IMG/VR virus record: IMGVR_UViG_2513237361_000003
Span: 1 to 23,100 of that record
Reading direction: 5' to 3' (one strand)
Source of the DNA: a virus
Lineage: Duplodnaviria; Heunggongvirae; Uroviricota; Caudoviricetes
Length of the DNA stretch: 23,100 bases
Part shown: piece after piece, positions 1 to 23,100 of the stretch
Numbering within the stretch: position 1 is the first letter of the stretch
Layout: every line of letters begins with the position of its first letter
Notes under the pieces: model-generated
What the model saw: the letters and a program-made list of their open reading frames with translations, nothing else
What the model was told of the DNA's origin: nothing
The model's database searches: none
Program-made: the position numbers and the translations under genes

Positions 1-8964: not shown

Positions 8965-10383
8965 ATGCCGATTCAGCAACTTCCGCTCATGAAAGGTGTC
9001 GGCAAAGACTTTCGAAACGCCGACTATATCGACTATCTGCCAGTGAATATGCTGGCTACACCCAAAGAAATACTCAACAGCAGCGGATATCTTCGCTCAT
9101 TCCCGGGCATTGCCAAACGTTCTGATGTGAACGGAGTATCGCGAGGCGTCGAGTACAACATGGCTCAGAATGCTGTTTATCGTGTGTGTGGCGGCAAGCT
9201 CTACAAAGGCGAAAGCGAAGTCGGTGACGTCGCCGGAAGTGGTCGCGTATCAATGGCACATGGTCGGACATCTCAGGCTGTAGGCGTTAATGGTCAACTG
9301 GTCGAGTATCGTTATGATGGCACGGTTAAAACAGTCTCAAACTGGCCTACAGACAGCGGATTCACGCAGTATGAGTTAGGTTCAGTTCGCGACATTACGC
9401 GCTTGCGTGGGCGTTATGCGTGGTCAAAAGACGGCACTGATTCATGGTTCATCACTGATCTTGAAGACGAATCGCATCCTGACCGCTACAGCGCACAATA
9501 TCGCGCAGAATCGCAGCCGGACGGCATCATCGGCATCGGCACATGGCGAGACTTCATCGTCTGCTTTGGTTCATCGACGATTGAATATTTCTCCCTGACT
9601 GGTGCAACCACCGTTGGTGCAGCTTTGTATGTCGCACAGCCATCACTGATGGTGCAAAAAGGCATCGCCGGGACTTACTGCAAAACGCCATTCGCTGATT
9701 CTTATGCGTTCATCAGCAATCCGGCAACAGGTGCTCCGTCTGTTTACATCATCGGATCCGGTCAGGTGTCACCAATCGCCAGCGCGAGCATTGAGAAAAT
9801 TCTCCGCTCCTACACTGCTGATGAACTGGCTGATGGTGTGATGGAGTCTCTGCGATTTGATGCGCATGAGTTGCTGATTATCCACCTTCCGCGCCATGTT
9901 CTCGTGTACGACGCATCTTCAAGCGCCAATGGTCCGCAATGGTGTGTACTGAAAACAGGCCTGTATGACGATGTGTACCGCGCTATCGACTTCATTTACG
10001 AAGGCAATCAGATAACGTGCGGCGATAAGCTGGAGTCCGTGACCGGGAAATTGCAGTTCGATATCAGCAGCCAGTACGACAAGCAACAGGAACACCTGCT
10101 GTTTACTCCGTTGTTCAAAGCGGATAACGCCAGAGTGTTCGACCTTGAGGTTGAATCGTCAACTGGCGTTGCGCAGTACGCCGACCGCCTGTTCCTCTCT
10201 GCAACCACTGACGGCATAAATTACGGACGTGAGCAGATGATTGAACAGAATGAACCGTTCGTTTACGACAAACGTGTTTTGTGGAAGCGAGTCGGGCGCA
10301 TCAGGAAAAATGTCGGCTTCAAATTGCGCGTTATCACGAAGTCACCTGTCACTCTGTCTGGCGCTCAGATAAGGATTGAGTAA
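8965..10383 (+). CDS. tail accessory factor, P22 gp10-like
   Basis: 472 aa, the same length as P22 gp10, in the conserved position between the gp4-like and gp26-like genes. Confidence 0.8.
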
Positions 10384-11084
10384 TGGCGGATTCGAATCTA
10401 AATGATCCGGTAATCATCCAGGCTACGCGGCTCGACACATCAGTCCTTCCACGCAATATCTTCTCGCAGTCATATCTGCTGTACGTTATCGCACAGGGTA
10501 CTGATGTTGGTAACGTGGCGAACAAGGCCAACGAAGCAGGGCGGGGCGCTTATGACGCACAAGTCAGGAACGATGAGCAGGATGTGATTCTGGTCGGTCA
10601 CGAAGAAAGAATTCGTCAGCTCCGCATTGAAGTAGATGACCATGAAATCCGTATTACTGCAAATACCAATGCAATCGCGTCGCTGGATGTCAGACTAACC
10701 ACGGCTGAAGGTGAAATAGTCACCTTGCAGGCTGATGTCAGTGCTCTTGATGGTAGAGTGACGGAGGCTGAAGGAAATATTTCTGCATTGCAGGACGATT
10801 ACGTATCGAAAACAGCAACAGCAACACAATCGCTGGCATCCCCCCTCAACGTAACAACATCCTATTCGGTCGGCGGCACCAAGGTTATTGGTGCTCGTCA
10901 GACAGGGTGGACAGCGGCTACAGGTACGGCTCTTCGCGGCTCATTCAACGCTAACCAGACATACACGGTAAGTGCCACATACACACGGTCTGAGGTGTCG
11001 GCTATGGCTACAGGATTGCAGCAGGCGCGGCAGCGTATCAAAGCTCTGGAAGATGCATTACGGACTCATGGGTTGATTGACTGA
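10383..11084 (+). CDS. tail needle (cell-envelope-penetrating plug), P22 gp26 type without a C-terminal knob
   Basis: 233 aa. N-terminus [43 protein letters not shown] is very close to P22 gp26 as recalled. Central heptad coiled coil. C-terminus ends ...[13 protein letters not shown]. Confidence 0.9.
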
Positions 11085-11539
11085 TGATTACATTCAAACC
11101 AACGCGAAACATCGACCTGATAGAAGCAGTAGGAAATCACCCTGACATTATCGCCGGGAGCAACAACGGTGATGGATACGACTACAAACCTGATTGCCGT
11201 TACTTTGAGGTGAACGTGCACGGGCAGTTCGGCGGCATTGTTTACTATCAGGAGATTCAGCCGCTGACATTCGATTGCCACGCCATGTACCTGCCAGAGA
11301 TTCGCGGCTTCAGCAAGGAAATCGGGCTGGCGTTCTGGCGATACATTCTGACTAACACCACCGTTCAGTGCGTCACATCGTTCGCCGCACGCAAATTCCG
11401 CCACGGGCAGATTTACTGCGCAATGATTGGCCTTAAGCGTGTAGGAACCATCAAGAAATACTTCAAAGGCGTGGATGACGTGACGTTTTACAGCGCAACA
11501 CGCGAAGAACTAATCGACTTCCTTAATCACGGGAGATAG
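11084..11539 (+). CDS. gp14-like head/ejection-associated protein
   Basis: 151 aa in the gp14 position between the needle and gp7-like genes. Start overlaps the gp26 stop. Confidence 0.65.
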   Translation: MITFKPTRNIDLIEAVGNHPDIIAGSNNGDGYDYKPDCRYFEVNVHGQFGGIVYYQEIQPLTFDCHAMYLPEIRGFSKEIGLAFWRYILTNTTVQCVTSFAARKFRHGQIYCAMIGLKRVGTIKKYFKGVDDVTFYSATREELIDFLNHGR

Positions 11540-11541
11540 CC

Positions 11542-12234
11542 ATGTTATATGCATTTAAGCTGGGCAGAAAACTGCGCGGCGAGGAACCTTATTGCCCTGA
11601 AAAAGGCGGGAAAGGTGGCAGTTCTGATAAAAGCGCAAAGTATGCAGCAGAAGCTCAGAAGTATGCCGCAGACCTGCAAAATCAGCAGTGGCAGACGATC
11701 ATGAAAAACCTTGCTCCGTTCACGCCGCTTGCGGAGCAGTATGTTAACCAGCTTCAGAATCTTTCCAGTTTAGAAGGACAGGGGAAGGCACTTAACCAGT
11801 ACTACAACTCTCAGCAGTACAAAGATCTTGCTGGTCAGGCTCGTTACCAGAGTCTTGCTGCTGCGGAGGCGACGGGTGGACTTGGTTCGACAGCCACAAG
11901 CAATCAACTGGCTACGATCGCGCCGACTCTCGGTCAGTCTTGGTTATCAAACCAGATGAGCAATTACAACAATCTGGCAAACGTTGGGCTTGGTGCGCTG
12001 CAAGGTCAGGCAAACGCCGGGCAGACGTACGCCAACAACATGAGCAGCATTGCACAGCAAAGCGCAGCTCTTGCCGCTGCTAATGCCAATAAACCATCAA
12101 GTCTTCAGACTGCAATTAGCGGTGGCACGTCTGGTGCGATTGCCGGTGCAGGTCTTGCCAGCCTTTTGGGAACATCAACACCTTGGGGCGCTGGCATTGG
12201 TGCTGGTATCGGATTGCTTGGCTCGTTGTTTTAA
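11542..12234 (+). CDS. ejection (injection) protein, P22 gp7-like
   Basis: 230 aa. N-terminus MLYAFKLGRKLRGEEPYCPEKGGKGG. Gln/Asn/Ala-rich middle and Gly-rich hydrophobic C-terminus. Conserved order 14-7-20-16. Confidence 0.8.
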   Translation: MLYAFKLGRKLRGEEPYCPEKGGKGGSSDKSAKYAAEAQKYAADLQNQQWQTIMKNLAPFTPLAEQYVNQLQNLSSLEGQGKALNQYYNSQQYKDLAGQARYQSLAAAEATGGLGSTATSNQLATIAPTLGQSWLSNQMSNYNNLANVGLGALQGQANAGQTYANNMSSIAQQSAALAAANANKPSSLQTAISGGTSGAIAGAGLASLLGTSTPWGAGIGAGIGLLGSLF

Positions 12235-12243
12235 GGGGTAATC

Positions 12244-13650
12244 ATGGCTACTTGGCAAGGATCAAATGGCGGATTGTTGGCTGGTATCGGCGGCGTCAAC
12301 TCAAACGCTCCGAGCGTAAATGACATCGGCAATACGCTTCAGCTTATCAGGCAGAACAATGATATTGAGCGTTCAGGCGCTAACAATGTTGGGCTGACTG
12401 CTTTGCAAGGCCTTTCAGGTATTGCGGGGGTGTTTCAGCAGGAAAAGCAGGCTCAGCGGCAGAAAGAATTTCAGCAGGCATACGCTAATGCTTATGCGTC
12501 TGGTGATCGCGGTGCTTTGCGTCAGTTGGCCACTCAATATCCAGACCAGATTGAATCCGTTCGTAAAGGCATGGGATTCATTGATGAAGAGCAGCGTAAT
12601 TCTATCGGCACCTTAGCGGCTGGCGCACGCCTTGCGTCATCGTCTCCAGAAGCAATGCAATCATGGCTGCAAAACAACGCCAATGAGCTGGCGCGCGTCG
12701 GTGTTGACCCTAATAACGTTGCTCAGATGTATCAGCAGAACCCTTCAGGATTTGGTGAGTTTGTTGATCACCTTGGGATGGCTGCGCTTGGTCCGATTGA
12801 TTACTTCAATGTTCAGGACAAGATGGCTGGTCGTGAAATTGACCGAGGCAGGCTGGCAGAGACAATCCGCAGCAATCAGGCTGGTGAAGCACTTCAGGCG
12901 AGAGGGCAAAACCTTTCCTATCAGTCAGCAATGACTGGGCACAATATCGCAGCACAACGCTTGGCTCTGGATCAGCAAGAGTTCGGGTTTAAGATGCAGC
13001 AAGCGCAGGAAAAGGCTCAGCAGTTGATTAGCGAAGCACCTAAGCTGTCAGTAAACATGGAAAAAGGCATCGAGACGGCTGTAAACAATGCCACAGCATC
13101 ATCAAACTCAGCCAATTCCATGAGTGCGCTTGCTCAACAGTTCAGAGCAGAAAAACCAACGACCGGTTTGTTCGGTAACGCACAGAACATGTTCGCAAAA
13201 CTTACCGGAAGCGATACGACATTGCGTGATTTGCGCATTCGCCAAAATGCCCTTGTTAACAGTCAGGTTCTTAAATTCCTACCTCCCGGCCCAGCAACGG
13301 ATAAAGACGTTGAGATCGTTCGACAGGGTGCGCCAACTGACATGGATAACCCTGAGACGGTCGCAAGATGGCTTGATGCAATGGCAAACCTTGAGCGACG
13401 AAACGCGCAGTTTAATGAGTTTAAAGCTGAGTGGATGAGCGCGAATGGCAACCCTGGACAATCGCGTAATGGCGGTCAGATATTGGGGTTGGATGTTAAA
13501 AAAGGTGAATCATTGGGGAGTGCCGTTAAGCGGTATATGTCAATGAATACTGACGCAGCGCCAGCACAAGATTCGACACCTTCAGGAGAACCACGGAATC
13601 AGGTTGGATCATATACCTCAAAATCAGGCATTCAATTTACGGTGGAATGA
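12244..13650 (+). CDS. ejection protein, P22 gp20-like
   Basis: 468 aa in the gp20 position. Its stop overlaps the next gene start. Confidence 0.8.
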
Positions 13651-15494
13651 TGAAAGTAACTGCAAACGGTAAGACATTTACCTTTCCTGATGGTACGAGC
13701 ACCGAAGATATTGGCACCGCCATTGATGAGTATTTTGCTGGTCAGGCTGTTCAGCAACAAACAGTTAATCAGGCCAATAATGCACCAACACGGGAAGAAC
13801 CATCATTGATGCAACAAGCTGGCGATTGGCTCACTGGTGGTCAAAGTGCAGGGCAAATTGCAGAACAGGCTGGTCGTGGTCTGGTAAACATACCATTTGA
13901 CGTATTGCAGGGCGGCGCAAGTCTGATTAATGCAATCAGTCAGGGGCTTGGTGGACCCAAGGTTTTGGATGATGTTTATCGTCCAGTAGACAGACCGACA
14001 GACCCCTACGCGCAATCCGGTGAAACAATTGGTGGGTATTTAGTTCCAGGAGTTGGAACGGCAGGAAGCATGGCTATTGGATCACTGGCAGAGGCCGCAA
14101 ATCAGAAAGGCGATTTCGCACAAAATGCAGCTAAAAATGCCGGAGTTAACCTTGCCGCTCAGGGTGTTCTTTCCGCAGCAGCAAAGGGAATAGGGCGTGG
14201 AATAACGGCTATAAAAGGTGATATTGCGCCAGAAGTGGCGAAGAAAATTGCCACATCAGAATCGATGGGCGTGACACCAATGACATCTGATGTTATCCCG
14301 CCGAAAAATGCTTTCACTCGCGGCCTAACTCAGGATGCCGAGGGGGCTTTGCTCGGGACAGGCTCAAAGCGAGCGGAGCAATATGCAACGCGTAGTAAGC
14401 TGGTAAGTAATTATTTTGACCGTTTTGGTGAGTACAACCCTGATGATGTGGTGAAATCTCTTACCACCACGTTAAGGGGGCGGAAGGATGCCGCTGGCGC
14501 TGTTATCAATGACGTCACCAATAAAATGGGTAATGCCGCAGTTGATACCACAAATACCATGAATGCTCTGAATACAGCGATCGCAAGACAGGAACGGCTT
14601 GGGACGTCTGCCAATCAAAGCCTGCTTACATCCTTGCGTAACCTACGTGAAGAATTAGCAAACCCTGCAACTGATTTGGATGTTACGTTTGATCTCTTGC
14701 GTCAGCACAGAACAGCATTTAGATCTAATGTTCAGGGAGATGCTATGGTCTTCCCCAACCAGGCAAAAGCAGCTACCAATATGGTAGAGAATGCAATGTC
14801 AAAAGACCTTCGTAACGCAGTTGCTAAAAACCTCGGTGCATCAGACGCAGCAAAATACCTTAAAGCAAATTCCGATTATGCAAACGTTTATAATAAGGTG
14901 CTTAATAAAAACATTGCCAACAAGCTCAACAAGGCAAGCAGTGAAGCCAGTCCTGAACTTATAAATACCGTTGTATTAAGCAGAAAACCATCTGACGTGA
15001 AACGAATCTGGAGCGCACTGGATGATAAGGGGAAAGATGCTATGCGTGCAGCTTACGTCAGCAAAATAGCGGAAAAGGCCGGGGACTCTCCAGCCAAGTT
15101 CATCACTGAAGTTAATAAGCTGAAATCTCAGTCAGGCGGTGAAATTTACAACACTATTTTTTCTGGAAAGCACATGAAAGAGCTTGATGCTCTTCATGAA
15201 GTTCTACAGCAAACAGCAAGGTCAGACACCGCAAATGTAGTAACTCAGACTGGGCAATCGCAAGCCAACAGGATAAGGACGATTGGCGCAACTGCGACCC
15301 TTGGCGTATCAATGGGGCTTGAGGCTGGTTTTGGTGCAATGATGCGCTTGTATGAGTCCAAAGCAGCAAGGAATGCTCTCTTACGTCTGGCAAACACTAA
15401 AACTGGAACGCCAGCTTATGAAAGAGCGCTAAATAATGCTGCAAATGCGATACGCCCTATACTTTCAAGCCAAATTACAGCAGAACAGCAATAA
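13647..15494 (+). CDS. ejection protein, P22 gp16-like
   Basis: 615 aa in the gp16 position, the last gene of the rightward virion block. Confidence 0.8.
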
Positions 15495-15508
15495 AAGATA
15501 AGATATAA

Positions 15509-15994
15509 CTACCTGATATTACTGCTACTGTTGCATGTTACCGTGTTTCCAAATCCTGAATTGCAGTTTGTATATGTGTCAACGCGTGTTGGGTAAGGTT
15601 GAGTTATAACAGGCTGGCGCGCTTTTTGCTCGATCGCTTGCATTGTGTTTACAGCCTGATAATTCAATAAAGCCTGCTGGAATGCTTGGCTTTGTGCTAT
15701 TTGTTGGGCTTGTTCTTGGCTTTGTAATTGAACATAAAGATTCTGAAGCTCAAGTCTTGCCTGTGCGTCACTTATCTTGCCTTCATCGACACCTTGCCCG
15801 AGCATCTTTGCAGCAAGGACATACAGCTTAGGTGTTGGTGCTGATGCCATGCGTGAGTCGTTCTTCACACTGGCATCAAGGCAATTAGCCATATCGCTAA
15901 GCTTTTGATAGCGTTGTTCGCAACTTGCTTGATAGTCACTTACTTTTGCGCATCCAACCAGCAGAAGCGGGATAATTAACAGTGATTTTTTCAT
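15509..15994 (-). CDS. outer-membrane lipoprotein moron, candidate superinfection-exclusion or lysogenic-conversion protein
   Basis: AAGGAG 9 nt upstream of an ATG giving MKKSLLIIPLLLVGC. Lipobox LVGC with Ala at +2 (outer-membrane sorting rule). Mature part is Gln-rich and helical with several Cys. Convergent with gp16, occupying the slot P22 uses for sieA. Confidence 0.7.
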   Translation of the reverse strand: MKKSLLIIPLLLVGCAKVSDYQASCEQRYQKLSDMANCLDASVKNDSRMASAPTPKLYVLAAKMLGQGVDEGKISDAQARLELQNLYVQLQSQEQAQQIAQSQAFQQALLNYQAVNTMQAIEQKARQPVITQPYPTRVDTYTNCNSGFGNTVTCNSSSNIR

Positions 15995-16064
15995 ATGGTT
16001 AACTCTCCTTAGTTTTTCACAGGATATCATGAAGGCAATGCCATTTTAGCCGGAAACTAGATTT

Positions 16065-16331
16065 CTATGTTTCCTTTTTATTATTGCTATACATGGTCTT
16101 AAGCGTATCAAAGACAATTTTCTTAACCATATCAGATTGTTGTTCTGCCATACGCTCTGCATCGTCAATGTAAACTGATGCAGAGCTTTGTTTAGCCAAT
16201 GATTCTTCAATCGCTGCAATTATCTCTGAGTTCAGCGACCTGTTATTCATCTTCGCACGCTGCTTAATTTTCGCGTGGAGTTCATGCGGAAGTCTCAAGT
16301 GAAACTGCGCCTCGTCGTATTTGCTGTACAT
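16065..16331 (-). CDS. mnt: Mnt-like ribbon-helix-helix repressor (Arc/MetJ family)
   Basis: C-terminal DAERMAEQQSDMVKKIVFDTLKTMY and N-terminal FHLRLPHELHAKIKQRAKMNNRSLNSEI align with P22 Mnt as recalled. Start placed at the Met of MYSKY (88 aa); an upstream ATG at 16364 is possible. Confidence 0.8.
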   Translation of the reverse strand: MYSKYDEAQFHLRLPHELHAKIKQRAKMNNRSLNSEIIAAIEESLAKQSSASVYIDDAERMAEQQSDMVKKIVFDTLKTMYSNNKKET

Positions 16332-16392
16332 CCTTGATGCCTCACCAGTTGGGTGGAATGGCATCGTAACCTACTGGATAAACACTCAATAG

Positions 16393-16405
16393 TACCATTT
16401 TGGTA
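16393..16405. promoter_or_regulatory. candidate operator: inverted repeat TACCA-TTT-TGGTA in the mnt/tailspike divergent region
   Basis: Perfect 5-bp inverted repeat with a 3-bp spacer, in the 99-bp gap between the mnt start and the tailspike start. The P22 Omnt sequence itself is not present. Confidence 0.25.
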
Positions 16406-16463
16406 TGTAATGAATCTCAATCATATCCACGCTGAGTCTATTACTTGCATTTGGAGCCCTTAA

Positions 16464-18509
16464 ATGTCAGAGACGTCACAGTCAATTCTTGTAAATATGC
16501 CAATGAGTCTGTACACAGCATCGCGTTCATTCAAAGCTATTTCAAATGGTAAAATATATGTAGGTATTCCTGACACAGACCCTGTATATCCTGAAAATCA
16601 GGTTCCAGTATATATCGTTAATGAGAGTGGAAATAAGATACAGATTCCACAACCGATTGTTATAAACTCCGGTGGTCATCCTGTTTATAATGGTCAAATA
16701 ATAAATAAAATAATTACAGATGAACAATATAGTCTTGCTGTTTACGACTCTTATGGTTCTCAGGAATATTATTTTGACAATGTGGTAAGGTATGATCCTG
16801 AAGCATTAATGCAATTATTGGCTGGCAAGGAAGGTTATTCGTACATAGGGGAGTTGCAATCAGCTGCTGACTTCTTTGGTCTTGTTAAAAACGACGGCGC
16901 TCGTGTAAAACTACGTAGTTGGTATGCTGGTTGGAGTGTAACTACATATGGAAAGCCAAAAGGTGGTGGTGAGTTTATCTTCCAGGCTAATGTTCCGAAA
17001 GCTAAGCATGACGGCTGCATATACTTCAGCCCGACCGTGCCTTACAGCACAAATCTTTCATCATATGTTACTGGTCAGGGTGAAACTGATCCTACCGGGA
17101 GTGGCGTGTGGGTGAGAGATATTGGTGATGCCACACATATTCATACTGATTGGGCTGGTATTGGAGATGGATCAACATCCACATCTTCATCCGCGCATAG
17201 TGATGCATTACAAAATGTCTTCAATGCAGCGGCAGCCTTAGGTAAACATGTTCAGCTTGGGTATGGGTTTATCCACTTAGAAAAAGCTGTGAGTATGCCA
17301 GCTTTTTTTGACAATACGTCAGCCATGCCGCGGATTGAAGGATACGGCATAAACAGCAGTTACTTTATATGCACCCCGTTGGGTACTGATACATATAACA
17401 TCACGTGCATGTTGGATAGTTTTACCCAAACTTGGGGTATGAAAGACTTCCAGATTCGAGAGAAAGGCCTTACCAAAACTGGCTATTTAATGAAGTTGGG
17501 CCGCCTGACAGGGGCAGTAATTGAGCGTGTCAAATGGGCGGGGGGATACCAACAACTTCTTGCGCAAAGCGTACTGTCATGCACATGGATTGAGCCATGC
17601 TGGTTTAGTGGCTATCGTGGGGCGAAGTTTGAGGCAGGGGGAACGGTTGGTTCTGGTTATGCCAACCCTAACGCTAACAGATTCATTCGCCCACAGATTC
17701 TTACTATGGAAAACCAGGGTTTATGGATAGTTAACGCTACACAATTCCAAATTGATGGCGGTAGCATTGAAGGGTGTGGTTCTCCGGGGGACACTACATT
17801 CCGTGGGTTCTACGTGCAGGGTGGAGGTTCTGACGGCACCGTCGGGTTAGTAGTAGATGGGTTGTATGTGGAAACTGTTAGTGGATACCCGTTCTACATA
17901 ACCCATAGCAACAACCGCTCTATCAAGCATGTTATTTCAAATAGTAACTTCAACAATAACGATACGCAGTATCCTGTTAGCCAAGTAATAGTTCTTGGTG
18001 GTAATTATAGTTACCCGTCAGGGGTAACTATGACTCTGGAGATGCGTGGTAATACCTGCCTTGGGGTTGGCTATACGGCAAGCGCATCGAGGCCAGATGT
18101 TAGTATAAGTGGATATTCCGCCAATGAGCAGGCTATTTTTATCGATTATGATAACTTATGGATCCCATCACAATCACCGGTTGTGGATGCTACTGTTAAA
18201 TGGAAAAGCTCTCCTGACTTCGCTTTTGGTGTGAGCGTTGTTGGTGCGACTGGAGCAATGGGAAACAGGAGAAATATACTCAGTGTTACAAGGGGAGCGA
18301 CTGGGGTTTATACAGTAAATGCAAATCATGATATAGCAAACGTGGCTGTAGAAATAACTACTGTAGGGGTACCAGGATACGGAATAATAGGTGGTTATCC
18401 TACCGCAAACTCATTCGTTGTAAGGATGTACAATACTGCAGGCGCTCCCACTGACATAGATTTCATAGCATTAGGAAAAGACTATAGAGCAAGATTTAAC
18501 GCTACATAA
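16464..18509 (+). CDS. tailspike protein: P22-type N-terminal head-binding domain plus a distinct receptor-binding domain
   Basis: GGAG 8 nt before the ATG. Residues about 15-110 (SRSFKA..NGKIYVG..DTDPV.P.NQ.PVY..NE.G...) match the conserved head-binding domain of P22, Sf6 and HK620 tailspikes. The remaining ~570 aa are Gly/Asn/Ser/Thr-rich like a beta-helix but not recognisably P22's, and the DNA is more AT-rich. Confidence 0.9.
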   Translation: MSETSQSILVNMPMSLYTASRSFKAISNGKIYVGIPDTDPVYPENQVPVYIVNESGNKIQIPQPIVINSGGHPVYNGQIINKIITDEQYSLAVYDSYGSQEYYFDNVVRYDPEALMQLLAGKEGYSYIGELQSAADFFGLVKNDGARVKLRSWYAGWSVTTYGKPKGGGEFIFQANVPKAKHDGCIYFSPTVPYSTNLSSYVTGQGETDPTGSGVWVRDIGDATHIHTDWAGIGDGSTSTSSSAHSDALQNVFNAAAALGKHVQLGYGFIHLEKAVSMPAFFDNTSAMPRIEGYGINSSYFICTPLGTDTYNITCMLDSFTQTWGMKDFQIREKGLTKTGYLMKLGRLTGAVIERVKWAGGYQQLLAQSVLSCTWIEPCWFSGYRGAKFEAGGTVGSGYANPNANRFIRPQILTMENQGLWIVNATQFQIDGGSIEGCGSPGDTTFRGFYVQGGGSDGTVGLVVDGLYVETVSGYPFYITHSNNRSIKHVISNSNFNNNDTQYPVSQVIVLGGNYSYPSGVTMTLEMRGNTCLGVGYTASASRPDVSISGYSANEQAIFIDYDNLWIPSQSPVVDATVKWKSSPDFAFGVSVVGATGAMGNRRNILSVTRGATGVYTVNANHDIANVAVEITTVGVPGYGIIGGYPTANSFVVRMYNTAGAPTDIDFIALGKDYRARFNAT

Positions 18510-18512
18510 AAT

Positions 18513-18541
18513 CCCCCCCCAGGATAACTGTGGGGGGGGGG
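18513..18541. terminator. bidirectional GC hairpin between the convergent tailspike and gtrC genes
   Basis: C8 tract (18513-18520), loop AGGATAACTGT, G10 tract (18532-18541). Lies between the tailspike stop (18509) and the gtrC stop (18546). A/T-rich flank on the minus-strand side. Confidence 0.7.
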
Positions 18542-18545
18542 ATGT

Positions 18546-23100: not shown

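What the first reader, a model, noticed from the sequence alone, without database searches (positions are those of the whole stretch)
15509..15994. Outer-membrane lipoprotein moron in the sieA slot, antisense to the late operon
Between the last ejection gene and the tailspike, P22 carries sieA. This prophage instead has a 161-aa lipoprotein on the opposite strand (MKKSLLIIPLLLVGC, Ala at +2, so predicted outer-membrane) with a Gln-rich helical mature domain and a Cys-containing C-terminus. It lies 70 bp downstream of mnt and is probably co-transcribed with it in the lysogen. Position and topology suggest a lysogen-expressed envelope protein, for example one that blocks a secondary receptor or DNA delivery of incoming phage. 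I do not recognise its family.
Basis: partly seen in the sequence, partly recalled or inferred. Interest (0 to 1): 0.68.

Follow-up and report, generated by a model that had tools for sequence, protein, structure and literature searches.

The report
Prophage lipoprotein replacing sieA
A P22-like prophage of E. coli carries, exactly where phage P22 keeps its superinfection-exclusion gene sieA, a conserved outer-membrane lipoprotein gene of an uncharacterised family that lysogens express; it probably protects or remodels the cell envelope, but nobody has tested what it does.

Summary
Window 15509-15994 (-) encodes a 161-aa lipoprotein precursor (lipobox LVGC, Ala at +2), 70 bp downstream of mnt. 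It converges on the last ejection gene, 14 bp from it. The gene is real: dN/dS is 0.04, it occurs in 186 of 5426 complete E. coli genomes, and it holds the same position in Salmonella, Yersinia, Morganella, Proteus and Pectobacterium P22-like prophages.

It belongs to phrog_6067 (function unknown). There is no Pfam, NCBIfam, PADLOC or PDB match. A confident model of a relative shows a four-helix bundle plus a C-terminal disulfide hairpin, with only generic fold matches.

Three things are new. In some prophages the P22 sieA promoter and leader run at 91-95% identity up to 10 nt before the lipoprotein ATG, so this is an ORF-for-ORF swap with sieA. The window keeps only the 29-nt leader. SieA and the lipoprotein never co-occur in about 95 loci. 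Published RNA-seq of a 97.5%-identical ortholog (prophage Gally, strain LF82) shows lysogen expression independent of mnt and induction in macrophages.

Function is inferred, not shown. The best guess is an outer-membrane-side block to phage entry (about 0.42). The main rival is a host-envelope fitness factor. Co-transcription with mnt is possible in this window but is not a general feature.

The parts
15509..15994 (-). Lipoprotein gene, 161-aa precursor. Signal peptide 1-14, lipobox LVGC, lipidated Cys15, Ala+2. Helical domain about 18-125. Pro-rich linker. C-terminal Cys144-Cys154 loop.
   Evidence: ORF and sequence; phrog_6067 at E=1.6e-110; alignment A1 with invariant Cys; AF2 models; dN/dS 0.04
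15995..16064 (-). 70-bp mnt-lipoprotein spacer. It holds the Shine-Dalgarno AAGGAG and the 29-nt leader TTCATGATATCCTGTGAAAAACTAAGGAG (about 16005-16033), which is homologous to the P22 sieA and HK620 hkcB leaders. It also holds part of a hairpin.
   Evidence: Alignment A4; blastn to 64 P22-like phages, where the matched feature is annotated 'promoter' in AF527608; HK620; fold
16065..16331 (-). mnt (Arc/Mnt ribbon-helix-helix repressor, 88 aa). It lies upstream on the same strand and is a possible source of read-through transcription.
   Evidence: Pfam Arc 1.1e-14 and Repressor_Mnt 1.2e-12; RefSeq 'Arc family DNA-binding protein'
16046..16080 (+). Hairpin overlapping the mnt stop codon. On the + strand it is followed by TTTTTATTATT, which is terminator-like for rightward transcription. 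On the - strand it has no U-tract.
   Evidence: RNA folds; sequence
13647..15494 (+). Gene 16-type ejection (DNA transfer) protein. It is the last gene of the ejection-protein operon and converges on the lipoprotein gene, with stop codons 14 bp apart.
   Evidence: phrog_770 at E=2e-279; ORF list
16464..18509 (+). Tailspike. It forms the right border of the 'ant moron' slot.
   Evidence: Pfam Head_binding 5.6e-43

Best explanation
The gene is a prophage accessory ('moron') gene. It encodes a lipoprotein anchored in the inner leaflet of the outer membrane and facing the periplasm. It occupies the expression slot that P22 uses for sieA.

Inferred pathway from the sequence, using established rules:
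- Sec export.
- Lipidation at Cys15.
- Lol sorting to the outer membrane, because +2 is Ala and not Asp.
- Two periplasmic disulfides, C25-C38 and C144-C154.

Inferred shape: a four-helix bundle sits directly under the membrane. A long Gln-rich fourth helix and a Pro-rich linker project a small disulfide-closed beta-hairpin deep into the periplasm.

Expression: the gene is transcribed leftward in the lysogen. This is shown for a 97.5%-identical ortholog. In this window the transcript would come from the remnant sieA-type leader and/or read-through from mnt. Convergent late transcription should silence it during lytic growth.

Proposed function (inference from context only): it interferes with entry of superinfecting phages at the outer-membrane or periplasmic stage. 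It could intercept the gp7/gp20 ejection-protein conduit, or lock an outer-membrane protein used as a secondary receptor. It would be the outer-membrane-side counterpart of the inner-membrane protein SieA.
For: Anatomy:
- Lipobox and +2 Ala.
- No transmembrane segment in the mature part.
- Four Cys are invariant across 34 close and 38 distant relatives.
- The AF2 model of a relative has pLDDT 91.5, with four helices and a C-terminal hairpin.

Slot:
- P22 has sieA here, with its own promoter.
- The window's 29-nt leader matches the P22 sieA leader at 25 of 29 positions and the HK620 hkcB leader at 93%.
- In L020, L049 and L075, 0.7-1.6 kb of P22 DNA including PsieA runs at 91-95.5% identity up to 10 nt before the lipoprotein ATG.
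- 85 bp upstream of sieA suffices for exclusion in single copy (PMC10883804).
- About 95 lipoprotein loci contain no SieA type A, no SieA type B and no hkcB.

Position: conserved next to gene 16 in Morganella, Yersinia, Pectobacterium, Proteus and Salmonella prophages.

Expression: Gally GALLYPH_13 reads 70 against a prophage median of 15.6 in LB, while mnt reads 13. Log2 values reach 10.3 in macrophages, and macrophage 6 h versus LB gives log2FC 2.55 at q=4.7e-27 (PMC9928086 S1/S4).

Selection: dN/dS 0.04. The gene stays intact in a prophage that has lost its head genes.

Context of distant relatives: beside a type IIG restriction-modification enzyme and a PADLOC candidate defence gene.
Against: - No experiment links any member of this family to phage resistance.
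- It matches no PADLOC model.
- It has no similarity to Cor, Llp-like, Bor, TraT or SieA.
- Very low dN/dS is not what a direct arms race with fast-evolving ejection proteins predicts. Near-identical lipoproteins also sit next to different gene-16 types.
- Some distant relatives lie in ordinary chromosomal contexts, for example next to PHB genes.
- Strong induction in macrophages fits a host-fitness role equally well.
- In this window the promoter-proximal half of PsieA is missing, so expression here is not demonstrated.
Confidence: 0.42

Rival explanations
1. It is a lysogenic-conversion factor that serves host envelope physiology rather than phage exclusion. Possible roles are stress, serum or intracellular survival, or envelope signalling or tethering through the long periplasmic stalk and C-terminal hairpin, in the manner of Bor, Lpp or RcsF-type lipoproteins.
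For: - Expression rises from log2 about 6.1 in LB to about 8 in B1/B6 samples and 10.3 in macrophages at 1 h.
- Strong purifying selection.
- Retained in a degraded prophage.
- Relatives occur outside phages, next to housekeeping genes.
- The wider family has 252 clusters across Proteobacteria.
Against: - Deleting the whole Gally prophage did not change LF82 survival in macrophages (PMC9928086).
- In Enterobacterales the gene is confined to P22-like prophages at the sieA slot and is essentially absent from plasmids.
- It replaces sieA and hkcB rather than adding to them.
Confidence: 0.3
2. It has a lytic-cycle role, for example as a spanin-like lysis component, or as a factor that stops progeny virions from ejecting DNA into debris.
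For: It is an outer-membrane lipoprotein like Rz1 o-spanins. T5 Llp serves both exclusion and progeny protection (general knowledge).
Against: - It is transcribed opposite to the late operon and is expressed while late genes are silent.
- Gally has its own holin, lysin and Rz genes.
- No Rz1 or spanin profile matches.
- It has no C-terminal membrane anchor.
Confidence: 0.05
3. It is a chance or decaying ORF with no function.
For: Annotated only as 'hypothetical protein'.
Against: - dN/dS 0.04 at dS up to 0.58.
- Invariant Cys pattern across 250 or more clusters.
- Transcribed in a lysogen.
- The exact protein occurs on at least 1000 contigs.
Confidence: 0.01

Closest known systems
P22 SieA (superinfection exclusion; types A, B, C)
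   Same: Same genomic slot, convergent with gene 16. Same leader and Shine-Dalgarno module, and in some prophages the same PsieA promoter. Similar size (161 versus 164 aa). Expressed from the prophage. The two are mutually exclusive in the loci sampled.
   Different: SieA is a polytopic inner-membrane protein with three transmembrane helices (PMC10883804). This protein is a lipid-anchored soluble domain predicted to sit at the outer membrane. There is no sequence similarity.
Cor (phi80/N15/HK022) and T5 Llp: phage lipoproteins that inactivate the FhuA receptor
   Same: Small phage-encoded outer-membrane lipoproteins with disulfides. They are made to block superinfection from the periplasmic side of the outer membrane (general knowledge).
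   Different: No homology. NCBIfam lamb_exclu_cor and phrog_1119 match only the signal peptide, at E 0.035-0.07. This protein is twice as long, helical, and carried by short-tailed O-antigen-specific phages that do not use FhuA.
HK620 hkcB (phrog_5962) and other 'ant moron' cargo genes
   Same: An alternative cargo at the identical junction, behind the same leader. The region is known to be in rapid flux, with functions known only for P22 (PMC2629481).
   Different: hkcB is a 109-aa protein with an N-terminal membrane helix. It is unrelated in sequence and also uncharacterised.
Lambda Bor / Lpp-type helical outer-membrane lipoproteins
   Same: A prophage-expressed outer-membrane lipoprotein (Bor), or an outer-membrane-anchored helical rod reaching into the periplasm (Lpp).
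   Different: No Pfam or NCBIfam match to Bor or to Lpp/OprI (only E=0.024 for one distant relative). It has a four-helix bundle plus a Cys hairpin, not a trimeric coiled coil, and it lacks a C-terminal Lys.

Membership tests
phrog_6067 (phage protein family, function unknown) | Full-length profile match | tested here: met
   E=1.6e-110, residues 1-161 on profile positions 1-161 of 161. Distant relatives also match.
Bacterial lipoprotein (Lgt/LspA substrate), outer-membrane sorted | Signal peptide with lipobox [LVI][ASTVI][GAS]C, and a +2 residue that is not Asp | tested here: met
   MKK-SLLIIPLL-LVGC, then A at +2. Across 140 relatives +2 is A, T, S, Q or V, and never D in the list examined. 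Actual lipidation and localisation cannot be tested here.
Wider Cys4 lipoprotein family defined here | Lipobox Cys; Cys at +10 (CE) and +23; the KLY..A..L / DA[RK].ELQ.LYV helices; a C-terminal C-x8-9-C-x-[ST]-[YR] end | tested here: met
   252 clusters at E<1e-3; Cys pattern; alignments A1 and A2. The window protein has C15, C25, C38, C144 and C154.
SieA (P22 types A/B) | Sequence homology, three transmembrane helices, and the FxRYPxEAxxFNK motif | tested here: not met
   tblastn with P22 and HS1 SieA gives no hit at E<=1 in the window or in any lipoprotein locus. The mature protein has no hydrophobic segment.
SieA (functional class: exclusion of P22-like phages) | Blocks DNA entry when expressed alone | not testable with these tools
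   Needs plating and K+ efflux assays as in PMC10883804.
Cor exclusion lipoprotein (NF047972 / phrog_1119) | Profile match beyond the signal peptide | tested here: not met
   No NCBIfam hit. The phrog_1119 match at E=0.035 covers residues 1-31 only.
Bor, TraT, Rz1/o-spanin | Pfam family match | tested here: not met
   The Pfam scan at E<=1 returned only DUF2802 at E=0.39.
Known anti-phage defence systems (PADLOC) | Match to a PADLOC-DB model | tested here: not met
   0 families.
Moron (independently expressed insert in a phage operon) | Variable presence at a fixed site, plus transcription in the lysogen while the flanking late genes are silent | tested here: met
   Slot variation. RNA-seq of the ortholog reads 70 against 12-15 for the flanking ejection genes. 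Not measured for this exact prophage.

The most novel reading that the evidence does not exclude
The protein is the first outer-membrane-anchored exclusion factor against short-tailed phages. It would be a periplasmic rod and hairpin that intercepts the ejection-protein conduit (gp7/gp20) or the tail needle just under the outer membrane. The 250-cluster Cys4 lipoprotein family it belongs to would then be a widespread, unrecognised envelope-level anti-phage family in Proteobacteria.
Probability: 0.2. Interest if true: 0.8.

Novelty: new variant of a known kind. Interest (0 to 1): 0.55.

Why it matters
P22-like prophages are common in E. coli, Salmonella and their relatives. How lysogens keep out related short-tailed phages is known only for SieA, which acts at the inner membrane. 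This work identifies a conserved lipoprotein that lysogens express and that sits behind the very same promoter and leader in place of sieA. About 3.4% of complete E. coli genomes carry it, including EHEC O26 and the Crohn's-associated strain LF82. That gives a concrete, easily tested candidate for a second exclusion mechanism acting on the outer-membrane side. It also flags an uncharacterised lipoprotein fold family. If the protein is instead a host-fitness factor, its 18-fold rise in macrophages would make it relevant to the biology of adherent-invasive E. coli.

Tried and rejected
- Sequence families: Pfam, NCBIfam and PADLOC gave nothing significant. NF037980 GspK at 18.9 bits (cut-off 130) is a Gln-rich-helix artefact, which explains one 'GspK' database name.
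- Solved structures by sequence: nothing.
- Related loci: the first genome-contig scan with the broad alignment failed for lack of a conserved stretch. The retry found only 2 loci.
- Second homolog search: the profile search saturated and gave 7 proteins.
- Lytic-transglycosylase inhibitor idea: I considered that the protein might inhibit a lytic-transglycosylase domain in gene 16. The window's gp16 has no Pfam SLT domain, so I dropped it.
- DegS/BAM ligand idea: I considered that a C-terminal aromatic residue might mimic an OMP signal. The window protein ends in ...SSNIR, so this is not general.
- Rfam: no RNA family in the window.
- Promoter scan: no sigma-70 consensus in the 70-bp spacer.
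- Literature: searches for accession numbers, the PHROG id or similar exclusion lipoproteins found no characterisation. Hofer et al. 1995, which mapped PsieA, is not held.

Full report
**1. The observation**

Window 15509-15994 on the minus strand is an ORF of 161 codons plus a stop. It begins MKKSLLIIPLLLVGC and has AAGGAG 8 nt upstream of the ATG. The lipobox is L-V-G-C and the +2 residue is Ala. The mature 146 residues contain no hydrophobic segment and are 14.4% Gln, with 15 of 48 residues Gln in 84-131. Cys residues are at 25, 38, 144 and 154.

The upstream gene on the same strand (16065-16331) is an Arc/Mnt repressor (Pfam Arc 1.1e-14, Repressor_Mnt 1.2e-12). The gap to it is exactly 70 bp.

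The surrounding genes are:
- gp7 (PF25688).
- gp20 (PF16928).
- A gene 16-type DNA transfer protein (phrog_770, E=2e-279), ending 14 bp from the lipoprotein stop.
- A Head_binding tailspike.
- gtrA, gtrB and a gtrC-like gene.
- The host gene dacD.

The element is therefore a P22-like prophage, and the gene lies in what Villafane et al. called the 'ant moron' between genes 16 and 9 (PMC2629481). P22 has sieA at this spot.

**2. It is a real, selected gene**

- It matches phrog_6067 (function unknown) end to end at E=1.6e-110.
- A database search found 94 clusters, all from Enterobacterales and almost all named 'hypothetical protein'.
- The exact protein is on at least 1000 contigs, and one UniRef entry calls it 'Lipoprotein'.
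- It occurs in 186 of 5426 complete E. coli genomes, always on the chromosome. It is essentially absent from plasmids.
- Against the Gally and VSe13 orthologs, dN/dS is 0.04 at dS 0.25 and 0.58.

**3. Family and fold**

Pfam, NCBIfam, PADLOC and PDB sequence searches give nothing.

An exhaustive profile search finds 252 clusters at 50% identity. They share one architecture:
- A lipobox Cys.
- Cys at +10 (in 'CE') and at +23.
- Conserved helices (KLY.L.A..L, DA[RK].ELQ.LYV).
- A linker of variable length.
- A C-terminal C-x8-9-C-x-[ST]-[YR] end.

These relatives also hit only phrog_6067.

**4. The slot, at nucleotide resolution**

The 29 nt before the Shine-Dalgarno in the window read TTCATGATATCCTGTGAAAAACTAAGGAG. 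They match the P22 sieA leader at 25 of 29 positions and the leader of HK620 hkcB at 93%. The same element sits upstream of sieA in about 64 Salmonella P22-like phages, where one record annotates it as promoter.

In other lipoprotein-bearing prophages (L020, L049, L075), 0.7-1.6 kb of P22-type DNA runs at 91-95.5% identity up to 10 nt before the lipoprotein ATG. That stretch includes the annotated PsieA promoter. The end point corresponds to 6 nt before the sieA GTG in P22. Homology resumes inside gene 16. This is an ORF-for-ORF replacement of sieA.

Leavitt et al. showed that 85 bp upstream of sieA is enough for strong exclusion from a single copy (PMC10883804).

About 95 lipoprotein loci contain no SieA type A (P22), no SieA type B (E. 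coli HS) and no hkcB.

The same ORF is found behind at least six unrelated 5' flanks.

Its position immediately convergent with gene 16 is kept in Morganella, Yersinia ruckeri, Pectobacterium, Proteus and Salmonella prophages. mnt may be present or absent in these.

**5. Expression**

Phage Gally of E. coli LF82 encodes a 97.5%-identical protein, GALLYPH_13. Published RNA-seq (PMC9928086, tables S1 and S4) gives the following:

| Measure | GALLYPH_13 | Comparison |
|---|---|---|
| Normalised reads, overnight LB | 70 | prophage median 15.6; flanking ejection genes 12-14; mnt 13 |
| Rank in the prophage | second most expressed gene | after the C2 repressor |
| Authors' moron cut-off | missed | cut-off is 5-fold (78) |
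| log2 values, B1/B6 samples | about 8 | |
| log2 values, macrophages 1 h | 10.3 | |
| log2 values, macrophages 6 h | 8.6 | |
| log2FC, macrophage 6 h versus LB | 2.55 | q=4.7e-27 |

In Gally an opposite-strand gene separates the lipoprotein from mnt, so the lipoprotein has its own promoter there.

In this window the promoter-proximal half of PsieA is replaced by the 3' end of mnt. The hairpin at the mnt stop has no U-tract on the minus strand, so read-through from mnt is plausible. On the plus strand the same hairpin is followed by TTTTTATTATT. No sigma-70 consensus was found in the spacer. Expression of this exact copy is therefore likely but not shown.

**6. Mechanism**

Shown here:
- The gene's anatomy.
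- Its slot.
- Lysogen expression of an ortholog.
- Purifying selection.

Following from established rules:
- Export and lipidation.
- Sorting to the outer membrane with Ala at +2.
- Disulfide formation in the periplasm.

Inferred:
- The protein acts on incoming phages at the outer-membrane or periplasmic stage. It could intercept the ejection-protein conduit or lock an outer-membrane protein. It would complement O-antigen modification by the neighbouring gtr genes and replace the inner-membrane block given by SieA.

Weak support for this inference:
- Distant relatives lie beside a type IIG restriction enzyme and beside a PADLOC candidate gene plus a BrnTA toxin-antitoxin pair.

Against the inference:
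- There are no functional data.
- There is no link to a known defence family.
- dN/dS is very low.
- Near-identical lipoproteins sit next to different gene-16 types.
- Some relatives have chromosomal neighbours unrelated to phages.
- The macrophage induction fits a host-fitness role.

However, deleting the whole Gally prophage did not change LF82 survival in macrophages. I put the exclusion reading at about 0.42 and the host-fitness reading at about 0.30. A lytic or spanin role is unlikely, because the gene is on the opposite strand to the late operon, it is expressed when late genes are silent, and Gally has its own Rz.

**7. Comparison and novelty**

In position and probably in purpose the gene resembles sieA. 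In protein type it resembles the Cor and Llp exclusion lipoproteins. It fails the membership tests for all of these and for Bor, TraT and Rz1.

The region is known to be a fast-changing moron site. The family exists in databases only as 'hypothetical' or phrog_6067. I found no paper that describes it.

I rate it a new variant of a known kind: a prophage-expressed envelope lipoprotein, but from an uncharacterised family, in a phage group where only an inner-membrane exclusion protein is known. Interest is moderate (0.55). The hypothesis is concrete and cheap to test, the gene is widespread, and the promoter-level swap with sieA is a clean piece of evidence. The function itself remains unproven.

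Noticed in passing
L003 4447-4866 (-) (phage Gally); also 9-11 IMG/VR loci: A second, unrelated lipoprotein gene (139 aa, MKRIIGVVAGAILLSGC..., phrog_6823, function unknown) lies divergent from the phrog_6067 lipoprotein. In LF82 RNA-seq it is expressed even more strongly (log2 9.4-11 outside LB). It is absent from this window.
   Followed up: partly
window 16046-16080: A 9-bp hairpin overlaps the mnt stop codon. On the + strand it is followed by TTTTTATTATT. It looks like a terminator for rightward (late-direction) transcription just before mnt and the tailspike, and it may tune tailspike expression as proposed for P22's ant moron.
   Followed up: partly
window 16065-16463: mnt is present but arc and ant are absent. 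An orphan Mnt repressor sits divergent from the tailspike gene. What it represses here is unclear.
   Followed up: no
window 15494-15509: The stop codons of gene 16 and of the lipoprotein gene are 14 bp apart and convergent, with no terminator between them. Late and lysogenic transcripts must therefore overlap as antisense.
   Followed up: no
window ~16005-16016; L088, L089, L103: The leader 'AAAACTAAGGAG' directly before the start codon is shared by P22 sieA (type A), E. coli HS sieA (type B), HK620 hkcB and this lipoprotein. It appears to be a common junction module for cargo exchange.
   Followed up: partly
L001 (E. coli LR-28, NZ_AP027512.1 1894248-1919359): This prophage has lost all head and tail genes, with an antiterminator pseudogene joined to a truncated gene 16. 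It keeps an identical, intact lipoprotein gene plus mnt, the tailspike and gtr genes.
   Followed up: no
L084 7735-11214; L097 4467-5078 and 5887-6386: Distant family members lie near a type IIG restriction-methyltransferase (PADLOC E=0), and near PADLOC candidate PDC-S52 plus a BrnT/BrnA toxin-antitoxin pair next to an integrase.
   Followed up: partly
window 18546-21134 (-): This is a gtrA, gtrB (GT2) and 437-aa gtrC-like (phrog_22908, no Pfam) O-antigen modification cluster at the prophage end. The host gene dacD follows from 21928.
   Followed up: partly
window 15995-16030: An in-frame upstream ATG at 16030 would add 12 residues (MISCEKLRRVNH). Some records, such as Gally, annotate such a longer form. 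The extension differs or is absent between loci, so the 161-aa start is preferred.
   Followed up: yes

What the first reader, a model, noticed from the sequence alone, without database searches (positions are those of the whole stretch)
16065..16463. Orphan Mnt-like repressor with no arc/ant, placed divergently from the tailspike
In P22, Mnt represses the antirepressor promoter within a mnt-arc-ant unit. Here the Mnt homolog is kept but arc and ant are absent, and only 99 bp separate it from the tailspike start. Its predicted DNA-contacting N-terminal strand differs from P22 (FHLRLP rather than FNFRMP), so the operator should differ. A perfect inverted repeat TACCA-TTT-TGGTA at 16393-16405 is a candidate. 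The repressor may have been repurposed to control tailspike or moron expression.
Basis: partly seen in the sequence, partly recalled or inferred. Interest (0 to 1): 0.55.

Follow-up and report, generated by a model that had tools for sequence, protein, structure and literature searches.

The report
Stand-alone Mnt repressor and its operator
A P22-like prophage keeps a working-looking Mnt repressor and its matching DNA binding site although the antirepressor it normally controls is gone; this layout is common and already described, and nothing suggests that it switches the neighbouring tailspike gene.

Summary
An 88-aa Mnt homolog (16065-16331, minus strand) lies divergent from the tailspike gene. 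The window has no arc, ant or sar.

The palindrome TACCA-TTT-TGGTA (16393-16405) is the positional homolog of the P22 Mnt operator. It has the same CTCAATAG flank, lies 1 bp from the -35 of the mnt promoter, and is centred 68 bp from the mnt ATG (66 bp in P22).

Across about 270 related loci, three recognition-strand classes pair almost perfectly with three operator types:
- H-N-R (P22) with GGTCCAC-N-GTGGACC
- Q-N-R (L/ST160) with AGACCAC-N-GTGGTCT
- Q-H-R (this window) with TACC-N5-GGTA

The window's class was never found with arc/ant under its operator. It is always next to the tailspike gene, from Escherichia to Klebsiella, Rahnella and Serratia. It is under purifying selection (pN/pS 0.15-0.20).

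No tailspike-directed promoter exists in the spacer; Pant and the Arc operator are gone. The likeliest reading is a self-regulating, prophage-expressed Mnt cassette that here probably also transcribes the downstream lipoprotein gene. Why it is kept remains open.

The layout is documented for ST64T, ST104 and phage L, and occurs in about 400 of 5426 complete E. coli genomes. Low interest.

The parts
16065..16331 (-). mnt homolog, 88 aa (stop codon 16065-16067). It has an N-terminal ribbon-helix-helix domain with recognition strand Q-F-H-L-R, and a C-terminal Mnt tetramerisation helix.
   Evidence: Pfam Arc and Repressor_Mnt. PDB 1MNT and 1QEY. Alignment with P22, epsilon34, CUS-3, ST160, VSe13, Gally and Sf101. 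pN/pS 0.15-0.20.
16391..16407 (.). Predicted 17-bp Mnt operator AGTACCATTTTGGTATG. The perfect core TACCA-TTT-TGGTA is at 16393-16405, centred at 16399.
   Evidence: It shares the flank CTCAATAG...TGTAaTG with P22 Omnt. The TACC-N5-GGTA arms are conserved from Escherichia to Klebsiella, Rahnella, Serratia and Buttiauxella while the flanks diverge. The Q-H-R strand pairs with this operator type in 137 of 138 loci.
16363..16389 (-). Predicted Pmnt: -35 TTGAGT (16389-16384), 15-bp spacer, -10 TACGAT (16368-16363).
   Evidence: Positional homolog of P22 Pmnt (TTGAGA-17-TATCAT) and of phage L and Gally promoters. PWM score is 7.2 here against 13.1 for P22 Pmnt. The short spacer is shared with Sf101-type relatives; VSe13-type relatives have 17 bp.
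16336..16365 (-). Inverted repeat GATGCC-N18-GGCATC. It overlaps the -10 on one side and the Shine-Dalgarno GAGG (16343-16340) on the other.
   Evidence: Conserved in the Q-N-R and Q-H-R classes and in Buttiauxella. The outer stem is essentially invariant, with only single-sided wobble or mismatch changes and no compensatory pairs. The fold z-score is only -1.05. Function unknown.
16412..16463 (+). Tailspike leader, also called the boundary sequence. It carries the tailspike ribosome binding site. A mosaic junction lies at 16411/16412.
   Evidence: Homology with most of the 407 matching E. coli records stops at 16411. The segment is a diverged copy of the roughly 45 bp that precede gene 9 in P22 and phage L.
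16464..18509 (+). Tailspike gene with a P22-type head-binding domain, divergent from mnt.
   Evidence: Pfam Head_binding 5.6e-43. The allele is rare: 1 of 5426 E. coli genomes at 89% identity, and the receptor-binding part is about 80% identical to Providencia phage EPr2.
15509..15994 (-). Lipoprotein moron (161 aa; lipobox LLVGC), co-directional with mnt and 70 bp downstream of it. Probably co-transcribed.
   Evidence: PHROG 6067, function unknown; no Pfam or PADLOC hit. No mnt-sense terminator and only a weak promoter in the gap. It travels with the 88-aa mnt allele.
16052..16085 (+). Terminator-like element in the late-operon sense: a hairpin (GGAAAC...GTTTCC) followed by TTTTTATTATT. It overlaps the 3' end of mnt.
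   Evidence: RNA fold -8.7 kcal/mol, z = -2.5. Annotated terminators occupy the same position in phage L and epsilon34.

Best explanation
This is a functional Mnt-operator pair left in the 'ant moron' of a P22-like prophage. The arc, sar, ant and Pant part of the immI region is absent.

**Proposed mechanism.**
- The Mnt tetramer binds the 17-bp operator centred at 16399.
- That operator abuts the -35 of the leftward mnt promoter, so Mnt regulates its own prophage-expressed transcript.
- In this window the transcript most likely continues into the lipoprotein gene 70 bp downstream.
- The tailspike gene is not a promoter-level target. It is read from the late operon by antiterminated read-through.

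**Shown here:** homology, operator position, strand-operator covariation, purifying selection, and the absence of a rightward promoter.

**Inferred:** DNA binding, the sign of autoregulation, and co-transcription of the lipoprotein gene.

**Unresolved:** the selective benefit that keeps the cassette.
For: **Mnt fold and tetramerisation domain.**

**Operator at the P22 Omnt position.** It shares the flanking sequence and geometry of P22 Omnt.

**Strand and operator classes pair almost perfectly.**
- H-N-R with GGTCCAC-N-GTGGACC in 18 of 20 loci.
- Q-N-R with AGACCAC-N-GTGGTCT in 110 of 113.
- Q-H-R with TACC-N5-GGTA in 137 of 138.

**Conservation of the operator.**
- The arms are conserved across genera while the central 5 bp and the flanks vary.
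- In Citrobacter, where the gene carries an early stop, the operator is also degenerate.

**Selection.**
- pN/pS is 0.15 in the allele followed by the lipoprotein gene and 0.20 in the allele with no downstream gene.
- The 121-bp spacer varies four times less than synonymous sites.

**Promoters.** The scan recovers P22 Pant (15.5) and Pmnt (13.1). In all orphan types it finds only the leftward Pmnt homolog and no rightward promoter.

**Downstream genes.** Relatives carry varied co-directional genes 0-10 bp after mnt: proteins of 153 aa and 106 aa, and a ClpP-like protein.
Against: - The window's Pmnt is weak by consensus: a 15-bp spacer and a score of 7.2, near the shuffle median.
- About half of the close relatives (Sf101 type) have no gene downstream of mnt, yet are equally constrained. 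Cargo expression therefore cannot be the general reason for retention.
- A loop that regulates only itself has no selectable output, so some function is still missing.
- Within E. coli the operator is no more conserved than the rest of the spacer. One variant (CC to CA) occurs in 6 of the 80 IMG/VR loci and also in E. coli strain LR-28.
- No binding or transcript data exist.
Confidence: 0.6

Rival explanations
1. Trans-acting immunity. The prophage keeps Mnt to silence the antirepressor promoter of superinfecting relatives that carry the same operator. This would protect its main repressor from Ant without the prophage carrying ant itself.
For: This is what Mnt does in P22 lysogens (established knowledge; PMC11016777). 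For the Q-N-R class, which is mostly orphan, complete mnt-arc-ant regions with the identical AGACCAC-N-GTGGTCT operator exist (L325, L378, L389). It would explain equal purifying selection with and without downstream cargo.
Against: - No arc/ant under a TACC-N5-GGTA operator turned up among the sampled loci with a Q-H-R Mnt (138 in the tally, some contigs fetched twice), 120 operator-pattern hits, or five divergent genera.
- The one class member that coexists with ant (L261) has ant under separate Mnt/Arc-like genes.
Confidence: 0.2
2. Tailspike dosage control. Mnt bound 57-65 bp upstream of the tailspike start acts as a roadblock, or convergent Pmnt transcription interferes with late transcripts. 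Either would tune how much late read-through reaches the tailspike gene.
For: Both orphan classes always sit immediately upstream of the tailspike gene, even when a separate ant module is present to the left (L261). Villafane et al. 2008 suggested the ant moron and its repressors may affect late read-through into the tailspike gene. A late-sense terminator-like hairpin lies at 16052-16085.
Against: - There is no rightward promoter to repress.
- Homing-endonuclease insertions move the operator about 600 bp from the tailspike gene.
- Phages without mnt make tailspikes.
- Adjacency is explained by the fixed position of the moron and by linkage to the conserved head-binding domain.
Confidence: 0.12
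3. Decaying remnant. The gene and palindrome are neutral leftovers of a deleted immI region.
For: Phage L authors raised this possibility (PMC8022706). Occasional broken copies exist: L083 has a stop at codon 32, and Citrobacter L177 has an early stop.
Against: pN/pS is 0.15-0.20. Intact copies with conserved operator arms occur in several genera at only 64-78% protein identity. Repressor and operator have co-diverged into distinct classes.
Confidence: 0.06
4. Toxin-antitoxin-like operon. The ribbon-helix-helix protein is an autoregulating antitoxin for the gene that follows it.
For: Weak Pfam HicB and FitA-like hits. Some relatives have a gene 0-10 bp downstream.
Against: - Those hits reflect the shared fold, and the C-terminus is the Mnt tetramerisation helix.
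- The downstream gene here encodes a secreted lipoprotein.
- Downstream genes are unrelated to one another, and many relatives have none.
- There is no PADLOC hit.
Confidence: 0.02

Closest known systems
P22 Mnt repressor and its operator Omnt (immI region: mnt-arc-sar-ant)
   Same: Same fold and tetramerisation domain (47% identity). Same genome position between gene 16 and the tailspike gene. The operator is at the same place relative to the mnt promoter and start codon, with a shared flanking sequence.
   Different: - Arc, sar, ant, Pant and the Arc operator are all absent.
- The recognition strand is Q-F-H-L-R rather than H-F-N-F-R.
- The operator is TACC-N5-GGTA rather than GGTCCAC-N-GTGGACC.
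- The N-terminus is 3 residues longer.
- The promoter spacer is 15 bp rather than 17 bp.
Orphan mnt of Salmonella phages L, ST64T, ST104, ST160, SE1 and of Escherichia phage Gally
   Same: A lone mnt divergent from the tailspike gene, with a palindromic operator abutting the mnt -35. There is no Pant. This was described in PMC2629481 and PMC8022706 with function left open.
   Different: Those phages have a different specificity class: Q-F-N-L-R with AGACCAC-N-GTGGTCT. That specificity also occurs in complete immI regions, which was not seen for the window's class.
Sf101, IME10 and the E. coli O26:H11 11368 prophage
   Same: Same Mnt class (91-98% identity), same operator type and same position. 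The O26 prophage also has the lipoprotein gene.
   Different: The tailspike allele and the 52 bp upstream of it differ. Sf101 and IME10 lack the lipoprotein gene. Their operator is imperfect at the innermost pair (TACCG...TGGTA).
P22 Arc repressor
   Same: The same ribbon-helix-helix DNA-binding domain. The Arc strand Q-F-N-L-R equals that of the L/ST160 Mnt class.
   Different: Arc lacks the Mnt C-terminal tetramerisation helix and binds a 21-bp operator inside Pant.

Membership tests
Mnt repressor family | N-terminal ribbon-helix-helix (Arc-like) DNA-binding domain | tested here: met
   Pfam PF03869 1.1e-14. PDB 1MNT 5.5e-19, aligned over residues 6-78.
Mnt repressor family | C-terminal helix that makes the tetramer | tested here: met
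   Pfam PF11423 1.2e-12. PDB 1QEY 1.1e-6 over residues 56-83.
Mnt repressor family | Symmetric operator of about 17 bp just upstream of the mnt promoter -35 | tested here: met
   Site 16391-16407, 1 bp from TTGAGT. It is homologous in position and flanks to P22 Omnt and conserved across genera.
Mnt repressor family | Specific binding to that operator and an effect on transcription | not testable with these tools
   Only covariation of strand and operator classes is available.
P22 immI immunity region | Antirepressor gene ant with its promoter Pant under the Mnt operator | tested here: not met
   No Ant hit in the window. The best rightward promoter score is 4.4, against 15.5 for Pant.
P22 immI immunity region | Arc repressor gene and Arc operator | tested here: not met
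   No Arc hit in the window. The P22 Arc operator sequence has no counterpart in the alignment.
P22 immI immunity region | sar antisense RNA | tested here: not met
   Rfam finds no sar in 15000-17000. The P22 control scores 97.8 bits.
'ant moron' of P22-like phages (Villafane et al. 2008) | A variable gene set between the gene 16 homolog and the tailspike gene, inside the late operon, mostly on the opposite strand | tested here: met
   The gp16-like gene ends at 15494. The lipoprotein gene and mnt are on the minus strand. The tailspike gene starts at 16464.
Type II toxin-antitoxin (ribbon-helix-helix antitoxin) | Adjacent toxin gene and a toxin-binding C-terminus | tested here: not met
   The downstream gene encodes a lipoprotein of unknown function. 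The C-terminus is the Mnt tetramerisation helix.

The most novel reading that the evidence does not exclude
Lone Mnt-operator pairs are an independent, selected module of P22-like prophages. They have diversified into at least two of their own specificity classes. They serve either as immunity against foreign antirepressors without the cost of carrying one, or as a brake on late transcription entering the tailspike gene.
Probability: 0.2. Interest if true: 0.5.

Novelty: new member of a known kind. Interest (0 to 1): 0.25.

Why it matters
Authors of the epsilon34 and phage L genome papers noted lone mnt genes and left open whether they are remnants or have a new role. The comparison here shows three things:
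- The lone genes are under purifying selection.
- They keep operators that co-vary with their recognition strand.
- The window's class has not been found with an antirepressor.

That argues against simple decay. It also defines a clean test system: an 88-aa protein, a 17-bp site and one promoter. The result is of moderate use to phage biologists and to people who use Arc/Mnt proteins as specificity models. It does not change how tailspike expression is understood.

Tried and rejected
- **Built-in scans.** The repeat finder and the built-in promoter/terminator scan found nothing in the spacer. I replaced the promoter scan with a weighted scan validated on P22.
- **Second palindrome.** A perfect palindrome with the same core, CTACCAATATGGTAG, lies at 14773-14787 inside the gp16-like gene. 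It looked like a second operator. The same gp16 allele carries it next to all three Mnt classes, so it is not linked to this Mnt.
- **Operator scans outside mnt loci.** Scanning IMG/VR for the class operator gave 40 mnt-adjacent hits and 80 unrelated ones. The unrelated set included a promoter repeat present twice, 515 bp apart, in GC-rich phages. None was next to arc or ant.
- **Whole Sf101 genome.** It has only the one operator and no annotated Ant.
- **mnt leader inverted repeat.** It shows no compensatory changes in the outer stem and has an unremarkable folding energy.
- **Defence and family libraries.** PADLOC, Pfam and PHROGs give no function for the lipoprotein.
- **The VSe13 'antirepressor'.** This 96-aa ORF has no Pfam support.
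- **The 99-aa reading of the gene.** Rejected because the extra ATG sits just 3' of, and overlaps, the conserved -10.

Full report
**1. What is in the window**

The window is the late region of a P22-like (Lederbergvirus) prophage. It runs from Rz and the terminase genes, through the ejection-protein genes, to the tailspike gene, a gtrA/gtrB/membrane-protein cluster and an integrase gene.

Between the gp16-like gene (13647-15494, +) and the tailspike gene (16464-18509, +; Pfam Head_binding 5.6e-43) lie two minus-strand genes:
- a lipoprotein gene at 15509-15994;
- the Mnt homolog.

The Mnt ORF hits Pfam Arc (1e-14) and Repressor_Mnt (1e-12). It matches the solved Mnt structures 1MNT and 1QEY and is 47% identical to P22 Mnt.

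**2. Gene start and spacer length**

The longest ORF (99 aa) starts at 16364. The start at 16331 (88 aa, MYSKYDEAQFHLRLP...) is the likely real one.
- It has a GAGG Shine-Dalgarno 8 nt upstream.
- RefSeq annotates this start in relatives.
- The upstream ATG sits just 3' of, and overlaps, the conserved -10 element (TACGAT-G). P22 has TATCAT-G and phage L has TATGAT-G at the same position, and there the frame is closed.

The spacer to the tailspike ATG is therefore 132 bp, not 99.

**3. Absence of partner genes**

P22 Arc and Ant find nothing in the 23.1 kb window. Rfam finds no sar here, while the P22 control finds sar at 97.8 bits. The complete genome of Sf101, which carries the same Mnt class, has no annotated antirepressor and only one operator-like site.

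**4. The palindrome is the Mnt operator homolog**

P22 reads CTCAATAG-GTCCA-CGG-TGGAC-CTGTATTG across its annotated Mnt operator. The window reads CTCAATAG-TACCA-TTT-TGGTA-TGTAATG at 16385-16412.

In both cases the 17-bp site ends 1 bp from the -35 of the leftward mnt promoter: TTGAGA in P22 and TTGAGT at 16389-16384 here. The site is centred 66 bp (P22) or 68 bp (window) from the mnt ATG.

By itself, a 5+3+5 palindrome in 132 bp is not exceptional. The evidence is comparative.

**5. Covariation of recognition strand and operator**

I collected about 270 loci with Mnt homologs from IMG/VR, GTDB genomes, phage records and public assemblies. Some contigs were fetched twice. The recognition strand corresponds to Arc residues Gln9, Asn11 and Arg13 and to Mnt His6, Asn8 and Arg10. 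That mapping rests on established knowledge of the Arc-operator structure and on the Knight and Sauer swap experiments cited.

| Strand class | Examples | Operator type | Loci matching |
|---|---|---|---|
| H-N-R | P22, epsilon34 | GGTCCAC-N-GTGGACC | 18 of 20 |
| Q-N-R | L, ST64T, ST160, SE1, Gally | AGACCAC-N-GTGGTCT | 110 of 113 |
| Q-H-R | this window, Sf101, IME10, O26 prophage, VSe13 | TACC-N5-GGTA | 137 of 138 |

A fourth pairing, Q-F-N-F-R with ATATCAC-C-GTGATAT, appears in a Phlomobacter contig.

Within the window's class, the TACC/GGTA arms and the adjoining TATTG are the best-conserved columns of the spacer. This holds across Escherichia, Klebsiella, Rahnella, Serratia and Buttiauxella, while the central 5 bp and the tailspike-side flank vary. 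In a Citrobacter copy with an early stop codon, the operator is also degenerate.

**6. Genomic context by class**

- All 20 H-N-R loci have arc and ant.
- Q-N-R loci are next to the tailspike gene in 112 of 113 cases.
- Q-H-R loci are next to the tailspike gene in 132 of 138 cases. Of the other six, five loci held neither a tailspike nor an arc/ant match. The sixth is L261.
- In 8 of 80 close relatives and in Rahnella, an HNH/AP2 homing-endonuclease gene lies between the operator and the tailspike gene.

Two exceptions are informative:
- Three metagenomic contigs carry a complete mnt-arc-ant region with the Q-N-R strand and the identical AGACCAC-N-GTGGTCT operator.
- Contig L261 has the Q-H-R mnt and operator next to the tailspike gene. 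It also has a separate CUS-3-like ant module, with its own Mnt-like and Arc-like genes, to the left and convergent with mnt.

No ant under a TACC-N5-GGTA operator was found.

**7. Selection**

Among 60 distinct sequences of the class, 43 distinct synonymous and 29 non-synonymous changes give pN/pS 0.165. Pairwise values against the window are 0.0-0.27.

Split by allele, the ratio is 0.15 for the 88-aa allele that precedes the lipoprotein gene and 0.20 for the 86-aa allele with nothing downstream. The 121-bp spacer has 0.16 distinct changes per site, against 0.65 at synonymous sites. One of 82 copies has a premature stop. This is not a decaying remnant.

**8. Promoters**

A weighted -35/-10 scan recovers P22 Pant (15.5) and Pmnt (13.1).

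In the window, Sf101, VSe13, phage L and Gally, the best tailspike-directed score is 3.9-5.7. That is below the median best score of shuffled sequence, which is 6.5.

The leftward Pmnt homolog scores 7.2 (window and Sf101, 15-bp spacer), 8.0 (VSe13), 9.3 (L) and 10.5 (Gally).

The positions that hold the Pant -35 and the Arc operator in P22 have no counterpart here. The tailspike gene therefore depends on late-operon read-through, as in P22. A hairpin plus T-run in the late sense at 16052-16085 sits where phage L and epsilon34 have annotated terminators.

**9. Downstream cargo**

In the window, the lipoprotein gene follows mnt by 70 bp on the same strand. There is no mnt-sense terminator, and the gap holds only a weak promoter (score 6.9).

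Relatives carry unrelated co-directional genes 0-10 bp after mnt: 153 aa in K. aerogenes, 106 aa in Rahnella, and a ClpP-like protein that shares its start base with the mnt stop. Others carry nothing.

Cargo expression from Pmnt is therefore likely here. It cannot explain retention in general.

**10. Mosaic structure**

In most of the 407 matching E. coli records, homology with the window stops at 16411, just right of the operator. The 52 bp from 16412 to the tailspike ATG are a diverged copy of the boundary sequence that precedes gene 9 in P22 and phage L. The tailspike allele itself is rare.

**11. What is already known**

Villafane et al. 2008 named this region the 'ant moron'. They reported that ST64T, ST104 and Para1 carry only mnt plus a gene of unknown function, and they speculated that Mnt and Arc might affect late read-through into the tailspike gene (PMC2629481).

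Zaworski et al. [quoted passage not shown] The same layout is in Sf101, IME10, ST160 and Gally. Homologous DNA is present in 406 of 5426 complete E. coli genomes, and the three I opened have this layout.

**12. Verdict**

The idea of a repurposed tailspike regulator is not supported at the promoter level.

The cassette is a new specificity member of a known, published kind of arrangement. The open question is why a lone repressor-operator pair is maintained. The candidate answers are cargo expression, immunity in trans, and modulation of late read-through.

Noticed in passing
window 14773-14787: Perfect 6+3+6 palindrome CTACCAATATGGTAG with the same TACCA-N3-TGGTA core as the operator, inside the gp16-like gene. 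About 0.02 such sites are expected in 23 kb. The same gp16 allele carries it next to all three Mnt classes, so it is probably chance.
   Followed up: yes
window 16336-16365: Inverted repeat GATGCC-N18-GGCATC spanning the mnt -10 and the Shine-Dalgarno. It is conserved in the Q-N-R and Q-H-R classes. An inner stem looks compensatory by eye (CACC/GGTG, CACTT/AAGTG, GTCC/GGAC). No formal covariation was found and the folding energy is ordinary.
   Followed up: partly
L022 2830-3369; L067 2827-3369; L447 3341-3850: An HNH plus AP2-domain homing-endonuclease gene (169-180 aa) is inserted between the Mnt operator and the tailspike gene in 8 of 80 close relatives and in Rahnella. It has the same orientation as mnt.
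   Followed up: partly
window 15509-15994: A 161-aa lipoprotein (PHROG 6067, no known function, no defence-system hit) occupies the place of P22 sieA. It is linked to the 88-aa mnt allele in E. coli and is also present in VSe13 and Gally.
   Followed up: partly
window 16052-16085: A hairpin followed by TTTTTATTATT on the late-operon strand overlaps the mnt stop codon. It resembles the terminators annotated at the same place in phage L and epsilon34.
   Followed up: partly
window 16412-18509: The tailspike allele is rare and mosaic. Only 1 of 5426 complete E. coli genomes matches, at 89% identity. The receptor-binding part is about 80% identical to Providencia phage EPr2. The last 550 bp or so are 95% identical to a segment of Shigella phage SfIV. 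The head-binding domain is only about 52% identical to P22, against 70-76% in most relatives.
   Followed up: partly
L261 7300-10420: One IMG/VR phage has both the tailspike-adjacent Q-H-R mnt and a separate ant module. That module has two Mnt-like genes, an Arc-like gene, an ant 85% identical to P22 ant, and a further 270-aa ORF. It is convergent with mnt.
   Followed up: partly
L378 2340-3640; L389; L325: Complete mnt-arc-ant regions whose Mnt has the Q-F-N-L-R strand and whose operator is identical to that of the orphan L/ST160 class.
   Followed up: partly
L219 2522 and 3037; also L212, L257, L273, L310: In unrelated GC-rich phage contigs, the sequence CATACCGAAACGGTAC occurs twice, 515 bp apart, within a repeated leader upstream of small ORFs. 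It has no Mnt link.
   Followed up: partly
window 18546-21134: An O-antigen modification cluster lies on the minus strand: a 437-aa membrane protein with weak DUF2142/GT87 hits, a GT2 glycosyltransferase and a GtrA-like protein. It is followed by an integrase gene that starts at 21928.
   Followed up: no

What the first reader, a model, noticed from the sequence alone, without database searches (positions are those of the whole stretch)
16464..18509. Mosaic tailspike: conserved head-binding domain joined to a different, AT-rich receptor-binding domain
The first ~110 residues match the head-binding domain shared by P22, Sf6 and HK620 tailspikes. The remainder does not resemble the P22 receptor-binding domain as I recall it and is encoded by noticeably more AT-rich DNA. 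This is the expected signature of receptor-domain swapping. The polysaccharide specificity is unknown and is probably matched to the host O-antigen that the adjacent gtr operon modifies.
Basis: partly seen in the sequence, partly recalled or inferred. Interest (0 to 1): 0.5.

Follow-up and report, generated by a model that had tools for sequence, protein, structure and literature searches.

The report
Patchwork tailspike of a P22-like prophage
This gene encodes the host-recognition spike of a P22-type prophage in Escherichia marmotae, assembled from at least four pieces that are shared with different phages. This is a well-known way for phages to change hosts, so the case is instructive but ordinary.

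Summary
The ORF 16464-18509 (681 aa) is real and is the tailspike of a P22-like prophage at the sbcB/dacD site of Escherichia sp. TW09308 (E. marmotae).

- **Head-binding domain:** residues 1-113 match Pfam PF09008. Nothing after residue ~116 resembles the P22, Sf6 or CUS-3 receptor domains.
- **Composition:** the claim is reversed. The head-binding domain is the AT-rich part (34.5% GC, against 45% for the rest). It is also an outlier, 54-58% identical to P22, Sf6, Sf101 and CUS-3, which are 72-97% identical to each other.
- **Mosaic:** there are at least four segments, not two. Codons 1-330 are 97-99% identical in DNA to an E. coli prophage (LR14), apart from a divergent patch at 231-250. Codons 321-530 are about 96% identical to the lytic T7-like Providencia phage EPr2. 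Codons 545-681 plus gtrIV are identical to a truncated remnant in Shigella phage SfIV.
- **Fold:** the predicted structure is a right-handed beta-helix with conserved E436 and E470, which suggests a polysaccharide depolymerase.
- **Likely receptor:** this receptor-domain family co-occurs with a rare O139-like (rhamnose plus HexNAc-uronic acid) O-antigen gene cluster, so that O-antigen is the probable target. The S. flexneri backbone that GtrIV is known to modify is less likely.

This is a new member of a known kind.

The parts
16464..18509 (+). Tailspike gene, 681 codons plus stop
   Evidence: ORF list. Full-length match to PHROG 17420 'tail protein', E=5.7e-273. The identical protein is found on 34 contigs and is named 'phage tailspike protein [Escherichia]' by NCBI.
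16464..16802 (+). Head-binding (virion anchor) domain, residues 1-113. It is AT-rich and a divergent subtype.
   Evidence: Pfam PF09008, E=5.6e-43. GC 34.5%, GC3 23%. 54-58% identical to P22, Sf6, Sf101 and CUS-3. Best of 1.84e9 representatives is 64%.
16803..16826 (+). Linker and first recombination junction (…YDPE|ALMQLLAG…), residues 114-121
   Evidence: Sf101 DNA similarity ends at 16817. EPr2 similarity starts at 16827. The model shows a helix at 112-119.
16824..17213 (+). N-proximal subdomain of the receptor-binding part (residues 121-250). It is conserved even in distant relatives: H182, D183, E207, W216 and R218 are invariant.
   Evidence: Segment identities. Invariant columns. 99% DNA identity to the LR14 prophage up to codon 230, then a divergent patch at codons 231-250 (22 mismatches in 60 nt).
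17424..18053 (+). Central beta-helix patch (residues 321-530), about 96% DNA-identical to the tail-fibre gene of lytic Providencia phage EPr2. It contains the invariant E436 (17769-17771) and E470 (17871-17873).
   Evidence: 28 mismatches in 630 nt, against 27% and 33% divergence in the flanks. Invariant motifs GGS[IM]EGCG and Y[VF]E. pLDDT >90 with beta-helix strands.
18095..18506 (+). C-terminal domain, last ~137 codons (residues ~545-681, predicted beta-sandwich). It is identical in DNA to the truncated tailspike remnant beside gtrIV in Shigella phage SfIV.
   Evidence: 100% identity from 18095 onward, except 98% in 18395-18544 (codon windows). tblastn gives 98.3% over residues 502-681. The remnant lies between ISEhe3 and gtrIV and is unannotated.
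16098..21345 (.). 5.2-kb cassette: the part of the mnt-like gene from 16098, the tailspike, and gtrIV-gtrB-gtrA. It is shared between prophages with different backbones.
   Evidence: 98.6% identity to L006 (a prophage at the yfdC/intS site, which in LR14 is the argW site; assembly GCA_000408325.1). Its virion genes are only 92-94% identical. There is an internal breakpoint in gtrB at ~20195-20300.
16065..16364 (-). Mnt/Arc-family repressor gene upstream of the tailspike
   Evidence: Pfam Arc (1.1e-14) plus Repressor_Mnt (1.2e-12).
18546..19859 (-). gtrIV, the type-specific O-antigen glucosyltransferase (32.6% GC)
   Evidence: 436/437 aa identical to SfIV gp25. GC.
19861..20775 (-). gtrB (bactoprenol glucosyltransferase, GT2)
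   Evidence: Pfam Glycos_transf_2, 7.8e-31.
20772..21134 (-). gtrA (flippase)
   Evidence: Pfam GtrA_DPMS_TM, 1e-13.
21677..21689 (+). 13-bp attachment core CGTAATCGTGAAA, the right end of the prophage (attR) at the sbcB/dacD locus
   Evidence: Single exact match, 0 expected by chance. It is the same core as the Sf101 / phage 2851 attP in sbcB (PMC4159516). dacD follows at 21928.

Best explanation
This is the functional tailspike (gene-9 equivalent) of a P22-like (Lederbergvirus-type) prophage integrated at sbcB in Escherichia marmotae TW09308.

**How it most likely works**
- The N-terminal 113 residues dock the presumed trimer onto the tail hub.
- A short helical linker leads to a receptor-binding part with three elements: a conserved N-proximal subdomain (121-250), a right-handed parallel beta-helix (~260-570) and a C-terminal beta-sandwich (~580-673).
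- The beta-helix binds the host O-antigen and most probably cleaves it. The invariant E436 and E470 sit on neighbouring rungs and are the candidate catalytic carboxylates.
- Cleavage lets the virion work its way down to the outer membrane.
- After lysogeny the adjacent gtrA-gtrB-gtrIV operon glucosylates the O-antigen, which is expected to block superinfection.

**How the gene was built**
It was assembled by several homologous-recombination events from at least three gene pools:
- codons 1-330 match an E. coli prophage allele (LR14);
- codons ~321-530 match the tail fibre of a virulent T7-like Providencia phage (EPr2);
- codons ~545-681 form one block with gtrIV and the 3' third of gtrB, and that block is identical to the gtrIV region of Shigella flexneri phage SfIV.

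**Predicted receptor**
The predicted receptor is the O-antigen made by the O139-like gene cluster (typed 'Onovel13' in silico). That cluster is rmlBDAC, three glycosyltransferases, an EpsG-type Wzy, a TviB/TviC-like pair for a HexNAc-uronic acid, and Wzx.

**What is shown and what is inferred**
- Shown: domain identity, breakpoints, cassette sharing, GtrIV identity, and co-occurrence with the O-antigen cluster.
- Inferred: trimer, enzymatic cleavage, catalytic residues, receptor identity, and GtrIV acting on this O-antigen.
For: **Identity and context**
- PF09008 at residues 1-113.
- P22-type virion genes upstream are 93-96% identical to Sf101, CUS-3 and similar phages.
- An mnt-like gene lies upstream; gtr genes and the att core lie downstream.
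- The window equals AEME01000001.1:1-23100, which is Escherichia sp. TW09308. The dacD flank is only ~91% identical to E. coli.

**Fold**
- AlphaFold2 model with pLDDT 82 overall and >90 over ~250-670, showing beta-helix strand periodicity.

**Activity**
- E436 and E470 are invariant in all 33 aligned homologues, including ones with ~15% core identity.
- EPr2 has a single annotated tail-fibre gene, and it carries this domain (82% aa). EPr2 makes haloed plaques and has a narrow, strain-specific host range.

**Mosaic**
- Per-segment amino-acid identities and per-codon DNA identities.

**Receptor**
- LR14 is the only one of 5426 complete E. coli genomes with this tailspike family. It carries a wzy found in just 8 of 5426 genomes, including E24377A 'O139:H28'.
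- The E. marmotae version of that Wzy (82% aa) is carried on a contig of 4,809,826 bp, which is exactly the length of the window's contig.
- GenBank accession runs pair the tailspike and the Wzy in two further genomes: EOV49184/EOV49979 and KAF3716032/KAF3715683.
- A truncated homologue of the receptor domain (P0027, again next to a gtr operon) and a Wzy homologue (P0239) occur in exactly the same three samples, once on the same 333,599-bp contig.
- Erwinia oleae and Yersinia kristensenii each appear in both hit lists.
- TW09308 is typed Onovel13, not O13 (PMC11546641).
Against: - No member of this receptor-domain family has been assayed or solved. The closest structures are only 11-17% identical.
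- Pfam-A and NCBIfam give no hit beyond residue 113.
- I could not inspect model coordinates, so I do not know whether E436 and E470 face the same groove.
- The receptor inference is correlative. Presence of the Wzy in TW09308 rests on a contig-length match and accession series, not on reading the locus.
- GtrIV's documented substrate is the S. flexneri-type backbone. The gtrIV-positive E. coli NCTC9967 is O13/O129/O135, so the gtr operon and the tailspike core may not be matched to the same glycan.
- The O-antigen of EPr2's Providencia host is unknown.
- The head-binding domain model has low confidence (pLDDT 30-78).
Confidence: 0.7

Rival explanations
1. Simple two-part swap. A conserved backbone-type head-binding domain is joined to one imported, AT-rich receptor-binding domain.
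For: There is a junction at codons ~113-121. Sf101 similarity ends at 16817 and EPr2 similarity begins at 16827. A composition step occurs at the same place.
Against: The AT-rich part is the head-binding domain (34.5% against 45.3% GC). That domain is itself foreign to the backbone: 54-58% aa identity, against 72-97% among P22, Sf6, Sf101 and CUS-3. Three further breakpoints lie inside the receptor-binding part. The imported unit runs from 16098 to 21345.
Confidence: 0.04
2. The receptor is the S. flexneri-type backbone (E. coli O13/O129/O135), the glycan that GtrIV is known to glucosylate. On this view the phage is the podovirus counterpart of SfIV.
For: gtrIV is 99.8-99.9% identical to the S. 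flexneri and E. coli copies. The tailspike 3' end and gtrIV are identical in DNA over 2.1 kb in SfIV. Every gtrIV copy in complete E. coli genomes (3 of 5426) keeps this tailspike remnant. The gtrIV-positive NCTC9967 has the O13/O129/O135 cluster.
Against: Only the part of the tailspike from ~18095 (codon ~545) is shared at 100%. The remnant diverges upstream of that point (81% over 17945-18094) and is cut by an IS, so its original beta-helix core is unknown. TW09308 is typed Onovel13, not O13. The strains that carry the full-length gene have the O139-like Wzy.
Confidence: 0.12
3. The beta-helix is not a glycoside hydrolase. It could be a lyase acting at the uronic acid, a deacetylase, or a non-enzymatic adhesin.
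Against: The two invariant residues are glutamates on adjacent rungs, 34 residues apart. From my memory of the literature, this is close to the spacing of the catalytic carboxylates in the P22, Sf6 and HK620 tailspikes. EPr2 plaques have halos, which argues against a pure adhesin.
Confidence: 0.25
4. The uneven similarity reflects uneven selection and mutation along one vertically inherited gene, not recombination.
For: Amino-acid identity in the core stays at 90-96% in many homologues while DNA identity falls to 73-82%. This shows strong purifying selection.
Against: Different partners are nearest in different segments, with sharp steps. LR14 goes from 99% to 81% to 56%. EPr2 goes from 73% to 96% to 67%. 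SfIV goes from 81% to 100%. Synonymous differences step as well: against EPr2, 11 synonymously different codons in 180 core codons, compared with 39 in 90 codons in a flank. Selection on the protein cannot produce that pattern.
Confidence: 0.03

Closest known systems
P22 gp9 / Sf6 gp14 / HK620 / CUS-3 tailspikes (Lederbergvirus)
   Same: N-terminal head-binding domain (PF09008). Same gene position, after the ejection genes and mnt and before the conversion genes and att. Predicted beta-helix receptor domain followed by a C-terminal domain. Same presumed mode of action, as an O-antigen- or capsule-destroying adhesin.
   Different: The head-binding domain is only 54-58% identical and is AT-rich. 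There is no sequence similarity beyond residue ~116. Structural matches are only 10-16% identical.
Tail-fibre/spike protein of Providencia phage vB_PreP_EPr2 (Kayfunavirus, OM256482, EPr2_0055)
   Same: 82% aa identity over residues 114-679. About 96% DNA identity over codons 321-530, which include E436 and E470.
   Different: The N-terminus is a T7-type tail-fibre anchor (PF03906). The flanking parts of the receptor domain are 27-33% divergent in DNA. EPr2 is a virulent phage of a different bacterial family.
Tailspike of the argW prophage of E. coli LR14 (WP_500966519.1)
   Same: 99% DNA identity over codons 1-230 and 97% over codons 251-330. The divergent head-binding domain is the same. The host has the O139-like O-antigen cluster.
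   Different: The core is 81% identical in DNA (92% aa over residues 251-500) and the C-terminal domain is only 35% aa identical. There is no gtr operon; the integrase gene follows directly.
Truncated ORF beside gtrIV in Shigella phage SfIV and in thrW-linked remnants of S. flexneri and E. coli (159-203 aa 'hypothetical protein')
   Same: 100% DNA identity from window position 18095 (codon ~545) to the stop, continuing through gtrIV into gtrB.
   Different: It is cut by ISEhe3 or IS3-family elements and sits in a myovirus or a decayed island. It is not a functional tailspike.
Solved beta-helix depolymerases: CBA120 TSP2, Pantoea WceF, Acinetobacter and Klebsiella tailspikes
   Different: 11-17% identity. 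Substrates and catalytic residues cannot be transferred to this protein.

Membership tests
P22-like (Lederbergvirus) tailspike | N-terminal head-binding domain (Pfam PF09008) | tested here: met
   E=5.6e-43, residues 1-113, 146 bits against a cut-off of 24. It is a divergent subtype.
P22-like (Lederbergvirus) tailspike | Encoded at the end of the virion gene block of a P22-type genome (after the gp7/gp20/gp16 ejection genes and the mnt region, before the conversion genes and att) | tested here: met
   Gene order with precomputed Pfam families. 93-96% DNA identity of the virion genes to Sf101 and CUS-3. att core at 21677.
P22-like (Lederbergvirus) tailspike | Parallel beta-helix receptor-binding domain followed by a C-terminal domain | tested here: met
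P22-like (Lederbergvirus) tailspike | Homotrimer with endoglycosidase (receptor-destroying) activity | not testable with these tools
   Only a monomer was modelled. Activity is inferred from the invariant E436 and E470 and from the haloed plaques of EPr2.
P22 gp9 endorhamnosidase receptor domain / Sf6 endorhamnosidase receptor domain | Sequence homology of the beta-helix domain to P22 or Sf6 | tested here: not met
   PDB sequence hits stop at residue ~116. Sf6 BLASTP gives nothing significant after ~113.
Receptor-domain family with the window's tailspike, the EPr2 tail fibre and PHROG 17420 (Pfam 'Phage_tail_beta' PF27114 in precomputed annotations) | Full-length homology of residues ~114-680 to family members | tested here: met
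   39 homologues with E<=1e-5, 25-83% identity, most covering 97-100% of the query. PHROG 17420 at E=5.7e-273. PF27114 is only a 'weak' precomputed hit and was not reported by the Pfam scan run here.
Pectate_lyase_3 / GH28-like tailspikes (PF12708) | Pfam PF12708 match in the beta-helix | tested here: not met
   No Pfam hit other than PF09008 at E<=1. PF12708 occurs only in distant relatives that share ~23-26% of the query.
Serotype-converting gtr cluster, type IV | gtrA-gtrB plus the type-specific GtrIV | tested here: met
   GtrIV 436/437 aa. GtrA and GtrB Pfam hits.

The most novel reading that the evidence does not exclude
The block formed by the tailspike C-terminal domain, gtrIV and the 3' part of gtrB is a mobile unit. 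It recombines, through homology in the tailspike C-terminus and in gtrB, between otherwise unrelated phages: a P22-like podovirus of E. marmotae and the myovirus SfIV of S. flexneri.

If this is right, the S. flexneri type-IV seroconversion cassette was captured from a podovirus like this one. GtrIV would then act on two different O-antigen backbones, O139-like and S. flexneri-type.

At the same time the specificity-determining beta-helix core was exchanged very recently (about 96% DNA identity) with a virulent T7-like Providencia phage. That would imply the same O-antigen epitope is present in Escherichia and Providencia.
Probability: 0.3. Interest if true: 0.5.

Novelty: new member of a known kind. 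Interest (0 to 1): 0.35.

Why it matters
Exchange of tailspike receptor domains between temperate and virulent phages is already documented for E. coli (for example Pas et al. 2023, PMC10408124, and the Casjens papers cited there). The principle is therefore not new. This case adds four specific points.

1. It defines an uncharacterised receptor-domain family with no solved or assayed member. For this family there is now a concrete, testable receptor prediction: the O139-like / 'Onovel13' O-antigen, the commonest in-silico O-type of E. marmotae.
2. It gives a clear example of recombination inside the beta-helix rather than only at the anchor/receptor-domain linker. That is relevant to anyone engineering chimeric tailspikes.
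3. It explains a widespread 'hypothetical protein' next to gtrIV in S. flexneri serotype 4 and E. coli O13-group genomes as a truncated tailspike. This points to a podoviral origin for that conversion cassette.
4. It shows that the 'conserved' head-binding domain has a strongly divergent, AT-rich allele that sits on an Sf6/CUS-3-type tail hub.

Tried and rejected
- **Receptor domain is AT-rich:** rejected, the direction is reversed.
- **Pfam and NCBIfam on the receptor part:** no hits.
- **Scan of one genome per species with conserved peptides:** only two distant loci, in Erwinia oleae and Paenibacillus. Not informative about distribution.
- **First receptor hypothesis (S. flexneri / O13 backbone, from the gtrIV linkage):**
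  - I confirmed that a gtrIV-positive E. coli is O13/O129/O135.
  - A Wzy(O13) search could not be tied to the carrier genomes.
  - The literature types TW09308 as Onovel13, so I downgraded this hypothesis.
- **Reading TW09308's O-antigen locus directly:** not possible. Look-ups show only a few representative places, and the TW09308 contig was collapsed into 'similar places'. I relied on the contig-length match and accession pairing instead.
- **tRNA, promoter and terminator scans around the gene:** nothing above chance.
- **Literature:**
  - The SfIV genome paper does not mention the tailspike remnant.
  - No paper on an E. coli O139 tailspike was found.
  - The ECTyper paper does not define 'Onovel13'.
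Full report
**1. What is at the coordinates**

The ORF 16464..18509 (+) is intact and encodes 681 aa. Upstream lie P22-type virion genes: terminase, portal, scaffold, coat, gp4/gp10/gp26-type tail genes and three ejection genes. They are 93-96% identical in DNA to phages Sf101, CUS-3, Huey and others.

Next come a 173-aa lipoprotein-like ORF and an Mnt/Arc-family repressor gene, both on the minus strand. Downstream and convergent with the tailspike are gtrC, gtrB and gtrA. The 13-bp core CGTAATCGTGAAA follows at 21677-21689. This is the attachment core of Sf101 and phage 2851 in sbcB (PMC4159516). Then comes dacD.

The window is therefore the right half of a P22-like prophage ending at attR. 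It equals AEME01000001.1:1-23100, and that accession belongs to Escherichia sp. TW09308 (PMC3850674). TW09308 is now classed as E. marmotae (PMC11546641). In agreement, the dacD flank is only ~91% identical to any of 5426 complete E. coli genomes.

**2. Checking the observation**

- Residues 1-113 are a head-binding domain (PF09008, E=5.6e-43).
- PDB sequence matches to the Sf6 and P22 tailspikes cover only residues ~5-116. BLASTP against Sf6 has no real similarity after 'YDPE'.
- The composition statement is wrong in direction. Codons 1-113 have 34.5% GC (GC3 23%) and codons 114-681 have 45.3% (GC3 39%). The window is 47.3% overall. The difference gives p=3e-4, and no equally AT-rich 339-nt stretch exists in the 16.4 kb of virion genes.
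- The head-binding domain is also a sequence outlier. It is 54-58% identical to P22, Sf6, Sf101 and CUS-3, which are 72-97% identical to each other. The Sf101 paper reports 85-90% within that group. Among 1.84 billion representative proteins the best match is 64%.
- Its Sf101 and CUS-3 counterparts are 42-43% GC.

**3. The real mosaic**

Comparison with related sequences shows at least four segments.

| Segment (codons) | Nearest relative and identity | Other comparisons |
|---|---|---|
| 1-230 | E. coli LR14 argW-prophage tailspike, 99.3% DNA (5 mismatches in 690 nt) | - |
| 231-250 | Divergent patch, 22 mismatches in 60 nt against LR14 | - |
| 251-330 | LR14 again, 97% DNA | - |
| ~321-530 | Tail-fibre gene of lytic Providencia phage EPr2 (Kayfunavirus), 95.6% DNA (28 mismatches in 630 nt) | EPr2 flanks are 27% and 33% divergent. 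LR14 is 81% here. |
| ~545-681 (from 18095) | SfIV remnant, 100% DNA | LR14 35% aa and the EPr2-like protein P0001 63% aa over residues 586-681 |

The identity with SfIV continues through gtrIV to about 20194 inside gtrB. This is 2.1 kb at 100% identity except one 150-nt window at 98% and one at 99.3%. The corresponding SfIV region is an unannotated, IS-truncated remnant in a Shigella flexneri myovirus.

Synonymous differences step together with total differences, so this is recombination and not uneven selection.

Sf101 similarity ends at 16817 and EPr2 similarity starts at 16827. It is, however, only one of several junctions.

Relative to the prophage backbone, the imported unit is the whole 5.2-kb stretch 16098-21345: part of mnt, the tailspike and the gtr operon. 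This stretch is 98.6% identical in a second prophage, integrated beside yfdC (the argW site in LR14), whose virion genes are only 92-94% identical.

**4. What the receptor-binding part is**

There are 39 database homologues with 25-83% identity. They carry at least three kinds of N-terminal anchor: P22 head-binding (PF09008), Tail_spike_N (PF18668) and T7 tail fibre (PF03906). Some are longer, unassigned forms.

The AlphaFold2 model has pLDDT 82 overall and >90 over ~250-670. The head-binding domain is poorly modelled. The model shows:
- a linker helix (112-119);
- an N-proximal subdomain (~129-240);
- a capping helix (244-258);
- a beta-helix (~262-570);
- a C-terminal beta-sandwich (~579-673).

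Two glutamates are invariant across all 33 aligned homologues. They are E436 in GGS[IM]EGCG and E470 in Y[VF]E, 34 residues apart, in strands predicted to lie on neighbouring rungs. From my own knowledge, this resembles the spacing of the catalytic carboxylates in the P22, Sf6 and HK620 tailspikes. That comparison is a lead, not a test.

EPr2 has a single annotated tail-fibre gene, and it carries this domain. It gives haloed plaques and lyses only 3 of 14 P. rettgeri strains (PMC9026810). This fits a glycan-specific depolymerase.

**5. Which glycan?**

My first idea came from the gtrIV linkage: the S. flexneri-type backbone.
- GtrC here is GtrIV (436/437 aa).
- gtrIV occurs in only 3 of 5426 complete E. 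coli genomes, always with the tailspike remnant.
- One of them, NCTC9967, has the O13/O129/O135 cluster.

However, only the last ~137 tailspike codons belong to that shared block, and TW09308 is typed Onovel13.

A stronger signal comes from co-occurrence with a different O-antigen cluster.
- LR14 is the only complete E. coli genome with this tailspike family. Its O-antigen cluster is rfbBDAC, GT2, GT, EpsG-type Wzy, tviB, an SDR epimerase, a hypothetical gene, Wzx and GT.
- Its wzy is present in just 8 of 5426 genomes, among them E24377A, labelled O139:H28. [quoted passage not shown]
- The E. marmotae version of this cluster is colinear and 88.5% identical in DNA.
- Its Wzy (82% aa to LR14's) is carried on a contig of 4,809,826 bp, exactly the length of the window's contig.
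- GenBank accession runs pair the tailspike and Wzy in two more genomes.
- Independently, a truncated homologue of the receptor domain (again beside a gtr operon) and a 50%-identical Wzy occur in exactly the same three samples, once on one 333,599-bp contig.
- Erwinia oleae and Yersinia kristensenii also appear in both hit lists.

I therefore predict that the receptor is the O139-like / Onovel13 O-antigen (about 60% confidence). Whether GtrIV modifies that backbone is untested.

**6. Comparison with what is known, and novelty**

This is a bona fide P22-like tailspike by anchor, gene position and fold. It is not a member of the P22, Sf6, HK620 or CUS-3 receptor-domain families.

Horizontal exchange of receptor domains between Lederbergvirus prophages and virulent Kayfunaviruses and others is already described (PMC10408124). 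So is the use of the lysogen's O-type to predict specificity. This is a new member of a known kind.

The less routine points are the breakpoints inside the beta-helix, the divergent AT-rich anchor allele, and the explanation of the gtrIV-adjacent 'hypothetical protein'. That fragment is found on more than 480 contigs of S. flexneri and E. coli and is a tailspike C-terminus. The SfIV genome paper does not mention it.

**7. Verdict**

- Interest is 0.35.

Noticed in passing
window 15509-16030 (-): A 173-aa ORF with a lipoprotein signal (…LLVGC…) and a Gln-rich C-terminal half. It has no Pfam or NCBIfam hit. It sits between the last ejection gene and mnt, a moron slot, and could be a superinfection-exclusion or surface-modifying lipoprotein.
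   Followed up: partly
L001 (SfIV NC_022749) 4979-5540; L012 (E. coli NCTC9967) 8400-8964: The sequence beside gtrIV is a truncated copy of this tailspike's C-terminus, cut by IS elements. It is unannotated in SfIV and annotated as a 159-203 aa 'hypothetical protein' elsewhere. Such fragments occur on more than 480 contigs of S. flexneri and E. coli, against 34 contigs for the full-length gene.
   Followed up: yes
window ~20195-20300 (inside gtrB): A recombination breakpoint lies in gtrB in both the SfIV and the L006 comparisons. Identity is 100% on the gtrIV side and falls to 84-97% toward gtrA. The conserved gtrB therefore seems to serve as the homology arm for swapping the type-specific gtrC.
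   Followed up: partly
L030-L032 (metagenome contig ERZ27284878 k141_11201 and two SRA assemblies): A second, independent 'truncated tailspike next to a gtr operon' arrangement (gtrB with a Glucos_trans_II-type gtrC in all three loci; gtrA is also called in L032). It lies in a decayed island near fliE-fliF in an unidentified enterobacterium. That genome's O-antigen cluster is related to the O139-like one.
   Followed up: partly
L011 (Paenibacillus mesophilus) 6001-6306; window residues 163-263: The N-proximal subdomain of the receptor-binding part (invariant H182, D183, E207, W216, R218) has a 40%-identical match in a Firmicute genome. It also matches several PHROG tail-fibre families on its own. 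It may be a separately mobile domain of unknown role.
   Followed up: no
window 1: The contig AEME01000001.1 starts inside the prophage, in the lysis/terminase region. The left half of the prophage and attL are therefore not in this window. I did not check whether the prophage is complete.
   Followed up: no
window 21384-21632 (-) and 21209-21706: The stretch between gtrA and attR is 92% identical to the Sf101 region that holds its hypothetical gp17. An 82-aa ORF there has no family hit.
   Followed up: no
window 1-12780: The virion genes are 95% identical to a record named 'Klebsiella phage phiKp_30'. That host label is unexpected for an Sf6/CUS-3-type Escherichia and Shigella phage backbone.
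   Followed up: no
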